Shown here piece after piece: positions 1-64,000 of a stretch of 64,000 nucleotides of DNA. Both the position numbers and the translations under genes were made by a program. Source of the stretch: a phage; sequence record PZ386971.1. The stretch is one strand, 5' to 3'. How positions within the stretch are numbered: the stretch's first letter is position 1; every line of letters starts with the position of its first letter. The notes beneath the pieces were generated by a model. That model worked only from the letters and a program-made list of their open reading frames with translations. It was not told the DNA's origin and did not search any database.

Positions 1-592
1 AAGAACGGCTCGCCATATAATCAATAGATCGCAGCACAGGCCAGAGCGGGGTGGCGAACCGCTCTTGAATTCCATACGACGGGTCGATGTCTTCGAACTT
101 GGTGCGCGACTCCAACTGATTGAAGATTGCCTTCGCCATGTCAGAATACGAACCGTCGAGACCGAGGGAGCATCGGATCATGCTGTCCTTATAGGCATCG
201 GTGGTCACCATGTGCAACCAGAATGCTTTCTTGGACGAGCTGTTGGACTCATCAGCTACGCGCCCAACACGCGCTACGCGCAGGGAGAGAGTGGTGTATT
301 CCGAGGCCGCCGGACTCTTGAATGACACCACAACTTCTTCACCACCCAAGATAGGCATTGTGTCAAGAATGTCCCACCCTTCTTTTATCAAGACATTGGC
401 TGTAAGTGATGGAGATGACTTCCCTTCAAGACCCAGATCCTGGAAGACGTTGAACTCCTCAAACAACGCCGTCAGGTCATATGGCGTTGGTGATCCGCCC
501 TGGGGTGTATGAGGGAGTATCGCCATATACTTCAGGTCAAATGTTGTTGACGGTGTTACAATACCGTCTTGGGTCTCTCTGTTTTCGATCAT
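1..592 (-). CDS. hypothetical protein, partial (N-terminal part; gene continues beyond window start)
   Basis: Minus-strand frame open from ATG at 592-590 to position 1 with no stop; ATG overlaps TGA stop of upstream gene (ATGA coupling). Not in ORF track because no stop lies in the window. Confidence 0.45.
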   Translation of the reverse strand, partial: MIENRETQDGIVTPSTTFDLKYMAILPHTPQGGSPTPYDLTALFEEFNVFQDLGLEGKSSPSLTANVLIKEGWDILDTMPILGGEEVVVSFKSPAASEYTTLSLRVARVGRVADESNSSSKKAFWLHMVTTDAYKDSMIRCSLGLDGSYSDMAKAIFNQLESRTKFEDIDPSYGIQERFATPLWPVLRSIDYMASRS

Positions 593-1143
593 TTCGCCAA
601 CTCCTGCTCCAGCTGATTGACAAACGAAGACACATAATCTGGGTCGAGTACTTGGATGTTCCGTTTGGCTTCATTCTTACTGATTGCATCATCATGGTAT
701 GAAACTGCCGTCAGACCATAGTTAGCAATTATGGACGGCTCATCTAGGTCTAGGTTATATGCAAATTTGATAGCACGGGCGTCGGTCACATTGTTGAACT
801 GGTCGACATAATAGGCTGTATCCCACATACCATCGATGCCGTAATCTGCAGTCAGTTCTTCAACAATACGGCGTTCCGGTTTCGGCCAGTCCTTATTGAT
901 GTCCATGATGCCGTTTATCAGACAAGGTATCCAAAACAACTCGAAGGATCCGTAAACGCGTTCTGCGAAAGACCTTGGGGTTTCCCCATCTTGGATCGTA
1001 TACGGCAGGAGAAGTCCTTCGATGTCCTTAATTTTCTGTAAGATCATCACCCGGCGCGTTAAGTTCTGTAACAGCACCTGATCATTCTCTTGGACATCTT
1101 GCAATTGATGCCAAACAAGTGGAAACTTCTCAAAATATTTCAT
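589..1143 (-). CDS. hypothetical protein
   Basis: 184-aa ORF packed 11 nt downstream of the 1155-2123 gene on the same strand. Confidence 0.55.
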   Translation of the reverse strand: MKYFEKFPLVWHQLQDVQENDQVLLQNLTRRVMILQKIKDIEGLLLPYTIQDGETPRSFAERVYGSFELFWIPCLINGIMDINKDWPKPERRIVEELTADYGIDGMWDTAYYVDQFNNVTDARAIKFAYNLDLDEPSIIANYGLTAVSYHDDAISKNEAKRNIQVLDPDYVSSFVNQLEQELAK

Positions 1144-1154
1144 GGCATCCTCTC

Positions 1155-2123
1155 TTAGAAGCTATCGCCTTCGGTTTCAAAGCGCCCTTTGTGTAGAGGC
1201 TCCAGTTCGATGAAGGTCATGTCAACCTGCGTGGACACGATACCATCATCTTTGTGAACCGCGTATGAACTGTCCGGCGTCTCGTTGACGAACATGTTGG
1301 AAAGTACACAAGTGGAGATGCGGTGCAGCCACTGGTTACGCTCCCCATTGACCATGAACGTAATGTCGAATGTTGAAGGATGCAAGTAAAACGCGCTGGA
1401 ATTCTTGTTGTACTTGTACTCTGGGTACATATGCATCTTGAACATGCGGATGATCTCACGGACCATCTTGGCTTCCTTCTGAGATCGCGGCGTGAATTTG
1501 AATGTAAATGGAATCTCACGGTTGCGAACACCCTGGAAGATCATCTCCACATATGGGTTGGTCATGGTGCCTGTGAACAACTCAAGGGTGTCATGAGCGT
1601 TAATGCTCGGCAGGAATGGAATAGCCTCCGACGCAGATTGGATAGCCTTGGTGGCAGCGAATCGCCCCATCTCCTTCCCGACGTTGAGCGCATCACCCAG
1701 TTTAAACTGAGTCATGTCTTGGGCGGCGCGGGAAAGGAACTGTGCCCCCATACCAGCCAGCCCCAGCTCGCTACCGTTCCAGCCAACACCATAGTTGGTT
1801 GTAATGTACTCCGGCATACACAGAACAATAGATTCGTTCGAACGAACGTGACGCGCCCATGCATATTTGGTGATGGAACCAGACTTGGACCCATAGACCA
1901 CAGGAGTATTCCCCAGAGGGTTCTGTATTGGGTTCTCGATAGTCTGAGTAGCCGTGTTGCCATAAGATGAACCGGAGATGCGGTTGATGTTGAATAGGAC
2001 ATAGTGTCCCAAGGTCTTACCCCCAGTAACGTCTAGGGGATAAGACAATTGCTTCTGAGCCTGGGACAATCCCTTCGTGTTCAGAACCTTGATCTTATCG
2101 ATTGTCTTCTTGAAGTCGGCCAT
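1155..2123 (-). CDS. putative late/structural protein (possibly baseplate tail-tube initiator/cap-like; weak)
   Basis: 322-aa ORF; CTAAATAg late-promoter-like motif about 33 nt upstream on the minus strand; size similar to T4 gp54/gp48 but no motif verified. Confidence 0.5.
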   Translation of the reverse strand: MADFKKTIDKIKVLNTKGLSQAQKQLSYPLDVTGGKTLGHYVLFNINRISGSSYGNTATQTIENPIQNPLGNTPVVYGSKSGSITKYAWARHVRSNESIVLCMPEYITTNYGVGWNGSELGLAGMGAQFLSRAAQDMTQFKLGDALNVGKEMGRFAATKAIQSASEAIPFLPSINAHDTLELFTGTMTNPYVEMIFQGVRNREIPFTFKFTPRSQKEAKMVREIIRMFKMHMYPEYKYNKNSSAFYLHPSTFDITFMVNGERNQWLHRISTCVLSNMFVNETPDSSYAVHKDDGIVSTQVDMTFIELEPLHKGRFETEGDSF

Positions 2124-2156
2124 GGTCTCAGCCCTTAAATAGATAGAGTGTTATGG

Positions 2157-2165
2157 CTATTTAGG
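2157..2165 (-). promoter_or_regulatory. candidate late promoter (CTAAATAg) for 1155-2123
   Basis: Minus strand reads cctaaatag, matching the CTAAATAc motif upstream of plus-strand structural genes. Confidence 0.3.
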
Positions 2166-2173
2166 ACTAGATT

Positions 2174-2788
2174 ATGAGCAACTATCTTCAGGGGAAGTAC
2201 ACCCCGGTTAATCCCAAGAAGTATCAGGGGAATGTGAATAACATCATCTTCCGCTCTTCGCTGGAGTTGGTGGCTTTCAAGTTCTGTGATATGAACTCCG
2301 CGATAGTGAAGTGGTCTAGTGAGGAGACCGTAATCCCTTACATTTCCCCAGTCGACGGGCGCACCCATCGTTACTTCATGGACCTCAAGGTCTGGACGCG
2401 CCGTGAAGGGCAAGAGGAACTACAGGTCACCCTCATTGAGATCAAGCCCAAAGACCAGATCAAGCAGCCGAAGAAGACTCCGAACATGAAGGAGTCGACA
2501 TTCAACAATGCGATGCGAACCTGGTTGGTCAATTCTGCCAAGTGGGAGGCCACCCGCGAACTGTGTGCCAAGAAGAACTGGAAGTTCATTATCTGGACCG
2601 AAGAGCATCTTGTTCCAGGTGAAGATCCGGATGTTCGTAAACAGTTTGAGCTGAAGTCGAAAAAGAAACGGGATATGGAGATGCAAGATCGCCGACATGC
2701 CGAACGTGTCAGGGTGCTGAAGGAACAGATGCGGAAGGAGATTAAACCCGCCCCAACGGAGCGGGATGATGGACTTCTATTACCTTAA
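2174..2788 (+). CDS. putative PD-(D/E)XK-type nuclease (lone plus-strand gene in minus-strand block)
   Basis: 204-aa ORF; D...EIK arrangement (MDLKVW...TLIEIKPK) resembles PD-(D/E)XK core; basic Lys/Arg-rich C-terminus. Confidence 0.4.
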   Translation: MSNYLQGKYTPVNPKKYQGNVNNIIFRSSLELVAFKFCDMNSAIVKWSSEETVIPYISPVDGRTHRYFMDLKVWTRREGQEELQVTLIEIKPKDQIKQPKKTPNMKESTFNNAMRTWLVNSAKWEATRELCAKKNWKFIIWTEEHLVPGEDPDVRKQFELKSKKKRDMEMQDRRHAERVRVLKEQMRKEIKPAPTERDDGLLLP

Positions 2789-2793
2789 CTACC

Positions 2794-3006
2794 TTAACTT
2801 CTTTTGTGGCCAGGGGCGTAGCAGGTATGCCTGTCGCGCCCGATTTGCCAGCCGTCTGCTCGCGCCTGTTTGACACAATCACCCCAAGTCTCACCAGTGT
2901 ATTGTTTGAACCCGCACTTGGGGTGATGCTCTTCCCAAGCCCAACTGCATGCCTTGCAATCTGAGCATTCACAATAAAGATCGATGGTGTAACCTGAAAT
3001 GATCAT
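2794..3006 (-). CDS. small Cys-rich putative zinc-binding protein
   Basis: 70 aa with CxC..CxxC plus further Cys/His (CECSDCKAC...HHPKC...HTC). Confidence 0.45.
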   Translation of the reverse strand: MIISGYTIDLYCECSDCKACSWAWEEHHPKCGFKQYTGETWGDCVKQARADGWQIGRDRHTCYAPGHKRS

Positions 3007-3008
3007 AA

Positions 3009-3416
3009 TCAGTCTTCTAGGTGATCGTAGATCTTCTGACGGAACGCATTACCACCAGCACAACCCTTGGCCAGCAGGTGGGTGCCGCCCGTACCGATCA
3101 CGCTGATTGTTGAGAAGCCCAAGATACGGCCTGTGATGGACTGATCAACCTTCACTGTCTCCACCTTACCGATGCGCAACTCATCAGCATCACGACGGAT
3201 GAAACCACGTTTGACGATGACACGCTTATTAGTCACAGCGAATTCAGTTGTCAATACATTTAAAATTGTTGGTATCAGAAATAACAAGCTGAATCCAAAT
3301 GTTGGGATAAACGTTAAAATAACCAGAACGTAAATCCAAAAACCGCTCCACCAGGTCGGGCGGGTGAAGGCAATAACGTGCTCGTCTTTGCCGAGCATAC
3401 GATCTACATAACGCAT
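3009..3416 (-). CDS. membrane protein (bacterial PH-domain-like)
   Basis: 135 aa; two hydrophobic helices followed by a soluble domain. Confidence 0.5.
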   Translation of the reverse strand: MRYVDRMLGKDEHVIAFTRPTWWSGFWIYVLVILTFIPTFGFSLLFLIPTILNVLTTEFAVTNKRVIVKRGFIRRDADELRIGKVETVKVDQSITGRILGFSTISVIGTGGTHLLAKGCAGGNAFRQKIYDHLED

Positions 3417-3426
3417 GATAAATTCC

Positions 3427-3936
3427 TTATTTGTCAGGGTTCACTAAAACAGGGGTGGATACCAGTTCGCCGTTCTTCACAGAATGCTGGACTACAACAA
3501 ACTGATCGACCATGCGATATACTTCAATTCCAGCAGCCAGCATGTCAATAATGCCGTCTATGATACGATATGGTCGGTCATAGAACACTTTAGCGATCTT
3601 GCCACTGTCGATAATACGACGGGTGCACTCTGGGCATGGACTATGAGTGACAAACATCACTAGGCCACAACAGTCTTCAGTGTGCTGGGGGAGTTTGCTC
3701 AGAGCATTCTCCTCGGCGTGGATAACACCCACCGATACCAGTTGACCGTCTACTTCCTTCTCACAGACATTAGGAGCGCCAGGAGCAGTCCCGTTCCAAC
3801 CGATAGACAGGGGCTGGTCAACACGCGGGTCAACGATAACACAGCCGACCTTCAGGCGCTGGGCATAGCTGGACAGGGCGTATGCATGAGCCGAGCGCAT
3901 ATGCGCAAATAACATACGGGGTTTGATAGCCATCAC
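3427..3936 (-). CDS. cd: dCMP deaminase
   Basis: Zinc-binding deaminase motifs HAEENA and PCPEC present in the 169-aa ORF. Confidence 0.85.
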   Translation of the reverse strand: MMAIKPRMLFAHMRSAHAYALSSYAQRLKVGCVIVDPRVDQPLSIGWNGTAPGAPNVCEKEVDGQLVSVGVIHAEENALSKLPQHTEDCCGLVMFVTHSPCPECTRRIIDSGKIAKVFYDRPYRIIDGIIDMLAAGIEVYRMVDQFVVVQHSVKNGELVSTPVLVNPDK

Positions 3937-4247
3937 ATCACCAGTTTCTTTTCAAGGAGGAAGATCATGTCGTCTTGGTCTGCACGACCAAAGATCTGAC
4001 CCATGGCGACCATCTGGTGGACTTCCCTGACAATGATTTCTTTACCAGGAGTAACTTCATCCAGGTCCATGATAGTGCTGACGCGGTCTACCATGCGCGG
4101 CGGGTGATTAATGTAGCGCTGCAGGTACTTCTCGCGAGTGGCAATCAGGTTGTTCAGCTCGGAGATTTCAGACTCTTCTTCTGAGAAGCGCTTTTCCTTC
4201 GCCTGCAGTTCAGCCAGGCGCTCATACATTTCTTTTAATGGGGTCAT
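3933..4247 (-). CDS. hypothetical protein
   Basis: 104-aa ORF; its stop overlaps the start of cd. Confidence 0.5.
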   Translation of the reverse strand: MTPLKEMYERLAELQAKEKRFSEEESEISELNNLIATREKYLQRYINHPPRMVDRVSTIMDLDEVTPGKEIIVREVHQMVAMGQIFGRADQDDMIFLLEKKLVM

Positions 4248-4316
4248 TTCCGGTTCCTCTTAATAAACGAAGGGAAGTATATACTCCCCCTTCTTCAATA
4301 ACCGCTGAATCTTTAT

Positions 4317-4646
4317 TCAGAGATAAGATTTACCGAGTTCGGTCAGGCGATAGAACGTCACCTCAGTGTTCGGCCAGTTCACGTAAGAACCGTCATGAAC
4401 CATTGAGCCAGCTGGTTCGATCAACCCCTTGGCGAGCAGGGAAGCCCCAGTGCGGGGGTTGCCTTTGACGGAGGTGAAACCACCAGCGTTCGGGCATACC
4501 TGGAACGTCCAGACGGTGTTGCCCTTGTCATTGGTCCAGGATTTGGGATGAAAGTACCATTCACCATAACGGTAATGACCTTTCTCAAAGTTCAACATTC
4601 CTAAAAGGACGCAGAGTTGATGTCCTGTGATGCGCGGCTTTTTCAT
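4317..4646 (-). CDS. hypothetical protein
   Basis: Start refined to the MKKPRI methionine, which forms an ATGA overlap with the stop of the upstream gene. Confidence 0.45.
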   Translation of the reverse strand: MKKPRITGHQLCVLLGMLNFEKGHYRYGEWYFHPKSWTNDKGNTVWTFQVCPNAGGFTSVKGNPRTGASLLAKGLIEPAGSMVHDGSYVNWPNTEVTFYRLTELGKSYL

Positions 4647-4960
4647 GACAATACTCCTTTCAGAGCTAAAACGGAAAGCACACCAATAATCAACCATGTC
4701 GGGATAATTGGCTTGCAGTTCATGTGGGTTTCTCCACCTTCGATGTTCGGGCTTCCTTGTATAAGAACGTGTTCACAGGAAGCTCTGAACGTCATTACAC
4801 AGCCCATCAACACAATTGGCCTGATATAATAACCCGTTTTAGTTTGCTTCACGATACATGGAGAGGAGAAGCGCAGATATGGATCCCCTTTCCGGTAGCC
4901 TGTGATTGTGACCTTCTGCACTTCAGAAGGCACTTTTTGGCCAGGAAAATAAATTTTCAT
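4643..4960 (-). CDS. hypothetical protein with C-terminal transmembrane helix
   Basis: 105-aa ORF; hydrophobic C-terminal segment [15 protein letters not shown]. Confidence 0.45.
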
Positions 4961-5517
4961 ATTTCAATCCCCAGATTGGTGTATAACAACTCAGACAGGG
5001 TTACAGGACGCTTGAATTGTTCCCAGCTGCAGTTCAGGTATTCGCGCTCTTCACGCATTTCACCGTGAAGATGGCCATGGATATTATACGCCCAGCGGTC
5101 TAATTGATAAGGAACGTGAGTGGTCAGCACACGACCAACCGGAGTATCACGCTCATACATCGCACCAAAGGAGCTAATCCATCCCTCTTGATACAGCTGC
5201 ATCAACATCTTGAATTTGTCATGGTTGCCTTGCGCCACCCTGATGATAAAGTTCGGTCGCCAGTCATCAGGGACGGGGCGGCGCTTGAACTCATCAATAT
5301 TCCGCTTGGCAACCTCGCGCATCAGGCGAATGAACCCCTCAGCCCCGATGAAGCAGATGTCCCCAGCCAGTTCAAGGACGTCTCGGGACTTCAGCCCCTG
5401 AAAGATACTGTCGATAACTGCAGCATCATGTGCCTCTTGGGTATCGAACCCACGGGGCTTGAAGATCTTCTTGTGTCCGAGGTGAGTGTCGCCCAGATAC
5501 TTTACAATTCCTGCCAT
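4957..5517 (-). CDS. metallophosphoesterase (calcineurin-like phosphatase)
   Basis: Motifs GDTHLG, GNHD and GHLHG; start placed at internal ATG 5517 preceded by GAGGAG and overlapping upstream TAA. Confidence 0.7.
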
Positions 5518-5945
5518 TATGGTCTCCTCAACCATTCTAAAATCGGTACGTTCACAAACCCTTTATGCCAGCGATGGGGTTTATGGCCTCTGTTGTGTTC
5601 GAGCAAACACGTATCCGGTGGGACACTGAAGTGGATGCCTTCGATGTCGTAGTAATGCCCATCAATCAGAGTATACACATGACCTTCGGTCTGACTGTAA
5701 TGGATCTCTGCTTGGGGATACACGTGCTTCAGAAGTAGAGCAACCTGGTAACACTTCCCGTTCTTCCCCACGTACTCGACATCCACCTGTTGTGGAAACA
5801 CATCTTTGATAAGGTTTATCAATCTCGTGATGTCATTTACGACAACCGAACGTTTCATATCACCTCTCCCGAGGATTCGTTGGTGAACCAATGATACTCT
5901 ATCCCGGATATAGAAAAGCCCCTCACGGGGCTTGATCGTCTTCAT
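5517..5945 (-). CDS. hypothetical protein (His-rich)
   Basis: 142-aa ORF in same-strand array. Confidence 0.5.
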
Positions 5946-6225
5946 CAGGGAATATACGCCATCGACCTATTCCATACCACTCACCGATAGAGTTCCATGT
6001 CCTTTCCCCAGGCCAGCCGCCGACCGAGTAGTAATGCGCCACCAGCCGCCAGTAAGGAAGAGAGGCCGTGTTCACGCCGCCGTCGGCCTTTAGGCAGGCC
6101 AAGTACCAATTCGTGAGACTGAACGCCTGAAATAACGGATGAAGGAACATGAAGTACAGGTAGCCCAATATGGCTGTGAATACCCCAGCTGTTACGATCA
6201 CACCGATGACAGTGAATACAATCAT
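5923..6225 (-). CDS. membrane protein
   Basis: 100 aa with N-terminal hydrophobic helices. Confidence 0.45.
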   Translation of the reverse strand: MIVFTVIGVIVTAGVFTAILGYLYFMFLHPLFQAFSLTNWYLACLKADGGVNTASLPYWRLVAHYYSVGGWPGERTWNSIGEWYGIGRWRIFPDEDDQAP

Positions 6226-6854
6226 CCCACAACCTCCAGACCCATCAGATCTTCCATGGTCTTCTGAATACGCAGCCAGTCAAGCGCAGCGTCATAACGA
6301 GGGTCATGATAGACCATACCTTCCAGTTCCCACGCCTTGATACCAGCATACCGATCCTGCTGTCCAACACCCTTCAGCCAACTCACGATGTCGAAGGTGT
6401 GGTGGTAGTCCCAAGGCTCGTTGGAGTCCTGCTTACATGTCACCTCAATGATGTGCTGAGCCTTGCGCAGATCAAACAGGTTGCGATCACACCAGTCGAC
6501 CGAGCGCGGGTCTACCCCAAGACGATGACAACCCTTGCGGATTTCATCGGCCAATTGGAAGATAGAGATGTCATCTTCCTTGGGGTACAGACTGACTGCG
6601 CGAGCCGCATCACACGGGTTACGTTTACCCGCCCCCAACCACCATTCTACCGTCCCAGCGTCCTTCACGCGACCAAGTTCGAGCTGCTCTTTGACATTCA
6701 GCTTAATGAACGTCGTGCGCTCCTCAACCAGCTGCTGAAGAGTATAACGCTTGGTCAGGTCGGCGATGGTGTGCGCCCAAGACAGCATGACTGCATCATC
6801 CCAGCGCCCCAAGGTTTCACTGTCGGCCACAGCCAAAAAATTTGATTTATACAT
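6222..6854 (-). CDS. DEDDh-type 3'-5' exonuclease (DnaQ-like)
   Basis: Exo I motif LAVADSETLG near N-terminus and Exo III-like HDPRYDAALD near C-terminus. Confidence 0.6.
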   Translation of the reverse strand: MYKSNFLAVADSETLGRWDDAVMLSWAHTIADLTKRYTLQQLVEERTTFIKLNVKEQLELGRVKDAGTVEWWLGAGKRNPCDAARAVSLYPKEDDISIFQLADEIRKGCHRLGVDPRSVDWCDRNLFDLRKAQHIIEVTCKQDSNEPWDYHHTFDIVSWLKGVGQQDRYAGIKAWELEGMVYHDPRYDAALDWLRIQKTMEDLMGLEVVG

Positions 6855-7098
6855 GTTTATTCTCCCAACACTTTATTTTGGCTTTTACTGTATAATAATT
6901 TTCATCAATGAACTTTTTGTTGACGCGCTTAATTTCTATCTCTGGGCAAAGTAACCCTATAGTTTCCCTCAAAATCTGGCTCACCCTGGCCTGTGAAATA
7001 CAATAAATTTCTGATACTTCTTTCGAACTAGTTCCAGACATGACAAGTTTTAGAATATTGACCTTTTTATAAAATTCTTGATCAAACGCACATATCAT
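6847..7098 (-). CDS. small sigma-70 region-4-like HTH protein (putative transcription regulator)
   Basis: 83 aa; SKEVSEIYCISQARVSQILRET resembles sigma region 4 helix-turn-helix. Confidence 0.45.
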   Translation of the reverse strand: MICAFDQEFYKKVNILKLVMSGTSSKEVSEIYCISQARVSQILRETIGLLCPEIEIKRVNKKFIDENYYTVKAKIKCWENKHV

Positions 7099-7101
7099 TA
7101 T

Positions 7102-7716
7102 TCACCCCTCCTCGTCGATGATTTCTTGCTCATCTTCGACAATCATGATACCTTCTGCGTCCAGATGAGAAAGTTCCATCAGATCATTATCGAATCCGTC
7201 TCCTTCCCTGATATAGAAGACTGGGACGACACGACGGCGGGTCTCTTCATACACGCTTTCAGAGATTCGATTGATATGGCGTACTACACTGTAGAGGTTC
7301 AGGCCACCAATACCACAGCCGATAGCAGGCAGGCCGACATAGACAGTTTCGTCTTTAGTTGCTTCCACAATTTCATGCACCTGCTCAAACAGGGTCTGAA
7401 CAGAACTGATGACAGACGGCATGCGAGCGTTCGGGCCTGGATAAAACTGAGTGTAGAGGTTCGCGCCCCAAACGCCCTTGCTGTGGTCAAATGCATAGGA
7501 CATACCACCCAGGCGTTGCTCTGGACCACGAGGGTCGTTCGCATCGACTTCGCGCAGCGCTGGGAAGTTGTTGCCGATGTGCAGAGCAATGCCCGCACCC
7601 ATGGTAGACCAGCAGTTGGCACCGTGGGCAAAGATGTCGATCAGATTGAAGCTACAGGCGGCTTTCAGTAGATCGCCGCCATTGATTACATATGTGGTCA
7701 TGCGTACTGTCTCCAT
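7102..7716 (-). CDS. macro-domain protein (ADP-ribose binding/hydrolase-like) with acidic C-terminal tail
   Basis: HGANCWSTMGAGIALHI and GLPAIGCGIGGLN resemble the two conserved macrodomain loops (NAAN...GGGV and P-x-I-x-T-G-x-x-G). Confidence 0.6.
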   Translation of the reverse strand: METVRMTTYVINGGDLLKAACSFNLIDIFAHGANCWSTMGAGIALHIGNNFPALREVDANDPRGPEQRLGGMSYAFDHSKGVWGANLYTQFYPGPNARMPSVISSVQTLFEQVHEIVEATKDETVYVGLPAIGCGIGGLNLYSVVRHINRISESVYEETRRRVVPVFYIREGDGFDNDLMELSHLDAEGIMIVEDEQEIIDEEG

Positions 7717-7940
7717 TCAATAATGCTGTTGTCAACACATGACACCTGGATGATGCCTGTGCGGTGGTGATAATCAGTCATCTGCATGATAAAGTTGTTC
7801 CCATTGCGGATAATGGTGTTGACAACGATACCCTTGGCAGCAAGGCGTATTACAATGGCAGTGCAAAGACGGTCCATGTAACCGGACACAGAACCTGGTT
7901 CGAAGCATCGCTCGAACAGATTTTCAAATTCTGGGCTCAT
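7698..7940 (-). CDS. hypothetical protein
   Basis: 80-aa ORF in same-strand array. Confidence 0.4.
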   Translation of the reverse strand: MSPEFENLFERCFEPGSVSGYMDRLCTAIVIRLAAKGIVVNTIIRNGNNFIMQMTDYHHRTGIIQVSCVDNSIIEWRQYA

Positions 7941-7990
7941 TTGATGTTACCAAACAAGAGGTCGAGGCGGTAATAATACCGCCTTTTTCT

Positions 7991-8401
7991 TCAATAGAGG
8001 TCTTCGGAAAAGAGTTCGCGGAATGGGGTTGTCTTCAGGCGCACCTGATTGATCTGTCCAGCTTCACGGGCTACGATGCATGCCTCTTCACGAGTAAGGA
8101 AGTTGCCCTGGTTGTCGATGAATCCCTGTTCGCGGGTATGGGTGGATTTAATGACGCCTGCCTCTTTCAGGATCTTGAGCTGGTTGTTCATGAATCGGCT
8201 GTGGTGACGGTCAGCAACGACGATTACATCACCATATTTGTTGGCGGCAGCGACCACACGACGCTCCCAGGCACCTTCGGCAGGAAGTTCACGAGTGTAC
8301 AGGGGAATCATCGTATCACCGATGTCATCCCCCTTCACCTGTGAGAACAACTTGCCTTCAGTTCCCGTTGGGAGTTCACGAAAATATCCCAGTAATTTCA
8401 T
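7991..8401 (-). CDS. hypothetical protein
   Basis: 136-aa ORF. Confidence 0.5.
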   Translation of the reverse strand: MKLLGYFRELPTGTEGKLFSQVKGDDIGDTMIPLYTRELPAEGAWERRVVAAANKYGDVIVVADRHHSRFMNNQLKILKEAGVIKSTHTREQGFIDNQGNFLTREEACIVAREAGQINQVRLKTTPFRELFSEDLY

Positions 8402-8452
8402 AATCTATTCAATCCAAATTTCAGGTTCAGAGATGTCGACCATATCCACTGT

Positions 8453-8683
8453 CTAGTTCTTCAGATCATGGAAACAGTCGCCGAGGAATTGTATTTTGCC
8501 GTCGGTCAGGAATAGATGGCAAAATGATGCTGGATCAGTTGCATTCACCAGCAGGCTCGGTGTGAACGTAGGCTCAATAACATTGTTGTTCCACGACCAC
8601 ATCGGACCTTGGGTTTCGCCCTTAATGTGATATAGATGAAGCATATCACACCCAGGACAATGAAAATACAAGGAATCATCCAT
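8453..8683 (-). CDS. small Cys/His-containing hypothetical protein
   Basis: 76 aa with CPGC and further Cys/His. Confidence 0.4.
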   Translation of the reverse strand: MDDSLYFHCPGCDMLHLYHIKGETQGPMWSWNNNVIEPTFTPSLLVNATDPASFCHLFLTDGKIQFLGDCFHDLKN

Positions 8684-8718
8684 AGACAGAAGTTTAGGGC
8701 TCAGAAGCTATGTTATGA

Positions 8719-9006
8719 TCAACCATCTACAGTGGCTTCAGGATCGTAGGGGCGCAGTTCACCAACCAGTTTCGGAAAGAGTGCAATCCCGAACAGGTTG
8801 AAAGAACGCATAGTGCCGACCATTGCAACATCTTCCCCTTCCTCGATATCTTTCAGGGCGCACATTGGGTAATATTCATCGACCTCTGGGTCTTCCGTCT
8901 CACCATAGAGACCAAACGCTACCTCTTCTTTGATAAAGCGAGGAACCAAGATATCAAATAGGATAATGATGAATACCATAGGTGCTGCAGAACGGAGATA
9001 GAACAT
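8719..9006 (-). CDS. hypothetical protein
   Basis: 95-aa ORF. Confidence 0.4.
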   Translation of the reverse strand: MFYLRSAAPMVFIIILFDILVPRFIKEEVAFGLYGETEDPEVDEYYPMCALKDIEEGEDVAMVGTMRSFNLFGIALFPKLVGELRPYDPEATVDG

Positions 9007-9047
9007 AGCACAACCCTCCAGGTGAGGAGGGGCGAACCCCTCCGATG

Positions 9048-10379
9048 TTATAGGCCAAGAGCCTTTTCAAGGTCATCAAGGTCTTCAGTGTAAAGATCGA
9101 TGTCCTCTTTCTTACTTAATTCCTTGTGCTGTGCTTCAAGGTTCTCAATCTGCTTGAGTAGGCGCTCACGGGCATCCAGAGTAATAGACGACAGAGGCAT
9201 CTTGAACAACTCGTCAAGATCACCACCAAAGTCCGGGTAGTCCTGCATGAACAGAGACTTCAGCACGTCAATCTTTTGGCGGAGATCAACACGCGTCGCC
9301 CATTCAATGAACACCGCCCGGTCACCCAGCTTGCGGATCCTGTCTGCCATGTCCTTCAACAGATACTGGCGACGGTCTTCATACCGTGACAGGCGATAAT
9401 TGAAGAACGGCAGCAACATGTCCCGCCAACCAGAATAACGATGAATGACCCCGTCTTCATCCCAGGCCGTCCAAACAGGCTTGTTGGCTGAATACAACTT
9501 GAACATCTGCTCAACCTGATTATCATCCAGCTTGGACAGTTCGCCGCGCTTAAACACAACCGTGATATCCCAGCCATCTTCCGTCGTGTCGTTGGCGTAC
9601 TCGGTGAGGATACCTGCCTTGTACAGAGGCAGCAACACCTTGGTCTCATAGGTCTTGGCAAACCAACCCACTGGGACTTCGGTGATATGCAGGGTCGTGG
9701 CATTGACGCGACGGAAGATGCCGCGACTGTATGCTCTTCCTTCCTCAGTATAGCCTGTCTCTCCTTTGAAGCCGTTCCAGTACGGTTTTAAGTCTTTCGG
9801 GTCTTCGCCACGGAGAAGCGCTCTCAGGGCATTCAGCACGGACTTAACGCAATGACACGGGGTGTCGGTGGAATATCCGGTGCCGATACCATTGATCCCA
9901 TTCACCAGGAACATGGGTAGGATGGGCAGAAAGAACTTCGGCTCCAGTCTTTCTTCACCAAGGTAGTTGTATTCCAAAATACCCTCATCCTCCTTGCGGA
10001 AGATCTTGCGGATAACGTCAGATACAGCGACGGATATGTATCGGGCAGATGAAGCATCACGCCCCATGATAGAACCAAACTGGCCATCGCGGTCAAAGTA
10101 CGGGATGTTGTTCGTGCCTGGGAACCCCTGAGCCATGTTCACGATAGTGCCGCTCATGTTCTCACCACCAGACTTGTAGTTGGTGCGAGCGGCGGCGAAC
10201 ATACCAAGGCGGTCAACAATCTCCTCCTTGTTGTACTCAAGAGCAGCGAAAAGGATCTTGCGCTGGCTTGGCTTGAGGCTGTCGATCAGCTGAGGGATTT
10301 GACGGATGCTGTTGACCACAGAAAACTGCTTATGGTCAGTGTTGACAAAGTCCGTTACAGTAATGCTCTTAGCAACCAT
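9048..10379 (-). CDS. DNA topoisomerase II medium subunit (GyrA-like; T4 gp52-like)
   Basis: YKSGGENMSGTIVNMAQ resembles GyrA active-site region; start set at ATG 10379, 1 nt after the large-subunit stop, giving 443 aa. Confidence 0.75.
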   Translation of the reverse strand: MVAKSITVTDFVNTDHKQFSVVNSIRQIPQLIDSLKPSQRKILFAALEYNKEEIVDRLGMFAAARTNYKSGGENMSGTIVNMAQGFPGTNNIPYFDRDGQFGSIMGRDASSARYISVAVSDVIRKIFRKEDEGILEYNYLGEERLEPKFFLPILPMFLVNGINGIGTGYSTDTPCHCVKSVLNALRALLRGEDPKDLKPYWNGFKGETGYTEEGRAYSRGIFRRVNATTLHITEVPVGWFAKTYETKVLLPLYKAGILTEYANDTTEDGWDITVVFKRGELSKLDDNQVEQMFKLYSANKPVWTAWDEDGVIHRYSGWRDMLLPFFNYRLSRYEDRRQYLLKDMADRIRKLGDRAVFIEWATRVDLRQKIDVLKSLFMQDYPDFGGDLDELFKMPLSSITLDARERLLKQIENLEAQHKELSKKEDIDLYTEDLDDLEKALGL

Positions 10380-10380
10380 C

Positions 10381-12291
10381 TTATTCATCCTCAGTTTCAA
10401 ACAGGCAAACATCGCTAAACCAGGTTTTACGGTAATCGGCAGCCTCATCACCGAAGCCATTCTTCAGTGACTGTTGGTAGCCATCGTCCAGCGTGACCGT
10501 CGTAGTATACGCATCTAGGTTGTTTAGAATACGTTTGAAGTCTTCAGTGCTGTTACCACCAAGACCTTTCAGATATTTCTTCTTCGTGATCTTCTTGGCA
10601 TCAGGCGTCTTCAGGAACTCCTCATACTCGGCGTTGTTCATGAACTCATGCATCACCTTACCACACCACACACGCATGTAAGGGGTGCGCAGGAGCTTCA
10701 GCCTGCCCTGACGGACATACTCCGGCCAGTAGGTGCAATACAGGGTGATCAACAACCCACGGATGTGGATGCCGTCATCGTCCGCATCGGTAGCCACAAC
10801 AGTCTGTGGGTAACGGGTGATATCAAGGGGCTGGCCTGGCACTGCGCCGCCATGGATCGTACACAGGTTCTTGAACTCTTCATTGTTCATCACCTTTGAG
10901 CGCGGGGCGTTCAGGCAGTTGATGAACTTACCACGAAGCGGGAACAACCCGATCTTCTTGGTGTCGCGGGCGTTCAGGATAGGATTGGAGGCACTATCAC
11001 CCTCTGTCAGCAACAGGGAGCATCCGCTGCGGTCACCACGGGCGGTCGCCGGGTAATACTTCTCAATCTCACGATAATCCCGCTTGCTGATGTCCTTCTT
11101 GGCCTTTTCAAACTCAGCATCATCCTGCTCATTGCGCAGGGAAGCCAGTTCTTTGCTCAGACCAGCTGTAACGAACTCAAGCGCCTTGCGGATCAGTTTA
11201 TCACTGGGCTTGTACGACGTACCGAACTGGCTGACAGGAGTGGTCATGCGCTCCTTGGTCTGGCTGTCAAAGCGCGGGTTGTTGATGTCGGCAGCGATGA
11301 ACAAGGACATGTGGTTCTTGATCATTGCTGGCTTCAGTTCGGTCTTGAACTTCTTCACCAGCTGGGGACGAATCGCTGCCACGATCTGGTCAGCAACATA
11401 ATCAACGTGAGGACCACCGATGTGGGTGGCAATAGAGTTCACGTATGATGCGTGCATGAACGTACCGGATGAAGGGGCTACAGCAACAGACCAATCCCCG
11501 GTTTCGTCAACAGCCGAACCAGCATGGAAGTAATCAACGAAGTGGCCAAAGCGGTCAATCCGGATTTGCTTCCCGTTGAGAACAATCTTCAGGCGCGGGT
11601 TACACGCAGCCACTTCAAACGCGCGGCGATAGATCATCAGCAGGTTGTTCTGGTCAAGTCCTTTGACGCCCAGACGAGCATAGTCAGGGATCCAGGCGAT
11701 GGATGTGCCAGGACTGTTCACGTTGCTGATGACTGGGTTAGATTTCTTGCTCATGTTGTCTTCAAACGTCTGAGTATAAGACTTCTTGCCGTCATTAGTC
11801 GTGACGCGGAACCATTTGGAGAACACGTTGACGAGGGACGCCCCTTCGCCATTCTGACCACCGGACTTCTGGTTGTTGTACTCTTCGTCTTCGTCGTTGA
11901 AGTTCGATCCCGCATATAGAGAGCCGAACAACATTTCAGGAAGCCACTCGTTGGTGACGCCATGCTTGACCACAGGGATACCCCCGTTGTCAGCAACGAT
12001 GATTTGACCGTTCATCGGGGAAACTGTGACGGTGATTTCCGTCAGGGATTTGCCCTCAGGGGTCTTGCTGTGGTCAACACAGTTGGTGATGATTTCATCA
12101 AACTGTTTGATCAGCGCGGGGGAGTACTCAAAGTTGTCACGGAAGATGACTTTGTCCTTAGTTGGGTCATACACCCACACCGTCCCCACAGACGAACGAA
12201 TACTGCCCAGATGACGCTCTGGGCGGAGTAGGATATGCTCAACGTGAGTGAGCTTCTTGTACTTGCGTTCAATATCAATTTTGTTGGACAT
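10381..12291 (-). CDS. DNA topoisomerase II large subunit (GyrB-like ATPase + TOPRIM; T4 gp39/gp60-like, contiguous)
   Basis: 636-aa ORF; N-terminus KLTHVEHILLRPERHLGS resembles GyrB start; single uninterrupted frame. Confidence 0.8.
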   Translation of the reverse strand: MSNKIDIERKYKKLTHVEHILLRPERHLGSIRSSVGTVWVYDPTKDKVIFRDNFEYSPALIKQFDEIITNCVDHSKTPEGKSLTEITVTVSPMNGQIIVADNGGIPVVKHGVTNEWLPEMLFGSLYAGSNFNDEDEEYNNQKSGGQNGEGASLVNVFSKWFRVTTNDGKKSYTQTFEDNMSKKSNPVISNVNSPGTSIAWIPDYARLGVKGLDQNNLLMIYRRAFEVAACNPRLKIVLNGKQIRIDRFGHFVDYFHAGSAVDETGDWSVAVAPSSGTFMHASYVNSIATHIGGPHVDYVADQIVAAIRPQLVKKFKTELKPAMIKNHMSLFIAADINNPRFDSQTKERMTTPVSQFGTSYKPSDKLIRKALEFVTAGLSKELASLRNEQDDAEFEKAKKDISKRDYREIEKYYPATARGDRSGCSLLLTEGDSASNPILNARDTKKIGLFPLRGKFINCLNAPRSKVMNNEEFKNLCTIHGGAVPGQPLDITRYPQTVVATDADDDGIHIRGLLITLYCTYWPEYVRQGRLKLLRTPYMRVWCGKVMHEFMNNAEYEEFLKTPDAKKITKKKYLKGLGGNSTEDFKRILNNLDAYTTTVTLDDGYQQSLKNGFGDEAADYRKTWFSDVCLFETEDE

Positions 12292-12340
12292 CGGCCTATC
12301 CCGTCAATGGTAAACACACAAGATTATGTATGGGGTCGGC

Positions 12341-12922
12341 TTATAGACCAAATTTGCTACGCCACTTTTCAACCTTGTGTTCAATAGCGTGCTCCACTTT
12401 AATGCGAGTGGCCATCAAAGAGGATCCATGGATCGCCCCTTCCCCACACCCCATGCGCGCAACATGCTTGATTAGGTCATTGACGAGTTGATCCAATCTG
12501 TCTTGACTGCGATAAGGCTGGTTGCACAACCGGATAATCCGGCCATGATAATGATGGATAAGATTCAGATGCTTTTGAGGATCACGATCAATCAGACGGA
12601 ACCAGTCTTCTTCCAACAGATTAGAAGAAATATCGTTCACTGTCGCCATGTGGTTGATGACAGAGTCGATCATTTCGGCCTTGTTCATAGAGCCGCGCAT
12701 TTGGACGTCGTCATAATCCATGACGTACAGAAGGTCAATAGCAGAGATAATGACATCAGCAACTTCGCCATTCAACGGCTCAGAAGATACTATGCCATGA
12801 AACACATCAGACAGTTCACAGATCTCTTCACCTAGTTTGTTCAGAACAAACACAGGCGAGCGGTCTGGGGTATGAGCAGTGCAGTCATAAGAAGCGTCGA
12901 CGATAGTGTGTAGAAATTTCAT
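12341..12922 (-). CDS. hypothetical protein
   Basis: 193-aa ORF. Confidence 0.5.
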   Translation of the reverse strand: MKFLHTIVDASYDCTAHTPDRSPVFVLNKLGEEICELSDVFHGIVSSEPLNGEVADVIISAIDLLYVMDYDDVQMRGSMNKAEMIDSVINHMATVNDISSNLLEEDWFRLIDRDPQKHLNLIHHYHGRIIRLCNQPYRSQDRLDQLVNDLIKHVARMGCGEGAIHGSSLMATRIKVEHAIEHKVEKWRSKFGL

Positions 12923-13422
12923 TTCAAAGTTCCTTGTATGCGGAGACGATTAATGTGGGCAATGATATAGTCCATAGAGTTTTGAAAACTGTATTTCCCG
13001 TTCTGAACGTATGCATGGATCAGGGGTAGGCGACTGTACGCCAATCTGATCTTCAGACGTTCAGGCATTGTCTGGAGTTTCATACTAGTTGCAAATAGGA
13101 TATCGCGCTTGAATTCTTCGGTAGACGGGTCCAGGACAATGACGCGGGAAGCCGCCAATCCCTGTCCATATTGCTTGGCCTCATAACCGTCGAGCAGGCG
13201 CAGGTTGTCATCCCTATACTTCAGCCAATACCAGTACCCCTCCATGGAGTTAAACACACCATGTTCATGGGTAGTCATTGGATGATGGGTAAAATGCGAG
13301 AGGAAGCGCCCGAGTTCCGTCTGGCTCCGGCTGTAGATGTTGAAGTGATTCTTACCCTCTGTTGCAGGGGTCATCTTGTTCTGTGGAACGCTCATTAACA
13401 GCATCATGATGTAGTTTCTCAA
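12919..13422 (-). CDS. NADAR-like (YbiA-like N-glycosidase/ADP-ribose-processing) protein, tentative
   Basis: FNIYSRS...GRFLSHF...FNSMEGYWYWLKY resembles the YbiA/NADAR pattern FYS.S..G.FSNF...SEHYFQA.KF (recalled from memory). Confidence 0.4.
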   Translation of the reverse strand: MRNYIMMLLMSVPQNKMTPATEGKNHFNIYSRSQTELGRFLSHFTHHPMTTHEHGVFNSMEGYWYWLKYRDDNLRLLDGYEAKQYGQGLAASRVIVLDPSTEEFKRDILFATSMKLQTMPERLKIRLAYSRLPLIHAYVQNGKYSFQNSMDYIIAHINRLRIQGTLK

Positions 13423-13449
13423 ATCAAAGTATTGCTGTGTGTAGTCAGT

Positions 13450-13647
13450 TTATTTCTTCACACACCCCAAATAGGAGCAGAGTAAACCGACAACAGAAAA
13501 TATAATGGCAAGAAGGTAACGAGTCACCTGCATTTGTGGTGTTGTAAGCAGGCCGATAACGCTTTCGAGCGCCAGGAACAAACACACCCCAGCGATTACA
13601 CCGAATTTGAACGAATTACGTTCTCTGTTAATTCTGAACTTGTACAT
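13450..13647 (-). CDS. small membrane protein
   Basis: 65 aa, two hydrophobic helices. Confidence 0.4.
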   Translation of the reverse strand: MYKFRINRERNSFKFGVIAGVCLFLALESVIGLLTTPQMQVTRYLLAIIFSVVGLLCSYLGCVKK

Positions 13648-13696
13648 TGCGCACCTCCTGTTAGGGAAATAGGGGAGTTTCCTCCCCTATAACTAT

Positions 13697-14242
13697 CTAG
13701 CCCAGAAACACTACTAAAGTCAAATTAGTGAGGGCGCTGCGGCCTTCCCGCAGCATTTCATGCGCAGATGCAAGGCGCTTGGGGTCATGCAACGTATCAG
13801 AGAACACGATGATGTTTGCTTTATCGATGCCCGTGCCCATGTAATGGGAGATGGTTGTCGTGTGCTGTTTCTTGTCTACATCGGGCAATGATACATCCGC
13901 GCCTGCTCGGGAGCGGAAGAAAGAATCGCGTTCACTAACGCTATGGAAGACACCCATGATGTTGAGGTTGTTCTCTGTCTGGAAATCATAGGACAGAATC
14001 TTCTTCAGCGCGGCGGTGTGCCCAGTCTGGCGCAGCATGCGATAGTACAGTATGTTTCCAGAACAGGTGGGGTCCGTCACACCTCCCCTCGATTGGCGAT
14101 CTTTCTGGATTTCATACGCATCCAGGATAAGTTGTTGGACCATTTCAATATGGGCAGTCAGGGAGATTTCGACTTTACGTTTGACCATGGATTTCATTTG
14201 GTGTATCCTCAGATAGGTTCCGCTCATGGGGAACGGTTCCAT
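13697..14242 (-). CDS. hypothetical protein
   Basis: 181-aa ORF. Confidence 0.5.
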   Translation of the reverse strand: MEPFPMSGTYLRIHQMKSMVKRKVEISLTAHIEMVQQLILDAYEIQKDRQSRGGVTDPTCSGNILYYRMLRQTGHTAALKKILSYDFQTENNLNIMGVFHSVSERDSFFRSRAGADVSLPDVDKKQHTTTISHYMGTGIDKANIIVFSDTLHDPKRLASAHEMLREGRSALTNLTLVVFLG

Positions 14243-14264
14243 TATACACCAAATGCTGGAAATG

Positions 14265-14290
14265 AAAAAGAGGCCGGAGCCTCTTTTGTT
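14265..14290. terminator. intrinsic terminator hairpin (bidirectional)
   Basis: gaggc-cgga-gcctc stem-loop flanked by A-run upstream and TTTTGTT downstream. Confidence 0.5.
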
Positions 14291-14315
14291 AACCCATGAT
14301 CATCGCGTTCATGGC

Positions 14316-14573
14316 TCATTCCTCTTCATATTTGCCTGTCCTGAAGTTCCACTTTCGCGCATTCTTCAGGTCGAGGTCTTTGAAGATGTTTCCAAAGATC
14401 TTTTGGAAGGAGGTCTGCTCTTGTTCTTCCTCAAGATCCTTGGGCTTCTTGACAGGCTCTTTCACCATACCGCCTTCGGGTTTCCCCACATCGGCGGTCG
14501 TGGTTCCAGGGGCTGCTGAGTCTTCAAGGAAGTCCTGGAAGCCTTTCATGATTAGACCGCAGCCATTTCGCAA
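14316..14573 (-). CDS. hypothetical acidic protein
   Basis: 85-aa ORF followed by terminator. Confidence 0.4.
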   Translation of the reverse strand: MRNGCGLIMKGFQDFLEDSAAPGTTTADVGKPEGGMVKEPVKKPKDLEEEQEQTSFQKIFGNIFKDLDLKNARKWNFRTGKYEEE

Positions 14574-15373
14574 CGAGTAGAGGTCACAGAGTGGCCGTCA
14601 GCGTCTTCAACAACACACCAGTACTCACCCTCGTTTTCGGCAGCAACTGCAGTGATAACCAGGCTCGCAGTTGCAGCAGTGGGGTTAGTGCCAGCATCGA
14701 TCACCTCACCTTCACCACCAGGGACATCAGAGAAGTACCAAGTATGTGTGTATGGGGTAGTGCCGCCTGTAGCAGCGATGGTGAAGGTTGCGGATTCACC
14801 TGTTGTTACATCCTGAGAAGCAGCCAGATCGGTAGACAGAGACAGAGCGCCAGCCACTGTGATGACGGTAGAGTCAGTGTGGTCACCTTCGATGGTTACA
14901 CCGTAAACAGTCACTGAACCCGGTGCCAGCAGCTTGAATTTACCACCACCGATGTGCACAGCTTTGGTCAGATCGCCAGAGTACCAGTTGACACCCTGGT
15001 AGGTCGCGTTCTCCGGAGCGACGACCGCCTTCAGTTCAACAACCTGACCGACTTCACCATTAGCAGTTTCAGGGGTGATGGTCAGGCCAGTGGTCAGCAC
15101 AGCGCTTGGGTCGTGGATTTCATAAGACAGCTGGAAGCCAACGGGCTTGGTTGGATCCACTTTGGTGACGCCATCGGCCTGCAAATTGCTCTTGGTCAGC
15201 AGTGCATCCAGACCTTTACACTCAGTCAGGATCTCGTCTGGGTCTTGGTTAAGACTGGTCTTTTCCCAACCACGAGCAGTACCTGTTACAGTGTGAAGAC
15301 GCTCAGTTTCCGGTTTGTTGCGAACAACTTCCGGTGCTACTAATACAGTGATCGTTGGCATGGTTTCCTCCAC
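14552..15373 (-). CDS. Ig-like domain protein (Big_2-like plus I-set-like domain)
   Basis: VAPENATYQGVNWYSGD...VTVYGVTIEGD resembles Big_2; C-terminal GEYWCVVEDADGHS resembles an Ig-fold core. Confidence 0.6.
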   Translation of the reverse strand: MEETMPTITVLVAPEVVRNKPETERLHTVTGTARGWEKTSLNQDPDEILTECKGLDALLTKSNLQADGVTKVDPTKPVGFQLSYEIHDPSAVLTTGLTITPETANGEVGQVVELKAVVAPENATYQGVNWYSGDLTKAVHIGGGKFKLLAPGSVTVYGVTIEGDHTDSTVITVAGALSLSTDLAASQDVTTGESATFTIAATGGTTPYTHTWYFSDVPGGEGEVIDAGTNPTAATASLVITAVAAENEGEYWCVVEDADGHSVTSTRCEMAAV

Positions 15374-15732
15374 TCATCCAAATCGTTGTTCAGAGCCATC
15401 ATCAGCTCATTATCTGGTTCGTATGAACCGGAACATAAATCATCGCGCCATACGCCTAATGTCAACAAAGCAGCCTTGAGGCGTGGCAACTGGGGCTTAT
15501 CCACCTTCAAAACGAGCATACGGCAAGCGGCCTCTGTTTCGAACGTATTGAAGACAGTAATCAATTGATTGAGAATCAACCGAGGACTCTTACCAGGGAC
15601 AAATCTCTTCAATGATTGATTAATTAGCGAAATCCGCTGAATGTCTACCAGCAGTTCATCCCACGAGACAGAATCTACAATATAATGCCTCAGTGCATAA
15701 TCCATCAAGTTGCTTTCGTCAACGATAGGCAT
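15340..15732 (-). CDS. hypothetical protein
   Basis: 130-aa ORF. Confidence 0.45.
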   Translation of the reverse strand: MPIVDESNLMDYALRHYIVDSVSWDELLVDIQRISLINQSLKRFVPGKSPRLILNQLITVFNTFETEAACRMLVLKVDKPQLPRLKAALLTLGVWRDDLCSGSYEPDNELMMALNNDLDEWRKPCQRSLY

Positions 15733-15762
15733 ATTGAATAAGTTCAGCTGTTGTACATCGGC

Positions 15763-16191
15763 TTATTTAATCTGCAATTTTTCGATCAGCTTCGCAATCA
15801 GCTGAATGCGTTCTTCTTCTTCTGTGATACCCAGCGGCGCAGCCAACAACTTGAGATCATCTTCACCCAGCAGGTTCAGAGTCTCGACTGTGATGTTGGT
15901 TTCAATCACAGCCCCGGTTTCAAACGGCTTGCCGAACTTGTCGCGACCATAACGCTTGAGGGTCGCAGCCAGCCCTGGAAGCTCCTGGAGGAGTTCCTTC
16001 GTGCCGTCTTGGTATTCGCACACCCAACCGTACCCGCCAGCGTAGACGACGCCTCCGTCTCCCCCTGGAGGGATGTTATCGATGGCGCGTTGTAGGTAGG
16101 TAGGCAACACACCTTCCTCCTTCGCCTGGATGTCATCGACTGGGGCTTCAGTTTTAATTTCAACTTTCTTGACTTCAGGTTTCTTCGCCAT
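15763..16191 (-). CDS. hypothetical protein
   Basis: 142-aa ORF. Confidence 0.45.
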   Translation of the reverse strand: MAKKPEVKKVEIKTEAPVDDIQAKEEGVLPTYLQRAIDNIPPGGDGGVVYAGGYGWVCEYQDGTKELLQELPGLAATLKRYGRDKFGKPFETGAVIETNITVETLNLLGEDDLKLLAAPLGITEEEERIQLIAKLIEKLQIK

Positions 16192-16373
16192 GTTTGGTTC
16201 TCCTATAGACTGTTACGTATTTACCACAGCAATTGCAGCAGTATACGTGCATCGCGTATCCTTCGTCTGTGAAGTCGCAACCACCACAGCGACAGAACAA
16301 TTTCACGAACTGTTGGTCATGAACTTCACGGGGAGGGAATTGTTTGTGGGAGTATTCCCTGGTCTCGCCTTCG

Positions 16374-16400
16374 AACTGAAAAGGAGGCCGGAGCCTCCTT
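16374..16400 (-). terminator. intrinsic terminator downstream of rIIB-like gene
   Basis: aaggaggc-cgga-gcctcctt hairpin; minus strand continues with TTTT. Confidence 0.5.
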
Positions 16401-16416
16401 GGTGGATGGGGTTTGG

Positions 16417-17982
16417 TTACTTGTACAGGCCTGTCACGTCAATGGACTTGTGCTGGCGGTTGTACTCGGCGGTGTAATCATCCAACACCAGGTATTCACA
16501 GCAGCGGATTTTGCTTGAACCAAAATCATCGGTGACCGACACGATGTCACGCGGGTTCAGCTTACAGCGAACGACACGCTGTCCCACAGAACCGAAACAC
16601 TCCTTCAGGTAGGCCAGGGAGCACACATGCAGACCATATGAACACAGTTCGGAGTTGTTGTCGTTCACGAATGAGCGAGCCATGCGCACGATAGTGCCTG
16701 GGGCGTTGCTGATCGTGTTGCTATGCTTGTCCATGTAGTTGCCGCGCACCGATTTGTAGAGGATGATGTCACCATCTTCGTCAATTTCGATGTCAGAGTA
16801 CGCCATGAACTCGTAGATGCGCCCAGACTGAACCAGAGAAGCTGACGGGTTCTGGAACATTTTGTCCATAAACTTCGCCATGCGGTCCAGGTTGTGGAAG
16901 TCACCCTTCAGCATCAGCGCCAGTACACGCTTGGCGATGGATGTGCCTGTGATGTCATGACCGGACCAGCGGACACGGTTGTCAGACACGTCTACCAGAC
17001 CAGCAGCGTACTTCGCGATGGCTTCACGAGGACGCATCAGCGAGTATGCCAGCTTCACGTCTTTGTCTTTGATCGCCTGTACGATGCGGTCATAGGCCGG
17101 GTGTGAAGTGGTGATCGTTTCCGGCTTGCCGTCAATCGCGATAACAACGCTGTCAGGCAGAATCAGGATCTGGTGTTCGTTCAGGAACACGTCCAGGTCT
17201 TTCGCGCCGAAGTCCTGCTTGGTCTTCTTATCATCAGCCACTTCTTCAACGTCTTTGACAGCGACGGCGAATTCTACAGAAGACAGAGCCAGACGCAGGG
17301 TGCGACCGAGGATGCCATCAAAGTAACCAACACGGCGACGGGCATCCAAGGATCCACGGATAGGATAGGTTTCCCCGTCAACCACAACGCTGATTTCAAC
17401 GTTGCTCGGAACTTTGTCCGCACCTTCTGACAGTGCCACAGAAATTTCTGCCATCTCGCCGATAGCTTCAACATCGAAAGCGCAACTATCACCTTCCACA
17501 GGAGTCAATTCAGACTTTTCAAAGAAAGCCCCTTTGAAATTGCCGTCGTTAGTGAGACACAGATACTTGTTGTGGTTCGGCAGATATGCCCCAACATACC
17601 ATTCTGTGCCATCTTTGTCTTTGGCCGTGCCGCCCGGTTGGACCTCGAATACTTCTTGTTCTTCCGGCTTGATAGGAGAGATCACAGTTACCTTGTTTTT
17701 CTCCTCGGTAATCCGGACCAACAGAGCGCGAGCAATGGTCTTGGCGGACACACCGTACACCTTGGCCAAGAATGCATTGCTGACATTACCTGCCGCCGAA
17801 TCCCTTTGGATATTGGCGATCTGATCTGTTGTCAGGGATTTCAGCGAAGTAGGGTCAACACCAATTTCCGTGTCGGAAACACGTTGTACAGTCGAGCGGG
17901 GTATGCCCAACAGAGTAGCAATTGCGCTCTGGCTTTTGCCTTCCTTCAAATACTTCAGGATCTTTTCGTCAATCTTGTTCAT
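16417..17982 (-). CDS. rIIB-like protein (N-terminal HTH)
   Basis: Directly downstream of the rIIA-like gene; N-terminal HTH-like segments; start set at MNKIDEK methionine, 32 nt after the rIIA stop. Confidence 0.5.
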   Translation of the reverse strand: MNKIDEKILKYLKEGKSQSAIATLLGIPRSTVQRVSDTEIGVDPTSLKSLTTDQIANIQRDSAAGNVSNAFLAKVYGVSAKTIARALLVRITEEKNKVTVISPIKPEEQEVFEVQPGGTAKDKDGTEWYVGAYLPNHNKYLCLTNDGNFKGAFFEKSELTPVEGDSCAFDVEAIGEMAEISVALSEGADKVPSNVEISVVVDGETYPIRGSLDARRRVGYFDGILGRTLRLALSSVEFAVAVKDVEEVADDKKTKQDFGAKDLDVFLNEHQILILPDSVVIAIDGKPETITTSHPAYDRIVQAIKDKDVKLAYSLMRPREAIAKYAAGLVDVSDNRVRWSGHDITGTSIAKRVLALMLKGDFHNLDRMAKFMDKMFQNPSASLVQSGRIYEFMAYSDIEIDEDGDIILYKSVRGNYMDKHSNTISNAPGTIVRMARSFVNDNNSELCSYGLHVCSLAYLKECFGSVGQRVVRCKLNPRDIVSVTDDFGSSKIRCCEYLVLDDYTAEYNRQHKSIDVTGLYK

Positions 17983-18013
17983 CTTGTAGTTCCCACGTTG
18001 GTTAACAGGACTA

Positions 18014-20770
18014 TTATGCCCTGATAATGGAATTTGAAATAACGTCCAAGTAATCCGAAGATTTTTCAATCGGGTTCAGGGCGCTTGGTTTGTAATTCTC
18101 TTTCAAGAACCGGACAACACGATGACGCTCGATGGTCAATCGGTTTTCCCGCCTTGCTTTCAATGACGGAGTCCTCGATATATCAAACGGTGTAAATCCA
18201 TGAAACCGCAACACATCCGAAGCGCATTCAAAGATCTGTAGCATCTGATGTTCTGAACGGAAGATCTTTTCGTCACGCTCGTTGGCGTACAAATTCACGT
18301 TAAGAGAATGTATTGTGTCCTGGAAATGGCTAAATCGACGCTTGTCATTGATTGAAACCGGGGCTTTCGCCAGGCTTTGGTAATGACGTACAGTCTGCTC
18401 ATCCAAGATATCGTCCACAACTTTCATTAACTTGTTGTAACGGCTGACCAATTTGCCATAACGATCGTCTTCAACATCACCAAACGCCTGATGAACCAGA
18501 TGGCTCCCGTATTTTAATCGATCCGCCCCAAGGCGCATGCGGCGGTATGATTCCAGTATGCGCTTGGCGCTATCGCGCTCCATCATAGGCTTCACGTTTT
18601 CCAACATGATCTTCAGGATTTCATCGATCGGTATGAAGACCTCTGGGAACTTCTTCATCATTGGCACGGATTTACGACGAGCCAAGAAGATTCGGTTGTG
18701 AACGTTCAACATATCGCTGATGTACACTGGCTTGCCTTCATCGTCGACACTGACTGCGTGCTCATACAGAGATTTACGAATACCCCGCGCCGCCGCAGTC
18801 GTCAACGTTCTGTCCATCACCTGATGGATACACGCATGGCCAGACACCTCAATATAGACGATGCGCTCGCCCTTGTTGATGATATCTGAGATCTGGTCGC
18901 CCGTTAGTTCTTCATACTGGTATATGTCGAAGTTGCTGCGCGTGAACGGAAACAGGCCGGGGTCTTTGGTGACCGGGGGCGTGACATACGACAGTTCGTT
19001 CATGAACTTGACTTCAGCAGGCTCCAACACCGCACTCAGCCAATCGACGAACTTGTCGGCGAAGCACAGATAATCAACCGTCGTTTCTTCTTTACCAATC
19101 CAAGTTTCAAAGAAATCATAGAGAGCCTGAGAATTCTTGAACGCAGGGTTGTCCTTAGATTGGTTGCGCTTGGTGACATAGGATGTGTTCGGTTTGGCCA
19201 CGATGACTATCGTCCCTGTATCTTTCAGCTGCTTGATCTTCAGGTTACGAGCACGAACACTATCTTCGATCACCACAGTAACATGCTGGCCGCGATCAAT
19301 CCACTTCTGGATTTCTGAAATGGTCAAATTACTGGACTCACCCCAGTCATAGAAGATCTCCATAGAGAACGGTGATGACAGCTCATTGAACGGCGCGGTA
19401 TGGTCATAATCGCGATCAATCTCAACAGGCAGCGGGTAACGGTAATATGAATCATGAAAGCGCTTGTCGGCCGGGTATTCCTTTTCAACCATCTTGCGGA
19501 ACCCACTGCCGAACATTTCACTCAGTTTTACCTTCTCCATATACAGGGCAAGAGGACCACGCTTACACGCCAGCTCCAGGTCACGCATCTTTTCTGTCAA
19601 GATTGCATTGGCGGTGCCCTTAAACTCCTCAGAGAGCGTCTCACGCGTGAATTCGTCATATGAAAGGTCTTCACGCGACGGTGGTACGTTCAGCGATCCA
19701 AGTTCGAAGAACGTATAGGACGATGGAAACTTGCTCATGATGGAAGCAGTGTCCGGGTCCAGCTGGTCCAGGTCAATCGGGTACGACACGCCACCCATTA
19801 CAGCATAATGGGTGTTCCCCTGGCCTTTCGGCTGGATGTACGTGTTGTTGACCTTGAAATCATAACTGATATCTTCCCAGCTGAAGCGGTATGAAGCGTT
19901 CTCAACAATTGGACGTTGTTCAGGGCGCATAACACGACCAAGACGGACCAGTTCATCGGAGAATGCAGAGAAACGAGCGTTCTTCACCGGGATCTTCACC
20001 GTCATACCGTTGAACTCATCGGTGTCTTCCGGTTTAGGATCACGGGTTTCAAGATCTTTGGTGATCAGATCAACAGTCGGGATGCGCTTGGCATTCAGGT
20101 ACATCAGGAAGCGATGGAGTTTACCGTCCATGCGGCTTTCCACAGTGAACGAATCCGATACCGCAAATGGTGATTTGGAGCCAAGACCGAATGCCCCAAT
20201 CTGATCATCATCTTCTTCCTTCGTACTGTGGAAGAGAGTGGTATACAACCCAGGCGTACGAATGATTTCACCATCTTCGCGACGGAACACTAGACCACCA
20301 TTATAGAACGCAGGCACGCCGATGACCTCAGCTGAGTCAGGGATCTCGTCTTCCTTGACCACCATGTTGCCTTCCAGCAGCACTTCATCTTCCTGCGCTG
20401 GGATAGGCTCGCCAATGATCTTCTCGAGTGGTAGACCGATGCCGTAATCACGGATTTCCAGCCATGGCTCAAAGTCATCAGGCAGATGCACAACAACCTG
20501 CTTACCCTTCGGTGCAAGGTATTTGCTATGGCGGGCAGGAGGCGGAGTGAGAGGCGCGTAGTGGGATGCTACCATACGGTGCATACGATCACGCATGCCA
20601 TGGGAGTCGATGGCGTTACAGACGGTTTCGCGCAGGGCTGCAGCCTCTTTGTAACGATACAATGATGAGAACAGAGTCTCAAACATCTTATCGTTCATCT
20701 TCACGTTGAACGCCTGCCCCTGAATGGAAGACGACGAGCGGATAAAGTGCTCGGACTTGCGCATTTTCAT
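18014..20770 (-). CDS. rIIA-like protein (GHKL/Bergerat ATPase domain)
   Basis: GHKL-type motifs ETVCNAIDSHG and GAFGLGSKSPF in N-terminal third of a 918-aa ORF. Confidence 0.6.
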   Translation of the reverse strand: MKMRKSEHFIRSSSSIQGQAFNVKMNDKMFETLFSSLYRYKEAAALRETVCNAIDSHGMRDRMHRMVASHYAPLTPPPARHSKYLAPKGKQVVVHLPDDFEPWLEIRDYGIGLPLEKIIGEPIPAQEDEVLLEGNMVVKEDEIPDSAEVIGVPAFYNGGLVFRREDGEIIRTPGLYTTLFHSTKEEDDDQIGAFGLGSKSPFAVSDSFTVESRMDGKLHRFLMYLNAKRIPTVDLITKDLETRDPKPEDTDEFNGMTVKIPVKNARFSAFSDELVRLGRVMRPEQRPIVENASYRFSWEDISYDFKVNNTYIQPKGQGNTHYAVMGGVSYPIDLDQLDPDTASIMSKFPSSYTFFELGSLNVPPSREDLSYDEFTRETLSEEFKGTANAILTEKMRDLELACKRGPLALYMEKVKLSEMFGSGFRKMVEKEYPADKRFHDSYYRYPLPVEIDRDYDHTAPFNELSSPFSMEIFYDWGESSNLTISEIQKWIDRGQHVTVVIEDSVRARNLKIKQLKDTGTIVIVAKPNTSYVTKRNQSKDNPAFKNSQALYDFFETWIGKEETTVDYLCFADKFVDWLSAVLEPAEVKFMNELSYVTPPVTKDPGLFPFTRSNFDIYQYEELTGDQISDIINKGERIVYIEVSGHACIHQVMDRTLTTAAARGIRKSLYEHAVSVDDEGKPVYISDMLNVHNRIFLARRKSVPMMKKFPEVFIPIDEILKIMLENVKPMMERDSAKRILESYRRMRLGADRLKYGSHLVHQAFGDVEDDRYGKLVSRYNKLMKVVDDILDEQTVRHYQSLAKAPVSINDKRRFSHFQDTIHSLNVNLYANERDEKIFRSEHQMLQIFECASDVLRFHGFTPFDISRTPSLKARRENRLTIERHRVVRFLKENYKPSALNPIEKSSDYLDVISNSIIRA

Positions 20771-20844
20771 AGTATAGAAATCCTATCAAGTCAAAGGGAA
20801 ACATATTGGTTGAGTGGGTATAATACGGTGGGCGTCTTCAATTG

Positions 20845-20872
20845 AAAAAGCCCTCGGCTGAGGGCTTTGTTC
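20845..20872. terminator. intrinsic terminator hairpin (bidirectional)
   Basis: agccctc-ggct-gagggct hairpin with A-run upstream and TTTGTT downstream. Confidence 0.5.
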
Positions 20873-20875
20873 AGA

Positions 20876-21223
20876 TCAATCTTCGGTGGCAAATCGCGCC
20901 TGGAAGTCGAATGTTGGGCGCTGGGCACCAGGTTCCAACTTCTCTTCCAGATAGCCGATGATGGTGCGGGTGACCGACACAGGCTCTTTGCGTGGGTTGA
21001 CTGGAGTAGCCAGCGCGATGATAGAGGACTGCTGCTCTTCTACACGCGTGTATTCCACATTGAAGTGATAGCGAGAACCAAAGGCCGCCACTTCGACTTC
21101 AACGATTTGTAGATCTTTCAGGTCAGTGCTGCTCAGGGTTCCCACGTTCAACTGTGAGCGCAGGTGCTCAACAATGTTGGAGTACACATACTGTGGGGTG
21201 ATCAGCTGTTCAATAGAACTCAT
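20876..21223 (-). CDS. hypothetical protein
   Basis: 115-aa ORF. Confidence 0.45.
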   Translation of the reverse strand: MSSIEQLITPQYVYSNIVEHLRSQLNVGTLSSTDLKDLQIVEVEVAAFGSRYHFNVEYTRVEEQQSSIIALATPVNPRKEPVSVTRTIIGYLEEKLEPGAQRPTFDFQARFATED

Positions 21224-21364
21224 AACATATCCTCTACTTTTTGGGTTCGGTTTTACTTAATCGAGCGACCTCTGCTCGAAGGAAGATTATCTCGTCGGTC
21301 ATCAAACATCACCCATGATCTGGCCAACTTTGGATTGCCTACAGAAAGATCCTTCAGGCGCTCC

Positions 21365-21565
21365 TCACTTACGTTTGCGCTTGTTCTTTCCATAGGTCTT
21401 CGCCTTCTTCTTGCGGGTTACAGATGGACGACCATGTCCCGGTTCGCCGGGTGTGCCACCCTGAGTGTAACGACGCCCCCACATATCATCACCACGATGC
21501 GCGGCGACGATTTCCATTTCTGACAGCGCTAGCATAGCAGCAACAGCCGCAGATGATTTCTTCAT
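21365..21565 (-). CDS. small protein with hydrophobic N-terminal leader and Lys/Arg-rich tail
   Basis: 66 aa; N-terminal MKKSSAAVAAMLALSE; C-terminal RKKKAKTYGKNKRKRK. Confidence 0.4.
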   Translation of the reverse strand: MKKSSAAVAAMLALSEMEIVAAHRGDDMWGRRYTQGGTPGEPGHGRPSVTRKKKAKTYGKNKRKRK

Positions 21566-22017
21566 TTCGTTTCCCCCTTGGCAGCATAGGACAGTGCCTG
21601 AACAATCATTACAGCCAGATCGATCGGCGAGTAGGTGCTGTTCAGATCTTCTCGAACACTCTGCTCGATTTCTTCATCAGACTGGACCACAGGACAGTTC
21701 TTCCCCTGGCGACGGCGTTCTGTGTTGATCATATCACGCAGGAGCAGATCGGTGAAGGAGTACTCGTCAAAGTTCTCCAGGTATTTCTGAATCCCAGTGG
21801 ATACAGGGGTTGGCTCCGGTTCCTGTTCCCCAGGATCTTTCAGGGCAGCAACAGTGGCATCAATATCCCACAGAGGGTTCAGCAGTAACAGAAGATTAAC
21901 TGTTTCTCCTGACTCTGAAGTCGGGTTCTTTCCCAGCACCTTGTACAGATTCTTCAGGGTGCTGTCGAAGGTCAGAACGGTCTGCGCCAGTTCTTCATAA
22001 GTTGGTTTGGTAGTCAT
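21562..22017 (-). CDS. hypothetical protein
   Basis: 151-aa ORF. Confidence 0.45.
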   Translation of the reverse strand: MTTKPTYEELAQTVLTFDSTLKNLYKVLGKNPTSESGETVNLLLLLNPLWDIDATVAALKDPGEQEPEPTPVSTGIQKYLENFDEYSFTDLLLRDMINTERRRQGKNCPVVQSDEEIEQSVREDLNSTYSPIDLAVMIVQALSYAAKGETK

Positions 22018-22080
22018 CAGCGTTTGCTCCGGCGTTTGTTCTTCATCTTTCTTGGCTTGTCTGTCATGTTCCTGTCCACG

Positions 22081-22116
22081 AAAAAGGGATAGAGCAATAA
22101 TACCCTATCCCCTTTT
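22081..22116. terminator. intrinsic terminator hairpin
   Basis: gggatag...ctatccc stem flanked by AAAA and CTTTTATT. Confidence 0.4.
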
Positions 22117-22128
22117 ATTGAAGAACGA

Positions 22129-22542
22129 TTAGTCTTCAGATTCTACTTTGCCGCCTCGTAGATCCCGAACTGGTTTACCGTCCGGTGCCATCACATAAAT
22201 GGTGTTGATTGTCTCAAACCAAGACAGCTGGTCAACACCCTCGGTGTATGGAGTCACCGGAACAGAAGTCTTGACCTCTTTGCCTTTCGTGTTCGGATGT
22301 TCAACCACATCCAAGAACGCACATTTCCCGCTCGGAAGGATAACACCATCAGTAAACAGCACGATCTTCTTGCGAGGGTTGCTGGCCTCACCCAGGCACA
22401 CCACCAGATGATGGATCATCTCGGGGCGGTCAATCAACAAGTCGTCTTTGATAATCCCTTGCTTGATAGCAGAGATCACCACTTCATCCAACAGAGCCTG
22501 CTGTTGGTCCAGTGTCAGGGATTCAGTGAGTTTCACGCTCAT
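22129..22542 (-). CDS. hypothetical protein
   Basis: 137-aa ORF. Confidence 0.45.
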   Translation of the reverse strand: MSVKLTESLTLDQQQALLDEVVISAIKQGIIKDDLLIDRPEMIHHLVVCLGEASNPRKKIVLFTDGVILPSGKCAFLDVVEHPNTKGKEVKTSVPVTPYTEGVDQLSWFETINTIYVMAPDGKPVRDLRGGKVESED

Positions 22543-22546
22543 GACA

Positions 22547-23116
22547 TCAGCCTTTGAAGTTAATCGGTTTCTGAATACCAGCGTCGAACGCGGCCTGGGT
22601 ACGGGTATCGCTCACCACCTGGCAAGTCTTGTCAAGGTCGATGCGCGGGTAGCCGAACATGCCAGCAATCAACGAACCAGGGAACTGAGCCAGCTTGGTT
22701 TCGTATATTGTGCAGATATCCAGCTTCTTGGTCTGGCTGATGCGGAATTCATCACGCCCAGAACTGATCACCACCTGGATCTCTTTGTACAGGCTGGAAT
22801 CGAACTGAATATTCTGCTCCTGGATCCACTGCATGACGGCCTTGGAACCATCAGCGCCATAACGCCCTTCGAACGTGCCTTTGATCACTTCCTTCAGACC
22901 GTCTTTATACATGTCAGGAATCTGCGCCGTCTCCTGAACTTTGAGCGTGTAGTTGCTCAGGTAGTTCTCGGAGTCTTTGTTGAACTTCCTAACCTGCTGC
23001 TCAGTGCGGTTGAAGTCGTTGAAGTAGCTGATGACTGTACCGATGCCGAGAATCACTACACCCAGCAAAGCCAAACCAATTATCCAACCTGTTGCAATAC
23101 CCTTAGATTGAGACAT
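22547..23116 (-). CDS. LemA-family membrane protein
   Basis: N-terminal TM helix then soluble domain ending in FPGSLIAGMFGY, resembling the conserved LemA C-terminal motif. Confidence 0.5.
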   Translation of the reverse strand: MSQSKGIATGWIIGLALLGVVILGIGTVISYFNDFNRTEQQVRKFNKDSENYLSNYTLKVQETAQIPDMYKDGLKEVIKGTFEGRYGADGSKAVMQWIQEQNIQFDSSLYKEIQVVISSGRDEFRISQTKKLDICTIYETKLAQFPGSLIAGMFGYPRIDLDKTCQVVSDTRTQAAFDAGIQKPINFKG

Positions 23117-23134
23117 TCTTACTTCCTCTTTTGA

Positions 23135-24247
23135 TTAAAAATTAAACGGATAACGACGACCACCATTGTACTCCATTCGCTGCAATATGAAAATTGCGGT
23201 GAATGGTAAGCAACCCAGCAGAACAATAACCACAACTTCCCAGGTCTTGAGTTCCCGCCACTTCAGGTACTCCATTTCCTTCATCTCAACGCGGTTGTAG
23301 CCTTTGGTGATGTTAGCGACAACATCAGCCATGACACCGACGCCCATGTCGTGGCCTGTGAGAGTCATGCCATTGCGAGAGTGTAGTTCACGGTTATACA
23401 TACCATCAGCGAACGAAGTGCTCTTACCCCAGTTGATCTTCAGATCTTTGCTGATGTCGGTCACGACGATAACGTCGTTCTTTTTACCACCATCCCAAGC
23501 ATAGACCAAGCCCTGGAAGTATTCAACTGGCTGACCGGATGTCACAACCCAGACGATATTGACCTGACGTGAAGCACCTAATGTTTTCAGAGTATTGTTC
23601 AGATAGTCGTTCCAGTATGTGGTCGGTAACGCCAGGCCGGACACATTCAACACACGAGTGACACGATAGTAGTCATAGACCTCAGGGTACTTGGGAATCT
23701 TGTCTTTGAAGCGCTCAGCAAACTGCTGGTCCGAGCGAGAGAACAGAGAGTCCTTGTTACCCAGCACATAGTTCATGTAGGAATGCTCACGGGCTGCGGG
23801 TTCGCCGATCTGAACCTGCGCCCAGCGCGGCGGTTGACCAAGACCACGGCGATCAATACGGTCAATCGTCAGATTACCGACAGTAGTCAACACATCCCAG
23901 TCCACGTCATATGAATGCTCATAACATGTACTGCAATGGCGAGTGCGGGTACAGGACTTGCTACTGCCGGAGCCAGAGCACGATGTGGTGTAGTAGCAGT
24001 TGCATTCATATGAATGCTCACAGCTCACCTTATTCCGCTCCTTTGCAGTGACGTACCCGTTCAGGATCTCAACATCCCCTGAACTGCCAAGGGAGAACGC
24101 AGCATAAGCCCCCGCCTGAATCAGACAGGATAGCACCACTACAATCGCGGTCGCTATCAGAGTCTCTTTCGGCTCATGGGTCTTGCGGTGGTAGGCCACA
24201 AACAGGATAGCCAGTACCAATGGCACACCAAACAGGAGGTAGATCAT
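23135..24247 (-). CDS. membrane protein with N- and C-terminal TM helices and Cys-rich extracytoplasmic domain
   Basis: 370 aa; hydrophobic helices at both ends; Cys-rich segment CEHSYECNCYYTTSCSGSGSSKSCTRTRHCSTC; adjacent to LemA-like gene. Confidence 0.5.
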   Translation of the reverse strand: MIYLLFGVPLVLAILFVAYHRKTHEPKETLIATAIVVVLSCLIQAGAYAAFSLGSSGDVEILNGYVTAKERNKVSCEHSYECNCYYTTSCSGSGSSKSCTRTRHCSTCYEHSYDVDWDVLTTVGNLTIDRIDRRGLGQPPRWAQVQIGEPAAREHSYMNYVLGNKDSLFSRSDQQFAERFKDKIPKYPEVYDYYRVTRVLNVSGLALPTTYWNDYLNNTLKTLGASRQVNIVWVVTSGQPVEYFQGLVYAWDGGKKNDVIVVTDISKDLKINWGKSTSFADGMYNRELHSRNGMTLTGHDMGVGVMADVVANITKGYNRVEMKEMEYLKWRELKTWEVVVIVLLGCLPFTAIFILQRMEYNGGRRYPFNF

Positions 24248-24630
24248 TTGGATTCACCGACGAGCTGCGCCTTGGTCATCCCAAGGAGTTGATCTTTATG
24301 CTCAGGATTGGCACCGTTCTTTAACAACAAATCCCAACGCTCTTCATGGTACTGTGGGTCCAGTGCTTCATCAAATGTGATGTGGTGGCGGAACATAACA
24401 GTTGCCACTGAATGGACACAATGAGCGGTTGCACGCTTCAGAGTATGCTCTGATGTGATGTGCTTTTGGTATTCAATCCCCATCAAATCCAGTTCTCTGA
24501 AAAGACAAGATAATGACAGGACACCCTGCGAATGCAACGCGACGATAGTGTCTTTCTTAGGGTGCAGCATACCATCTGTTTCTTTCATGAACAGATCATA
24601 CAGATACTGCTTGTATTCAGACTGTGTCAT
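24244..24630 (-). CDS. hypothetical protein
   Basis: 128-aa ORF. Confidence 0.45.
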   Translation of the reverse strand: MTQSEYKQYLYDLFMKETDGMLHPKKDTIVALHSQGVLSLSCLFRELDLMGIEYQKHITSEHTLKRATAHCVHSVATVMFRHHITFDEALDPQYHEERWDLLLKNGANPEHKDQLLGMTKAQLVGESK

Positions 24631-24700
24631 TTAGATTCTCCCATGACGAGTAGAGACATATCTTCAATTCGTTGTATTGCCATGATGTAGATCCTTGCAA

Positions 24701-24743
24701 AAAGAAAGGGGAACGGGCTAATATTAACCCATTCCCCTTTATT
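24701..24743. terminator. intrinsic terminator hairpin
   Basis: ggggaacggg...cccattcccc stem flanked by A-rich and T-rich runs. Confidence 0.4.
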
Positions 24744-24970
24744 GAAGAACGCAATCCGCAGTCAGATTACTTTTTCTTCAGCTCTTCCAGCTTGGCTTCA
24801 ATTTGGTCCAGAATCTCTTTACCTTTCTGGACGATGGCTTCACCATCTTGCGCGTGTTTACGGAAGACCAAAGCACCAGCGATGAAGCCGACAACCGCGC
24901 CAGGAAGCGCATAAACCAGCAGATCTTGTAACATGATAATATCCTCGCTTTATAGGCGAGGATATTTATA

Positions 24971-26206
24971 TCAGCGTTTCAAGAGTGCCATGAGGTTGAC
25001 GCTGCTGGACTTCGGCTTGTCCTCAACCTTGCGCACAGGCATCTTCAGGTTCGTACATACCTCGGATGGCTCCCAGCGCGTACCCTTTTGCAGGTGCCAG
25101 ATATGCAGAGGAACACCAGTCTCAAAGAACACAGGCATCTTCCACTTCTGGACGCCTGGAACGTGCCCTGCAGGAGCCTTTTCGCACAACAGGGTATCTG
25201 GCAGCCAGAGCGAACGGGCTTCCCAGAGCGCTGCGCAGGAGTATTCAGGCCAGACGCGTTCCATGTAGTCTATTTCATCCCAGGTACGCTCTGCGTCCCA
25301 CCCGATGTAACGGGTATTCTTCAGTCGGAAGAATTTCTTCAGCCAACAAGCACCGGAGGTTTCAAAGTTCAGACGGTTGATGAACGTCAGGTGTCCGAAC
25401 TCAGCCACACAATCCTGGAACGCCTGCTCAAGGTCGGCCTCAAGGATGTCACACTCTTCATCCGTGATAGGGCAACCGTTGATCTTTTTCTTCCCGTGTT
25501 TAGTCACCCAATCGTCACGGTTGGACAAGAACGCCGCGCCATTACGGTTGGACTCGCTTCCATCACGATCACGCAGCATGAAGCCAGGGACGTCAATGGT
25601 GTATTCGTTCCCGAAGACCATGTTCAGGGCTTCCAGGAAGTTCCAGGCGCTCAGGCGACCGAAGTATTTCCAGGACATCGCCGTGTCCCACAGCTGGGTG
25701 AATTGTTCTGTCTTATCGATGCACACCAACATCCCACGGAAAGCGTCATATTGAGTACGGCCAGCCAGCCAGTCAATATAGGACTGAACACACGGAATCA
25801 TCTTGGACTTGCGGTAGCGGCAATCGGTATCGAATCGCATGCGATCAAAGTTCAGATTATACCAATCAGAGAAGCGCTGCATCTCTTCCTTAGACTGAGG
25901 CGGCACAGGGAACTCACTGTAGATCGTCCACGGCCCGACGGCGTTATAGCAACAACCCCACAGGAATGCCATCCAGATCTTGCGCTCGACTTTCTGTTCG
26001 AGGCTGATGCCTTCAGTGACTTCGATCGCATAGTCCATCAGACGCATCTGCTGGTTGTGCTCTTCTGTGTAGGACAGCGCCTCCACCCAAGCCTTGAGCA
26101 GGTACATGCGATTCTCAGGCTTGCGATAATCAACAGCCAGGTCAATCGGGTACTTCCATTCAGCCGGAGGTGTATAGCCCGTCGGCATTTTAGATAAATG
26201 ATGCAT
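24971..26206 (-). CDS. putative alpha-glutamyl/putrescinyl-thymine pyrophosphorylase-like protein (function tentative)
   Basis: 411-aa Trp/Tyr-rich ORF with protein-like composition; the antisense ORF is Arg/Leu-rich; function inferred from neighbourhood. Confidence 0.4.
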   Translation of the reverse strand: MHHLSKMPTGYTPPAEWKYPIDLAVDYRKPENRMYLLKAWVEALSYTEEHNQQMRLMDYAIEVTEGISLEQKVERKIWMAFLWGCCYNAVGPWTIYSEFPVPPQSKEEMQRFSDWYNLNFDRMRFDTDCRYRKSKMIPCVQSYIDWLAGRTQYDAFRGMLVCIDKTEQFTQLWDTAMSWKYFGRLSAWNFLEALNMVFGNEYTIDVPGFMLRDRDGSESNRNGAAFLSNRDDWVTKHGKKKINGCPITDEECDILEADLEQAFQDCVAEFGHLTFINRLNFETSGACWLKKFFRLKNTRYIGWDAERTWDEIDYMERVWPEYSCAALWEARSLWLPDTLLCEKAPAGHVPGVQKWKMPVFFETGVPLHIWHLQKGTRWEPSEVCTNLKMPVRKVEDKPKSSSVNLMALLKR

Positions 26207-26567
26207 CTTTCGCTTCCTCTTCAGGAGCCACAGCTTCAGGCTCGGGAGCCAACTGAATGTCTTCTGGTTTCACAAACCCCATCGGACGTTCCCACATATC
26301 GATGAAGCGGCGGTCGGCGGTCACAAACCAAAGACGGGCTGCAGTGTGGGTCTTACCCGAGATGAACATCTGGGCATTCGTCTGGGTACGGAACGGAGCC
26401 GCCTGCAACCACTTACCGAAGTCTTTGGACGACGGATTGGCATTCAGCTGGAACTGAGGGATGACGCAGTTCTTTTCAGGAATAAGGCGCACGGCAGTAA
26501 TGTGCTTGGCGTTTCCGGTGTAGTCAATCGCAACAGCCACAGCATCGCGAGGGATTTGAATTTTCAT
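26190..26567 (-). CDS. hypothetical protein
   Basis: 125-aa ORF. Confidence 0.45.
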   Translation of the reverse strand: MKIQIPRDAVAVAIDYTGNAKHITAVRLIPEKNCVIPQFQLNANPSSKDFGKWLQAAPFRTQTNAQMFISGKTHTAARLWFVTADRRFIDMWERPMGFVKPEDIQLAPEPEAVAPEEEAKDASFI

Positions 26568-26767
26568 TTTGGTTCCTTGAATATTTTATAGCCAGCAGCG
26601 CCGATAGCCATAATCGCGCCGATACAATACAACATGGTCAGGTTCATCTTCTCTGAGGTTGTTAAGTCCAGAGGGGTGAAATGATAGGCTAGGGCAGTAC
26701 ACATTGAAACGGCTGCCATAACCAGACCAATGAACAACAGATAATTAGACAACCGTTTCATGATCAC
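26564..26767 (-). CDS. small membrane protein
   Basis: 67 aa, two hydrophobic helices. Confidence 0.4.
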   Translation of the reverse strand: MIMKRLSNYLLFIGLVMAAVSMCTALAYHFTPLDLTTSEKMNLTMLYCIGAIMAIGAAGYKIFKEPK

Positions 26768-27681
26768 CCCTTCTTCATCAGGTCAAGGAGAGAGCGCGAC
26801 GCTGCCTTCGTTGCTTCTGGCTGGGCGCTCGCCTTGGTTTTAGTTTTGGATGCCTTCTGCGGCTTCTCAGGGACTCTGTGCGCCAAAGGATCCTGGCCGC
26901 CGATTTCACGAGTCATCGGATTGGTTTCACAGTAGGCGTAGAAGTCTTTGGTGTCCATGTTAACTTCACGCAGTTCGGACCGTATCTGATGACAAATCGC
27001 ATTACCCACAACCCACAGCGGGGCGTCGTATGGGAGCACCGCCAACTCGGACTGCTGTTTGGTCGTGAACTCCTGGGTGTTGGTCTCTGGCGCTTTATAC
27101 AGGATATCCTGTCCGCTGTAATCATCAACAGCCACAGTGAAGCCCAGCGCCAGCATTTCGGCCTTCGACTTCTCAAACTCCTTGGAGTAAGATTCGTTGC
27201 GTGACCAGCCGGAGTTCCCTGCTTCTTTACCAGATCGACCACGGATACGAGCATCGTACTGATAGCGGTCGGGGTACGCAAAGTACAGCAGCGCCAATGA
27301 TTCAATCGGATAGTTCTTGAACATCCATTCAGGACGCCATTTGTCCGACAGCATGAGGGGTTCACCCTCACACACCAGAGTGTATCCCTGAACCAACCAG
27401 CACTTGATTAGATCACGAGCAATATCGCCTGAGCCTGTAGCAGCATGGATTGCATCCATTGAAGTCCAGGAAGCCAGGCCGGATTTGTTAGACACGGTGT
27501 ACTGTCCAACGAAGATTAACTTCAGCTCTCCGAACTTCAGGCCAAACGGGCGAGTCTTGTCACCAACGGTGTAGGTCAGTTCGGTAGGCTCCAGCTTCGT
27601 ACGGAGCCATTCGATGAACTGGACCACTCTCGTACCCTTGCCCGTGGCCGAGGTGCCTTTCACTACGATAATTTTTGCCAT
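26764..27681 (-). CDS. P-loop kinase (candidate 5-hydroxymethyl-dU DNA kinase)
   Basis: Walker A GTSATGKGT at N-terminus; 305 aa. Confidence 0.55.
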   Translation of the reverse strand: MAKIIVVKGTSATGKGTRVVQFIEWLRTKLEPTELTYTVGDKTRPFGLKFGELKLIFVGQYTVSNKSGLASWTSMDAIHAATGSGDIARDLIKCWLVQGYTLVCEGEPLMLSDKWRPEWMFKNYPIESLALLYFAYPDRYQYDARIRGRSGKEAGNSGWSRNESYSKEFEKSKAEMLALGFTVAVDDYSGQDILYKAPETNTQEFTTKQQSELAVLPYDAPLWVVGNAICHQIRSELREVNMDTKDFYAYCETNPMTREIGGQDPLAHRVPEKPQKASKTKTKASAQPEATKAASRSLLDLMKKG

Positions 27682-27986
27682 TACACAGCATCCTCAATAC
27701 GCCAGCTCACGCCGCCCAGCCAAGGTGCCCAGAACACAGCAACCTGCGGACGACCGTTTTCTTCAAACTTAACTTTATACTGGTCGTCGAAGTTATAGAA
27801 GATTTCATCCGATTCAGAGCGCTGGCCGATCTTCACCAGTACATCATGAAGAGCCTTGGCTGCGCCGATAGGAGTTGGAGTCTCCTGCTGACGAATGAAG
27901 TTGTTCACATGGTTAATCACGCCATCCATGTCGCTGTCACCGGAACGCTTGTCTGGGGTTTCCCCGAACTTATTCTGATCTTGCAC
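27681..27986 (-). CDS. hypothetical protein
   Basis: 101-aa ORF. Confidence 0.45.
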   Translation of the reverse strand: MQDQNKFGETPDKRSGDSDMDGVINHVNNFIRQQETPTPIGAAKALHDVLVKIGQRSESDEIFYNFDDQYKVKFEENGRPQVAVFWAPWLGGVSWRIEDAV

Positions 27987-27995
27987 GATGTCCTC

Positions 27996-28775
27996 CTATC
28001 GGACGTATTGATAATGACTAATCAGGCGGTTCACCACTTCGAAGATATTGTGGTTCAGGAAGTCGAAGTGATTCTGGCCTTCTACTGGTTTAATATAAAG
28101 CATGTCTTCCGAATTCGAAAGATCCAGTTTTTCATAATTGCCCTGAGGAACAAAGATGACAAAGATGTTGTTCAGGCCGCACGGCTCGACATACTTCGGA
28201 TTGTCATCAATCAGGACATCGCCAGCCAGCAGATGCTTTTCGTCGGTACTGACAAACCCGTTGAAGATACCAGGGAACTTATCATAGACAAACTGACGCT
28301 TGCTGCGCTCGTGTTCCGGCTCACACTTGGACACTGCGATGAATTCAACATTGTCGAAATCTTCAAGCAAGATCTCCTTCAGATTTACCAGGAACTCGTA
28401 AGCGCCGGGGAGCGGGTTCATCTTGGCGTACAAGTCAGGGCGACGCCACCAGTCCATAGGATCGTTACCGCTTGGCACACGTTGTTTGTGCATCCCCAAT
28501 TGGACTTCATGGTATAGCCACGCCGGATGCGCACGTTCACGCATCAGAATAGCCAGGTCGCCAGCATGGGACATATAACACTCTTTGGTGATCGGCTGGA
28601 ACTGGTATGACTTATGTTCCCCCGTAGCGATAGCAGCGGCGGCGATGTTCTCTTCGTTAAACCACTGCACCCAAGGGGAGAGGCTGTCGACCAACGTCAG
28701 GTCAACATCCACGAGGACGCGATACAGGCCACCGACCTTTGATTTCATATCATAGATACAAACCAGGTTGTTCAT
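27996..28775 (-). CDS. HAD-superfamily hydrolase (nucleotidase-like)
   Basis: HAD motif I DVDLT and C-terminal GDVLIDDN. Confidence 0.5.
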   Translation of the reverse strand: MNNLVCIYDMKSKVGGLYRVLVDVDLTLVDSLSPWVQWFNEENIAAAAIATGEHKSYQFQPITKECYMSHAGDLAILMRERAHPAWLYHEVQLGMHKQRVPSGNDPMDWWRRPDLYAKMNPLPGAYEFLVNLKEILLEDFDNVEFIAVSKCEPEHERSKRQFVYDKFPGIFNGFVSTDEKHLLAGDVLIDDNPKYVEPCGLNNIFVIFVPQGNYEKLDLSNSEDMLYIKPVEGQNHFDFLNHNIFEVVNRLISHYQYVR

Positions 28776-29122
28776 TTGTCTTCCTCAACTTTATCGTAGC
28801 CTGTAGCAACACACTGTTCTTCGGTACAATCTGCATACAGAACGACGGAGGCCTGCTTCACGTAGGTGATGCAGTGGTAAGTTTCGTCTTCCTGGATGGA
28901 ATCGTCATAGTTGCAGACAGTTTGGAGCGGACCCGGAGTAGTGTTGTCCAGTGCTGCATGCGCCTTGATGGTGTCTTCCATCTTGGACACGGCCTGCTCA
29001 TTGGTGAACGTCGGCGTGTCAAGGTCTACAGTAGAAGCAACGTCCAGAAGGGTGGAACACGCAGTGGTAGAGAAAGCCAGAGCACACACCAGAAGAATCT
29101 TATTGAGTTTCATTTCAATCAC
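28772..29122 (-). CDS. putative lipoprotein (signal peptide with Cys lipobox-like site)
   Basis: N-terminal KILLVCALAFSTTAC followed by polar acidic domain with four further Cys. Confidence 0.45.
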   Translation of the reverse strand: MIEMKLNKILLVCALAFSTTACSTLLDVASTVDLDTPTFTNEQAVSKMEDTIKAHAALDNTTPGPLQTVCNYDDSIQEDETYHCITYVKQASVVLYADCTEEQCVATGYDKVEEDK

Positions 29123-29175
29123 CTGTTTGTCAAAGGGTTAACAGGGGGAATTATATCCCCCTTTGGTTTATTGAA

Positions 29176-32175
29176 TCAACCTTTCTTCTTTTGCATCATG
29201 GCAAGAAGGTTCACACGGCGCTTGTGCGACCAGCCGACCACGTCAAGGATGGACTGAATCGGGTCAATGAAGGACTTCTCAAAGGCCGCCTGATAATCCA
29301 CCCATTTGCCCAGACCAAGCTCCTCAGGGAAGAACTCAGGATATGCGAAGTAATTCTGGCCGAATGGGTTGCCTGGCTTCAACAACACCATCTGTACCTT
29401 ATCACCCGACTCGATCATCGGTAGACCCAGATCTTCGTTCTTCTCAACCAGACGGTTGTAGCCCACACACGCCTTGGCAGCAAAATGAGCACCAGAGATG
29501 AACGATCCGTCAGCAGCCACACACTTCTCTATGTCGGACACGCCGGAAGCCTTGGCGATATCGTCTACAGAGAGTTTCATGTACTCCTCTTTGTACTGGG
29601 AGATGAGCGCCTGTACTTCCTCTTCAGTGCCGAGTAGGATCTTCTCATAGCACTTGACAAGACGCTCACGACACCATTCCGGCGTGGTGGACTTGCGGGC
29701 TTCCAGACCTTTGAACTTGATCTTCGGCTTCTCGTACTTGATACCCTCACTGTCGTACACGGCCATGGCATACATCTTCTTGGCTCGCCAGACAGCGGCT
29801 GACGCAATGACCTCACGCTCCCATACCATGCGCTGTTCAAATCCGTTCATGGTGTTACACAGAAGCTGTGCCCACTCATTGGTCTTCGGCTGGTAGTTGT
29901 CTTTGATCCATTGGTCGATATTATCAACCATAGCATGATGGTCAGTAACATCAGGCCACAACTGCTTGACAAGACGCTCAATGCAGATGTAGTTGGAGTC
30001 GGTATCACCTGCGATGACGAAGTCCTGGCCTGTTGTACCACACAGCTTGTTCAGATAGTCATCAGTGTAACGCTTGTTCCACTTGTTGATCAGCTGACCG
30101 GATGTGGTGATGGCTTCGGCAATGTTGAGGTTGAAGTACTCTTTGAACCAGACGTTCGAGATAGCGCCATAACCTGCGTTCATCAAGATCTTCAGACCTT
30201 GCTGTAGGGTGTCTTGAGCAACGCCCAGATCTTCCCACTTCTTCATCACTTCGGTCAGTGCATCAAGATCAATGTTCTTGTGCTCTTCATACCACTCTGG
30301 GTCATAGTAGCGAGACTTCATGGCAGACTCAAGATGGAAGTCGCCCTTCGACATCTCTTTACACCAGCCAGCCCACTGCTCATACTTCAGACCCTTGGCC
30401 TTCTCTACTTTACGGTCGCTGTAGATACCACGCATGATTTCAGACAGGAACGACATCTTCTCGTTGCTGAAGAATTGAACGTTCGGCGTGAACGACACGT
30501 TGTAGCGGCGCAGGGTTTCAAAGTGGAACTCACCCAGGGCAACCAACTCATCAACAACCTGCAGGCGTTCGTCAACCGCACGCAACAGCTTGTCGTGAAG
30601 GGCTTTCATCAACCGACGTTTGTGCATCGGCGTTGCCATGTTATTCATCTGAGCAGCCAGCTCTTCACACATAGCCTCAATAATCTCGCGGCGCTGGTGT
30701 TTGTCGCCAACGATAGTCTCTGGACCGAGGTTGTACTGCTGAATGATGTGAGGATACAGGGAATTCAAATCTTCCGAGAAGACCCAGAAGTAGATTCCTG
30801 GTGTCACATCCATGACGTATGCACCCTCAAAGTCGGTCGGACCATCGTATACACGCTGGATCTTAGGCACTATCCCCTTCTCGTACAGGCGATAGTAGCA
30901 CATGGCCAGCCACGGAGCCACAGTGCCCAGACCGTCTTCATAGTTGGACTTGGTGCGGTAGGCCAGGACGAACATCAGCTGGAGCAGGCGCAGCTTCTGT
31001 TCAAGTCGCCATACCAGCTTAACGTCTTTGATACCATATCGGGTGTGTTTGCAGTAGTCGTTGAAGTACAGATCAAAGAGCGACTTGCTCTCACTGTAGT
31101 CCATCTTCTTCTCACCCAGCTCACAATACGCAATCCAGTCAAGAGAGTAGCGTTCACGGGTGGTGTACGTGTGTTTCTTGTAGATCTGCATATAATCGAG
31201 CATAGGACAGCCCACGAACTGATACGTCGTGATATCGCCCTTCTTATCGCGAATGATACGCTTCTTAATGATACCCCAAGGACTGAGGCGCGACGTTTCA
31301 GCCTCACCCAGAACCTGATTCATGCGCTCAACAAGATACGGGCTATCGAACGTTTCAATGTTCCAGCCTGTCCAGCCGTCGAACTGACGCTCCGACCAGA
31401 AGTCAAGGAAAGATCGCAGCAGATCTTGTTCGGTGGTGAACTCCTGATAAACAACCTCAAGGCCGCCGATCTCTTTGTCTTCGGTGTCGTATGCGAATTT
31501 GTTACGATCTTTGGCACAGGGCACACCCCAGACCATGAACTTATTGGTCGCCATATCCTGAAGCTGGATCAGGGTAATGGGGAACGCCGCATTCATGTCT
31601 TGGGTGATCTTGCCGTTGCTGTCAATGATAGGGAACTGATCAGTGACGTTGTTGCTGATGAAAGAACCAGGGAAGTGCTCACGGACAAAGTCATGGTTGG
31701 CCAGCACTTGTTTATGGAAGCGGCGAATGCGCGCCTCATTCCCTTTGAACGTCTGCTGCTCAATAGTTGGGTGAGGGAATGGACCTTTGGTCATCTTTCC
31801 GTCTTTCCACCCGGCGGAGAATACTTCGATATCGAGGTTAGCAATATGGATGTTGGAGTAATCCGGCTCAATCTTTCCAGGAAAGCTATGGGCGATGAAC
31901 TGGTATGCATAATCGGTCTGCCCATAAATGGCAGCACCCTGGACTTCCTTGTACTCTTCAAGATAGTTGTCAGCGTCACGCATGGAAGGGAACTGCTTGG
32001 CTACCAGGGGTTCATTGAGAAGGCCGACCTTTTCAACATTTGAATAGTCAGCCGTGGGTAAATAGAGAGTGGGTTCGAATTTCTTTTTCAACAGACGGCG
32101 ATTACCCATGTCATCTGCAATTCGAATCAACAGGTCATTGCCCCTGCGGGCAACGTTCGTATAGAAAACGGTCAT
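29176..32175 (-). CDS. DNA polymerase, family B (T4 gp43-like)
   Basis: 999-aa ORF with exonuclease NLDIEV motif and polymerase motif C (IAGDTDS). Confidence 0.9.
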   Translation of the reverse strand: MTVFYTNVARRGNDLLIRIADDMGNRRLLKKKFEPTLYLPTADYSNVEKVGLLNEPLVAKQFPSMRDADNYLEEYKEVQGAAIYGQTDYAYQFIAHSFPGKIEPDYSNIHIANLDIEVFSAGWKDGKMTKGPFPHPTIEQQTFKGNEARIRRFHKQVLANHDFVREHFPGSFISNNVTDQFPIIDSNGKITQDMNAAFPITLIQLQDMATNKFMVWGVPCAKDRNKFAYDTEDKEIGGLEVVYQEFTTEQDLLRSFLDFWSERQFDGWTGWNIETFDSPYLVERMNQVLGEAETSRLSPWGIIKKRIIRDKKGDITTYQFVGCPMLDYMQIYKKHTYTTRERYSLDWIAYCELGEKKMDYSESKSLFDLYFNDYCKHTRYGIKDVKLVWRLEQKLRLLQLMFVLAYRTKSNYEDGLGTVAPWLAMCYYRLYEKGIVPKIQRVYDGPTDFEGAYVMDVTPGIYFWVFSEDLNSLYPHIIQQYNLGPETIVGDKHQRREIIEAMCEELAAQMNNMATPMHKRRLMKALHDKLLRAVDERLQVVDELVALGEFHFETLRRYNVSFTPNVQFFSNEKMSFLSEIMRGIYSDRKVEKAKGLKYEQWAGWCKEMSKGDFHLESAMKSRYYDPEWYEEHKNIDLDALTEVMKKWEDLGVAQDTLQQGLKILMNAGYGAISNVWFKEYFNLNIAEAITTSGQLINKWNKRYTDDYLNKLCGTTGQDFVIAGDTDSNYICIERLVKQLWPDVTDHHAMVDNIDQWIKDNYQPKTNEWAQLLCNTMNGFEQRMVWEREVIASAAVWRAKKMYAMAVYDSEGIKYEKPKIKFKGLEARKSTTPEWCRERLVKCYEKILLGTEEEVQALISQYKEEYMKLSVDDIAKASGVSDIEKCVAADGSFISGAHFAAKACVGYNRLVEKNEDLGLPMIESGDKVQMVLLKPGNPFGQNYFAYPEFFPEELGLGKWVDYQAAFEKSFIDPIQSILDVVGWSHKRRVNLLAMMQKKKG

Positions 32176-32254
32176 GTAATTCTCCAGGTTATCCGTGCCG
32201 TTAGCACGTGGGCATATTTAACCATAGAGCCATTCATTGACCAAGGAGTTTATT

Positions 32255-32827
32255 ATGGCAATCCCCCTCGTTGGTATGATCCCAGGGGCGCTCAAGCAAC
32301 TCTGGAACCTCGGGACTGATTTGATCCAATATAAGCGGGAAGTTGTACAGGCCAAACACGACGTCAAGCTGGAGGCCATCAAGTCCTCCTCAGATTGGGA
32401 GCTGTCTAAGATTACCGAAGTCGGCGGGTCTTGGAAAGACGAATTCTGGACTATCGTGTTGGCCATACCCGCCATCCTCGTCATGACTGCTCCGGTTGTG
32501 GAACTGATTCTGTTCCCTGGTGAGTATCATAAAGGGGATTTCATCAAAGCAGTAATCGGTGGCCTTCAGGCACTAGATACCGCACCTGAATGGTATACCT
32601 ATTCGTTATTGACAGCAATTAGTGCATCATTCGGTATCAAAGGCTACAATCACTACAAAAGCAACAGGCGAAAAGCCCAAGCTATGGATGCTCTCAAGCA
32701 ATTTGGGGTTCGGGTCGTACAGAAAGATCCCACTGTTGTTACTCAGTCGGGTGCTCCCGATCTTGAGTCTGCTCCCCCAGCTGGGTCTACTGCGACCTCT
32801 GGTGCGTGGCCTGATCTGAAGAAATAA
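32255..32827 (+). CDS. membrane protein
   Basis: Start set at ATG 32255 behind AAGGAG; two or three hydrophobic helices. Confidence 0.5.
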   Translation: MAIPLVGMIPGALKQLWNLGTDLIQYKREVVQAKHDVKLEAIKSSSDWELSKITEVGGSWKDEFWTIVLAIPAILVMTAPVVELILFPGEYHKGDFIKAVIGGLQALDTAPEWYTYSLLTAISASFGIKGYNHYKSNRRKAQAMDALKQFGVRVVQKDPTVVTQSGAPDLESAPPAGSTATSGAWPDLKK

Positions 32828-32869
32828 GTTCAAGGGGAGGAAACTCCCCTTTCTTTTGGTGTTTAGGGA

Positions 32870-33082
32870 ATGAATGTGGTAAACAAGAGATTGCTCGTCA
32901 CCCAAGGCGGGGCGACGATAGTGCGCGGAAGGATCTATGAACAAATACAGCTGGGTGATCACAAGACGCGCCTGACTGTTAAGGCTCCAGATGGTGGTTG
33001 GCCGACAAAGGTAATTGTCCCTGACGGTCTCATAGAACGAGGGTCGGCGGTGTATAAAGGAGCAGAGTTCAAAATTTATTAA
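32870..33082 (+). CDS. small hypothetical protein
   Basis: 70-aa ORF. Confidence 0.35.
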   Translation: MNVVNKRLLVTQGGATIVRGRIYEQIQLGDHKTRLTVKAPDGGWPTKVIVPDGLIERGSAVYKGAEFKIY

Positions 33083-33177
33083 AATATTTATTGAATAAAG
33101 TTTACTTCTTCAATAACTGGCGTATACTTCTAATTGTAGTACGAACAAACAACAATCTGAAGAGAAGGAAATACATC

Positions 33178-33735
33178 ATGGCAATCGAAATTATCGCTCA
33201 ATCCAAATCTGGTAAAACTGTAATGTACGGCACTGAAGAAGGCCGCGCAATCACCACTCTGGGCACAATTGACGGTTCCAACCCAGTGAAAGGCGGTCGC
33301 TACCTGGTTGAATACGGTTCACACCTACTGATGGTAAGCAAAGTCGATGGTCGTGAAATCATGATTCCCCGCAAAGAGTACTTCGACTCGCGCATTGAAG
33401 CCATGAACTTCTTCCTTTTCCAGGAACGTCACGAACTGTTCGTTGAAGCGAAAGACGCAGGCCTGGACGATGCGACTGCCGAACTGATCGCTGAAGGTAA
33501 AATGACTCTTGAGGCTGCTCTGGGTGACATGGATTGCGATGCTGAAGCCCATTACATCGAATATTCCGCTTATCAGAATGAATGCGAAGACGATCCTGAA
33601 GATGACGGCTTCGACCCTGACCTTCACGGTGGCGAGGATGACAACACTCCTTCCCTGGAAGTGATCATGGCAGGCGGTCAGGCCGCTTGGGAGTGGCAGA
33701 ACGAAAAGAACGCCTGGCTGGATTCCCACCTTTAA
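33178..33735 (+). CDS. hypothetical acidic protein
   Basis: Start at ATG 33178 behind GAAGGA; followed by terminator. Confidence 0.5.
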   Translation: MAIEIIAQSKSGKTVMYGTEEGRAITTLGTIDGSNPVKGGRYLVEYGSHLLMVSKVDGREIMIPRKEYFDSRIEAMNFFLFQERHELFVEAKDAGLDDATAELIAEGKMTLEAALGDMDCDAEAHYIEYSAYQNECEDDPEDDGFDPDLHGGEDDNTPSLEVIMAGGQAAWEWQNEKNAWLDSHL

Positions 33736-33748
33736 TGTGAAGAAATAA

Positions 33749-33778
33749 AGAAAGGGGCTTAACGCCCCTTTTCTTATT
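33749..33778. terminator. bidirectional intrinsic terminator between convergent genes
   Basis: ggggc-ttaac-gcccc hairpin with AAA upstream and TTTTCTTATT downstream. Confidence 0.55.
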
Positions 33779-34232
33779 CTTCCCAGAAGTCTTCGTCGTC
33801 CCCGACAGCAGCCAGTTCCGTGTCCAGTTCTTCATCGGTAAACGGTGGCAGCACCCCGTTCTGAATCAGATAATCCATCTCATCATCTTCCAGCTGCAGG
33901 TCGGTGGCAATATACAGCGCTCCGCTGCCCTCTTCGTCCGTCTCGATACTGTACGAAGTGTATGGCACCCCATTCACTGTAATGATGATAGACGTTGGAT
34001 CCTTGGGATCTACGTGCGCCTCGAACGGCACACCATCAATCGGTGCATCTTCTAGGAAGGTAGCAAGTGCTACGGCGGCGCGGACAACATCAGTGCCTTC
34101 AACGCCCGCATAGATCTCTTCCGCGCCTGTCTCTTCACGATCAAACAGCTCAATCGTGATACCGTCTTGAACACCAGTCCATACAGGGATGTCATTGGTG
34201 TATTCTGATTCAAACAATTTGGAGGTTGGCAT
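33774..34232 (-). CDS. hypothetical highly acidic protein
   Basis: 152-aa ORF rich in D/E. Confidence 0.45.
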   Translation of the reverse strand: MPTSKLFESEYTNDIPVWTGVQDGITIELFDREETGAEEIYAGVEGTDVVRAAVALATFLEDAPIDGVPFEAHVDPKDPTSIIITVNGVPYTSYSIETDEEGSGALYIATDLQLEDDEMDYLIQNGVLPPFTDEELDTELAAVGDDEDFWEE

Positions 34233-34376
34233 GTTGGGTTCCTCAGTGGGTTAGCCATATGGGGTATTTAGGCTTCCCGCTTGGCGAGGTCTGGTTTGTA
34301 CAGGACGCCTCTCGGAAATATTGGAGGAAGGTTTTCATAGATACCCCACACGGATTGTATGGGGTATTCAGGAGGG

Positions 34377-35591
34377 TCAGGAAGGGGTGAATTCGTTTAC
34401 AGGAACTGTTTCAGGGATAGCCAGCTCAGGGCATGCTGCCTTCATCGGCTCGATGTATGGCTTGCTACCCACAATCCAGAACAGAGTGTTCTCATTGAGC
34501 AACTCGGGCTTGTGTTGCTGAACCCAGGTCATGACCTTGCCTTCATAGCGAGGATGCAACTCAATATCACCCCACTGATATTCCATCAGGTCATTATAAC
34601 GAACCCAATTAGTGGTATGAAGATCCCAATGGTGTACCTCAAAGCGAGGAAGCACGACCTCTGGCTCTTCCTTCTGCCTGATACCACTTAGGAGGCCAGC
34701 CAGCGAAACGCTCTTAGAGGCATGCTGAAGCTCCTTCTTGCCGTGTACATAGTCTGGGTTGTCGTGATAGCGACGGGTAAAGTCGACAATGTGCGGTAGA
34801 TTGGCATGTTTGCCGATGATGCGCAGACGACTCTCGATAAAGTCCAGGCGGTTCGGACCGATGCCAATCAGATACACACGCTTCAGATTAGGCTTCGGAT
34901 GCATTGCCAGCCCGGTCAGGATGCTTGTGCAAGAGTTGCACGATCCGGCTGGGATGATCAGGTCAGTAATGTGATCAGGAATGTTGGCAACCTGCTCGCC
35001 ACCCAACATATGGAACCCAGCAATGCGCTCAGGGGAGTGGGCTGTATGGTCGAGGGTGATACCATACTCCAGATAATACGCCTTTGGATTCTGTTGTTCG
35101 ATCAACTTCTTACAGCGCGGCTGGATGGTGCTGTTGTAACCCGAGCCGACGAAGTTGAACTCACTACCAAACCAGGCTGACATTGCCACCATTTCATGGT
35201 TCATACAGGTGGTGGGTTTGGTCGCGCCGAGCACAGTAGTTGTCTTGCCGCCGAAGTGCCGAGAGACTGCCGTCGCCATAGGGGACTGCGGACTACCAAC
35301 GACAGTACCATGGATGATGTCAGGGGAGCCTCCGGTCATGAGGTGCTCAACCATCAACCAGATGGCCTGGCGGAGTTTGCTGCCGTTGATGCCCTGCTGG
35401 CCATTTGCATAATTGGACAGCGGCGCAAAATAATCTTCACGCTTGAACCAGACCTGCTGGTTGGTTTCGGGGTTGACGACAAGTTCGCACGGGGTGTGCT
35501 TGTAGAGATAATCTTCCCAATGGACCAGGTTGCGGTCGAGGGAAAGGATATCGAAGATGGTCTTGTTCATTCTATTTTCTCCTGTAGACAT
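34377..35591 (-). CDS. putative PLP-dependent enzyme (fold-type II-like)
   Basis: QGINGSKLRQA resembles the Lys-containing PLP-binding motif of Trp-synthase-beta-like enzymes; Gly-rich loop HGTVVGSPQSP. Confidence 0.45.
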   Translation of the reverse strand: MSTGENRMNKTIFDILSLDRNLVHWEDYLYKHTPCELVVNPETNQQVWFKREDYFAPLSNYANGQQGINGSKLRQAIWLMVEHLMTGGSPDIIHGTVVGSPQSPMATAVSRHFGGKTTTVLGATKPTTCMNHEMVAMSAWFGSEFNFVGSGYNSTIQPRCKKLIEQQNPKAYYLEYGITLDHTAHSPERIAGFHMLGGEQVANIPDHITDLIIPAGSCNSCTSILTGLAMHPKPNLKRVYLIGIGPNRLDFIESRLRIIGKHANLPHIVDFTRRYHDNPDYVHGKKELQHASKSVSLAGLLSGIRQKEEPEVVLPRFEVHHWDLHTTNWVRYNDLMEYQWGDIELHPRYEGKVMTWVQQHKPELLNENTLFWIVGSKPYIEPMKAACPELAIPETVPVNEFTPS

Positions 35592-35640
35592 TGGCTTATC
35601 ATAGTGTATCTACAGGAGTATAGAAAAGGAGAATCTCGGA

Positions 35641-36285
35641 TTACTTCTTGAACAGACGAAGGAACTTCATCATGTTATCCATGAAAGTTGGCTTCTTGGC
35701 CTTTTGTTTTACTGGAGCACCCTGATCATTCAGAACACGACTGGCCGGAGGAGTTGGATTCAAAGATTTAATTGCCTGATTCAAATCGGAATTATCCACG
35801 ACACCCACTTCTTCACCGACCGTAACGCATGGTTTGATTAGAACGGATTTCTTAGACTGCTCATACTGATGAGCGATATCCAGATATTTCTTGCGCTCTG
35901 CGTAGAAATCAACAGACTTGACCTTGCGACGACGCCAATTGGCGCTTTCTTCGCCATAGAAATCATATCCGTTTCTGATCAGCCAGTGTACGGCTTGTTC
36001 AAAAGAACCGAAGACCATAAGTGGAGCACCCTGGCCTTTCTCAGATTGTTCCAGGCTACCATAACCCATCAATACAACCTGGCCTTTGATACTCAAATCA
36101 AACGTCATACCAAGGTTCGGGATGTTTTTATCGCGGCGGAAGAACCCGCCATCACGGTAGACGTAAACAGGCGACAGGAACTCATTCAGAGTACGCTTGA
36201 CACCCTTGTATCGGAAGAGTCTGACAATTGGAGGGGTGTCACGGGAAATCACTTCGTTCAATTCCCAGATAGAAACATTACGCAT
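35641..36285 (-). CDS. hypothetical basic protein
   Basis: 214-aa ORF. Confidence 0.45.
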   Translation of the reverse strand: MRNVSIWELNEVISRDTPPIVRLFRYKGVKRTLNEFLSPVYVYRDGGFFRRDKNIPNLGMTFDLSIKGQVVLMGYGSLEQSEKGQGAPLMVFGSFEQAVHWLIRNGYDFYGEESANWRRRKVKSVDFYAERKKYLDIAHQYEQSKKSVLIKPCVTVGEEVGVVDNSDLNQAIKSLNPTPPASRVLNDQGAPVKQKAKKPTFMDNMMKFLRLFKK

Positions 36286-36407
36286 CGGTGTATCCTCAAA
36301 TCTATGACAGGGGGTTAACGGTTAAATTTTAAACCCCCTTTGTATCATTGAACAAACTATGATAAAGGAGGACATGCTTGGGTCGATAAGAAGATAATAA
36401 GACAGGG

Positions 36408-36437
36408 ATAAAAAGAAAGCCGGATAGGATATCCGGC
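36408..36437 (-). terminator. intrinsic terminator ending the tRNA cluster transcript
   Basis: Perfect 8-bp stem gccggata/tatccggc, 3-nt loop, then TTTCTTTTT on the minus strand. Confidence 0.6.
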
Positions 36438-36655
36438 TATACCACATCGATGGGTTGGGTTGAAAGACTACACGCTTACACTGGTACTACCCTATGGGAG
36501 AGCGCGTCAGGAGTCGAACCTGAAGTCGTCGACGTAGAGAAAGCTATTTGCATTTCACTATCCTCGCCGCGATTTTCTTAACTTCCTAAACACCCCGATT
36601 ACGAGAGAGTCGACATGCACATCTTCTAACTCTTCAGGAAGTCACGCCCGTAATT

Positions 36656-36744
36656 TGGCGGAAGGTGAAGGATTCGAACCTTCGGGGGCTAAAAGCCCCA
36701 CTCGATTAGCAGTCGAGTCCCTTAAACCTCTCGGGCAACCTTCC
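36656..36744 (-). tRNA. tRNA-Ser (anticodon GCU), class II with long variable arm
   Basis: Hand-folded cloverleaf: acceptor GGAAGGT/ACCTTCC, anticodon loop CTGCTAA, T-arm GAAGG-TTCGAAT-CCTTC, encoded CCA. Confidence 0.75.
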
Positions 36745-36964
36745 AATTTGGACGGGCTTCACACCCGATTGAGCATTTGATCTGCTGTAGCCCAACTCCC
36801 CGCGCTTCTCAGCGCCGATTGGTTAACTGGCGACCAGTGCCTTCTGGTTCGATCTCCTGGAACTTTACAGGCTTTGCGCCCGACCATTTCTGGAAGTTGG
36901 GGCATCGTTTCCGATGTGGAGTCACCCCATTTTATACACAGCTGGCTGCAACGCTTACTGTGTT

Positions 36965-37048
36965 TGGTGTGAGTGGATGGATTCGAACCACCGCGCTGTT
37001 ACGGGGAGATTTACAGTCTCCTGCATTCGACCGCTCTGCCACACTCAC
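36965..37048 (-). tRNA. tRNA-Tyr (anticodon GUA), class II
   Basis: Acceptor GTGAGTG/CACTCAC, anticodon loop CTGTAAA, T-loop GGTTCGAATCC, long variable arm, CCA encoded. Confidence 0.7.
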
Positions 37049-37305
37049 ATTTGGTCTGCCGCTGCGTGCTGGGCCACGCTCGAGGACATCGGCCATCCTT
37101 CCTCAGCTAATCCACGCAGCGGTAGATTTGTATCAGAGTGTCCGGTGTAGCAACCCGTGAGGTGCGCACTACTGTAGCCTCTACACTCTGAATTTGGTGG
37201 GCGTTACTATCGTCGTCTTCGGATTCCGTTCGGCTATTGGACAGAGGCTTGGAGCTTGTCGGTCGCGTACTTTATGCCTATTCACTTTCGTTCACACCCA
37301 TTGTC

Positions 37306-37381
37306 TGGCGACGATGGCAGGACTTGAACCTGCGACATACGGTTTAACAGACCGCCGTTCTACCGACTGAACTACATCGTC
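37306..37381 (-). tRNA. tRNA-Asn (anticodon GUU)
   Basis: 76 nt; acceptor GACGATG/CATCGTC, anticodon loop CTGTTAA, T-arm GCAGG-TTCAAGT-CCTGC, CCA encoded. Confidence 0.75.
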
Positions 37382-37552
37382 TTGCAAATCACTATACCAT
37401 ATAAAGTTTATTGAACAAACATTTATTTTACAACAAACTGTATTGGCGGGGTCTGAGGCTTTTCACCTCACCTGCTGGGTTTGGCCGCCCAGCCGTTCTC
37501 TATGAGGATTCACTGTCCGGACAGCTATCCATTAAACTATCGCCCCTCAATA

Positions 37553-37629
37553 TGGTGATCCTGATTGGGTTTGAACCAATGACCAATGAATTATGAGTTC
37601 ACTGCTCTAACCGACTGAGCTACAGGACC
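37553..37629 (-). tRNA. tRNA with CAU anticodon (elongator Met or Ile-lysidine type)
   Basis: 77 nt; acceptor GGTCCTG/CAGGATC with G1-C72 pair, anticodon loop CTCATAA, T-arm ATTGG-TTCAAAC-CCAAT, CCA encoded. Confidence 0.7.
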
Positions 37630-39450
37630 AAATTATTGTGTGACCAACCAAGGACTGTCAACCCTTTATCCCGTTTGTGCATGATCAGTTCATACAGGCC
37701 TCTTTGTGCTGCCTCACGGCATGCGCTTCTGTTGGTCATTGGCTTACACTGTGGCCTCACAACAGGCGTTTATTTTTCCAGGGCTTTCCACTTACAAGTC
37801 TTAACCAGACCGGGATACGGGCTTGTAAGATCGGGTTGGACACAACTTTGAGGACACTGACGACGTATACGAGTCACCCATAACAGATATTCGGATGCCA
37901 GTGTCCTCAAAGTTGCAACCAATGTCGCAACTCGCAGCTTCCATACAGAAGCAACTTGTCCTCTAACGCTCGGACCAAACGAGGCTGGCTGGTTGATTCA
38001 GAGCCGCTGGTTGCTCCAGCAAGCATGGGTTGATAGCCCGGCAACATAGAATCACCCAAAGATGAAGAACATTCATGACTCACATCACACCACGAATGGC
38101 CTGAAAGAGAATCGAACTCTTTAAATACTCTTCATTTTGTGAACTTGAGAATACTACGCCTGTCTCGGGTTTCCCCTTAGTTCGGCCTCCCAGTCCTCGC
38201 CGCGCCGGGTAGCTAACCCTGATGGCTCGTCTGCTACTGAGTTCTTCTTGGTGCCCACCAGTGTCCGGAATGTGTAGACATCGCAATCTGCAAGGCATGG
38301 TCTATTTCACCCAATGCTCTCTCAAGTTCACAAATCGAAGTGCCCTGACTCAACAGTATGGCCCAATATGCTGTTATCGTCCACCGGATTGGCCGCCCAA
38401 TTTGTAGATCAACCTTTGGGTTTAAGATAAATTGTCAAGGCACTTCGATTTGTGTGCCCTTCACCTGCCAGGGATCAGGGCTGATGGCAAGACTTCGCTC
38501 ACATCTTTCAAGATACTCGTGAGAATATCCTCAAAGATGTGGAGCCGTTTTAGGGAGTCGAACCCAAATGCTCGGCCAGCGCTGACCTTACATCCCATCT
38601 GACTTAGGCAACCCACCTCTGCTTACTCAGGAGCTTATCCCCTTTGGACAGTCAGATATAACGGCATTGTCGACGGGAGCTTATTAATCACACCCTCCCG
38701 TCTATTGTTAGTGCGCCGAATTTGTTGATGAGGAATCGGAAGACCTCACTGACTTATAGGCTATTACGCCGCCATCAGAACTTCGGAATCATTAGCAGTT
38801 ATTTGCTTGGTCAGTTTCTAAAACCCGCAAAGTCACGCACAACGAAAACGAAAACCTGTTTGAGTCCTAAACGTACCTGTCTTGGTCTCACAACACTATG
38901 AGTGGCCAGGACTCAAACAGCTTGCCGTTCAGTGGGTTAACTATACTTTGTAACCCGTTATTGATAAAACCTTTTATTTTTGTTGGCGAGGGCGTCACCA
39001 TCGATTTACCGGAACTTACGCATCCGGCCTCGCCTGTTGGTGCTCCTTCGAATCCGGGAAGATTAGTAGGAACTATGAATCAAGTTAATTCGACCAACAG
39101 GAACCTTGTTGCCCTTTGACGCAACATTATGAACCCTCTGTGAAGACTCATAATGTTGTCGGCGTGATGGAGATTAGCGCCCCCGACCTCCCCTTATACG
39201 TTGGTGTCGACTTGCCAACAGGGTGCTCTCTGATTCTGAGCTAATCACGCTACAACAGGGAGTTTCGTTCTCCGACGGTCAGTGCGTCCACCGACACCAG
39301 CGAGGTTGATATTACGCCTCTATTCGTCACGGTGCCCTGAGACTGGGCTTTCCTGGTTTCGGGTTCCAACCCTACTCCCACCGCGCTATTCGCCTCGTGT
39401 TTAATACTTTACTACAGCCCAACTAATTTGAAAAGTCCTCTCCTCTTTGA
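37630..39450. other. ORF-poor, hairpin-rich region with tRNA-like fragments (possible ncRNAs or degenerate tRNAs)
   Basis: About 1.8 kb with only short overlapping ORFs; 12-16 bp perfect inverted repeats at 37848/37899, 38329/38440, 38868/38905; T-loop-like GGGTTCGACTCCC at 38552-38566. Confidence 0.3.
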
Positions 39451-39451
39451 G

Positions 39452-39598
39452 CTACACTGCCCACAGCAGTGCGGACGAACCTGAACTCAAAACCGGATGC
39501 GCCGAAGTGGGCGTCTGTTTACCGGACTGATCGGGTCGACCCAGGAGAGAGCAGGTAATCCCGATCAGAAGGATGAGGAGTAACATCATGTAAAACAT
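39452..39598 (-). CDS. small hydrophobic peptide (48 aa; signal-peptide or TM-like)
   Basis: ATG at 39598 preceded by GGGAGGG; N-terminus MFYMMLLLILLIGITC; below the ORF-track length cutoff. Confidence 0.35.
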   Translation of the reverse strand: MFYMMLLLILLIGITCSLLGRPDQSGKQTPTSAHPVLSSGSSALLWAV

Positions 39599-39655
39599 AG
39601 TGTTCCCTCCCTTCCATGCAAATAACTTTACTGCAATTATTTATTGAATAAAGCG

Positions 39656-40225
39656 TTATTTTAACACTTCTAACTTCACAACACGACGCAGAAGGTAAAC
39701 ATATTCGCCAGCAGCTTCATGCGTCATATAATGGGTAGAAGGTGTGGAATGAGTGTTCTGGGTTTCTTTTAATCCAACGCGTTCAGCCCAACCATTAATA
39801 GAGTTTCCATAGAAACCGATAATCGCGCCAAAATAAATGCGCCCGCTTTCTGGCTCTAAAACGTAGTTGACAGTGAAGCAAATGTCCGAACGAATAGACT
39901 CCAGTTTCATACCAACACGACCTTCAGAGAATTCGTTACGAACATATAAATGACGGAAACGATTACGCCGCGCTTGTGATGATTCTTCCATTTCTTGTCG
40001 AAGCGAAGAAGTTATGTCAATATTAAATGAAAATGTTGGATTTCGTAAATCAGAACGGGCCAACTCTAAGGCAGATTCAATAACGCGACGGAAATTGATA
40101 CTTTTACCTGTCAGGCGTTTCACTTCTTCGGTGATTGTTCCAAAAGGGATTTTCGTGGCGCGTTCCCCTTCGTATTTTGCTAACAAAGGAATAATGTGTT
40201 TCATAATTGCTGTGTTAATGTGCAT
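39656..40225 (-). CDS. hypothetical protein
   Basis: 189-aa ORF, last minus-strand gene before the divergent region. Confidence 0.5.
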   Translation of the reverse strand: MHINTAIMKHIIPLLAKYEGERATKIPFGTITEEVKRLTGKSINFRRVIESALELARSDLRNPTFSFNIDITSSLRQEMEESSQARRNRFRHLYVRNEFSEGRVGMKLESIRSDICFTVNYVLEPESGRIYFGAIIGFYGNSINGWAERVGLKETQNTHSTPSTHYMTHEAAGEYVYLLRRVVKLEVLK

Positions 40226-40543
40226 TCCGGAGCCTCACTCGATTGATTAAATGTCTCCGTTATTATATTGGGAGTATGTTTATTGAATATAAACACAGGA
40301 ATGACCAACAAAATAGGAGCGCGGTTTATTAATAGGTAAAAACTACTTTTCTACAACATCAAGAAACTGTATCCTAACGCAGTGCCCTTCGAGTTGTGAG
40401 TGTCAACGAACAACGAGAAGCAGCCTCCATGGCTGTGGAATGGTGCTGCCCGCATAGGGCGGTGTTACGAGCGAGGGCGTCAGCCCCCTCGCGAGTTATA
40501 TTCGAATAAATTAAACGCGCGCGAGAGTTTTGATTCCCGTTGG

Positions 40544-40552
40544 CTAAATATC
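40544..40552 (+). promoter_or_regulatory. candidate late promoter (CTAAATAtc)
   Basis: Motif about 40 nt upstream of the gp6-like start. Confidence 0.35.
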
Positions 40553-40590
40553 TTCAACACCATATTCAAACTCAGGTGATGGAGATTATC

Positions 40591-42369
40591 ATGGCCACGC
40601 AAACAGTCCCTTCACTCGATGTCAGGGCTTTCGAGTATCTTATCAAGAAGCGCATGAAAGCTGATCCAACTTTCAAGGATTATGACTTTGAAGGTTCTGG
40701 TCTCAGTGCAATCGTGCGTATCTTGGCCTCGGATGCCAACTCTATCGGGTTCATGCAGAACATGCTGAATGGCGAAAGCCATCTTCACTCTGCTCAACAG
40801 CGTTCTAATGTCGGTCTTGCGGCCGGGTTCTTGTCGTACACCCCTCACAACTACCAGGCGGCGTACCTGTACGCAAACGTCACAGTCACTCCATATGACG
40901 CCAGCACGGCTCCGGACACGATTATAATGGATCGCCGCGCGATGTTCATTGGGGCGAAGGATGGCAAATCCTACAACTTCACGGTTGACCAACCTGTGAG
41001 TGCCTCTCTTGTAGACGGCTCTTACAAGTTCGAGAACATCAAACTCGTACAGGGCAACTGGCTATACAAGTCCTATGACGTGGAAGGCAGCGCGATCTCT
41101 ACCTATGTGATCCCATCTTCTTCCGTGGACATCGACCATATGGTGGTGCAGGTGCAGGAATCTGAGACATCTGACGTGCGGTCTACCTTCTCACGATATG
41201 TCAGCCCGTTCGATTTGAGCCAGTATGCGCAACTCTACTTCGTTGAGCTGGGGTTGGACGGGATGTATACGTTCGAATTCGGTGATGGGTATATCTGTAA
41301 GCGAGTAGAAGACGGGAACGTCGTGTACCTCCAGTATCTGGAGACAGCTGGTGCGGACGGCAATGACATCACTGCCTTGTCCTCCGCGTCTTCCATCGGG
41401 GGATTCAACCTTGTAGATGTTGAGCTGGTGTCAGAACGTTCTTCCGGTGGTGCGGACCCGGAGAGCATTGAGGACATCAAGCGCCTTGCTCCGCTGGCTT
41501 ATCAGGCTGAGGGTGCGGCGGTAGCTGAAGTCGATTATGCTGTGTTGACCGAGCGTCTGTTCTCCAACGTCTCCCGCGCCAAAGCATATGGCGGAGACAC
41601 GCTCTCTCCGCCCGACTCCGGATACGTTTACATTGCTGTGGTGCCTTCTGTTGGTGAGACGCTCTCGGACGCCGAGAAGGCAGATATCGTGGCGAAGTTG
41701 GACAAGTACAATGTGGGCACGATCACACCCAAGATTGTCGACGCTGAACTGACTTATGTTGATGTCACCACCCGCGTGTTCTGGGATCCGACTTCCACGA
41801 CTTACACCGAAGAGCAGTTGAAGACAGTCGTGAAGAACGGTGTTGTCAACTGGGGCTTGGGGAACCTAGAAGGATTCGACGAACTGTTCGATAAAGAGCA
41901 GTTGCAGTCGGCCATCACCGACATGGACAGATCGATAGTGTCAAACATCACTTCTGTGAAGTATAAGCGCCATTTCAAGCCAGACTATGGGGTACTGGAC
42001 AGCTTCACATTCGATTATGGGCGCTCGATTGCGTCTGGTTCTGTGCGTATCAGTGGGTTTAAGCCGCTTCCGGCCGAGGTCGAATTCACTTACTACATAC
42101 GCGACGTCAGTGGTGTCCTGAATATGTACAAGGTGAGTACAACAGACACGACCAAGGAATATCTGGTACAAGCTGTTGGAATGGTTGATTATGTGACTGG
42201 CGTTGTTGAACTCCAGCGTATCATAGTATCCAACTACAACACTGAGGGTGTGACAATAATTGTGTCTCCAGACGGTCTTGACCAGAACATACAGGCCACA
42301 CAGAATCAGGTGCTCCGCATCGGTGCTGTAACTGTGGAGCCGGAGGTGCGTTATGTCCAAAGATCTTAA
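40591..42369 (+). CDS. baseplate wedge protein (T4 gp6-like)
   Basis: Start at ATG 40591 behind GGAGA; N-terminal DYDFEGSGLSAIVRIL matches a conserved gp6 N-terminal motif as recalled. Confidence 0.55.
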   Translation: MATQTVPSLDVRAFEYLIKKRMKADPTFKDYDFEGSGLSAIVRILASDANSIGFMQNMLNGESHLHSAQQRSNVGLAAGFLSYTPHNYQAAYLYANVTVTPYDASTAPDTIIMDRRAMFIGAKDGKSYNFTVDQPVSASLVDGSYKFENIKLVQGNWLYKSYDVEGSAISTYVIPSSSVDIDHMVVQVQESETSDVRSTFSRYVSPFDLSQYAQLYFVELGLDGMYTFEFGDGYICKRVEDGNVVYLQYLETAGADGNDITALSSASSIGGFNLVDVELVSERSSGGADPESIEDIKRLAPLAYQAEGAAVAEVDYAVLTERLFSNVSRAKAYGGDTLSPPDSGYVYIAVVPSVGETLSDAEKADIVAKLDKYNVGTITPKIVDAELTYVDVTTRVFWDPTSTTYTEEQLKTVVKNGVVNWGLGNLEGFDELFDKEQLQSAITDMDRSIVSNITSVKYKRHFKPDYGVLDSFTFDYGRSIASGSVRISGFKPLPAEVEFTYYIRDVSGVLNMYKVSTTDTTKEYLVQAVGMVDYVTGVVELQRIIVSNYNTEGVTIIVSPDGLDQNIQATQNQVLRIGAVTVEPEVRYVQRS

Positions 42370-43207
42370 TAACGGACACAATGGGGTGAAATATGAAACC
42401 CCATTGTTTTACCAGAATGAATTCCCAGTATTCATCGAGTTTATGGATACGTTCTTCAACTGGTTGTATCGCCAGCAGGGATTCACCGAAGAGGAGATCT
42501 TGGCGTATCTGGCAGACACTGGTGGCTGGGTGAACCCAAATACGGATCAGTCTCCTATTGAGCAGTTGATTGACATCAAGAAGCGCAAGACGCCAGGTAC
42601 TGAGGCCAAAGACTTCTTGGAAGACAAGTTCCTGACGCGCACGTTTGAGAACATGATGGCGCTAGACTTCGAAGATTTGCTGGACGTGGACGGTCGGCCA
42701 TTAATCTCAATGGAAGACAAGAACGAACGCATCGACGATTGGTATGCTGATTTTGGATTCCAGAGAACGGTTGATAAGTCCTTCCTGGAGTTCGGGAAGT
42801 TTGTGCCAGTTGGTTCGGACAGTTTGGTGACTTCAGACGGAGACACTCTCTCTGTGTATGTCGAGGGAACTGAACGCCGGACACTGGACCATGTACGCTG
42901 GTTGAAGTTACTTAAACACATTTATCGCATTCGCGGGACGAAGAAAGCGATTGAATTGTTCTTCTGGATTTACTTTGGTTGCCCAGTGAGTGTGTATTAT
43001 CCCAAGGAAGAAATTGGTGGCCTGGATGACAACTTTGAATGTGACGGCGCGACAGGAATGCGTGACGATTACTACTATGATGAATTCACGTATGTGATAA
43101 GAGTTCCTGGCAACGTATCTGATTTTGAAGGTGTGTTTGATCGCGTCTTCCGTCAGCATTTCCATCCTGCTGGGTTTACTGTATTCCTAGAAAGTTCAAG
43201 GAGTTAA
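42353..43207 (+). CDS. putative baseplate-associated structural protein
   Basis: 284-aa ORF overlapping the gp6-like gene end and abutting the tail-fiber gene. Confidence 0.45.
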   Translation: MSKDLNNGHNGVKYETPLFYQNEFPVFIEFMDTFFNWLYRQQGFTEEEILAYLADTGGWVNPNTDQSPIEQLIDIKKRKTPGTEAKDFLEDKFLTRTFENMMALDFEDLLDVDGRPLISMEDKNERIDDWYADFGFQRTVDKSFLEFGKFVPVGSDSLVTSDGDTLSVYVEGTERRTLDHVRWLKLLKHIYRIRGTKKAIELFFWIYFGCPVSVYYPKEEIGGLDDNFECDGATGMRDDYYYDEFTYVIRVPGNVSDFEGVFDRVFRQHFHPAGFTVFLESSRS

Positions 43208-43209
43208 AA

Positions 43210-44400
43210 ATGGCCGATTTTCTGAGTCGATACACAGGTCAGCAGATTGATGCAATCCTTTCTTCTGTTGACGATAAAATAAGCAAGACTGATGTTGTCA
43301 ACGATTTCGCTGTTGATGATCCGTTGTTCCCTCCTTCAGCTCATTTGACATACGAGCTGAAGCGTTCTGTGGATAAAATCTACGACACACTGGAAAACAA
43401 AGTGATCCGCACCGACGGTGGTGAACAAACGATCAACGGGAACAAGACCTTTGCTGCGTTATTGACAGCCAACGGCGGCCTGACTGTTCCGGCTGGGAAG
43501 AAACTGTCTATCGCGGATGAGCCTATAGTAGCGACAGATGGTGTTAACCTGAGCATGTTGAGAAAGCATGGTGTCAGTGAAGACACTACCCCGCCTGGTT
43601 CTGGTTTGGCTGGGGAGTTGTTGACATCCGGATATTACAAATTCAATTTGGATTTCACCAGATTGTCTGCGTATACCGGATCAACGTTGCCGACTTCAAT
43701 TCCAGTACAAACAGATTCTGGAGCGCGTTATTGGACAATGACTGCATTTTTTGATGCGTTGTTCGCAGACAACCGATTTAATGGATATGTGACAACGACA
43801 GCGTATGACGCAGATATGCTGAGTCTAGAGTCCCAGATTAATAACATCAACACATCGTTGAACGGGAAAGTCAACACATCGACTTACAACACTAAGATGG
43901 CGTCGTTGGATTTGAGTATCTCCAATATCAATACGTCTCTGGGTAATAAAGTCGAGGTCAGCACGTACAACACGAAGATGACATCTCTGGATAACAGCAT
44001 CAGTTCTCTTTCCAGTGATAAAGTTAATGTATCAACGTATAATGCCAAGATGACCTCTGTCGACAATAGTTTAGGGAACGCCGTTTATCGTACCAAAACG
44101 AATTTGTCTTCTTACACGGTTTCGGCTTCTGGGACGACGGCTCTTCCAGATTTTGATTTGGTGAACCTTTGTCAAATACTGGTGACCGCGCAATGGGGAA
44201 CAGGTAACGTTGTTGATACATATCGAGTAACCATAACTCGCGACGGAACTATCAAATCGGAGTTGTTGGTTCAGAAAAGTACGAGCGGTACAGTGACGTT
44301 CACAGGGGCTGTGGTGGGTGGTAAATTGAGAATTTCCGTTGTTAATGCGAATACAACAACTGCTTGTTCGGTCGATTATTCTATTGTAGCTTCTTTCTAA
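43210..44400 (+). CDS. tail fiber protein with internal tandem repeats
   Basis: N-terminal fiber-like segment (VIRTDGGEQTINGNKTF); three tandem ~21-aa repeats (NINTSLxxKVxxSTYNTKMxSLD). Confidence 0.6.
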   Translation: MADFLSRYTGQQIDAILSSVDDKISKTDVVNDFAVDDPLFPPSAHLTYELKRSVDKIYDTLENKVIRTDGGEQTINGNKTFAALLTANGGLTVPAGKKLSIADEPIVATDGVNLSMLRKHGVSEDTTPPGSGLAGELLTSGYYKFNLDFTRLSAYTGSTLPTSIPVQTDSGARYWTMTAFFDALFADNRFNGYVTTTAYDADMLSLESQINNINTSLNGKVNTSTYNTKMASLDLSISNINTSLGNKVEVSTYNTKMTSLDNSISSLSSDKVNVSTYNAKMTSVDNSLGNAVYRTKTNLSSYTVSASGTTALPDFDLVNLCQILVTAQWGTGNVVDTYRVTITRDGTIKSELLVQKSTSGTVTFTGAVVGGKLRISVVNANTTTACSVDYSIVASF

Positions 44401-44408
44401 AGTGAAAA

Positions 44409-44417
44409 CTAAATACC
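44409..44417 (+). promoter_or_regulatory. candidate late promoter (CTAAATAcc) with downstream leader hairpin
   Basis: Motif followed by perfect inverted repeat tacccta...taggggta just upstream of ATG 44453. Confidence 0.4.
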
Positions 44418-44452
44418 CCTAGATGAAACGAACACATTTAGGGGTATTTGAA

Positions 44453-47400
44453 ATGGCTAATAAACCAACACAGCCTGTTTTCCCTCTCGGTCTGGTGGCT
44501 GAAGAGCAGTCTACTTTGGCTGGTGTCGTCAACAAGGGTACGATTGAGCATGGACCAGATGCTGTCCTGACTTTACCCGAGGGTAATGCCAGCGCAGGAC
44601 TCCCGTCTTCCGTTCGCTACAATGCCGACTCCGACGAATTTGAGGGCTTCTATGAAAATGGTGGATGGTTGCCGCTGGGTGGCGGTGGTATCCGCTGGGA
44701 AGTCCTTCCGCATGCCTCTACGGTAATGCTCACTGAAGGGCGAGGCTATCTCATTAATAATACCACAGGGGCATCTACAGTGGTTCTCCCTTCCCCTACG
44801 CGTATTGGGGATTCCGTTACTATTTGTGATGCTTATGGGAAATTTGCCACTTACCCATTGACCGTGTCTCCTTCTGGAAATAATTTGTATGGCTCCACTG
44901 AAGACATGGCTATAACAACTGATAACGTATCAGCAACGTTCACTTGGTCTGGGCCTGAACAAGGTTGGATTATTACATCCGGCGTCGGTCTTGGCCAAGG
45001 CCGTGTCTACAGTCGTGAAATCTTTACAAAAATTTTGGCGTCTGAAACAAGTACTGTCACTCTCAATACTCCACCAACAATCGTGGACGTGTATGCTGAC
45101 GGAAAACGCCTTGCGGAATCCAAATATTCACTAGATGGGAATGTAATCACTTTCAGTCCTTCTTTGCCAGCCAGCACAGAACTTCAGGTGATTGAATATA
45201 CTCCTATTCAATTGGGTAATGGCGGTGGTTCTAGTTCTTCTACGATTACTTGGGTCTATAATGGGGGTTCAGCGATTGGCGGTGAAACCGAAATCACGTT
45301 GGACGTCGTTGTTGATGATGTTCCGGCCATTGATATAAACGGAAGTCGTCAGTATAAAAATCTGGGATTCACATTCGATCCATTAACCAGTAAAATCACT
45401 CTGGCGCAAGAACTGGAACCAGAAGATGAAGTTGTTGTAATTATCAATGGAACACCAAACATCTATAATCAAATTGATCATACTTTGCGGGAAGTGGCTC
45501 GTGTAACCAATGTTAAAGATACAGAGGTCGTTTATTTTAGTGTTGGTGCTGTGCTAAGCGGGTATAAAGTTATCTATGATAAAGTAACACAGAGATCATA
45601 TTTTATTCCAGAGCTACCGACTGGAACCACGGCAGTCAGCCTTAGTTCTTCGGCTGTACTTGTGCATTCTGCTGGTAGTGTTGATCTGGGCGCATTAGCC
45701 GTATCTCGTGAGGAGTATGTGACCTTACCTGGTTCATTCGATACAGGTGTAACTGTTAATACCAAGAATGAGTTGGTTGTGAGTAACGATATTAAATATC
45801 GTTGGGATGGTTCTGTACCCAAAGTAGTCCCTCCAGAATCTACCCCATTGGGTACAGGAGGTGTTGGTCCAGGGGCATGGCTTGTAGTTGGTGTTGTTGG
45901 ATTAGAGCAACGTTTAGCCTCCTGGAAAGGTTCTTCTCTTATTGATTCCGGTAGTCTGTCTCTTTACAAAAAGAGCGGTGTATTCGGTGATGGTGGGAAT
46001 GTATCCGATAAATATCAGGTTGTTCTACATTCAGATGGGTTCTGGTACAAGTACAATGGGACACTACCTGTTAGTTATGGTGCTGCCCCAGACTCTTCTT
46101 GGACTAACGTTGGTAAGCTAACAGGGTTTAATGAACACTCACCTGAGAATTTTGGTGCAATCCCCAATGACCCTAGTTTTGACTGTTTACCTGCTATAAA
46201 ACTAGCTATAGCCACAGGTACATTAAATCTGAATGGGAATTCTACCTACCACGTAACGGATGAGGTTGTTATACCTTCTTACTTACGTGGGAATCTAAAC
46301 GGGGCAACAATTAAAGCAATTGGCTCCGTATGGCCTACGTTAAAAGCTGTTGTACGCGTTAGTAAATTTCCTGTCGGTACAGCAACAGTGGATGTGGCTA
46401 ATACAGAGAATCAAGTGCGAGGATTACGCTTAATCGGTAGCTTAAACGTAGACTGTGCAGATATTGCATCATATGGTTTTTATGCACGTCTTCTGTGTGC
46501 AGAATCTGAGATGGGTAGCATCTATGCATATAATGCTAATAGATATGGCATTGTAATGTTTGCTTGCTGGTATTTTCAAATGGGCACTCTCCATGCAAAC
46601 AACTGTGCAAGGGGTATGGCATTAGGTTATTCAACAGAAGGTGAGCAAGGGGATACCTATGTGAATGCTACACACTTCCCTCACATTAGTGCATGGGGTA
46701 CTGATAAGTCTACGGGACTAGGTTATGACCCAATCACGGATGATGCGAGTAAATATACAATAGGTGCTGGTATTATCTTAGGTCGTGGTTTGTCTACCAG
46801 TGTTGGTGTGATTTGCTCTGAGAATACGGCAGGTGCTGGGGTAGTAACAATGGACCCTGCTGCGTGGGACATTGGGGTCATGTACTGTGAGGGTAATAGT
46901 AAAGACTTTACTCAAGAGGGTGAACCCAAGGTGTCATTGCTGTCATCCAAGGCCAACAGTGAAAGTCATACGCTTACCATCTCCACACTCCACCTTTCCG
47001 CAGGTTGTGGCATTTTAACCAGAAGCAATCAAGAGCGTGTGCTAATCAGAAGTCTATATCGCTTTGATAACGCAAAAACCTTCCACTCTTACTGCACAGC
47101 AGACACAGTAGAGGTTGGTAGCAGCAACTACTATGTACTTAACGGGCATAATTACAATGCACCTGCTGCACTTATTAAGGAACCGCTCAATGTAGACTTT
47201 GTGCGTTCAGGGTTGACTTTAAGTGAGTGGACATCTACAGTTATCGGTCATTTTGCTGGTAGTACAGCAGAACAACAGCTTTATGTTAAGCTCCCAGCAA
47301 GTCCCAGCGGCCTAGATTTACAGATAGATAGTGAGGATGGGACGGAATATATCACTGTAACTGGTACAGATTTTAAAGTCTCTCTAACTAAGAAAAGATT

Positions 47401-47506
47401 GCCTAGTAAACTGTATGAGATAAGGATTGGTGGGGTGTCTACAGTAGCTGTTACCGATTGTTCTATTCTAGTCAGAAGTAAAAAAGGTGATTGGTATTAC
47501 TGGTAG
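44453..47506 (+). CDS. tailspike protein A (N-terminal anchor region, shared ~130-aa module, beta-helix-like C-terminal part)
   Basis: Start set at MANKPTQ downstream of promoter and leader hairpin; shared module at about aa 375-510. Confidence 0.65.
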   Translation: MANKPTQPVFPLGLVAEEQSTLAGVVNKGTIEHGPDAVLTLPEGNASAGLPSSVRYNADSDEFEGFYENGGWLPLGGGGIRWEVLPHASTVMLTEGRGYLINNTTGASTVVLPSPTRIGDSVTICDAYGKFATYPLTVSPSGNNLYGSTEDMAITTDNVSATFTWSGPEQGWIITSGVGLGQGRVYSREIFTKILASETSTVTLNTPPTIVDVYADGKRLAESKYSLDGNVITFSPSLPASTELQVIEYTPIQLGNGGGSSSSTITWVYNGGSAIGGETEITLDVVVDDVPAIDINGSRQYKNLGFTFDPLTSKITLAQELEPEDEVVVIINGTPNIYNQIDHTLREVARVTNVKDTEVVYFSVGAVLSGYKVIYDKVTQRSYFIPELPTGTTAVSLSSSAVLVHSAGSVDLGALAVSREEYVTLPGSFDTGVTVNTKNELVVSNDIKYRWDGSVPKVVPPESTPLGTGGVGPGAWLVVGVVGLEQRLASWKGSSLIDSGSLSLYKKSGVFGDGGNVSDKYQVVLHSDGFWYKYNGTLPVSYGAAPDSSWTNVGKLTGFNEHSPENFGAIPNDPSFDCLPAIKLAIATGTLNLNGNSTYHVTDEVVIPSYLRGNLNGATIKAIGSVWPTLKAVVRVSKFPVGTATVDVANTENQVRGLRLIGSLNVDCADIASYGFYARLLCAESEMGSIYAYNANRYGIVMFACWYFQMGTLHANNCARGMALGYSTEGEQGDTYVNATHFPHISAWGTDKSTGLGYDPITDDASKYTIGAGIILGRGLSTSVGVICSENTAGAGVVTMDPAAWDIGVMYCEGNSKDFTQEGEPKVSLLSSKANSESHTLTISTLHLSAGCGILTRSNQERVLIRSLYRFDNAKTFHSYCTADTVEVGSSNYYVLNGHNYNAPAALIKEPLNVDFVRSGLTLSEWTSTVIGHFAGSTAEQQLYVKLPASPSGLDLQIDSEDGTEYITVTGTDFKVSLTKKRLPSKLYEIRIGGVSTVAVTDCSILVRSKKGDWYYW

Positions 47507-47513
47507 TATAATA

Positions 47514-47542
47514 AAAAGCCCCCAATTTTGGGGGCTTTTATT
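47514..47542 (+). terminator. intrinsic terminator after tailspike A
   Basis: gccccc-aatttt-gggggc hairpin then TTTTATT. Confidence 0.6.
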
Positions 47543-47570
47543 ATATAGAGTTTACTGTTTTCATTACCCT
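47536..47570. repeat. conserved ~35-bp element downstream of tailspike terminators (copy 1)
   Basis: ttttatatagagtttactgttttcattaccct; near-identical copy at 55206-55240. Confidence 0.5.
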
Positions 47571-47762
47571 GATTGATAATGCTGTTGGCTCTCTCGGGTT
47601 GTCATCAAACGGGTATAAGAACTTTATAGGTGATATCAATGATGGGTCAGCGTATTTTTATTTCGCCAACATAGATGGATCAAGAATATCGGGGTCGTCT
47701 GTTTATGATGGGTGGGGTGATGTTGGTATACATTTTGAAATGTGTCTGGAATAGGAGTGTCA

Positions 47763-47857
47763 AACCCCGCTTTGGCGGGGTTCTTATTATACCTTTGTTC
47801 ATAAATTTGATTAGTTCAGACTAAATACTCCATATTGGTCATCCTTTATGGGGTATT
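47763..47857. repeat. repeated cassette-boundary module (hairpin + late promoter + leader hairpin), copy 1
   Basis: About 95 bp, roughly 85% identical by eye to 50741-50832, immediately upstream of tailspike B. Confidence 0.6.
47821..47829 (+). promoter_or_regulatory. candidate late promoter (CTAAATAct)
   Basis: Within repeated module, 32 nt upstream of ATG 47861. Confidence 0.4.
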
Positions 47858-47860
47858 ATC

Positions 47861-50290
47861 ATGATTTCTCAATTCAATCAACCACGCGGCTCCACTTCCA
47901 TAGAAGTTAACAAACAATCTATCGCTCGAAATTTCGGTGTCAAAGAAGACGAAGTCGTTTATTTCACTGCTGGTATTGATCTCAGTGGATTTAAAGTAAT
48001 TTATAATGAGTCTACCCAACGGGCTTATTCTCTTCCTTCAGGTATTGTTTCAGGAACGACTGCGATAAGTCTGGATAAAAGAGCTATCCTCACTCATTCA
48101 GCGGGTTCTGTTGATCTTGGGGAATTAGCAGTAAGCCGCGAAGAATACGTAACCTTACCTGGTTCATTTGATACTGGTGTAACTGTTAATACTAAGAATG
48201 AATTAGTTGTCTTTACCGATGGTAAGTATCGCTGGGATGGGGCACTGCCTAAAGAAGTGCCTGCTGGTTCAACCCCTACATCAACCGGTGGTGTTGGAAC
48301 AGGTGCATGGGTTAGTGTTGGTGATGCGAGTTTGAGGTCAATAGCTCAATACAGAGCCAATACCATTGAAGATTTAAAATCATTGCCATTTGCGGTTGGA
48401 GATATTGTTAATGTCGCTGGGTATTATGATGTTTTTGATGGGGCACAGCATTACCGAGTGATTAGTGGTACAGATGATGGAACAGGGGTTCAGCTCAATA
48501 ATGGTTTGTGGGCAAATATTATCATTAATGGCGATGCTTGTGTAGATTGGTTTGGCGCTAAAGGTGATGGTGTTGCAGATGACTGGTGGGCAATCAATAA
48601 AGCTATTAACGCCTCGCTCTCTACCGATTATCAGGGTGGTTGGTGGGAGACGTCAAGTAGAAACCCTAAATTTAAAGTTAGACTTAGTAGACGCTCTTAC
48701 AGAATCACTAAACAGATTTTACTACCCCCTTACATAGAGTTTTATGGTATGGGTTCGCGCTGGTATTTTTCGGGTGATAATAATTCTCGCTTAATCCCTG
48801 ATTTTGATAATCCGTTGCAATTCGCTGTGAAATCTGCTAGCTATATTGTTGAAACCGGTGAACTAGCACCTGAGGGGTGGTATTCTGGGGTGGTTTGGGT
48901 TGACCCAAAAAAACTAACGACTTGTCATGGTATTAAAACTTATGGATATAGCATCGAACCAACAAAACAAATTTTAGGCGGTATAAGACTGATAGCGAGT
49001 CCAATTTCTCATGTATACGATATATTCATAACAAATGTTGATTTTGGAGTTTTACTGAATTGTTCATGGGTGAGTAAGGTTGACGTTAAAACTCATCATA
49101 ATAAATGCGGGGTTATGTCTAGTCATGATGGTAATAACACTCACGTGGATGGTTATTTTACAGGGACAGAAATCAAACCGCTTGATGGTAATCCTTACCT
49201 CAACCCAATAGAGTCTTTAGACTCTACAACAGGGCTCCAAGACCAATCTATATCTGACCCAGACAGTAAAATAGGTGTGATTTTTTATTGGTCACAGGGG
49301 TCAACAAGTACGAATATGACGTGTGAGGGTAACACTATTTCGTTGGCTGTGGCTAAGGGTGGTGCTGATGTAAGGTGTTTATACTCAGAACGTAATTCAG
49401 ATTGTACATTTACTGGGTACAGTTCACTAGTTACAATTGGTGAAATAACTGGCATTGGTGACGGTGGAACTTTTGAGCTTGGTGTAAATAATACTATTTC
49501 GTTAGACAAAGACACTCAGTATGGTGTCGCTAAACGATTTAAGTACGTGAGCGAGTGGGGTAATAAGCTGTTTATGCCCTCTAGCTGGAAAGAATACACC
49601 AAAGGTTGTTTAGTTGAAGGGTTTGATTATAGCGAAATTTTTGTAGATGCGATAAATGGAGATGACACCAATGTTGGCTCCAGTCTTCACCCTGTGAAAA
49701 CTTTGGAGAGAGCTCTAACGCTTGTGAATTCAGTGTATACTACATCTGACTTGCTAAGCTCAGTGCCGAGGGATAGAGTAATAAAGTTAGTAGGCTCAGC
49801 AACATACTACCCAGACGGACAGCATAGGTTCGTGGGCGGCTCGTTAAAAATTACAAAAGCTGATAACTCACGACCGACTGTTAATTTATCAAAACCAATC
49901 CGATTTAACGACACATCCCTAGTATTTGAGGAAGTAAATTTAGTGCGACCAACAGATGACCACGGGAATAATGAGAATGGCGCAATTTTCCTTGAGGATG
50001 GGTGTAATGAAGTCAGATTGAAAAACTGCGATCTAAGTCTACAAAAATTCAGCTTCTTATATCCTACTTGGGGCTTTGCTGGAATATGTACCTTGGTGTT
50101 AAACGGGGTTAGTGTTACTGGTGATTCAACAACAAGAATGATACAAACAGCTGATGGATATCATGATTTGCACTTGTTTAATGTAATTAGCTACGAGACA
50201 ACTTACACTGGAGGAATAGAGTCAAGACCAGATAAAGGCTATGATATACCAGCAGATAGACGTGGTCATATATTGGGTGTATCAATATAA
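47861..50290 (+). CDS. tailspike protein B (shared N-terminal module + pectate-lyase-like beta-helix)
   Basis: Shared module at aa 20-150; WFGAKGDGVADDWWAINKAI resembles the beta-helix depolymerase entry motif. Confidence 0.65.
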   Translation: MISQFNQPRGSTSIEVNKQSIARNFGVKEDEVVYFTAGIDLSGFKVIYNESTQRAYSLPSGIVSGTTAISLDKRAILTHSAGSVDLGELAVSREEYVTLPGSFDTGVTVNTKNELVVFTDGKYRWDGALPKEVPAGSTPTSTGGVGTGAWVSVGDASLRSIAQYRANTIEDLKSLPFAVGDIVNVAGYYDVFDGAQHYRVISGTDDGTGVQLNNGLWANIIINGDACVDWFGAKGDGVADDWWAINKAINASLSTDYQGGWWETSSRNPKFKVRLSRRSYRITKQILLPPYIEFYGMGSRWYFSGDNNSRLIPDFDNPLQFAVKSASYIVETGELAPEGWYSGVVWVDPKKLTTCHGIKTYGYSIEPTKQILGGIRLIASPISHVYDIFITNVDFGVLLNCSWVSKVDVKTHHNKCGVMSSHDGNNTHVDGYFTGTEIKPLDGNPYLNPIESLDSTTGLQDQSISDPDSKIGVIFYWSQGSTSTNMTCEGNTISLAVAKGGADVRCLYSERNSDCTFTGYSSLVTIGEITGIGDGGTFELGVNNTISLDKDTQYGVAKRFKYVSEWGNKLFMPSSWKEYTKGCLVEGFDYSEIFVDAINGDDTNVGSSLHPVKTLERALTLVNSVYTTSDLLSSVPRDRVIKLVGSATYYPDGQHRFVGGSLKITKADNSRPTVNLSKPIRFNDTSLVFEEVNLVRPTDDHGNNENGAIFLEDGCNEVRLKNCDLSLQKFSFLYPTWGFAGICTLVLNGVSVTGDSTTRMIQTADGYHDLHLFNVISYETTYTGGIESRPDKGYDIPADRRGHILGVSI

Positions 50291-50740
50291 ATAATTGATA
50301 TTATGCTTCATGGTGATTGTGGGTGATTCACCCACGATTACTTTTAGGTACTACAGTTGATAATTCAGATTGATACATTGGATTGGCAGGTGCGTGTAAT
50401 ACTGCACTTGAATTTTGATACATAAATCCGGCACCCTCCCTCACCCTCAACGCGCCCAATTGCCCCCATAGGAGGCTCATTACCTCCTTGTGGGCTTTGT
50501 TGTTTTTGTGGCTGCTGTTGCTGACTACATTCTATGTATGGATGTATCTCATCATACTAAGCATTATCTAAGAGCCATCCTATGATACGACCCCATTGGG
50601 ATTCCTAACTTCACAACTACGGTAATATTATGAATTAATCAGGTGAACTGCTCCTAGTCAGACTGGAGGAACGATTGAAGACTCTGTTTGATAATCAGGC
50701 AAGGGATAGATAGGATCGTGGTTTTGGAGAGTAAAATCAA

Positions 50741-50832
50741 AACCCCTCTTCGGCGGGTTCTTGTTATACCTTTGTTCATAAATTTATTAGTTCAGACTAA
50801 ATACCCCATATTGGCAAATCCTCTATGGGGTA
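50741..50832. repeat. repeated cassette-boundary module, copy 2
   Basis: Near-duplicate of 47763-47857 immediately upstream of tailspike C. Confidence 0.6.
50797..50805 (+). promoter_or_regulatory. candidate late promoter (CTAAATAcc)
   Basis: Followed by leader hairpin taccccata...tatggggta and ATG 50841. Confidence 0.4.
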
Positions 50833-50840
50833 TCTTCAAA

Positions 50841-53177
50841 ATGACCAGAAACGTCGAGAGCATCTTTGGAGCGGTCGTAACAGCTCCGCACCAGATTCCA
50901 TACACTTACACAGCAACGGGTGGAGAGAAGTTTATCTCCCTCCCTTTCTACCCTGTCACTGGTATAGTCACAATCAACGGTGGCATGCAAGTTCCGTTAG
51001 ACAACTTTGAAATCGATGGAAATACGTTGAATCTCGGACGCGCATTATCCAAAGGTGACGTTGTGTTCTGTCTGTTTGATAAGATTCTGTCTCCAGAAGA
51101 TTATAAAACCGGGGTTCGAATCTATAAGTTTCAGGCTATAGGAGGTGAAACCGAGTTCACTCCTGATTACACATATTATGGAGTCCAATCTCTTTATATC
51201 GGTGGTGAGTACAAAACACCCGAAATTGAATATTCCTATGACAGCACGACAGGGAAAGTGTCTTTACAAACTGCGCTGACTGCAGGCGTTTGGGTAGTCG
51301 CTGAAATGTCTGTTAAACAACCGAATATCAGTCCGTTGTTTGACCGAAGTATTCAAGAAATCGCCCGTTCAACTAATGTAAAAGATTCTGAAGTAATCCT
51401 TAGTACGGATACTTCTCAGGTACTTAATGGTAAGAAAATTATTTACTCTGTTAATGAGCAGAAGTCTTATGGTTTACCGGTATTACCTACTAACGTTTAT
51501 ATTCAGTCTGTTGTTAACGGGAAGCTCACATACAATCCTGGTTCTGTGGTTGTAGATTTACTCTCTGTACCAAGTGAAGCACTTGAAGCAGTTAATTTAA
51601 TTAAAACCAATTTACTTAGTGAATCGGGTGCATCTTTGGTTGGGTATACAAAACCCTATACTGGTGCAGTTAAACGTCTTGCTTCTGATTACTTTAATCA
51701 GGAGATTAACGTTGATGACTTTGGTGCATACGGTGATGCATATCTTCTTAACGGCACTGTAAACCCAAATCGCCATGATGACTCTGCTGCATTCCAGAAG
51801 GCATTGATTGCTGCTTATCGAATTGGTGGTGCTAAGGTTGTAGCTACTCCTTGGAAGAGTTATTACATTGCCAACAAGGTATATGTACTAGCTTCCGAGT
51901 CCGGTTCCGATATTGAAGCACCAGTTTTCCCTAAACGTCGTATCCAGTTAATTGATTTACAGGGTGCTACCATTGTTGGACAGGATGATACATCTAACAC
52001 CAGTAATGTGTTTATGGAGACAGGCTATATTACTAGTACTGGTTCTGTAGCTTCCGTATTTGGTAAAGGTGAGGAAGAGTATTTAACCATTGGTACATGT
52101 GTGCGAAATGCTACGCTGGTAAATTTCTACCAAGGCTTCCGTTTCCGTGACCATGTTTTTGGTTGTGAACTTACCGATATTGTAGGACAAGATGTGCAGC
52201 AGCTTCTTTATACTCGTCGCTGTTTCTACTCGCTGTACCGTAACTTACAATGCAATGGTAGTTTTACTACTGGCTTGCATCGTTATGACATTGGGGATGA
52301 AGTGAATATTCAGCCTCTGATTTCGGTCCATACTGGCGAGTGTGACGTAGGTATTAAGTTCACTGGGGCAGTTGAAGCACTGACTCTCTTTAACTGTGGT
52401 ATTGAAAGTTTCCGCACACATGGAGTATGGATTGCTGGTGCTTACAATATTAAGTTCGATTCTTGTTACTTTGAATCGAATCACCCTAATGTGTACGGTT
52501 GTATCGCTACCAGTGCTAATAACATTACATTGGATAATAACTGGATTTATGGTTCATCTTTTAAGATGTTCGGTGGGTTTGATGACAACACTAATGTCAG
52601 AATGCACCCTAATAACCGTATAGGGGGTGGAGCAGTTTGGTGGGATCTTAATGAAGGCTCCCCTTATAACTTATCTGACTTACACTTCCCTACTGACATA
52701 AAAGCTGGTGGTAATACCTTACCCGTAGTTAGTGCCAAGGAAGCTAGTACTGTAAACCAGACTATTACTTTCTATGACCCTAATTTAGGTTTGTCCTCAA
52801 TAGTTGGTAAAGCAGAGCAAACTAACCGTTTCCACCCACAACGAGTAAATGGTCAGATGAGCATCGGTAGTACTGCATCTTATACAGTTGGTGCATCTAC
52901 AACCACTGAAGTAGTTGGAAATGATACCCGAGTTAAGTGGACTACCCAAATAAGATATTCTGATACACAGTTACTGTATGTAGCACTTAAGGTAGATAAC
53001 AACTTAGGAACCTGGTTCTGGTTAGGCCATGTTGTAGGTGATACAGCTAAAGCCTTACTTACCAGTGATGAAAACAAACCCCCTGTAGTTACTAATGAAA
53101 ATGGTTATGTAACTATAACCAGTCCACTACTTGCTACCCCTATTGCAATTCATGGTGGTGAGATTCGTATACTGTAA
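50841..53177 (+). CDS. tailspike protein C (divergent copy of shared module + beta-helix-like domain)
   Basis: Start set at ATG 50841 downstream of promoter (track ORF began at 50688); DDFGAYGDAY...SAAFQKALIAA motif. Confidence 0.6.
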   Translation: MTRNVESIFGAVVTAPHQIPYTYTATGGEKFISLPFYPVTGIVTINGGMQVPLDNFEIDGNTLNLGRALSKGDVVFCLFDKILSPEDYKTGVRIYKFQAIGGETEFTPDYTYYGVQSLYIGGEYKTPEIEYSYDSTTGKVSLQTALTAGVWVVAEMSVKQPNISPLFDRSIQEIARSTNVKDSEVILSTDTSQVLNGKKIIYSVNEQKSYGLPVLPTNVYIQSVVNGKLTYNPGSVVVDLLSVPSEALEAVNLIKTNLLSESGASLVGYTKPYTGAVKRLASDYFNQEINVDDFGAYGDAYLLNGTVNPNRHDDSAAFQKALIAAYRIGGAKVVATPWKSYYIANKVYVLASESGSDIEAPVFPKRRIQLIDLQGATIVGQDDTSNTSNVFMETGYITSTGSVASVFGKGEEEYLTIGTCVRNATLVNFYQGFRFRDHVFGCELTDIVGQDVQQLLYTRRCFYSLYRNLQCNGSFTTGLHRYDIGDEVNIQPLISVHTGECDVGIKFTGAVEALTLFNCGIESFRTHGVWIAGAYNIKFDSCYFESNHPNVYGCIATSANNITLDNNWIYGSSFKMFGGFDDNTNVRMHPNNRIGGGAVWWDLNEGSPYNLSDLHFPTDIKAGGNTLPVVSAKEASTVNQTITFYDPNLGLSSIVGKAEQTNRFHPQRVNGQMSIGSTASYTVGASTTTEVVGNDTRVKWTTQIRYSDTQLLYVALKVDNNLGTWFWLGHVVGDTAKALLTSDENKPPVVTNENGYVTITSPLLATPIAIHGGEIRIL

Positions 53178-53228
53178 TTACACAGCCCCCTTAACTGGGG
53201 GCTACCATAGAAAAACAATGAGGTTTAT

Positions 53229-55145
53229 ATGAACGAAATGTTCTCACAAGGTGGTAAAGGCTCCACTGGTATTCTTACCAATAAACAAGCCATTGCTCGT
53301 AAGTTTGGTGTTAAGCAGAACGAAGTAGTTTACTTTTCTGTAGGAGTAGACTTGGGTGGATACAAAGTCATTTATGATAAGGCTACTCAACGTGCTTACT
53401 CACTACCTGCAAATATTGCCCCAGGTACTATTGCTACTAGTCTTAGTGCTAATGCTGTACTTGTTCATTCAGCTGGTTCTGTAGATCTTGGGGAATTAGC
53501 CGTATCTCGTGAAGAATACGTTACATTGTCTAGGTCGTTTGACACTGGTGCTACACTTAATGTTAAAAATGAATTGCTTACCCATACAACAGGTAAGTAT
53601 CGCTGGGATGGCGAGTTACCTAAAACCGTTTCTTCTGGCTCAACTCCTGAAAGTGCTGGTGGTACTGGGTTAGGCAAATGGGTTAGTGTTGGTGATGCAG
53701 CCTTGAGAATCAATCTTGCATCTGATGATGGCGCTGGTCTGGTCGGATTTAAGTCACCTCTGGCCAACTCCATTAAGCGAACACTACATGATAAAAATAA
53801 AGACCTGGTGTCAGTCAAGGACTTCGGGGCTGTTGGCGACGGTGTGACCGATGATACCGCCGCGTTTCAGGCAGCAATAGATTCGAAAAAGAGTTTATAC
53901 ATACCGGATGGTATTTATCTTATAAGCTCTACTTTAATCATAACTGCCACTGATAGTCTATGTATTGTTGGTAATAGTTTTGGACATGTTAATGACCAAA
54001 CAACAGGTTCAGTAATTAAGTTTACCGGGTTAGCGTCACCCGCCATTCGGGTTCAAGGTGGTGCGATAGGAGCTAAGATTTCTGGACTTTTTCTGGATAT
54101 CCAGGATTCATCATCTGATGGCTTTGATTTCGGTGGGGCTTGGTATTTAAAACTTCAAGATTGCGTTGTCAGAAACGCTCGATATGGGGTCTATTTACAT
54201 TACGATAGCCCAGACTATTTTTCCGGAGTAGCTGAACTAACTTCATGCTATTTCGCTAAATGTGCAAATGGTGTAAAAACGTCAAAGGTAGATATCAACG
54301 TAGTTAAAGTTGATAATTGTACTTTCTTTGATGGTGTTAACGGTGTTCTTATCGGAGACTCAGGTACTGCAAGTAGTGTACGAAATTTCATAGTCAGAGA
54401 CTCTCTATTTGAAGCAAACACGGGCTATGACGTAGGTGTTGTCGCCGGGGGTGCACAGCAGTTACTGGTAGATGGTAACTACTTTGAAGAGAATACTGCT
54501 TCTTCTTTAGCCAGGGTATATGTTACAGATGATAGTCACTCACCGCGTTCTTCTTCTGTTTCAATAACCAACAACACGTTTAGCAAAGATACGACAGGCG
54601 ATCTTATTTTCCTGTCTGGTATTTCCGGTGTTCTTGTTAAACAAAACTGGTCAGCATTTGGGGGTATAGGTTTTGTAAGGGCTATTAATATCGACAATTA
54701 TGAGATAGATAGATGCTCTACCGTATCTGGAGCAACAGCCTGTAATGTTGTTATAGATAACGTCTTACAAGTACCTGACACTTCTGTTAATAAGATTTAT
54801 ATTAACAAGGCCCAAGAATACGCGTTTATCGGGACTTCCGTCGTAAAAAGGTCGAGTGCATGTACACGGGCAATGATCAATTTTAATGGAATTTCGGGGT
54901 CGTCAGTGTATGCGGATGGAGCAACTGTAACTAAAACCGGGACCGGTAAATATACCGTCAACCTATCTAATACTATGCCCTCCTCTGCTTATGCTGTTTT
55001 ATGCAGTGTTGGCAATACCACTAGCGGAGGGAAATTAGTAATTAATGTCGTAAGTACATCCCCTGACTCTTTTAACTTAGAAGTTTTTGACCTTTCTGGA
55101 TCGTATCAAGATTCAGGATACATATCTGCCGCAGTTGTTATGTAA
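53229..55145 (+). CDS. tailspike protein D (shared N-terminal module + pectate-lyase-like beta-helix)
   Basis: Shared module at aa 20-150; VKDFGAVGDGVTDDTAAFQAAIDS beta-helix entry motif. Confidence 0.65.
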   Translation: MNEMFSQGGKGSTGILTNKQAIARKFGVKQNEVVYFSVGVDLGGYKVIYDKATQRAYSLPANIAPGTIATSLSANAVLVHSAGSVDLGELAVSREEYVTLSRSFDTGATLNVKNELLTHTTGKYRWDGELPKTVSSGSTPESAGGTGLGKWVSVGDAALRINLASDDGAGLVGFKSPLANSIKRTLHDKNKDLVSVKDFGAVGDGVTDDTAAFQAAIDSKKSLYIPDGIYLISSTLIITATDSLCIVGNSFGHVNDQTTGSVIKFTGLASPAIRVQGGAIGAKISGLFLDIQDSSSDGFDFGGAWYLKLQDCVVRNARYGVYLHYDSPDYFSGVAELTSCYFAKCANGVKTSKVDINVVKVDNCTFFDGVNGVLIGDSGTASSVRNFIVRDSLFEANTGYDVGVVAGGAQQLLVDGNYFEENTASSLARVYVTDDSHSPRSSSVSITNNTFSKDTTGDLIFLSGISGVLVKQNWSAFGGIGFVRAINIDNYEIDRCSTVSGATACNVVIDNVLQVPDTSVNKIYINKAQEYAFIGTSVVKRSSACTRAMINFNGISGSSVYADGATVTKTGTGKYTVNLSNTMPSSAYAVLCSVGNTTSGGKLVINVVSTSPDSFNLEVFDLSGSYQDSGYISAAVVM

Positions 55146-55160
55146 GTAATAATCACTTAA

Positions 55161-55195
55161 AAACAACCCCACTTCTATGGGGTTGTTTTTACTTA
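55161..55195 (+). terminator. intrinsic terminator after tailspike D
   Basis: aaacaacccc...ggggttgttt 10-bp stem then TTTTTAC. Confidence 0.6.
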
Positions 55196-55205
55196 TTAAT
55201 AATAC

Positions 55206-55240
55206 TTTTTATATAGAGTTTACTGTTTGCATTACCCTAA
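55206..55240. repeat. conserved ~35-bp element downstream of tailspike terminators (copy 2)
   Basis: tttatatagagtttactgtttgcattaccct, matching 47536-47570. Confidence 0.5.
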
Positions 55241-55404
55241 TCGATACAGCAGTTAAGGTAATAGTCTGACCTGATATATTAAACATACCTAATTGAATAC
55301 CATCTACCATGAATGGCAGAGGTCTCGAATCCATGACCATAACCACAGAAAGATAATCAAAGCCCCTTCGGGCTTATTTCTTTCTATTCCTCGGTTGGTT
55401 GTAT

Positions 55405-55413
55405 ACTAAATAT
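55405..55413 (+). promoter_or_regulatory. candidate late promoter (CTAAATAtc)
   Basis: About 34 nt upstream of ATG 55447. Confidence 0.35.
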
Positions 55414-55446
55414 CTCTATAATGGCACCTATCGATGGAGCATCAAA

Positions 55447-58400
55447 ATGCAAGAAATGAACCTCAACCGCCGCCCATATTGGGATGACTGGAATCCAGAG
55501 AAGCGTTTTTCGCGCATCCTATTCCGTCCGGCACCTATCAAAGTTCAGACGCGTGAACTGAACCAGATGCAGACCATCTTCCAGGATCAACTGGAGAAAC
55601 TTGGCAACCATCTGTTCAAAGACGGTTCAATGGTTATCCCCGGCGGCCTAACGATCACCAACACTGCTGTGTCCATGAAGTTCACTCTGGCTGGTGGTAG
55701 TGAGTTCACTGATCTGGAAGGTATCTCCGAACTCTATGTTCTGGGCAAGGACAACAATGCGAAAGCACGCGTCCTGTCCTTGGAACGTTATCCAGCTGAG
55801 CCGGATACAATGTATGCCATCTTAGAGATGACTGAGAGTGGTAGTTCAGACGGTTTCGAAGCTGGCGACAATCTATATTTCAACACCTATGACGTGAACG
55901 ATAACTTCATCCGTGTCGGCTATGGTGTGGCCGATACTGTTGGTGGTTCGATTGTCGCTCGCATGACAAAGGGTGTTTATTTCGTTCGTGGTATGTTCCT
56001 GGATGTTGAACCAACCACTTTGATCGTAGACAACGCATCGAACTCTACATCTCACCGCATTGGATTCAAAGTTACAGAAACAATCGTGACCGAAGCAGAA
56101 GATGAAAGTCTGTTCTCCAATGCTCAGGGTACTCCGAACTCTAAAGCCCCTGGTGCGCATCGCCTGCGCGTCGACCTCGTGTTGTCTCGCTACGGTTATG
56201 ATGAAGAAGTGGCCGACTTCGTCGAACTAGCGAAGGTGAAAGACGGTCGCATTCAGTCCATGGTCACCCAGTCAACGTACAACATCCTCGAAGACGCCAT
56301 GGCTCAGCGTACCTATGAGACCAACGGGGATTACAACGTCTCTACTCACCAGATCGACCTGCGCGAACATCTGAAAGAGAACAACAACGGCGGCGTTTAC
56401 ACTCCGGCTGAAGGTGGAGATGAAAGCAAATTCGTGGCGGTTATGAAGCCAGGCATTTCCTACGTTCGTGGTCGTCGTATCGAAAACCTCGGCGAAGAGC
56501 TGGTCACAATTGACAAAGCCCGTGACACTGATACCCTGAACAACAACCCTGTGGCTGTTTCGACTGGTAACTATCTGGTGTCCAAGAACTCCAAAGGGGT
56601 TCCGGTTGTCTCCCGCACAATCCGCTACAAGTTCCTGAACGCATCCAGCGATGTACAGGCCACTGCCCTGCTGATTTCGGCAGAGCGCTCCGGTACTGAA
56701 TTCCGTCTGTATATGCGTGACCTGGTTGTGACTGGGGACATGGGCACGGTGACCAAAGTCGCTTATGAAGAAAGTGGTACAACGATGTTCTCTTGCGAAC
56801 TGGAGTCCAATCAGTTCAGCCAGAGTTCAGCAATTGACCTGATCTTCCCTCTGCCTGTATTTGGTGTGAAGACTCTAGCACCTACAGGCACCATCGACAT
56901 CAACTACACTGTCCTACGGTCAAACAAGATCACGTTGAACGCCGCTGGTGCAGGCTCAATCTCCGCTCCTCTGGGTTACAGCTTCAGCCCTGAGTTTTCA
57001 CTGTACTCCGCAGCGAAGGCAGATGGCACTGCAGCTCAGTTTGATATCTCTTCGGGACTGTCCCTGGCTGGTACTCCGGTTGGTTCAGCACTGCAGATTT
57101 CCCTGGGCGCGGGGTACGCCAACCAGTCTATCAACCTGTTGGCATTGATGGTCCGCACCACAGCGACGATCAAGACCAAGACTGTTACCGAAGTCACCGA
57201 GACTGTGACGTTTACTACGGCAGCCAGCGTACAACTTGGGAACCACGACGGATACAAGCTGGTCAGTGTGAAGAACGCAAATGGTGCTGACGTCACCTCG
57301 AACTTCACTCTGGACGGCGGTCAACGCGATGCGGCGTACTACCGTTCTAACCTCGTATCGTCTACTGGAGCCATCTCAGGCGTGTTCACAGTGGTGTACC
57401 AGTACTTCGCTCACAGCTCTGGTGATTTCTTCACAGCGGACTCCTATTCGTCCATCAACTACCCAGACATCCCGAACTATGTTTCATCCAGTTCTGGTAC
57501 TGTGTATGGGTTGGCCGACAGCCTGGACTTCCGTCCCAAGATAACCAACGGAGCGTCTGACACGGACATGGTTCGCCCGAACACCGCGATCATCCTAGAT
57601 GCAGAGTACTATCTGCCTCGTATTGATGCCGTGTATCTGGCAGACAACGGCGTGTTCAACGTTGCTCGCGGTGTGAGTTCCAACAACCTGGCTTCCCCTG
57701 CGATCCCAGACAACGGCATGCGCCTGTATGAATTGATGATCCCACCATACACGGCCAACATCGACGACATCCAGATTCGTACTATCGACAACCGCCGCTA
57801 CACGATGCGCGATATCGGTAAACTGGAGACCCGTATCTCCAATGTCGAATATTACACCTCACTGTCTCAGCTGGAATCCTCGGCGATGTCACAACAGGTG
57901 TTCGATCCAATTACTGGTAACCCGCGCTTCAAGAACGGTATCGCAGCAGACCCGTTCAAAGACTTCCGTCTGATCGACGATTTGTCTGCAGACTGGGTGG
58001 GTTCAATCGACACTGACAATGGTCGCCTACGCCCGTTTGTTCAGCAGAACGCGATTGACCTGACGCCAGTCGGTTGGAACAACGTTCAGGATGGCATGGT
58101 TGTATGCAACTACACCCGTGAGATCTCTGTCCGCCAGGACTATGCAACCACGACCATCAACGTGAACCCGTATGCGGTGTTCAACTGGGAAGGCTTCTTG
58201 AAGCTGAACCCGACTACTGATTACTGGTTTGAGAACTACTATGTCACCCCACGTGTGATCAACGAAACGATCAACACCCGTGGTGCGATCAAAGAAGGTT
58301 CTGTGTATGGCACATGGCGTACTGTGTCTGTGTCTGAGCGTGTGTGGGAACCGCATGGTGCAGGTGGTGTATGGTGGGGCTATCGCTACCGCACGACTGT

Positions 58401-60285
58401 GTCTACCCGTGACGTCACCACGTACACGTACACCGACAAGACGACCACTACCCTGACTGGCGAGCAGATCGTTGAAACGCAGGTAATCCCATACATGCGC
58501 AAAACGAATATCAACTTCGAAGCCACAGGTCTACGTCCGTTCACTCGTGTGTATCCGTTCTTCTCTGGACGTGATGTGAGCGCGTACTGTACCCCAAACG
58601 GTGGTGTACTGGGTGGTGCGTTGAACACTGATGCCAACGGCAACATCAAAGGTGTGTTTGCGGTTCCTCAGAACGAGACTATCAAGTTTAACACGGGCGA
58701 CAACGTCTTCCGTCTGACTGACAGTCCTGTGGATAGCAAGTCTGCTGATGATACCCTGACCAATGCCGAGGCTGTTCATAAGTCCTTCGGCAAGAAACAG
58801 GGCATCCAGAAGACTTATGTCAACACTCGCGTCCTGGGATACACTGCGACCAAGTCTACGGAAAACAAAACAGAGACGGTTGAAGTCGCGAAGTGGAAAG
58901 ATCCTATCGCCCAGTCCTTCATGGTTGCCACCAATATCGGCGGCGAATACATCGAAGGTATTGAAGTGTTCTTCTCTACCAAGTCCCGTGATATCCCGAT
59001 CACTCTGGAAATCCGTGAGATGAGCAATGGTCTGCCAGCGACGACTGTCGTCACTCGTAAGACTCTGAATCCATCAGAAGTTTCCATCTCCACAGACTCT
59101 TCTGTGCCGACGATGTTCAAGTTTGATTATCCTGTGTATCTGCAGGCGCAGACTGAGTTCGCGATTGTTCTCTTGGCCAACACTCAGGACTACAACGCAT
59201 ACATCGCAGAGATGGGTAAGAAGAACTTGCTGACCAACGAGTTCATTGCCAAACAGCCGTACACTGGCGTGTTCTTCACATCTTCAAATGGTACGACCTG
59301 GACTCCAAACCAGACTGCCGATATGAAGTTCCGTGTGTATCGCTGTAACTTCTCCGCTGGTTCAAACATCGTGACCTTCGATGCTAAAGTCGGTCCGAAG
59401 ATCCGCCCTCTGGGTCTGAACACCGTGAAATGTGTCAACGGTTCTTCAACTGTTACTGTGTACGCTCCGGGGCATGGCCTGACTGCGGGTGAAAGTGTTA
59501 CTCTGTCTGGGTTGACGGGTGGTTGCGGTTTCACTCCTGAGCAACTGAACGCTCAACACACTGTGACTGATGCGACGTTCACGACGTTCAAATTCGTTCT
59601 GAGTTCCAACGCCGACTCCGACGGTCAGATTGGTGGTGAAGCGGCTTCTTTCCTAGGCAACTACTTGGTAGACATGTTCTACGCAAGCGTCACCAATTCA
59701 GCCCTAGAAGGATCTGTATTGAAACTGGAATACCGCTATCGCGATGCGACCTCCAACTCATTCTCTGATTGGGTTGAGTTCGAATCCGACACGGACGTGT
59801 CTCTGGAGACAGAAGGTATCTATCGTCAGGTGGGCGACTTCCAGGTTCGTGCAACCATGACTCGCAACGAGAGTAATGTCTACACGGCTCCAATGATCGA
59901 CGGTGATGATTTCACTATCATCTTCAACACCTACGGTGTGGATCCGTTTGAAGATGTGTTCAGCTATGTGACCAAGGATATCGGATTCGATAACCCTTGC
60001 ACCACTCTGAAGCAATACTTCGGCGCGATGCTACCTTCTCAGTCTTCAATGACTGTGCAGGTTAAACTGCTGCGCGCAGGCCAGGAGATGGATAATGTGG
60101 CATGGGAAACTGTGGCACCGACATCCCCTCTGGTCAATGACGGTTCTACATTCTTCGAATATGAGTATGACAAGACTGTAGACAGCACCAATCCTTTCGT
60201 TGGCCTGAAGATCCGCCTGCTGGTCAGAGGCAACCGCATAGCACCGCCGTCATTCAAAGATTTCCGTTTGATTGCTCTGGCATAA
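55447..60285 (+). CDS. large virion structural protein (about 1612 aa)
   Basis: Long uninterrupted frame; start set at MQEMNLNRR downstream of candidate late promoter; Thr/Ser/Gly-rich fibrous composition. Confidence 0.55.
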   Translation: MQEMNLNRRPYWDDWNPEKRFSRILFRPAPIKVQTRELNQMQTIFQDQLEKLGNHLFKDGSMVIPGGLTITNTAVSMKFTLAGGSEFTDLEGISELYVLGKDNNAKARVLSLERYPAEPDTMYAILEMTESGSSDGFEAGDNLYFNTYDVNDNFIRVGYGVADTVGGSIVARMTKGVYFVRGMFLDVEPTTLIVDNASNSTSHRIGFKVTETIVTEAEDESLFSNAQGTPNSKAPGAHRLRVDLVLSRYGYDEEVADFVELAKVKDGRIQSMVTQSTYNILEDAMAQRTYETNGDYNVSTHQIDLREHLKENNNGGVYTPAEGGDESKFVAVMKPGISYVRGRRIENLGEELVTIDKARDTDTLNNNPVAVSTGNYLVSKNSKGVPVVSRTIRYKFLNASSDVQATALLISAERSGTEFRLYMRDLVVTGDMGTVTKVAYEESGTTMFSCELESNQFSQSSAIDLIFPLPVFGVKTLAPTGTIDINYTVLRSNKITLNAAGAGSISAPLGYSFSPEFSLYSAAKADGTAAQFDISSGLSLAGTPVGSALQISLGAGYANQSINLLALMVRTTATIKTKTVTEVTETVTFTTAASVQLGNHDGYKLVSVKNANGADVTSNFTLDGGQRDAAYYRSNLVSSTGAISGVFTVVYQYFAHSSGDFFTADSYSSINYPDIPNYVSSSSGTVYGLADSLDFRPKITNGASDTDMVRPNTAIILDAEYYLPRIDAVYLADNGVFNVARGVSSNNLASPAIPDNGMRLYELMIPPYTANIDDIQIRTIDNRRYTMRDIGKLETRISNVEYYTSLSQLESSAMSQQVFDPITGNPRFKNGIAADPFKDFRLIDDLSADWVGSIDTDNGRLRPFVQQNAIDLTPVGWNNVQDGMVVCNYTREISVRQDYATTTINVNPYAVFNWEGFLKLNPTTDYWFENYYVTPRVINETINTRGAIKEGSVYGTWRTVSVSERVWEPHGAGGVWWGYRYRTTVSTRDVTTYTYTDKTTTTLTGEQIVETQVIPYMRKTNINFEATGLRPFTRVYPFFSGRDVSAYCTPNGGVLGGALNTDANGNIKGVFAVPQNETIKFNTGDNVFRLTDSPVDSKSADDTLTNAEAVHKSFGKKQGIQKTYVNTRVLGYTATKSTENKTETVEVAKWKDPIAQSFMVATNIGGEYIEGIEVFFSTKSRDIPITLEIREMSNGLPATTVVTRKTLNPSEVSISTDSSVPTMFKFDYPVYLQAQTEFAIVLLANTQDYNAYIAEMGKKNLLTNEFIAKQPYTGVFFTSSNGTTWTPNQTADMKFRVYRCNFSAGSNIVTFDAKVGPKIRPLGLNTVKCVNGSSTVTVYAPGHGLTAGESVTLSGLTGGCGFTPEQLNAQHTVTDATFTTFKFVLSSNADSDGQIGGEAASFLGNYLVDMFYASVTNSALEGSVLKLEYRYRDATSNSFSDWVEFESDTDVSLETEGIYRQVGDFQVRATMTRNESNVYTAPMIDGDDFTIIFNTYGVDPFEDVFSYVTKDIGFDNPCTTLKQYFGAMLPSQSSMTVQVKLLRAGQEMDNVAWETVAPTSPLVNDGSTFFEYEYDKTVDSTNPFVGLKIRLLVRGNRIAPPSFKDFRLIALA

Positions 60286-60298
60286 GTAGTATTAACAA

Positions 60299-60315
60299 GG
60301 CGGGGTTGCCCCGCC
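60299..60315 (+). terminator. GC-rich hairpin after large structural gene (weak terminator or stability element)
   Basis: ggcgggg-ttg-ccccgcc perfect stem without a strong T-run. Confidence 0.3.
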
Positions 60316-60334
60316 ATTAACAGAGGATATTATC

Positions 60335-60583
60335 ATGCGTGGTGTAAAAGTACAAGGGCATGCATCGATGATGAGAAGTAGCTCTTGCCCTGGGGCTATC
60401 ATCTGCACAGACAATGCTGCCGGTTTGGCAGCATTGAACGCTCGTCGAAATCAGGAAGAAAAGGACAGAACTATTGCAGCGCAGGCAGCGCAAATAGATC
60501 AACTGACAGCGATGGTACAACTCATGGCAGAACACCTCGGGATTGAACTCCCGTCAGGAGGCCAAGATGGCAACCCAAACTGA
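60335..60583 (+). CDS. hypothetical protein
   Basis: 82-aa ORF behind GAGGAT; an antisense ORF also exists here; plus strand chosen from context. Confidence 0.35.
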   Translation: MRGVKVQGHASMMRSSSCPGAIICTDNAAGLAALNARRNQEEKDRTIAAQAAQIDQLTAMVQLMAEHLGIELPSGGQDGNPN

Positions 60584-60905
60584 CACTGTGATCGATGTGA
60601 AAGCGATCCTCACCGGGGTGCTGACGGCGACGATAGTCTCTGTTGGCTCGGTTGTTTGGATGATGGGTAAATTTGAGAATCGCCTTGATGTGGTTGAGCG
60701 TGACTCCAACAAGGTCGACCTAATCCTCACCAAGGTGAACGATATGAATGAGAAGATTGCTGTGTTAAACACAGACGTCAACTACGTTAAGCAGAACGTT
60801 GCTGAGTTGAAACTCAATAGCAACAGTCTATCTGACGACGTTCGCACTTTACGTATCACCGTCGCTGATATCCAGAGCAACAAGGGGAATGGCAATGGCC
60901 GTTAA
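60567..60905 (+). CDS. membrane-anchored coiled-coil protein
   Basis: Start at ATG 60567 behind AGGAGG; single N-terminal TM helix then heptad-like coiled-coil. Confidence 0.5.
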   Translation: MATQTDTVIDVKAILTGVLTATIVSVGSVVWMMGKFENRLDVVERDSNKVDLILTKVNDMNEKIAVLNTDVNYVKQNVAELKLNSNSLSDDVRTLRITVADIQSNKGNGNGR

Positions 60906-61647
60906 TTCTATTGTTGATCGTAAAGGATTTATGAATTACATTCTCAAGAAATTGGGGGCACCTGTAATTCAGATCAACCTTGACCCAACGCAAGTTTCGG
61001 ATGCTGTAGACGATGCTCTACAGAAGTTTTGGGAGTATCATCGTGATGGCAGTCAGGACGCATTCTTTGTTCACCAGGTGACTGAAGAAACTATCACCAA
61101 CGGTTACATCGAATTCCCCAAAGACATCGACGACGTGGTTGAAGTCATCGTTGGCCCTCCGATTGAATCGATCGGTAACTGGGCAACCCCTCAATGGCAG
61201 ATGGCCCAAGCCATGTTGGTACCAAAGGCCGCCCTCGTTTCCATCCGCTTGGTCGACTATGTTTCAATGCAACAGCGTTTGTCTGACATAACCAGTGTGC
61301 TGAACGTGAAGCGCACCTTCGTTTACAAGAAATTCCAGCGCAAACTCTACCCACAATTCGCCCTGATAAAGGACGAGGTGTTGGCGTTCAAATGCTTCCA
61401 GAACATCGACCCAGAGGTTGAGGGTAATGAAGAAGCATGGAATGATATGTGGCTGAAGGCATATGCAACTGCGTTGGTCAAGCGCCGCTGGGCAGAAGTG
61501 CTCAAGAAGGCAAGAGGCATCCGTCTCCCTGGCGGTATCGAGCTGGATGGCGATAGTATGTTCAGTGAGGCTGAAGCGGAGATCGAGCGTTTAGAGGAAG
61601 AATTGCGTACTGGTCAGCAGTACCCTATCGACTTCTACATGGGATAA
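60889..61647 (+). CDS. putative virion neck/structural protein
   Basis: 252-aa ORF in late module; role inferred from T4-like synteny only. Confidence 0.45.
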   Translation: MAMAVNSIVDRKGFMNYILKKLGAPVIQINLDPTQVSDAVDDALQKFWEYHRDGSQDAFFVHQVTEETITNGYIEFPKDIDDVVEVIVGPPIESIGNWATPQWQMAQAMLVPKAALVSIRLVDYVSMQQRLSDITSVLNVKRTFVYKKFQRKLYPQFALIKDEVLAFKCFQNIDPEVEGNEEAWNDMWLKAYATALVKRRWAEVLKKARGIRLPGGIELDGDSMFSEAEAEIERLEEELRTGQQYPIDFYMG

Positions 61648-61650
61648 GGA

Positions 61651-61678
61651 AAGGCGGGATTACCCGCCCTTCTTTTAG
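61651..61678. terminator. bidirectional intrinsic terminator
   Basis: ggcggg-atta-cccgcc hairpin then CTTCTTTTAG. Confidence 0.5.
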
Positions 61679-61887
61679 ATTTTCAAATCCAGGTTTCCGT
61701 TGCCACTACCACGCAGCAGACCGTCTTCTGTCTTGTCTTTGGAGTTCCACCACTCAATGAAGTCTGTGCCATCTACTTCTTTCACCAGACCGACGATGTC
61801 GTAATCACCACCTCCAATCTTGGCGTCTACACAGATGATTCGGACGCGACGACCGCTGCGAACTTCTTTGATGTCTTCCACTTGCAT
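61675..61887 (-). CDS. small hypothetical protein (opposite strand inside late module)
   Basis: 70-aa ORF between plus-strand structural genes. Confidence 0.35.
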   Translation of the reverse strand: MQVEDIKEVRSGRRVRIICVDAKIGGGDYDIVGLVKEVDGTDFIEWWNSKDKTEDGLLRGSGNGNLDLKI

Positions 61888-61916
61888 GAGCTATTCCTCA
61901 AAAGAATAAACTTCGA

Positions 61917-61925
61917 CTAAATACC
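61917..61925 (+). promoter_or_regulatory. candidate late promoter (CTAAATAcc)
   Basis: 22 nt upstream of ATG 61947, followed by imperfect leader inverted repeat. Confidence 0.4.
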
Positions 61926-61946
61926 TTCAAAATTGAGGGTATCGAT

Positions 61947-62597
61947 ATGGCCACTTCTAAATATTTCAACGCCACCAATCACCAAGGCACACAGAAGCTG
62001 ATTGAAGATTTGGTACAGGAAATGATTGAGTTGCGCGGGATAGACATCAAGTATATACCCCGTTCCATCGTTGAAAAATTTCCTATCACCAACGATGCTA
62101 ACCACAGATTCGACCAGGCGTTCGACATCGAAGCATACATGCAGGATTACCAGGGCTTCAACACCCAGATGTGGGAGAAGTTTGGGGGTATCCAATTGCA
62201 AGACGAAGTGACGTTCTCTATCTCGCGCCGCCGATTTGCTGAGGTGATAGGCAACGGTGTTGGGTTTGAACAACAACCTCAGGAAGGTGACCTGATCTAT
62301 CTACCACTGGCGAACAAGATCTTCAAGGTCAACAACCCGAACAACGATGAAGACTTCATGCAATTTGGCAAATGGTATACGTTCTCTCTACCGTGCACGT
62401 TGTTCCAGTACGGCAACGAAAACTTCGATACGGGCGTTCCGGAGATCGACGATATCGACAAACGTCTGTCCATCTTGGACGAAGAGAACGAACCGGACGT
62501 GTACAAGGATTCTTCTCTACAGACCGACAATGCTTTAGCAGATGTTCTTGAGAAGGGACTTGCAACAGACAAGATGAAGATCGACTTTGGAGAATAA
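61947..62597 (+). CDS. putative virion neck/structural protein
   Basis: 216-aa ORF with late promoter motif upstream; role inferred from synteny. Confidence 0.45.
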   Translation: MATSKYFNATNHQGTQKLIEDLVQEMIELRGIDIKYIPRSIVEKFPITNDANHRFDQAFDIEAYMQDYQGFNTQMWEKFGGIQLQDEVTFSISRRRFAEVIGNGVGFEQQPQEGDLIYLPLANKIFKVNNPNNDEDFMQFGKWYTFSLPCTLFQYGNENFDTGVPEIDDIDKRLSILDEENEPDVYKDSSLQTDNALADVLEKGLATDKMKIDFGE

Positions 62598-62599
62598 TC

Positions 62600-63295
62600 A
62601 TGGCCAGACCATTTGAAAATTACTTCTACCATGATTCATTGATGAAATACATCAATCTGTTTGCCACCATTATGTCTGACCTGAAGGTGAACACAGAGCG
62701 TGGACTTATGGAAGTCCCATTACACATGGCCATCGGGAGACGCAATGACCTCAACAGGAACGTGCCGTCCAACATGCTTCCATTTGCGACTTTCTCTTTT
62801 GGTCAGTTTGAAATCAACAAACAGGTGACGAAGACGTACCACAATCGACAATCGACACCAACAGCAGGGGCGAAGCAGCGAATCCCCCTGATTATCGATT
62901 TTGAGTACAATATCCGAACCAAGAAATTGGTTGAGATGTTACAGGTGCTAGAGCAGGTTTATTCGGTATTCACTCCCTCTCTAGACTGTGGTATCAAGGA
63001 CAACGATACACTACAGCAAGACCAGAAGATCAAGATCCAACTGGTTAGCCACCAGATGTCCGATAACTGGGAAGGGGATGCTTCTGATTCACCACACGTC
63101 GACTGCTCCTTCATGTTCCAGCTGAGTGGCTTCATCTACGGGTATGACTATTGGGTGGACAACGGTGGAGGTGGGGATCCTAACGGGATCAAAGAGATAA
63201 TTATCGAAATGTCTAATGATTTGAAAACACCGTGGACGGAACTGCCAGAGTGGTTCCGTGTTGACAAAGACGGTGTACATCATCCTGGAGATTGA
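62600..63295 (+). CDS. putative tail-completion/neck-associated structural protein
   Basis: 231-aa ORF 2 nt after preceding gene; role inferred from synteny. Confidence 0.45.
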   Translation: MARPFENYFYHDSLMKYINLFATIMSDLKVNTERGLMEVPLHMAIGRRNDLNRNVPSNMLPFATFSFGQFEINKQVTKTYHNRQSTPTAGAKQRIPLIIDFEYNIRTKKLVEMLQVLEQVYSVFTPSLDCGIKDNDTLQQDQKIKIQLVSHQMSDNWEGDASDSPHVDCSFMFQLSGFIYGYDYWVDNGGGGDPNGIKEIIIEMSNDLKTPWTELPEWFRVDKDGVHHPGD

Positions 63296-63297
63296 TT

Positions 63298-64000
63298 ATG
63301 AGTGCTATGTCAGAACGCCTATTATCCACCCTCAGTGCTATCCAAGCGCGAGATGAGGTCGCTCAAGAAGTCATGGAGAAGACCTCGCCTGTGGCTGGAA
63401 AAGATTACGATCCGGATACAGGTGAATGGTTGGGTGAAAAGCCTGCGGGGTATGAGTCTGCGGGGTATGAGCCTGTGGTGTTTCCTCCTTCATTGGACCC
63501 AGAAGAGCTGAAGCCCAAGGAGTCTAAGGTTCCAGACTTCGAAGACACTGATGCCACCACCGACTACAAACGCATCCGTGACACGACTTATGCCATGCAG
63601 GAAGCCACGATGTTCATGATGGGACAGGCAGCCAAACTTGCGACGACGACTGAAGCACCCCGTGCCTTCACAGTCTTTAAAGAGTTGGGTGAACTCATGC
63701 GCGGTCTGAACAAAGACCTGATGGAGAACCAGAAAACTATCAAGGCAGTCACGGGCGACAGAGAGCCACCTCCTGGAGATGAAACAACCGTCGAGGTCAC
63801 CACGTCCCCTGATGGCACAACCACGGTCAACGTCGGTAAACAGGCCAGGTCTTCCCGTGATCTACTGAAGACCATCGAAGACGCCCGTAAACGTGCTGAA
63901 GAACGTGCTGCAGCGAAAGCTGCGTCCAAAGGACCTGATCCCGAAGAAGATGTAATCGACGTTCAGGCCGAGCCGCAGCCGAAGGAAGAAGGTGAAGACA
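63298..64000 (+). CDS. hypothetical protein, partial (possibly small-terminase-position gene)
   Basis: ATG 63298 two nt after preceding stop; frame open to window end (234+ codons); absent from ORF track because no stop lies in window. Confidence 0.45.
   Translation, partial: MSAMSERLLSTLSAIQARDEVAQEVMEKTSPVAGKDYDPDTGEWLGEKPAGYESAGYEPVVFPPSLDPEELKPKESKVPDFEDTDATTDYKRIRDTTYAMQEATMFMMGQAAKLATTTEAPRAFTVFKELGELMRGLNKDLMENQKTIKAVTGDREPPPGDETTVEVTTSPDGTTTVNVGKQARSSRDLLKTIEDARKRAEERAAAKAASKGPDPEEDVIDVQAEPQPKEEGED

Follow-up and report, generated by a model that had tools for sequence, protein, structure and literature searches.

The locus lies in a window of 64,000 nucleotides (by window we mean the whole stretch of phage DNA that was analysed), whose source is an Agtrevirus-like phage of the Ackermannviridae, with 98.5% identity to Escherichia phage AV101. 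ARAGORN finds exactly four tRNA genes in these 64 kb, all on the minus strand: a tRNA with the anticodon CAU (37553–37629), tRNA-Asn (GUU, 37306–37381, discriminator G73), tRNA-Tyr (GUA, 36965–37048, long variable arm, A73) and tRNA-Ser (GCU, 36656–36744, class II, G73). The Rfam model RF00005 calls the same four, with 70.6, 75.8, 57.3 and 56 bits, respectively, against a gathering score of 29, and the E-values (2e-9 to 8e-15) put these calls far beyond chance. The four genes thus have the cloverleaf of canonical bacterial-type tRNAs, with the anticodons given by ARAGORN, and CCA is encoded after the discriminator base in all of them. The initial annotation of this locus, made by eye, had proposed four minus-strand tRNAs with encoded CCA ends and these very anticodons; both programs agree with it on the loci, and ARAGORN on each anticodon. 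Records of near-identical genomes, such as that of AV101, already annotate these tRNAs. The gaps between them, however, contain conserved, folded, non-tRNA RNAs, which are common to unrelated phages and match no Rfam family.

The gaps measure 171, 257 and 220 nt; a first estimate of 200–260 nt was right for the last two and too high for the remaining one. It had also been suggested that further tRNAs may have been missed there, but no canonical tRNA is found in the gaps, either by ARAGORN (with introns allowed or with a lower threshold) or by RF00005 down to E = 10, and the spacer modules described below (M1, A, E1, E2, S3 and TLE) are recognized by neither. TRNA-like and other structured RNAs occupy the gaps instead. 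With a very relaxed threshold only, ARAGORN returns implausible "intron-containing" calls, with introns of 60–2300 nt.

The CAU tRNA is most likely a tRNA-Ile2 which, once modified with lysidine by the host TilS, would read the rare AUA codon. That it is not an initiator but either an elongator tRNA-Met or an Ile-lysidine tRNA, as first proposed, is confirmed by its paired G1–C72, its C11–G24 and an anticodon stem (GUGAA/UUCAU) that lacks the GGG/CCC run, which is an elongator feature (PMC1635315). The choice can be narrowed to tRNA-Ile2 because the best E. coli matches listed are all annotated as tRNA-Ile, because the identity of the gene is 78.9% with E. coli tRNA-Ile(CAU) versus 67.5% with metT/metU, and because the alignment shows that the gene carries C4–G69, C5–G68, G27–U43, U44 and A57, as Ile2 does; the first two of these pairs are the positive determinants of E. 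coli TilS, whereas the elongator tRNA-Met has U4–A69 and A5–U68 (PMC1635315). The E. coli tRNA-Ile2 (ileX/ileY) shares the anticodon and all these bases with the phage tRNA, but it has C3–G70 and G2–C71 where the latter has U3–A70 and G2–U71. The gene is labelled Met in some records of related phages and Ile in others.

A sigma-70-type promoter (37632–37661, minus strand, TTGACA-18 nt-AATAAT, 11 of the 12 consensus positions matched in a promoter scan) lies 2 nt upstream of the first tRNA. The promoter block GGGTTGACAGTCCTTGGTTGG..CACAATAA is kept in Agtrevirus, Kuttervirus and Limestonevirus loci, and the gene behind it varies with the locus: it is the CAU tRNA, tRNA-Ser-UGA or M1. A weaker promoter-like site (37391–37418, minus strand, TTGTTC-16 nt-TATAGT) can be read just before tRNA-Asn; it scores under the threshold of the promoter scan, occurs in a subset of the relatives only, and may be a second promoter. 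At the other end, the terminator scan finds an intrinsic terminator (36408–36438, minus strand, AGCCGGAUA-UCC-UAUCCGGCU then UUCUUUUUAU), whose 9-bp stem with 5 GC pairs (36438–36418) is followed by the T tract TTCTTTTTAT down to 36408. The strong terminator noted at the outset is therefore present, but it does not come directly after tRNA-Ser: the distance is 218 nt, and a 154-nt tRNA-like RNA lies in between. When 21 relatives were searched for this terminator with up to 12 substitutions allowed, AV101 gave the sole match, which is identical; Menlow has its own annotated terminator behind its cluster.

Structured RNAs in the spacers

The operon carries at least three well-supported structured RNAs that are not tRNAs (E1, E2 and TLE), plus two or three weaker ones (M1, module A and S3). 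Rfam has no match for E1, E2, TLE, M1 or A.

E1 (37133–37191, minus strand) is a three-way junction, with P1 (UCAGAGUGU/ACACUCUGA) as the outer helix that closes it. P2 (GAGG/CCUC) has the loop CUACAGUAG, followed by a palindrome, and P3 (CGG/CCG) has the loop GUUGCUACA. In an alignment of 17 distinct sequences, 95.5% of the cells are paired and 8 of the 16 pairs show compensatory changes; the covariation score is 0.369 versus 0.105 in shuffled alignments, and none of 500 shuffles reaches it. When the register is slid, the paired fraction drops to 22–47%. A covariance model of E1, R1, matches the window once, with 80.5 bits (E = 7e-23). A loop–loop contact GUAG:CUAC may also form, the search pattern having forced those bases.

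Homologs of E1 are found in T5-like, N4-like and environmental phages. The raw pattern scan of IMG/VR, with 17 fixed bases, gave 117 hits, most of which we estimate to be chance; R1 separates them into true members, at 27 bits or more, and chance hits, below 21 bits. In bacteria and archaea E1 is essentially absent: the pattern gave 26 hits in 185,579 species genomes, which is about chance level. One of these 26 is plausible as a chromosomal hit; it lies in a tRNA-Leu-like scaffold in a MAG. No E1 was found in T4, and a literature search for the core sequence returned nothing relevant.

The position of E1 is nearly always conserved too: in the T5-like and N4-like phages, in the Ackermannviridae and in a tmRNA context, its start lies 2–8 nt behind a CCA end. 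Its upstream neighbour is tRNA-Lys in T5-like phages and tRNA-Ile or a tRNA-like RNA in N4-like phages; in Ackermannviridae and in Ea9-2 it precedes tRNA-Tyr. The tmRNA case (member L020) is that of a genuine phage permuted tmRNA, where E1 sits in the excised loop, after the CCA with which the acceptor piece ends and before the coding piece starts. No tRNA is called within 700 nt of four environmental members (L028, L058, L060 and L124). Reading the printed flanks, we note that E1 lies just behind promoter-like sites in L028 and L060, and in the latter also just before a ribosome-binding site and an ATG.

E2 (37055–37126, minus strand) has a 14-bp outer helix over a near-invariant core of 44 nt, GAUUAGCUGAGGAAGGAUGGCCGAUGUCCUCGAGCGUGGCCCAG, after which come CCAAAU and tRNA-Tyr. 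Among 15 distinct aligned sequences, 97.7% of the cells are paired, 12 of the 14 pairs of the outer helix are compensatory, in changes that span three lineages, and the score is reached by none of 500 shuffles. N4-like phages of the genus Gamaleyavirus have the same core under a stem of 19–21 bp that is different in sequence. The inner helix has one covarying pair. A possible GGCC:GGCC pseudoknot is invariant, so that covariation lends it no support.

TLE (36496–36649, minus strand) is the 154-nt tRNA-like RNA that precedes the terminator. Its 7-bp acceptor stem (GGGCGUG/CGCGCUC) is accompanied by the T arm UCAGG-UUCGACU-CCUGA and the tail U-CCC(A), and two long arms take the place of the D and anticodon arms. 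The consensus fold of 9 sequences contains 41 pairs, 11 of which are compensatory, some of them in the acceptor stem and in the T arm. The corresponding covariance model, R2, gives TLE 170.7 bits and scores true tRNAs weakly. In the Det7 record, a "pseudo tRNA" is annotated immediately 3′ of tRNA-Ser, at the position that TLE has in the window. TLE was considered as a tmRNA and rejected, since ARAGORN -m is negative and, by reading, the only candidate tag frame enters the T arm.

The other modules are less well supported. M1 (37443–37546, minus strand) has a GGGG/CCCC closing helix around three hairpins and ends in G-CCA-A; it is 85–100% conserved across genera, its RNAalifold consensus from 11 distinct sequences has 25 pairs, 6 of which are compensatory, and the Rfam tRNA model is among the families that it does not match. 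Module A (37195–37300, minus strand, 106 nt) has an acceptor-like stem, UGGGUGU/ACGCCCA, with CCA directly after it. Its support is weaker than that of E1 and E2: among 16 distinct sequences the closing stem shows one-sided, wobble-compatible changes only, and the internal hairpin varies. S3 (36745–36964, minus strand) fills the 220 nt between tRNA-Tyr and tRNA-Ser with conserved hairpins, includes a long-range helix of 10 bp (CCCAACUUCC/GGGGAGUUGGG) and ends in hairpin-U-CCA-AAUU. It is 93–99% identical across genera versus 69–83% for the flanking coding genes, and its single-sequence fold has z = −2.1. Covariation is uninformative for S3 (2 compensatory pairs of 58) because most pairs are invariant. 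Single-sequence folding is uninformative for the four regions as a set, with z-scores of 0.14, −2.13, −0.19 and −2.04, two of the spacers being unremarkable.

Could the gaps code for small proteins? There are open reading frames of 30–127 aa on both strands, the largest of which is a 127-aa frame on the plus strand (36777–37160), and hypothetical proteins are annotated on the spacers of some relatives. On the contrary, AV101 and Det7, the best-annotated relatives, have no coding sequence there, the substitutions are those expected from covariation of paired helices and not from variation at third codon positions, and S3 differs between close relatives by indels of one and two nt, which argue against coding. 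We find this explanation hardly credible.

Another view takes the spacers for scars of recombination and tRNA genes in decay, which serve no function and whose conservation only reflects a recent lateral transfer of the whole cassette. The spacers are, like the tRNAs, 96–100% identical to those of Det7, which belongs to another genus, with flanking coding sequences at 75–95%; the content of the cassette varies among relatives, some of which have ORFs inserted in the cluster, and tRNA-like ends are kept by M1, module A and TLE. As a caveat that also concerns the operon reading given below, a recent exchange by horizontal transfer, for instance one driven by a homing endonuclease, as with SegB of T4, could account for the near-identity of the whole cluster between genera, instead of purifying selection. 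However, compensatory substitutions keep the helices of E1, E2 and TLE. In T5-like and N4-like phages E1 and E2 persist at about 80–87% identity, with helices that are re-paired with other sequence, and a decaying sequence would not keep the 44-nt core of E2 free of change under a stem that is entirely replaced. That the spacers are mere debris is thus highly improbable.

A tmRNA-like module upstream

About 1.1 kb upstream of the cluster, and outside it, we find an unannotated tmRNA-like module (38670–38935, minus strand) which contains the conserved tag ANDSEVLMAA and, after it, two stop codons in a row. Its variants ANDDVVLMAA, ANDNTFLAVA, ANDNAYLAVA, ANEEMYLAVA and ANDNVFLAVA occur in at least five phage groups, with synonymous changes. 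This is what is expected of a tag: the frame has no start codon, begins with AND, ends with AA or VA and a stop, and is conserved at the level of the peptide. On the other hand, ARAGORN finds no tmRNA in 38670–38935, RF04321 scores it 20 bits versus a gathering score of 47, and no tRNA-like domain with G3–U70, A73 and CCA closes the molecule. The adjoining element TLE2 (38540–38665, minus strand) has C3–G70 and U73 and forms a closed fold of its own downstream of the tag; in a Felix O1-like relative, G3–U70, A73 and CCA are indeed present in this downstream position. An alternative distal pairing, GCUGUUU/AAACGGC, would close a one-piece tmRNA of 376 nt, but it conflicts with the 5′ hairpin, which is supported by covariation. 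A literature search for the tag peptides returned nothing relevant.

Proposed processing and possible roles of the spacer RNAs

Taken together, these features suggest that the locus is a polycistronic stable-RNA operon of the minus strand, which runs from the host-type promoter at 37661–37632 to the terminator at 36438–36408 and whose transcript, made of tRNAs and structured RNAs, is processed; we give this reading a probability of about three in four. Nearly every module is closed by a helix, one nucleotide, CCA and AAU(U), which is the same punctuation as that of the tRNAs, and the motif CCAAA occurs 6 times in 1.3 kb versus 1.8 expected (P ~0.01). The host RNase P and RNase E, together with 3′ exonucleases, would cut the transcript at the junctions between modules. 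By analogy with the tRNA cluster of T4 and its species 1 and 2 RNAs, this would free, besides the tRNAs, several small stable RNAs. In this reading, E1 and E2 would be single-copy RNA domains, either trans-acting or linked to processing, that pass as cassettes from the stable-RNA genes of one phage to those of unrelated ones.

It may be that the modules act purely in cis, as pseudo-substrates that place the cuts of RNase P or RNase E, which would give the tRNA, tRNA-like RNA or tmRNA piece upstream a clean 3′ end, and have no function after their release. A CCA-AAU-type junction indeed ends all of them, and the distance from a CCA end to E1 is 2–8 nt in each of four independent contexts, including the excised loop of the permuted tmRNA precursor. 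The theta ribozymes also set a precedent for structured elements in the 3′ trailers of phage tRNAs (PMC10879173). However, each genome has one E1 and one E2 for several to more than 20 tRNAs, so that most tRNAs of the same clusters lack these modules, and the four environmental members mentioned above have no tRNA in their vicinity. The strict conservation of the loop sequences in unrelated phages also exceeds what a spacer needs. We consider it possible, if unlikely, that punctuation is all that these modules do.

The tRNAs may themselves hint at another role. Those for Tyr and Asn would serve a high demand of the phage: in the 47 ORFs of the window, Tyr amounts to 43 and Asn to 49.5 codons per 1000, AUA being at 5.9. 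The codon-supply signal is modest, as judged against general reference values for the host. These tRNAs may also replace host tRNAs lost to anticodon nucleases. Such nucleases (colicin E5, retron-Eco7 PtuAB, PARIS and PrrC, for instance) recurrently target the tRNAs for Tyr, Asn, Lys and Ser. One could thus propose that the four tRNAs mainly serve in counter-defence, by replacing cleaved host tRNAs, and that E1, whose loops contain UACA twice and GUA once, is a decoy or sponge tied to tRNA-Tyr. The modest skew in codon usage is in line with this proposal, as are the neighbours of E1 (tRNA-Lys before it in T5-like phages, tRNA-Tyr after it in Ackermannviridae and Ea9-2) and its restriction to phages. 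On the contrary, the anticodon loops of the phage tRNAs (Tyr CUGUAAA, Asn CUGUUAA and Ser CUGCUAA) are presumably the same as those of E. coli, with no escape mutations apparent, and the decoy idea is drawn from short motifs only. We are therefore rather doubtful that counter-defence is the main role.

One may go further and propose, at odds that fall a little short of even, that E1 and E2 each represent a family of non-coding phage RNA that is as yet undescribed. Both would be mobile cassettes, carried between tRNA arrays and tmRNA-type genes, which are stable-RNA genes, in virulent phages that are unrelated (Ackermannviridae, T5-like Demerecviridae, N4-like Schitoviridae and environmental phages), and would act on a conserved host target linked to the biology of tRNA or tmRNA. 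With the upstream tag module, the cluster would form a 3-kb "stable-RNA island", most of whose products have never been described. As for the roles of E1 and E2, they may take part in 3′-end processing, be a new small ribozyme, or serve as decoys in the face of defences directed at tRNA.

Phage tRNA clusters are usually described as lists of tRNAs, and the DNA in between is ignored. Here, folds that are supported by covariation recur in the spacers of virulent enterobacterial phages from three families that are unrelated, as well as in a phage tmRNA precursor, with no match in Rfam. They provide a broader set of candidates for comparative work, in phages of widely used therapeutic types (Kuttervirus, Agtrevirus, T5-like and N4-like). 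Should these RNAs have a role in tRNA or tmRNA processing, or against defences that target tRNAs, this would matter for the host range of phages and for the way in which hundreds of genomes are annotated.

Comparison with known systems

The clusters of AV101 (OQ973471), Det7 (KP797973) and Ag3 (FJ373894) share this set of four tRNAs and their order, with a nucleotide identity that goes from 98.5% (AV101) down to about 92%, except that in Ag3 a tRNA-Ser(UGA) stands where the CAU tRNA would be. In these records, the spacers are either left without annotation or given spurious hypothetical proteins. A literature search for Ackermannviridae transcriptomes returned nothing relevant.

Regarding ribozymes, E1 resembles the theta ribozymes, which are minimal HDV-like ribozymes, in being a small structured RNA immediately 3′ of a phage tRNA; a role in 3′-trailer processing has been proposed for them (PMC10879173). 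They are reported from gut phages of Bacteroidota and Bacillota, and not from phages of enterobacteria (PMC10879173). The fold is also different: the HDV type has a nested double pseudoknot (P1, P1.1, P2 and P3) with a catalytic C, and this topology does not fit the covariation-supported helices of E1, whose outer helix encloses everything. In a search up to E = 10, E1 has no match among the HDV-family models of Rfam. HDV-like, theta, hammerhead, twister, pistol and hatchet ribozymes were all considered for E1 and rejected for want of an Rfam match and, as to HDV, because of the helix topology.

Permuted tmRNA genes (RF04321 and RF01850) have the layout of the tag frame in common with the upstream module, which differs from them in that no tRNA-like domain encloses it. 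In the Rfam consensus of these genes the loop is about 20 nt long; E1, where it occurs in such a loop, is an insertion of 58 nt.

Last, the closest parallel in layout is the tRNA cluster of T4, at the 3′ end of which lie rnaC and rnaD, whose function is still open (PMC3014915, PMC9697503). T4 rnaC (species 1) is an RNA of about 140 nt with an acceptor-like stem and the T arm CCGGG-UUCGAAU-CCCGG. TLE is similar in size and likewise lies last on the 3′ side of its cluster; it, too, combines an acceptor-like stem with a canonical T arm, and a long insert is present. The likeness is one of position and architecture only: R2 does not match rnaC and blastn shows a likeness in the T arm alone, so that we reject TLE as a homolog of rnaC or rnaD. 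The two clusters also differ in that the tRNAs of T4 abut, whereas 170–260 nt of structured RNA separate those of the window. As the T4 operon does, that of the window would nevertheless give small stable RNAs other than tRNAs, and the comparison revives a question that is 50 years old, that of the role of RNAs C and D in the tRNA cluster of T4.

The tRNA genes and their signals

According to ARAGORN, the 64-kb window contains exactly four tRNA genes, all on the minus strand: tRNA-Ser(GCU) (36656-36744), tRNA-Tyr(GUA) (36965-37048), tRNA-Asn(GUU) (37306-37381) and a tRNA with a CAU anticodon (37553-37629). The Rfam tRNA model returns the identical four genes (56-76 bits, E from 2e-9 to 8e-15, for a gathering score of 29 bits), and nothing else in the whole window matches an Rfam family above its gathering score. 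By scanning, a sigma-70 promoter (TTGACA-18-AATAAT, 11/12 consensus, 37661-37632) is found 2 nt before the first tRNA gene, and a hairpin resembling a terminator (9-bp stem with 5 GC pairs, then UUCUUUUUAU) is found at 36438-36408, both on the minus strand; the gaps between tRNA genes are 171, 257 and 220 nt long. The coordinates and anticodons of the initial annotation, which described a tRNA cluster at 36408-37629, are correct, since the ARAGORN and Rfam calls agree with them; the CCA ends it had read are indeed encoded in all four genes, and the hairpin shows that its terminator is real, though it lies 218 nt past tRNA-Ser.

The CAU tRNA had been considered not to be an initiator, and its paired G1-C72, its C11-G24 and the absence of the GGG/CCC anticodon stem bear this out. 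All its listed matches in E. coli are annotated as tRNA-Ile, and in an alignment its identity to an E. coli tRNA-Ile(CAU) reaches 78.9%, against 67.5% to metT/metU. E. coli TilS requires C4-G69 and C5-G68, while elongator tRNA-Met has U4-A69 and A5-U68 (PMC1635315); the phage tRNA carries C4-G69 and C5-G68, and has G27-U43, U44 and A57 in common with E. coli tRNA-Ile2. It is most likely a tRNA-Ile2 that decodes AUA, with predicted lysidine and Ile charging, hence the inconsistent naming in GenBank records, which waver between Met and Ile.

In the 47 long ORFs of the window (16,430 codons, 48.3% GC), AUA amounts to 5.9 per 1000 codons (10% of Ile), Tyr to 43, Asn to 49.5 and AGY-Ser to 19.3. 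The values for E. coli K-12 are roughly 4-5 (AUA), 28 (Tyr), 39 (Asn) and 25 (AGY). The comparison with host codon usage proposed in the initial annotation is thus favorable in part, Tyr, Asn and AUA being above these host figures and AGY below: a modest codon supply by the phage tRNAs for Tyr, Asn and AUA, not AGY, fits this comparison, which is not decisive.

The cluster region is 98.5% identical to that of Escherichia phage AV101 (Ackermannviridae, Aglimvirinae) and about 92% identical to those of Shigella phage Ag3 and Kuttervirus phages such as Det7; the AV101 and Ag3/Det7-type records already annotate these same four tRNAs. As a tRNA cluster alone, the finding is already known. The novelty lies in what the gaps and the adjoining region contain, namely accessory RNAs that are of interest because they are well supported, widespread and undescribed.

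Structured elements in the gaps

The initial annotation had suggested that further tRNAs might have been overlooked in the gaps. No canonical tRNA is found there: ARAGORN adds nothing credible when introns are allowed or the threshold is lowered, and Rfam, down to E = 10, detects neither a tRNA nor any other relevant family. On the transcribed strand of the 1.3-kb cluster, CCAAA is seen 6 times for 1.8 expected (P ~0.01), and five of these six occurrences mark the end of a tRNA or of a module.

The gaps match the tRNAs in conservation when window segments are compared to Det7 and to Menlow (Taipeivirus). The identities to Det7 and Menlow, respectively, are 100% and 97% for E1 (37133-37191), 99% and 92% for E2 (37055-37126), 99% and 81% for module A (37195-37300), and 96% and 93% for the spacer S3 (36745-36964); module M1 (37443-37546) is 100% identical in Det7 and has no match in Menlow. 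All are on the minus strand. The values for the flanking coding sequences are 75%, 83% and 95% (Det7) and 69% and 83% (Menlow). The cluster being 96-100% identical to Det7 and the flanking genes 75-95%, the data suggest that the region has been exchanged laterally between phages. The conservation of the gaps could result from selection or from recent lateral exchange of the cassette, and structural evidence was sought because of this ambiguity.

By comparison with four related loci (L002, L003, L010, L011), window 36400-37700 appears as a mosaic of cassettes. The gene behind the shared conserved promoter is the CAU tRNA in the window and tRNA-Ser(UGA) in Ag3; judging from matched promoter strings, M1 directly follows this promoter in a Kuttervirus locus (L007) and in Dickeya phage phiDP23.1. 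In Taipeivirus, E1 is joined straight to S3.

E1, in the Asn-Tyr spacer, matches T5-like Demerecviridae directly 3' of tRNA-Lys, and also N4-like Schitoviridae. When 17 distinct copies are aligned, they form a three-way junction with a 9-bp P1, a P2 of 4-5 bp whose 15-17-nt loop reads CUACAGUAG then a 6-10-nt palindrome, and a P3 of 3-5 bp whose loop ends in GCUACA. Paired cells amount to 95.5%, compensatory changes occur in 8 of 16 pairs, and the covariation score (0.369 vs 0.105 shuffled) is reached by none of 500 shuffles; when the partners are slid by 1-3 columns, pairing falls to 22-47%. A loop-loop contact between GUAG (L2) and CUAC (L3), bases fixed by the search pattern, is possible. 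S3 holds GGGCUACAGCAG (36775-36790, minus strand), which nearly reproduces the E1 loop motif GGCUACAGUAG.

The E1 covariance model, which finds a single copy in the window (80.5 bits) and one per related locus, sets true members (at least 27 bits) clearly apart from chance matches of the pattern scan. In bacteria and archaea (one genome for each of 185,579 species), the pattern has 26 matches, which is about the chance level, and just one is plausible: in it, a tRNA-Leu-like scaffold has the E1 core in place of its anticodon arm and variable arm. E1 is therefore essentially confined to phages. This cellular copy, in a Candidatus Sabulitectum MAG (L157, ~320-415), has a D arm GUGGCGGAAUAGGUAGACGCG, a T-arm-like hairpin and an acceptor stem ACUGGGG/CCCCAGU, followed by a ribosome-binding site and ATG; ARAGORN makes no call on it.

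E2 consists of a 44-nt core, GAUUAGCUGAGGAAGGAUGGCCGAUGUCCUCGAGCGUGGCCCAG, and a capping helix. The core is almost invariant within Ackermannviridae and present again in N4-like Gamaleyavirus phages, while the capping helix has a wholly different sequence in each of three lineages, with compensatory changes in 12 of 14 pairs. In the alignment, 97.7% of cells are paired (34-44% in slid registers), and the score is reached by 0 of 500 shuffles. One pair of the inner helix covaries, and a candidate GGCC:GGCC pseudoknot finds no support in the alignment. In N4-like Escherichia phage PBM-3, E2 is the 5' hairpin of a tmRNA-like module with the tag ANDDVVLMAA, which is why we consider E2 to be a swappable domain. 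The PBM-3 regions concerned are 125-204 and 277-447; the downstream gene, labelled 'tRNA-Cys', has an aberrant anticodon arm with the E1 loop motif GAGGCUACAGU and ends in UACA, and it may be a tRNA-like domain instead of a tRNA.

The main alternative for E1 is a putative role in 3' processing. In every tRNA-cluster context, E1 starts 2-8 nt past a CCA end, and this position is invariable, the tmRNA precursor loop included. The latter case is that of an environmental viral contig (IMG/VR 3300047557_002645), in which E1 (1052-1108) lies inside a genuine permuted tmRNA (936-1346; Rfam 135 + 129 bits; two pieces and tag ANDEQFALAA according to ARAGORN), where it occupies the loop that links the acceptor piece, ending in CCA, to the 5' end of the coding piece and that has to be cut out; the Rfam consensus loop is about 20 nt long, whereas this one has a 58-nt E1 insertion. 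We nevertheless favour the view that E1 and E2 are autonomous RNA domains with a presumed function, rather than mere punctuation, because each occurs once per genome, their loops keep the same sequences in unrelated phages, and environmental contigs hold stand-alone copies. No tRNA is called within 700 nt of the environmental E1 members L028, L058, L060 and L124; read by eye, the flanks of L028 and L060 place E1 just behind promoter-like sites.

An unannotated tmRNA-like module upstream

The ~2 kb upstream of the tRNA promoter (37630-39655) contain no ORF longer than 73 aa on either strand. An unannotated tmRNA-like module lies there on the strand of the tRNA cluster (38935-38670, minus), behind a promoter-like site (38967-38940). 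It comprises, in this order, a 5' hairpin (38920-38856), a U-rich stretch, a tag frame (38796-38761) and a pseudoknot. The frame, GCU AAU GAU UCC GAA GUU CUG AUG GCG GCG UAA UAG, has 10 codons (ANDSEVLMAA) and a double stop. ARAGORN makes no call on the module, and Rfam tmRNA_permuted gives 20 bits, under its gathering score of 47. The 10-codon frame is kept, with synonymous changes and tmRNA-like variants, across Ackermannviridae, N4-like phages, a 47-kb siphophage, lambdoid phage HK633 (between PR' and the holin gene) and Felix O1-like phages, and the pseudoknot covaries (CCGA/UCGG in some phages, CCAG/CUGG in others). The module has blastn matches in 630 phage records; among the 40 listed, none has an RNA annotation there, 35 having no feature under the match and 5 a protein feature only. 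A limited literature search found no paper on this module.

Directly after it in the window comes a tRNA-like element, TLE2 (38540-38665, minus), with an acceptor stem GCCGUUA/AAACGGC, then U and CCA, and a T arm UUGGG-UUCGACU-CCCUA. It has C3-G70, U73 and CCA, without G3-U70; the element at its position in a Felix O1-like phage (L163, 824-902) has G3-U70, A73 and CCA. TLE2 is 96-100% identical among the relatives in which it is found, and is not adjacent to the module in Det7 and Ag3. Further helices ending in CCA and an A-rich tail (e.g. near 39040 and 38985) and T-loop-like GGUUCG motifs are seen by eye in 37630-39655, which may form a larger stable-RNA gene island.

Accessory RNAs and the resemblance to T4

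A 154-nt tRNA-like RNA (TLE, 36496-36649, minus) directly follows tRNA-Ser, the position at which the Det7 record has a 'pseudo tRNA'. Its acceptor stem is 7 bp long, the loop of its T arm is UUCGAYU and its tail is U-CCC(A); two long arms stand where the D and anticodon arms would be. RNAalifold, with 9 sequences, gives 41 pairs, 11 of which show compensatory changes, acceptor stem and T arm included. A T5-like IMG/VR contig has a full-length 169-nt match to the TLE model in its tRNA region (L082, 8740-8908, 21 bits), and T-arm-like pieces are seen by eye 3' of E1 in T5-like phages; there are hints of TLE-type RNAs in Demerecviridae.

M1 ends in G-CCA-A and has compensatory changes in 6 of 25 pairs. 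Module A, closed by the stem UGGGUGU/ACGCCCA then CCA, shows solely one-sided changes, and S3 is too conserved for covariation to inform. That the spacers are protein-coding is poorly supported, coding being disfavoured for S3 because of its 1- and 2-nt indels among relatives; their neutral decay is also poorly supported.

Between a single promoter and a single terminator, the cluster has four tRNAs and three non-tRNA RNAs, the latter supported by covariation and ending in tRNA style. A polycistronic transcript would start at the cluster promoter, and host enzymes (RNase P, RNase E and 3' exonucleases) would cut it into tRNAs and small stable RNAs, on the pattern of T4, whose RNAs C and D still have no known function (PMC3014915, PMC9697503). 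T4 species 1 RNA (rnaC) is the closest known analogue of TLE: both are at the 3' end of a cluster, are similar in length, and have an acceptor-like stem and a canonical T arm; neither a covariance model nor blastn shows homology between them. By analogy, the whole is a phage tRNA operon with accessory stable RNAs of presumed function, as in T4.

Follow-up and report, generated by a model that had tools for sequence, protein, structure and literature searches.

A tmRNA-like, tag-bearing module in an island of structured RNA genes beside the tRNA cluster of a Kuttervirus-like phage

The non-coding island

The window analysed here is a 64,000-nucleotide stretch of record PZ386971.1, from a Kuttervirus-like phage of the Ackermannviridae, which matches a Kuttervirus best, at 96% identity. 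Four tRNA genes on the minus strand lie beside an ORF-poor island. The earlier note had seen no convincing coding frame in 37630-39450, and this was borne out: the interval holds no conserved reading frame, and the ORF-poor zone exceeds the limits given there, running from about 36300 to 39450 with longest ORFs of 71-73 aa. For eleven ORFs of 50-73 aa within 37630-39120, only 0-3 of 2-14 distinct relatives have an open frame, the exception being a 54-aa ORF (38358-38522) open in 3/3, whereas the flanking genes that served as a coding comparison are intact in all (a 48-aa gene in 7/7, a 189-aa gene in 14/14). Some records carry annotated ORFs of 30-65 aa at the island, which would favour a set of unannotated small protein genes. 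The annotations differ between records, however, and with most ORFs kept by 0-3 relatives out of as many as 14, we consider this reading very improbable.

The whole family has the island, which is present in 212 Ackermannviridae records. Comparison across relatives showed blocks that are 73-97% conserved across genera and move as units, with tRNA sets that differ from one relative to another. The most widely conserved block (37630..37800, minus strand) adjoins tRNA-Met, carries a promoter for the tRNA cluster (TTGACA-18-AATAAT, 37661->37632) and is found in LIMEstone1 and phiMAM1. An intrinsic terminator at 36418..36438 on the minus strand, a 9-bp stem followed by UUCUUUUUAU, closes the transcription unit of non-coding RNA and tRNAs. 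Further structured minus-strand blocks lie at 37930..38100, of which the part 37979-38059 recurs in Klebsiella phage Tribble, and upstream at 39004..39450, where two hairpins (39122-39158, 39199-39302) are accompanied by tRNA-like calls below threshold. In Klebsiella phage P01 the island holds a copy of STnc100, for which the window itself has no Rfam match.

The long inverted repeats that the earlier note had described, with arms of 12-16 bp, are present and longer than was thought. Their arms measure 19-24 nt in the window, with shorter repeats besides: I1 (24-nt arms, 37836-37859/37899-37922), I2 (21 nt, 38329-38349/38434-38454), I3 (21 nt, 38130-38150/38320-38340), I4 (22 nt, 38847-38868/38908-38929) and I5 (19 nt, 38500-38518/38523-38541). 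The I1 hairpin domain (37800..37930, minus strand) has a consensus fold of -29 kcal per 100 nt, and its 19-bp stem is preserved despite changes on both arms, from GAGGACAC/GUGUCCUC to GAUGGCUC/GAGCCAUC. Helices I2 and I3 organise a structured domain (38100..38490, minus strand) at -22.4 kcal per 100 nt against -15.1 for the plus strand, and the arms of I2 change together (GUGCCUUGAC/GUCAGGGCAC to GUUCUCUGGG/CCCAGAGAAC). The upper stem of the long hairpin I4 (38847..38929, minus strand) occurs in three distinct sequences, those of the window, of SKML-39 and P01, and of phiMAM1, and all of them pair. Pairing in I1, I2 and I4 thus survives double changes.

The minus-strand RNA fold of 37630-38540 has a z-score of -8.7 (0/20 shuffles), with -2.45 for 38540-38935 and -2.1 for 38936-39450; the neighbouring 189-aa gene, as a control, gave -0.04. 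In consensus folds the minus strand, which is also that of the tRNAs, is more stable than the plus strand in 8/8 blocks and also beats the coding controls, and G.U pairs greatly exceed A.C. As a DNA duplex element would be strand-symmetric, this asymmetry points to structure in RNA and not in DNA. RNAalifold's raw compensatory-pair counts for the island did not exceed those for coding controls and were dropped as evidence; the structure claims rest on named helices, fold energies and strand asymmetry. These three lines support the structured ncRNAs that the earlier note had suggested.

That note had also raised a replication origin, and the inverted repeats could be read as a DNA-level element of that kind, or as a packaging site or a recombination hotspot arising from cruciforms. 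A divergent-transcription point lies nearby at about 40300, and several deposited genomes begin or end inside the region, where only 21-nt 'repeat_region' features are annotated. We considered these record ends and features as biological ends and rejected them, since the records seem to have been linearised at arbitrary points. Iterons, tandem arrays (TRF returned two trivial 2-copy repeats) and an AT-rich tract (GC 0.44-0.52) are all absent, which tells against an origin, and with minus-strand folds consistently the more stable and G.U far above A.C, a DNA-level element is highly improbable.

Of the T-arm sequences noticed earlier at 38552-38566 and 36507-36520, both exist, both on the minus strand (GGGUUCGACUCCC at 38565->38553 and GGUUCGACUCC at about 36520->36510), and neither lies within a tRNA accepted by ARAGORN or Rfam. 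The second site is an annotated pseudo-tRNA in Det7. At 38984..39003 (minus strand) there is a remnant, GAUGGUG followed by ACGCCCUCGCCA, of a 67-nt tRNA-like element that has lost about 50 nt compared with Det7 and SeKF_19; in SeKF_19 the intact copy carries a tRNA-Ala annotation. Complete cloverleafs were not found in 37630-39450, where Rfam RF00005 gave no match at E <= 10 and ARAGORN made calls only at an 80% threshold. The idea of degenerate tRNAs is thus true of some pieces only, namely a 3' half of tRNA type at 38567-38540 with its T-arm and CCA, the remnant at about 39003-38984, and the pseudo-tRNA near 36500-36568.

Such fragments, the differing tRNA sets of relatives and the Det7 pseudo-tRNA would all be expected if the region were a collection of decayed tRNA genes and neutral spacer. 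As a full explanation this is contradicted by the conservation of blocks across genera and their movement as units, by compensatory changes that keep helices, by the fold z of -8.7, and by a module, described below, that is common to unrelated phage families; we judge it improbable. The stretch is an island of non-coding structured RNA genes, a mosaic of exchangeable RNA modules and tRNA remnants. Transcription would run on the minus strand, as for the adjacent tRNAs, and tRNA-processing enzymes or RNase III probably cut the other modules out of these transcripts.

Structured ncRNAs in or adjoining phage tRNA clusters include the T4 stable RNAs C and D (species 1 and 2), GOLLD and ROOL, whose function is not known and whose release by tRNA-processing enzymes is probable. 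We know of no tag-like frame in any of them. None of these RNAs matches the island in sequence or by model; GOLLD and ROOL are both in Rfam, and neither has a match in the window.

A tmRNA-like module with a tag frame

The reading in the earlier note did not include a tmRNA-like, tag-encoding module, which we call TML (184 nt, 38672..38855, minus strand, read 38855->38672). It begins with GUUUUCG(UUUUCG), directly downstream of hairpin I4, and continues with a stem upstream of the resume codon, an A-rich single-stranded leader, the tag frame, a hairpin that contains the stop codons, and pseudoknots A and B. The frame (38761..38796, minus strand) reads GCU AAU GAU UCC GAA GUU CUG AUG GCG GCG, that is ANDSEVLMAA, followed by UAA UAG; the E. 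coli ssrA tag is ANDENYALAA. It has no start codon, and an in-frame UAG stands 8 codons upstream.

A 10-codon AN[D/E]..L..A frame with its stop is kept in 109 of the 110 unique variants in our set of TML homologues. Variability is concentrated at codon position 3 (entropy 1.0, compared with 0.59 at position 1 and 0.47 at position 2), with the caveat that part of the frame lies within a hairpin, so that some of the apparent codon conservation is structural. The ssrA-like hydrophobic ends of the tags are reached by two nucleotide solutions, CUG AUG GCG GCG and CUG GCA GUA GCY. These patterns suggest that the message part of TML is under apparent coding selection.

The stop hairpin and the two pseudoknots downstream of it are supported by covariation. 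Taken together, the seven TML helices are paired in 85% of alignment cells, against 35-47% in slid controls. A set of 13 pairs within the module reaches 99.8%; 8 of them differ on both sides, compared with 0-1 for slid controls. Pseudoknot A (38716..38748, minus strand) consists of the hairpin UGAGG (38748-38744)/CCUCA (38733-38729), paired in 100% of cells with 3/5 pairs changed on both sides, and of a helix between the loop CCGA (38739-38736) and UCGG (38719-38716). This second helix is paired in 99.2%, as CCGA/UCGG, CCAA/UUGG or CCAG/CUGG, and in phiMAM1 it is GUCG/CGAC. In pseudoknot B (38672..38713, minus strand), CACU (38713-38710) pairs with GGUG (38694-38691) in 100% of cells, one position being CG, GC or UA, and GACGGGAG (38702-38695) pairs with the 3' arm GCUCCCGUC (38680-38672) around the loop UGAUUAAUAA (38690-38681). 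Its stem arms are wholly different between phages and its loop is conserved. Upstream of the frame there are only nested stems, 73-81% paired, among which no equivalent of PK1 was demonstrated.

The covariance-model and ARAGORN searches recommended earlier returned little. At gathering thresholds Rfam reported only the four tRNAs in the window, ARAGORN at default settings made no tmRNA call there, and Rfam scans that covered six relatives and six prophage loci besides the window gave tRNAs, the one STnc100 of phage P01 and sub-threshold tmRNA matches only. As these standard tools miss TML, a covariance-model null would have wrongly dismissed a region in which structured RNA is present. The weak matches on the tag region were to tmRNA_permuted (RF04321, threshold 47; 20 and 26 bits) and beta_tmRNA (17 bits), against thresholds of 47-84. 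RF00023, whose gathering score is 47, reached 10.5 bits in the window, on the T-arm only, and 20.2 bits for a prophage. When a TML profile was run with nhmmer against 2001 sequences, the E. coli ssrA tag region ranked second (E = 1.8, not significant alone). One default ARAGORN call of a 'permuted tmRNA', in locus L112, was spurious, as it borrows parts of neighbouring tRNAs.

The likeness to tmRNA (SsrA; RF00023, RF01849-51, RF04321) lies in a start-less 10-codon frame that starts GCN AAY GAN and has an Ala-rich hydrophobic end and stop, in an A-rich single-stranded leader (AUAAAU before GCA, as in the tmRNA_permuted consensus), in stops within a hairpin (compare P5), in H-type pseudoknots after the frame and in tRNA neighbours on the same strand. 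The differences are as clear. TML is about 185 nt long, its two demonstrated pseudoknots both follow the frame, and it is a horizontally mobile module encoded by phages and prophages. It also lacks a conserved acceptor stem, T-arm and G3.U70, and so has no evident way of being charged.

The coding piece of two-piece tmRNAs (alpha- and beta-proteobacteria, cyanobacteria) is similar in having a tag frame without the 3' acceptor and T-arm part, and it gives the best of the weak Rfam matches. In a true coding piece, however, the 5' acceptor strand comes first, and the piece is paired to an acceptor piece co-encoded just upstream, in a permuted gene, whereas no partner is conserved with TML and a downstream tRNA-like element, in non-permuted order, accompanies it in only 19/126 loci. 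The phage tmRNAs of the mycobacteriophage Bxz1 group and Bacillus phage G are complete, while TML is a message part without the tRNA-like domain (TLD). A survey of phage tmRNAs lists none for phages of Enterobacterales (PMC4131195). Phages can carry partial tmRNAs, as mycobacteriophage DS6A does with a TLD-only tmRNA that is a reported tmRNA inhibitor (PMC4131195); it resembles TML as a partial, phage-borne derivative but is the opposite half.

Spread among phages and prophages of Enterobacterales

TML is shared across unrelated phages of Enterobacterales. BLAST matches in unrelated phages have 72-82% identity, and the module was found in Sf11, Pollock, SP-058, phiEa21-4, VLCpiS13b and Kpn BU9. 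Its carriers are N4-like, Felix O1-like and siphoviral phages and lambdoid prophages of Enterobacterales, the order to which it is limited among species-representative bacterial genomes. Complete E. coli genomes carry it in 124 of 5426 cases, at a prophage position between Q and the lysis genes, and it is annotated in none of the 124. A tRNA lies within 1.5 kb at about 60/134 TML loci, always co-oriented with the module, and in Felix O1-like phages TML sits between its own promoter and the next tRNA. Among the proteins encoded beside the island or the module we found no SmpB-like or other informative neighbour.

Prophage sRNAs such as STnc100, PasA-D and AgvB/AsxR occupy a similar genomic niche, and the Pas sRNAs have been described in lambdoid prophages (bioRxiv 10.64898/2026.05.13.724894), but these are base-pairing sRNAs without a tmRNA-like frame or pseudoknots. 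The literature we searched, on phage tmRNA-like RNAs, Ackermannviridae transcriptomes and STnc100, yielded no description of TML and no transcriptome covering this locus.

We looked across the carriers for a tRNA-like domain conserved with TML and found none. A GCUCCAC-type tRNA-like element lies downstream in only the 19/126 loci mentioned above. Upstream, where the acceptor piece of a two-piece tmRNA would be expected, no such piece is conserved, and we found instead promoters, long hairpins and assorted tRNA-like remnants. The prophage linkers AGUGCUCUUUCC and GGUAAGAGCAUU were tried as an acceptor stem and rejected, as in locus L116 it is with the next linker, and not with the one upstream of the module, that the downstream linker co-varies; nor do the prophage linker stems have a conserved G.U at 3:70.

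Possible partners and modes of action

In the phage studied here a tRNA-like element, TLE (38540..38660, minus strand), lies downstream of TML. It has a T-stem and loop, UUGGG-UUCGACU-CCCUA (38567-38551), then AAACGGC (38550-38544), U (38543) and CCA (38542-38540), right after which comes hairpin I5 (38500..38541, minus strand), with arms 84% complementary and a place in the minimum-energy fold. The element has a local match to the T-arm of the Rfam tmRNA model and a sub-threshold ARAGORN tRNA call, and its block is nearly invariant in 9 relatives with differing flanks. Together with TML it might make a one-piece, non-canonical phage tmRNA, self-sufficient and aminoacylated, from G38921 to A38540 (381 nt, a typical tmRNA length). 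The 5' GCUGUUU (38921-38915) would pair with AAACGGC just after the T-arm (7/7 pairs, one U.G), ahead of U73 and the encoded CCA, and RNase P would trim a leader of 12-13 nt from the transcript of the 38967-38940 promoter. The T-stem, 7-nt T-loop (UUCGACU), 7-nt acceptor strand, N73 and CCA stand at exact tRNA spacing, both parts occur in most Kuttervirus relatives with the 3' block nearly invariant, and AAACGGCU is kept in phiMAM1. At an 80% threshold ARAGORN reports this gene and chooses the same tag, ANDSEVLMAA, although at that setting it also makes clearly spurious calls. The candidate acceptor stem has U3.G70, whereas alanyl-tRNA synthetase needs G3.U70, and GCUGUUU doubles as the base of I4, whose upper part is supported by covariation. 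The 3' block is absent from Det7 and SKML-39, phiMAM1 has neither T-arm nor CCA, TML occurs in other phage families without such ends, and the Rfam tmRNA model matches the T-arm only. We consider a one-piece tmRNA unlikely.

A promoter scan placed a sigma-70-like promoter, TTATCA-16-TATAGT (38940..38967, minus strand), upstream of I4 and TML, in a stretch nearly invariant in Kuttervirus, Agtrevirus, Taipeivirus, Miltonvirus and Limestonevirus; other phage families have a TTGACA-17-TAnnnT promoter whose end lies 8-12 nt ahead of GUUUUCG. The invariant 5' end of TML, (UA)GUUUUCGU(C), is complementary to codons 3-6 of host ssrA (nt 96-108, GAC GAA AAC UAC), and in three phage groups a promoter is so placed that the transcript starts with this sequence. 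Most of the variants tested, 96/109 (summed from the table), have here their longest perfect complement to E. coli ssrA, and complements of at least 11 nt to ssrA arise in 1% of shuffles, though the complementarity, of 8-12 nt, was noticed post hoc. It could alternatively come from common descent with a segment of the tmRNA D-loop (GGAUUCGAC).

A conserved seed against the host tag codons, placed at the transcript's 5' end as in many enterobacterial sRNAs, might suggest that TML is an untranslated regulatory or decoy RNA, an antisense RNA or sponge that takes up host tmRNA by its 5' seed, or SmpB or S1 by its tmRNA-like parts, and would block or tune trans-translation, with the tag as a relic or mimic. 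The lack of a tRNA-like domain would also fit, and the DS6A inhibitor is a precedent (PMC4131195). A relic or mimic, however, would not retain 10 sense codons and a stop in 109/110 variants, nor would it focus variability on third positions or gain ssrA-like C-termini by two nucleotide routes. We are doubtful of this reading.

It seems somewhat more probable than the contrary that the stretch is an RNA-gene island whose TML derives from, or converges on, the mRNA-like part of tmRNA and acts in trans-translation with a partner. As the frame has no ordinary initiation signal, it would be decoded through trans-translation, and as the module itself has no tRNA-like domain, it would work with a partner, possibly host tmRNA-SmpB, whose tag codons 3-6 are complementary to the invariant 5' end of TML, or a neighbouring tRNA-like RNA. 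Rescued nascent chains would then receive a tag specified by the phage, or host tagging would be diverted to the phage tag. Against trans-translation, with no tRNA-like domain conserved with TML, entry of the ribosome into the frame is not accounted for.

A more specific form of this proposal, which we put forward tentatively and consider possible but not probable, is that 'message-only' tmRNA RNAs have spread among phages and prophages of Enterobacterales and hijack host trans-translation through the 5' seed GUUUUCGUC. The seed would anneal to host ssrA codons 3-6, and TML would enter stalled ribosomes on host Ala-tmRNA-SmpB and present a resume codon of its own. The tag on rescued proteins would be AN[D/E]xx[FVYM]L[AM][AV]A, or host tagging would be shut off. 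The phage tag would lack the SspB-binding residues N6 and Y7 and would have an altered ClpX degron. If true, this would be a new viral way of reprogramming ribosome rescue and proteolysis.

To our knowledge, tmRNA has been thought to act only as a single unit with tRNA-like and message parts, or as two co-encoded pieces. A message part kept without the tRNA-like part in at least five unrelated phage groups and in lambdoid prophages would point to a new route of ribosome engagement, or to phage manipulation of rescue or of ssrA degradation. Carriers of the module include phages of therapeutic type (Kuttervirus, Felix O1-like), in which it is unannotated. The finding would also assign a concrete function to part of the non-coding DNA at phage tRNA clusters, a puzzle that dates from the 'stable RNAs' of T4.

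The island in the Ackermannviridae

The region 37630-39450 matches Ackermannviridae phages, with Enterobacter phage fGh-Ecl02 (Kuttervirus) as the top match at 96% identity. At megablast level 295 phage records matched, and a more sensitive search found at least 80% of the region covered in 212 records. Comparing its length in relatives, as the earlier note had proposed, gave a gap of 1.7-2.2 kb without credible genes in all five genera, Kuttervirus, Agtrevirus, Taipeivirus, Limestonevirus and Miltonvirus, between tRNA-Met on one side and, on the other, a conserved 189-aa gene that adjoins a baseplate wedge gene. The island, as we call this gene-free stretch, is a family feature and not an oddity of this one genome.

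The earlier note saw no convincing protein-coding frame here, and the ORF-poor zone proved larger than it had described, extending from ~36300 to 39450. Eleven ORFs of 50-73 aa within 37630-39120 were open in 0-3 of the 2-14 distinct relatives covering each, the exception being one 54-aa ORF open in 3/3, whereas the flanking 48-aa and 189-aa genes were intact in 7/7 and 14/14 relatives. Reading the region as a set of small-protein genes explains little. The 189-aa, 214-aa and 48-aa neighbours are PHROGs without known function, and downstream a 404-aa protein (34377-35591) has a weak match to PLP-dependent enzymes (PALP, 29 bits, under the cut-off).

ARAGORN and Rfam at standard thresholds found four tRNAs, all on the minus strand, for Ser (36656-36744), Tyr (36965-37048), Asn (37306-37381) and Met (37553-37629), and no further RNA gene. 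A sigma-70-like promoter, TTGACA-18-AATAAT, lies 5' of tRNA-Met, a conserved TTATCA-16-TATAGT occupies 38967-38940, and an intrinsic terminator at 36438-36418 closes the unit. Both T-arm strings that had been picked out as lacking complete cloverleafs are present, on the minus strand. The second is contained in a degenerate tRNA at 36500-36568, downstream of tRNA-Ser; its Det7 counterpart is annotated as a pseudo-tRNA that may contain a 15-bp intron.

The inverted repeats were confirmed, and their arms, at 19-24 nt, exceed the lengths first reported. Folding of the minus-strand RNA, a check the earlier note had suggested, showed the island to be structured. The three blocks 37630-38540, 38540-38935 and 38936-39450 gave z = -8.7 (0/20 shuffles), -2.45 and -2.1, against -0.04 for a neighbouring gene. 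Consensus folds from alignments of relatives were more stable for the minus than for the plus strand in 8/8 blocks, with minus-strand energies between -15 and -29 kcal per 100 nt against -5 to -14 in coding controls. We did not use raw RNAalifold counts of compensatory pairs, because they were equally high in those controls. The long helices I1 (37836-37922), I2 (38329-38454) and I4 (38847-38929) keep their pairing in relatives despite changes on both arms. The segment CUUCGAUUUGUG (38340 to 38329) has two near-identical CACAAA(U/A)(C/U)GAAG copies available as pairing partner, with sites of alternative pairing at 38130-38141, 38329-38340 and 38443-38454; mutually exclusive helices, and with them a structural switch, are possible.

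BLAST block mapping showed that the island's pieces, tRNA spacers included, are 73-99% conserved, while their order and combination differ between genera. The island of Klebsiella phage P01 contains an inserted STnc100 (RF02076) homologue in the same orientation (L004:1781-1995; 53.6 bits, above the gathering score), and no STnc100 was found in the window. Where the window shows a remnant with an internal deletion, Det7-type phages retain a complete 67-nt tRNA-like element. We interpret the island as a set of RNA genes. Among the earlier note's options, structured non-coding RNA stands; degenerate tRNAs account for some pieces, such as that at 36500-36568, but not for the whole, and a 'tRNA graveyard' or a replication origin explains little of the data. 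The inter-tRNA spacers (36745-36964, 37049-37305, 37436-37546) are conserved blocks of 79-99% identity that in other genera occur without the adjoining tRNAs or in a different order. Their stable folds (-26 to -33 kcal per 100 nt) make them candidates for additional RNA modules. Short matches link 37979-38059 and 37785-37833 to the unrelated Klebsiella phages Tribble (85%) and KP13-26 (96%), so that other island modules may be portable besides the tmRNA-like one.

A tmRNA-like tag frame

The tmRNA-like module is a 184-nt segment (38855 to 38672, minus strand) that contains ...AAAUAACU GCU AAU GAU UCC GAA GUU CUG AUG GCG GCG UAA UAG. The product, ANDSEVLMAA followed by two stops, compares with ANDENYALAA for the E. 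coli tmRNA tag (ssrA of locus L137); the frame lacks a start codon, and eight codons upstream of it there is an in-frame UAG. Rfam matches to the module were weak, but every one was a tmRNA model and every one fell on the tag region: tmRNA_permuted at 20 bits in the window and 26 bits (E = 0.003) in an E. coli prophage, and beta_tmRNA at 17 bits. ARAGORN at an 80% threshold called the same tag.

We searched for homologues with a degenerate pattern built on the module's most conserved part, retrieving at least 120 viral contigs; the matches listed yielded 110 unique module sequences. Among these, 109/110 have a GCN AAY GAN start, exactly ten sense codons and a stop. Their tags include ANDDVVLMAA, ANEEMYLAVA, ANDNTFLAVA, ANDEQFLAVA and ANDDLMLMAA; other copies added ANDDYKLAAA and, in phiMAM1, ANDNAYLMVA. 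Mean entropy at codon positions 1, 2 and 3 is 0.59, 0.47 and 1.00, and ssrA-like ends are reached by two nucleotide solutions, CUG AUG GCG GCG and CUG GCA GUA GCY.

A hand-drawn structure was tested on an alignment of 32 diverse copies (A4). Its seven helices were paired in 85% of cells, against 35-47% when partners were slid by 1-3 columns. The hairpin that follows the frame and both pseudoknot helices were 99.8% paired, with both sides changed in 8/13 pairs against 0-1 in slid controls. The stop-codon hairpin CUGAU/GUCAG alternates with CUGG/CCAG. In pseudoknot A the loop of hairpin GAGG..CCUC pairs with a downstream segment (CCGA/UCGG, CCAA/UUGG, CCAG/CUGG; GUCG/CGAC in phiMAM1), and pseudoknot B, CACU/GGUG, varies to CAGU/GCUG, CAUU/GAUG, UACU/GGUA and UAGA/UCUA. 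The arms of its second stem are wholly different between phages, while the loop UGAUUAAUAA is conserved.

The most conserved single-stranded part is the 5' end, (UA)GUUUUCGU(C). In 96/109 variants tested it is the longest perfect complement (8-12 nt) to E. coli ssrA, at nt 96-108, which encode host tag codons 3-6 (GAC GAA AAC UAC); shuffled ssrA gave a complement of at least 11 nt anywhere in 1% of trials, and the module's own tag avoids the target sequence. The complementarity, spotted post hoc, suggests that the 5' end may pair directly with host tmRNA, or it could come from descent from a tmRNA D-loop segment. One main alternative is that the RNA goes untranslated and acts on host tmRNA as a decoy or an antisense RNA; the TLD-only RNA of phage DS6A is a partial-tmRNA precedent (PMC4131195). 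In the Ackermannviridae the 5' motif is tandemly duplicated (GUUUUCGUUUUCG; 38841-38855), and pairing of its first copy with the transcript leader GAACGG would extend hairpin I4.

Spread and neighbours of the module

The segment 38710-38849 of the module also matches phages outside the Ackermannviridae at 72-82% identity (BLAST): Cedarrivervirus Sf11 and related siphoviruses, the N4-like Pollock and SP-058, and the Felix O1-like phiEa21-4. The module is carried by 124/5426 complete E. coli genomes and annotated in none of the 124. Prophage copies are flanked by the Q antiterminator gene and the lysis genes and share their strand. In one-per-species bacterial genomes true copies occurred in Enterobacterales only (Pseudocitrobacter, Rouxiella, Rosenbergiella, Providencia, Pantoea). 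At about 60 of 134 loci tRNAs lie no more than 1.5 kb from the module, always on its strand.

No tRNA-like domain was found to travel with the module across the contexts compared. In Felix O1-like phages its own promoter, TTGACA-17-TATAGT, ends a few nt 5' of GUUUUCG and the next tRNA begins ~55 nt past pseudoknot B. Such a promoter occurs in 16 distinct upstream contexts, and in 39 its place is taken by a conserved linker hairpin. Long hairpins lie between RNA modules in lambdoid prophages and siphoviruses, with conserved linkers (CACAAC)AGGUAAGAGCAUU ... AGUGCUCUUUCC(GUUGUGG) as arms (L138:3900-4230 in the E. coli 55989 prophage; loci L116, L118, L019, L025, L060 and others). Both arms are altered together in L116, where the downstream linker co-varies with the next linker and not the upstream one, and we rejected the linkers as an acceptor-like stem closing the module. 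Some inserts have a T-arm directly 5' of the 3' arm and UCCA after that arm. The hairpins suggest that a multi-RNA late leader is 'punctuated' in a tRNA-like manner or by RNase III. The RNA at L138:4222-4354, some 70 nt downstream of the module, combines an acceptor-like stem of 9 bp (GUUGUGGUG/CGCCACAAC) with a canonical T-arm (GCCGG-UUCGAUU-CCGGC) and a 3' ...C-CCA; in a 0.9-kb search its tRNA-like part was matched by the Rfam tmRNA model at 20 bits (E = 5e-6).

A proposed message RNA and its possible partner

On its 3' side the module is followed, in the window and in most Kutterviruses, by a block that hardly varies and that ends in a canonical T-stem/loop (38567-38551), then AAACGGC, U and CCA (38542-38540). 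The block, 38540-38660, is near-invariant in nine Ackermannviridae relatives though the sequence beyond differs, and its acceptor end (G1-C72, C2-G71, U73, CCA) is closer to that of tRNA-Gly than to that of tRNA-Ala. The other main alternative joins this end to the module in one 381-nt tmRNA-like RNA, with GCUGUUU (38921-38915) pairing with AAACGGC. ARAGORN makes this call below threshold and the T-arm and CCA end fit it, but position 3:70 is U.G, the 5' strand doubles as the base of I4, the block is missing from Det7 and SKML-39, and phiMAM1 has neither the T-arm nor the CCA; we consider this model improbable.

The tmRNA database surveys of 2014 and 2025 record phage tmRNAs, complete or TLD-only, from mycobacteriophages and Bacillus phage G; they contain no entry from an enterobacterial phage and describe no message-only RNA (PMC4131195, PMC11915505). 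Our full-text literature search, with most subscription journals outside its scope, found no matching phage tmRNA-like RNA, though an earlier description is possible; the prophage sRNAs of recent work (Pas sRNAs, STnc100) are different RNAs.

Our preferred reading is that the module is a 'message' RNA derived from tmRNA, with its frame under coding selection. Given such selection, ribosomes would decode the frame by a route like trans-translation, and a partner, either host tmRNA-SmpB or a neighbouring tRNA-like RNA, would supply the tRNA-like function.

Follow-up and report, generated by a model that had tools for sequence, protein, structure and literature searches.

The window analyzed here is a stretch of 64,000 nucleotides (sequence record PZ386971.1) from a phage of the ViI-like type (family Ackermannviridae). 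Over the 700 bp surrounding the locus under study, identity to Enterobacter phage fGh-Ecl02 (Kuttervirus) is 96%, and a megablast search with these 700 bp matched 228 phage records. The minus strand carries a small ORF of 48 codons followed by a TAG stop codon (39452-39598; ATG at 39598-39596, TAG at 39454-39452), which belongs to the phrog_8415/Vi01_178 family and whose conceptual translation is MFYMMLLLILLIGITCSLLGRPDQSGKQTPTSAHPVLSSGSSALLWAV (48 aa). It is preceded by the Shine-Dalgarno sequence (SD) GGGAGGG (39605-39611, minus strand) located 6 nt 5′ of the ATG, which confirms the minus-strand 48-aa ORF with a well-spaced GGGAGGG that had been proposed by a sequence-only reading of this DNA. 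The SD is invariant in our alignment apart from three sequences, in which it reads GGAGGG (L013), AGGAGGG (L037) and GGGGGG (L055). The 5′ neighbor of the ORF is a gene for a 189-aa protein (39656-40225, minus strand) assigned to phrog_3788 (unknown function). On the 3′ side follow about 1.8 kb lacking credible ORFs, up to the tRNA-Met gene (37629) of a tRNA-Met/Asn/Tyr/Ser cluster that closes this ORF-poor stretch. The part directly downstream of the ORF is likewise structured and non-coding. At its 5′ border, this conserved and structured region with few ORFs begins with the ORF described here. In relatives the ORF is flanked by the 189-aa phrog_3788 gene, the divergent gene of the gp6 baseplate wedge and the RNA/tRNA region. 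In five annotated relatives, the 3 kb to each side of the ORF contain no lysis genes (endolysin or spanin), and a role as holin or lysis cassette protein was rejected for want of this genomic association.

Two further readings of the same nucleotides were discarded. The overlapping +2 frame (MEGREHYVLHD...) loses its ATG in L055 and has polymorphic stop positions, and a tRNA-like interpretation of GTAGCTCAAAGAGG at the 3′ end of the ORF fails as the D-stem varies (GTAATTCAAAG in ViI) and both ARAGORN and Rfam return nothing. In a chance test with dinucleotide shuffles, the window was found to contain 9 ATG-initiated ORFs that comprise 40 or more codons and are preceded by GGAGG at a distance of 4-10 nt, compared to 2.4 ± 1.6 in the shuffles; with the stricter SD GGGAGG there is one such ORF in the 64-kb window versus 0.66 expected. 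An ORF with this SD is therefore within chance expectation for 64 kb, so that evidence for a gene has to come from conservation.

The intergenic block upstream of the ORF (AAATAACGCTTTATTCAATA...CAGTAAAGTTATTTGCATGG; 39600-39662, minus strand) is promoter-like and near-invariant and constitutes the best-conserved stretch of the alignment. It contains TTCAATAAA and a TAnnnT box, which is TAAAGT in the window (39630-39625) and TATAGT in L055, in a promoter geometry with non-canonical spacing. The motif TTCAATAAA was considered as a uniform promoter family, an idea abandoned in part, as three of its seven copies are located just past stop codons and before terminator hairpins; only four copies occur in promoter-like contexts, the non-canonically spaced copy before the ORF being one of the seven. 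A second promoter-like element (TTTTCA, 17 nt, TAAAGT; 39406-39434, minus strand) is placed directly past the ORF domain, its -10 box variants TAAAGT, TATAGT, TATCAT and TAGAGT all conforming to TAnnnT. Just past this element is the mosaic breakpoint of the region downstream. Transcription of the ORF may begin at a site of its own near 39618, or a well-formed promoter near 40287 may serve both the 189-aa gene and the ORF, there being no terminator between this promoter, the 189-aa gene and the ORF.

Family and distribution

The peptide matches the phrog_8415 profile with E = 3.4e-32 over positions 1-48 of 48, and the Taipeivirus form matches it with 3.4e-29. In relatives the product is recorded as a hypothetical protein under the names Vi01_178 (type phage ViI), phiSboM-AG3 gp183, CPT_Mutine_042 and EP75 ORF174, the version of Klebsiella phage Magnus being the 57-aa CPT_Magnus_040; the database entries CBW38046.1, YP_003358670.1 and AUG88174.1 represent the same gene. 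Synteny is unchanged in the annotated relatives, in which the ORF follows the 189-aa phrog_3788 gene and lies opposite to the gp6 baseplate wedge gene. Annotation is patchy: about half of the annotated relatives' records omit the ORF and the rest list it as a hypothetical protein. The description as unannotated given by the sequence-only reading thus applies to this window and not to the lineage, where the ORF is catalogued both as hypothetical protein in relatives and in PHROGs (phrog_8415). As a gene, it is an already catalogued ORFan of ViI-like phages.

A word-indexed search of 5.8 billion proteins revealed 15 clusters in the family, and a full HMM scan of 1.84 billion representative proteins revealed about seven family members; the profile search detected no relatives beyond this family among these 1.84 billion proteins, so that the family is a very narrow one. 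Every database member is encoded on an Ackermannviridae-like contig with synteny kept. Searches against Pfam and PADLOC gave no meaningful match to the peptide. On the nucleotide level the locus matches 270 phage records. By tblastn, the full 48-aa frame was recovered without gaps in 199 of about 203 kuttervirus and agtrevirus records, and the Taipeivirus form in all of about 50 taipeivirus records with 98-100% identity, a value scored over residues 13-57 of the 57-aa form with residues 1-12 outside the match. Altogether the intact frame is present in about 250 records of Kuttervirus, Agtrevirus and Taipeivirus, and SD, ATG and open frame were found in every sequence examined from these three genera. 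The sequence-only reading had made its proposal depend on conservation of the frame in relatives, and the frame is indeed conserved across the three genera.

Limestonevirus does not contain the ORF. The Dickeya limestoneviruses retain only the upstream block of about 65 nt, which survives there despite different downstream cargo, namely another, unannotated ORF that encodes a Cys-rich product of 52 aa and is preceded by an SD of its own. As a different small ORF follows the same block, the slot behaves like a small-gene cassette. A metagenome scan with the upstream motif, which is independent of the peptide, yielded three loci, one of them a chance match.

The peptide and its coding signal

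Within the ORF, a protein-level signature is restricted to the part encoding the N-terminus (codons 1-20, MFYMMLLLILLIGITCSLLG; 39539-39598, minus strand). Residues 1-20 are near-invariant and strongly hydrophobic, with KD19 values over residues 1-19 of 2.1-3.1 in 14 of 14 family members, and AlphaFold models residues 2-20 as a helix (pLDDT about 90). Replacements within the helix exchange one hydrophobic residue for another; one member carries Arg16 and Asn3. Across the 14 members the first charged residue is found at position 16-26. The tail (codons 21-48; 39452-39538, minus strand) shows no amino-acid constraint, its DNA being constrained as RNA helices. AlphaFold predicts it to be disordered (pLDDT <50 at residues 27-40), its net charge ranges from -2 to +3, and the region past the helix is not conserved. 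The family peptides are 47-63 aa long and end in three unrelated C-termini (...GSSALLWAV, ...SxQDFRSCxS... and ...DGSPQIFGV), which arise by -1 indels over otherwise conserved DNA.

The single-TM peptide suggested by the sequence-only reading is compatible with this N-terminus, as judged by the KD19 values and the modeled helix. From hydropathy and structure prediction, the product is probably a membrane peptide with one helix, for which a single-pass or a tail-less arrangement is the reasonable reading. A product that is secreted or anchored as a lipoprotein, its signal peptide being cleaved and its Cys lipidated, the other option raised by that reading, would fit the hydrophobic N-terminus and the Cys16 of the window sequence, yet it is contradicted by the conservation data and highly improbable. 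The Cys just after the hydrophobic stretch exists as residue 16 in the window, but family members have C, F, L, Y or R at this position and the Cys is replaced in most lineages. The lipobox [LVI][ASTVI][GAS]C (PS51257) is not matched in any family member, the window sequence being G-I-T-C with Thr at -1. None of the 14 members has a K/R in its first five residues, and since a basic n-region is absent from every member the N-terminus is not a classical Sec signal peptide. Moreover, the supposed mature part would consist of about 30 disordered, unconserved residues, the frame of which differs among lineages.

Coding potential was analyzed in an alignment of 31, later 33, distinct DNA sequences and in an unbiased subset thereof, limited to sequences that had been obtained independently of the peptide. 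None of the 31-33 aligned sequences has a stop in frame 0, and polymorphic stop positions number 12 and 7 in the two alternative frames. In the unbiased subset, 71 changes predict 2.8 stop gains and none was seen (P = 0.06), with 6 and 4 polymorphic stops in the alternative frames. An RNAcode-like test on codons 1-23 of the unbiased set gave a synonymous fraction of 0.32 in frame 0 versus 0.08 and 0.12 in the other frames and a mean substitution score of +1.15 versus -1.75 and -0.78, a score reached by 4 of 300 column shuffles. For codons 24-41 the same test revealed no coding signal (47 of 300 shuffles reach the score). Codons 6-12 display a three-base periodicity of the type xTC/xTG, and codons 19-20 vary only synonymously (CTG/CTA; GGT/GGA/GGC). 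In-frame indels (-6, -3, -3) were rejected as coding evidence because of ascertainment bias, all of them coming from loci fetched via the peptide.

The substitution rates at the three codon positions are flat. Parsimony changes at positions 1/2/3 amount to 50/55/62 for codons 2-41 of the ORF, as compared to 330/240/863 for the adjacent 189-aa gene in the same genomes, so that third positions of the ORF are about threefold more constrained than those of the neighboring gene. Restriction to unpaired sites gives 37/50/43, restriction to codons 24-41 gives 30/38/31, and the window and phage Magnus differ by 15/12/15 changes. It follows from these flat rates that most of the conservation acts at the RNA level. 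Several replacements, i.e., D23Y, D23G and the combination of F2T with Y3I, are radical for the protein and compensatory for the RNA. With these data taken together, the ORF is probably translated, with protein-level constraint confined to the helix, as the substitution pattern in its N-terminal codons suggests. In the literature no transcriptomic, ribosome-profiling or proteomic data for Ackermannviridae were found.

A conserved fold over the ribosome-binding site

A consensus fold was calculated with RNAalifold on the 215-column alignment. Two of its helices, a closing helix (columns 1-5 with 207-211) and a GAGGAG/CUUUUC hairpin, were left out of the consensus, as they show no covariation and overlap the second promoter-like element. 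For the 44 local pairs that remain, 98.3% of the cells are paired, and 16 pairs show double-sided changes compared to 6.6 ± 1.4 in shuffles (reached in 0 of 500) and at most 5 in slid controls. Hairpin I (39571-39615, minus strand; 16 pairs, 98.6% of cells paired in 26 sequences) pairs the GGGAG of the SD with CUCCU of codons 7-8, and UAUGU, which contains the AUG, with ACAUG of codons 3-4. It has a stability of -15.0 kcal/mol (z = -2.4) in the window and -16.1 kcal/mol (z = -3.3) in Klebsiella phage Magnus. In taipeiviruses the U-A pair beside the AUG is changed to A-U, the replacements F2T and Y3I being its two sides. By these computations, the message of the ORF folds into a conserved RNA that hides its own SD and AUG.

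Three further local hairpins follow on the minus strand. Hairpin II (GAUCGGG...CCCGAUC with an inner 3-bp stem; 39529-39566; -16.6 kcal/mol, z = -2.8) has double-sided changes in three of its seven outer pairs, namely G-C to C-G in taipeiviruses, C-G to A-U in L037 and G-C to U-G in L055; the replacements D23Y and D23G result from the first two of these swaps. A 4-bp hairpin (CGCC-CACUUC-GGCG; 39499-39512) has double-sided changes in two of four pairs. The 3′ compound hairpin over the stop codon (39449-39488), composed of an outer stem, a 2-bp stem and an 8-bp stem (GCACUGCU/GGCAGUGU), has compensatory changes in 9 of 14 pairs, and its main stem exists in four covarying sequence versions. Taken as a unit, the 214-nt domain has no exceptional stability (z = -1.25), so that the evidence for structure is evolutionary. 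Rfam gave no match for 39408-39621 and only sub-threshold, chance-level matches elsewhere in the region. The interval 39000-40400 is free of terminator-like sites and no U-run follows any of the conserved hairpins; a leader-peptide attenuator was rejected, as a terminator/antiterminator alternative is absent from it. The RNA architecture appears to be undescribed, though it is of a known kind.

The CU-rich anti-SD tract CUCCUCAUCCUUC (codons 7-11; 39568-39580, minus strand) is common to hairpin I and to a proposed long-range helix, and it is near-invariant even at third codon positions. Its candidate second partner is a likewise near-invariant purine box, AAGAGGAGAGGA (39436-39447, minus strand), an SD mimic located 5-16 nt past the stop codon, which may act as anti-anti-SD. 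When SD and AUG are forced to be single-stranded, the MFE fold pairs the purine box with the anti-SD in eight of eight divergent sequences, the opening costing +1.3 to +7.8 kcal/mol. The resulting helix has 10 pairs, which are pairable in 99.6% of cells. It shows no double-sided covariation, and as its variation is of the wobble type only, the long-range helix is compatible with the data and not proven by them. In L054 the anti-SD changes from CUCAUCC to CUUCUCC together with a change of the box from GAGAGGA to GAGAAGA, by which a contiguous helix is kept. The purine box could compete with the SD for the anti-SD.

Interpretation and comparison with known systems

In the reading that we favor, at a probability of about one half, the ORF is a genuine small gene confined to this lineage (phrog_8415, Vi01_178), and it encodes a translationally throttled single-helix membrane peptide, the mRNA of which is a conserved structured RNA. 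The product would work through one N-terminal TM helix of about 20 residues, and the other 27-42 residues would form a disordered tail, the sequence of which would be immaterial. In the ground state, the hairpin of -15 kcal/mol would lock SD and AUG against the Leu/Ile codons of the helix, which would serve as anti-SD, and translation would be throttled because both elements are locked. The purine box, mimicking the SD past the stop codon, would take over the anti-SD for a few kcal/mol and free the ribosome-binding site (RBS), giving a three-element layout of SD, anti-SD and anti-anti-SD. By analogy, the peptide may act on the membrane, and in the course of infection it may be tolerable only if its dose is low or delayed. 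A more far-reaching version, which we consider unlikely, is that the virulent phage carries a self-contained, antitoxin-less module resembling a type I toxin, in which the dose and timing of a membrane-active peptide would be set entirely by the three-element RNA switch contained in the ORF and the sequence directly behind it. If this were true, the RNA would be a dual-function molecule at the head of about 2 kb of conserved structured non-coding RNAs, and the peptide would be an effector of host takeover or membrane priming.

A rather unlikely alternative is a structured RNA that is purely non-coding and would be either an independent small RNA or the leader or 5′ domain of the ORF-poor RNA region next to the tRNA genes. 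The SD would then be the purine strand of a helix and the hydrophobic ORF its pyrimidine partner, the open frame being incidental. A pyrimidine-rich pairing strand will encode Leu, Ile and Phe in one frame, whether translated or not. The flat codon-position rates with the roughly threefold constraint on third positions, the strong covariation, the amino-acid changes that follow RNA pairing, the three unrelated C-terminal frames and the structured, non-coding nature of the adjoining downstream region all agree with a non-coding RNA; the occurrence of one ORF with SD is within chance expectation for the 64-kb window, and the invariance of the ATG needs no coding explanation as the ATG is base-paired. 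However, frame 0 alone lacks stops throughout the alignment, stops coming and going freely in the other frames, the changes within codons 1-23 are significantly more conservative in frame 0 than in the column shuffles (4/300), the xTC/xTG periodicity runs through codons 6-12, codons 19-20 show synonymous variation only, and no Rfam family is matched.

The third possibility, which is quite unlikely, is a regulatory leader ORF, for which the act of translation would matter and not the peptide. Passing ribosomes would either rearrange hairpins II-III together with the purine box or protect a C-rich, G-poor tract against Rho, and would thereby tune read-through or stability of the transcript entering the downstream structured-RNA and tRNA region. 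Such a role would account for a frame that stays open though most residues are unconstrained, for a stop codon located in or just before conserved RNA elements and for the ribosome reading through the purine box in frameshifted lineages; the lack of a terminator between the ORF and the downstream RNA region and the existence of alternative pairings are also in line with it. On the other hand, with the second promoter-like element (39434-39406) the downstream RNAs need not depend on read-through, neither a terminator/antiterminator pair nor a regulatory codon run is present, and the protein-level signature in the N-terminal 20 residues would be superfluous for a pure leader.

Confirmation of the gene alone adds little, as it is a catalogued ORFan. 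The useful result is that the ORF for a tiny, presumptive membrane peptide is coupled to a covariation-supported fold that hides its own RBS, so that a virulent phage offers a concrete case in which gating of small-protein translation by RNA structure can be tested. The RBS-hiding fold also explains why gene callers disagree over the ORF. Furthermore, ORFs of this type are misjudged by ordinary dN/dS or codon-position reasoning, as the signal is flattened by the constraints on the RNA. ViI-like phages are widely used as biocontrol and therapy phages against Salmonella, E. coli O157 and Klebsiella.

The hypothetical proteins of phrog_8415/Vi01_178 represent the same gene without any difference in sequence, but their database entries assign no function and omit the overlapping RNA structure. 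RNAIII/hld, SgrS/SgrT and SR1/SR1P are dual-function RNAs that encode small peptides, and they likewise contain a short ORF in an RNA whose structure is under selection; in contrast to these, the phage RNA has no known base-pairing target or regulatory role. For early transcripts of T4 gene e, a hairpin occluding the RBS was reportedly described by McPheeters and colleagues in 1986, and relief is achieved by a late promoter inside the hairpin. This is likewise a phage mRNA with SD and AUG buried in a local hairpin and with translation depending on RNA context. In the ORF analyzed here, however, both hairpin arms are downstream of any plausible start site, so that relief would need refolding, processing or a helicase.

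The type I toxin mRNAs, such as hok, aapA1 and aapA3 of H. pylori and timP of Salmonella, likewise encode a hydrophobic single-helix peptide of <60 aa, and their mRNA structure is more conserved than the peptide, as is the case for the phage ORF. Unlike type I systems, the phage element resides in a virulent phage and not in a chromosome, plasmid or prophage, its peptide has no sequence similarity to known toxin families in profile searches, and neither an antisense or divergent antitoxin RNA nor a promoter for one was found at the ORF domain. In the window and five divergent relatives, the antisense strand of the domain has no sigma-70-like promoter except for one weak, non-conserved match, and therefore a defining feature of type I toxin-antitoxin systems is missing from the domain. 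The features shared with type I toxins are the small hydrophobic peptide with one predicted helix and the predicted mRNA fold occluding SD and start codon. In the aapA3 toxin mRNA the SD-sequestering hairpins lie inside the ORF (PMC6733600), and in the phage ORF the anti-SD of the SD-hiding hairpin is also located inside the ORF. In timP the RBS stem-loop is opened through a long-range interaction with a distal element (PMC13000454), and the phage purine box may do likewise. By this analogy, and claiming resemblance of design only and not membership of the class, the phage mRNA appears to be built like those of type I toxins.

The ORF-poor stretch upstream of the tRNA cluster

Between the small hydrophobic ORF (phrog_8415) and tRNA-Met, the minus strand of the window contains an ORF-poor stretch of about 1.8 kb (37630-39410), which is a candidate for a set of novel structured phage RNAs. 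It is mosaic between relatives, and blocks within it are conserved across genera far above the level of the flanking genes: 38668-38523 and 38456-37934 (minus strand) show 97-99% identity to Klebsiella/Serratia taipeiviruses, and 37849-37634 (minus strand) shows 92% identity to Dickeya limestoneviruses. Long inverted repeats with arms of 19-24 nt are numerous in the stretch. Rfam returned no family match for it, and a tRNA search found none in the window's copy or in 12 relatives.

At 38535-38570 on the minus strand, the sequence GGGTTCGACTCCCTAAAACGGCTCCAC looks like a T-arm followed by the 3' acceptor strand of a tRNA or tmRNA; it matches the Rfam tmRNA model partially, with 10.5 bits only. 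A sub-threshold match to the Rfam permuted tmRNA (20 bits) lies at 38764-38914. ARAGORN found nothing.

In some relatives an HNH homing endonuclease gene is inserted into the ORF-poor region (related loci L002, 817-1272; L042, 4257-4733; L045, 3818-4294), and these insertions are consistent with its mosaic make-up.

Mosaic segments and genes around the small ORF

Directly 3' of the second promoter-like element, the minus-strand segment 39290-39405 is mosaic: the window and the related loci L007, L011, L013, L047, L048 and L037 have at least three versions of it that are unrelated to one another. Equivalent hairpins are retained in every version, for example CCCnAGUCUCAGGG versus GUCCUAGGACGAGGAC, and the versions rejoin at ...ATATCCACCTCGCTGGTGTC, so that they look like exchangeable RNA modules.

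The slot of the hydrophobic ORF itself, 3' of the conserved upstream block, is taken in limestoneviruses by an unannotated minus-strand ORF of 52 aa, MKTKKLVLKQKTGMTAFPVIKHMQTTNVCPTCGRRDNDGGPMCMKTFCDGGN (L017, 2771-2929; also in L053), which has the Shine-Dalgarno sequence AAGAGGA and four Cys residues with a zinc-ribbon-like spacing. The gene 5' of the small ORF (39656-40225, minus strand; 189 aa, Vi01_177, phrog_3788) has no match in Pfam or PADLOC; it shares only about 65% identity with its Taipeivirus orthologue, so that the intergenic block directly 3' of it is better conserved than the gene.

Promoter-like elements and the repeated nonamer

The nonamer TTCAATAAA has seven exact copies in the window, all on the minus strand. 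At 22122, 24746 and 29175 it comes directly after a stop codon and precedes a GC-rich terminator hairpin with an AT-rich loop; at 40287, 39648 and 37415 its contexts are promoter-like, as is that of a variant with one mismatch, ATCAATAAC, at about 38965.

On the minus strand, a promoter-like element of its own also appears to lie immediately upstream of each of tRNA-Asn (TGTTCA-15-TATAGT, 37397-37430) and tRNA-Met (TTGACA...CAATAAT, 37640-37670). This arrangement suggests that the two form separate transcription units rather than a single tRNA operon.

A further minus-strand promoter-like element, TTATCA-16-TATAGT (38935-38975), is followed 3' by a perfect 13-bp hairpin (CTGTTTGAGTCCT...AGGACTCAAACAG; 38855-38929), and a near-identical copy of element and hairpin is present in Dickeya phage LIMEstone1 (limestonevirus locus L017, 2560-2640).
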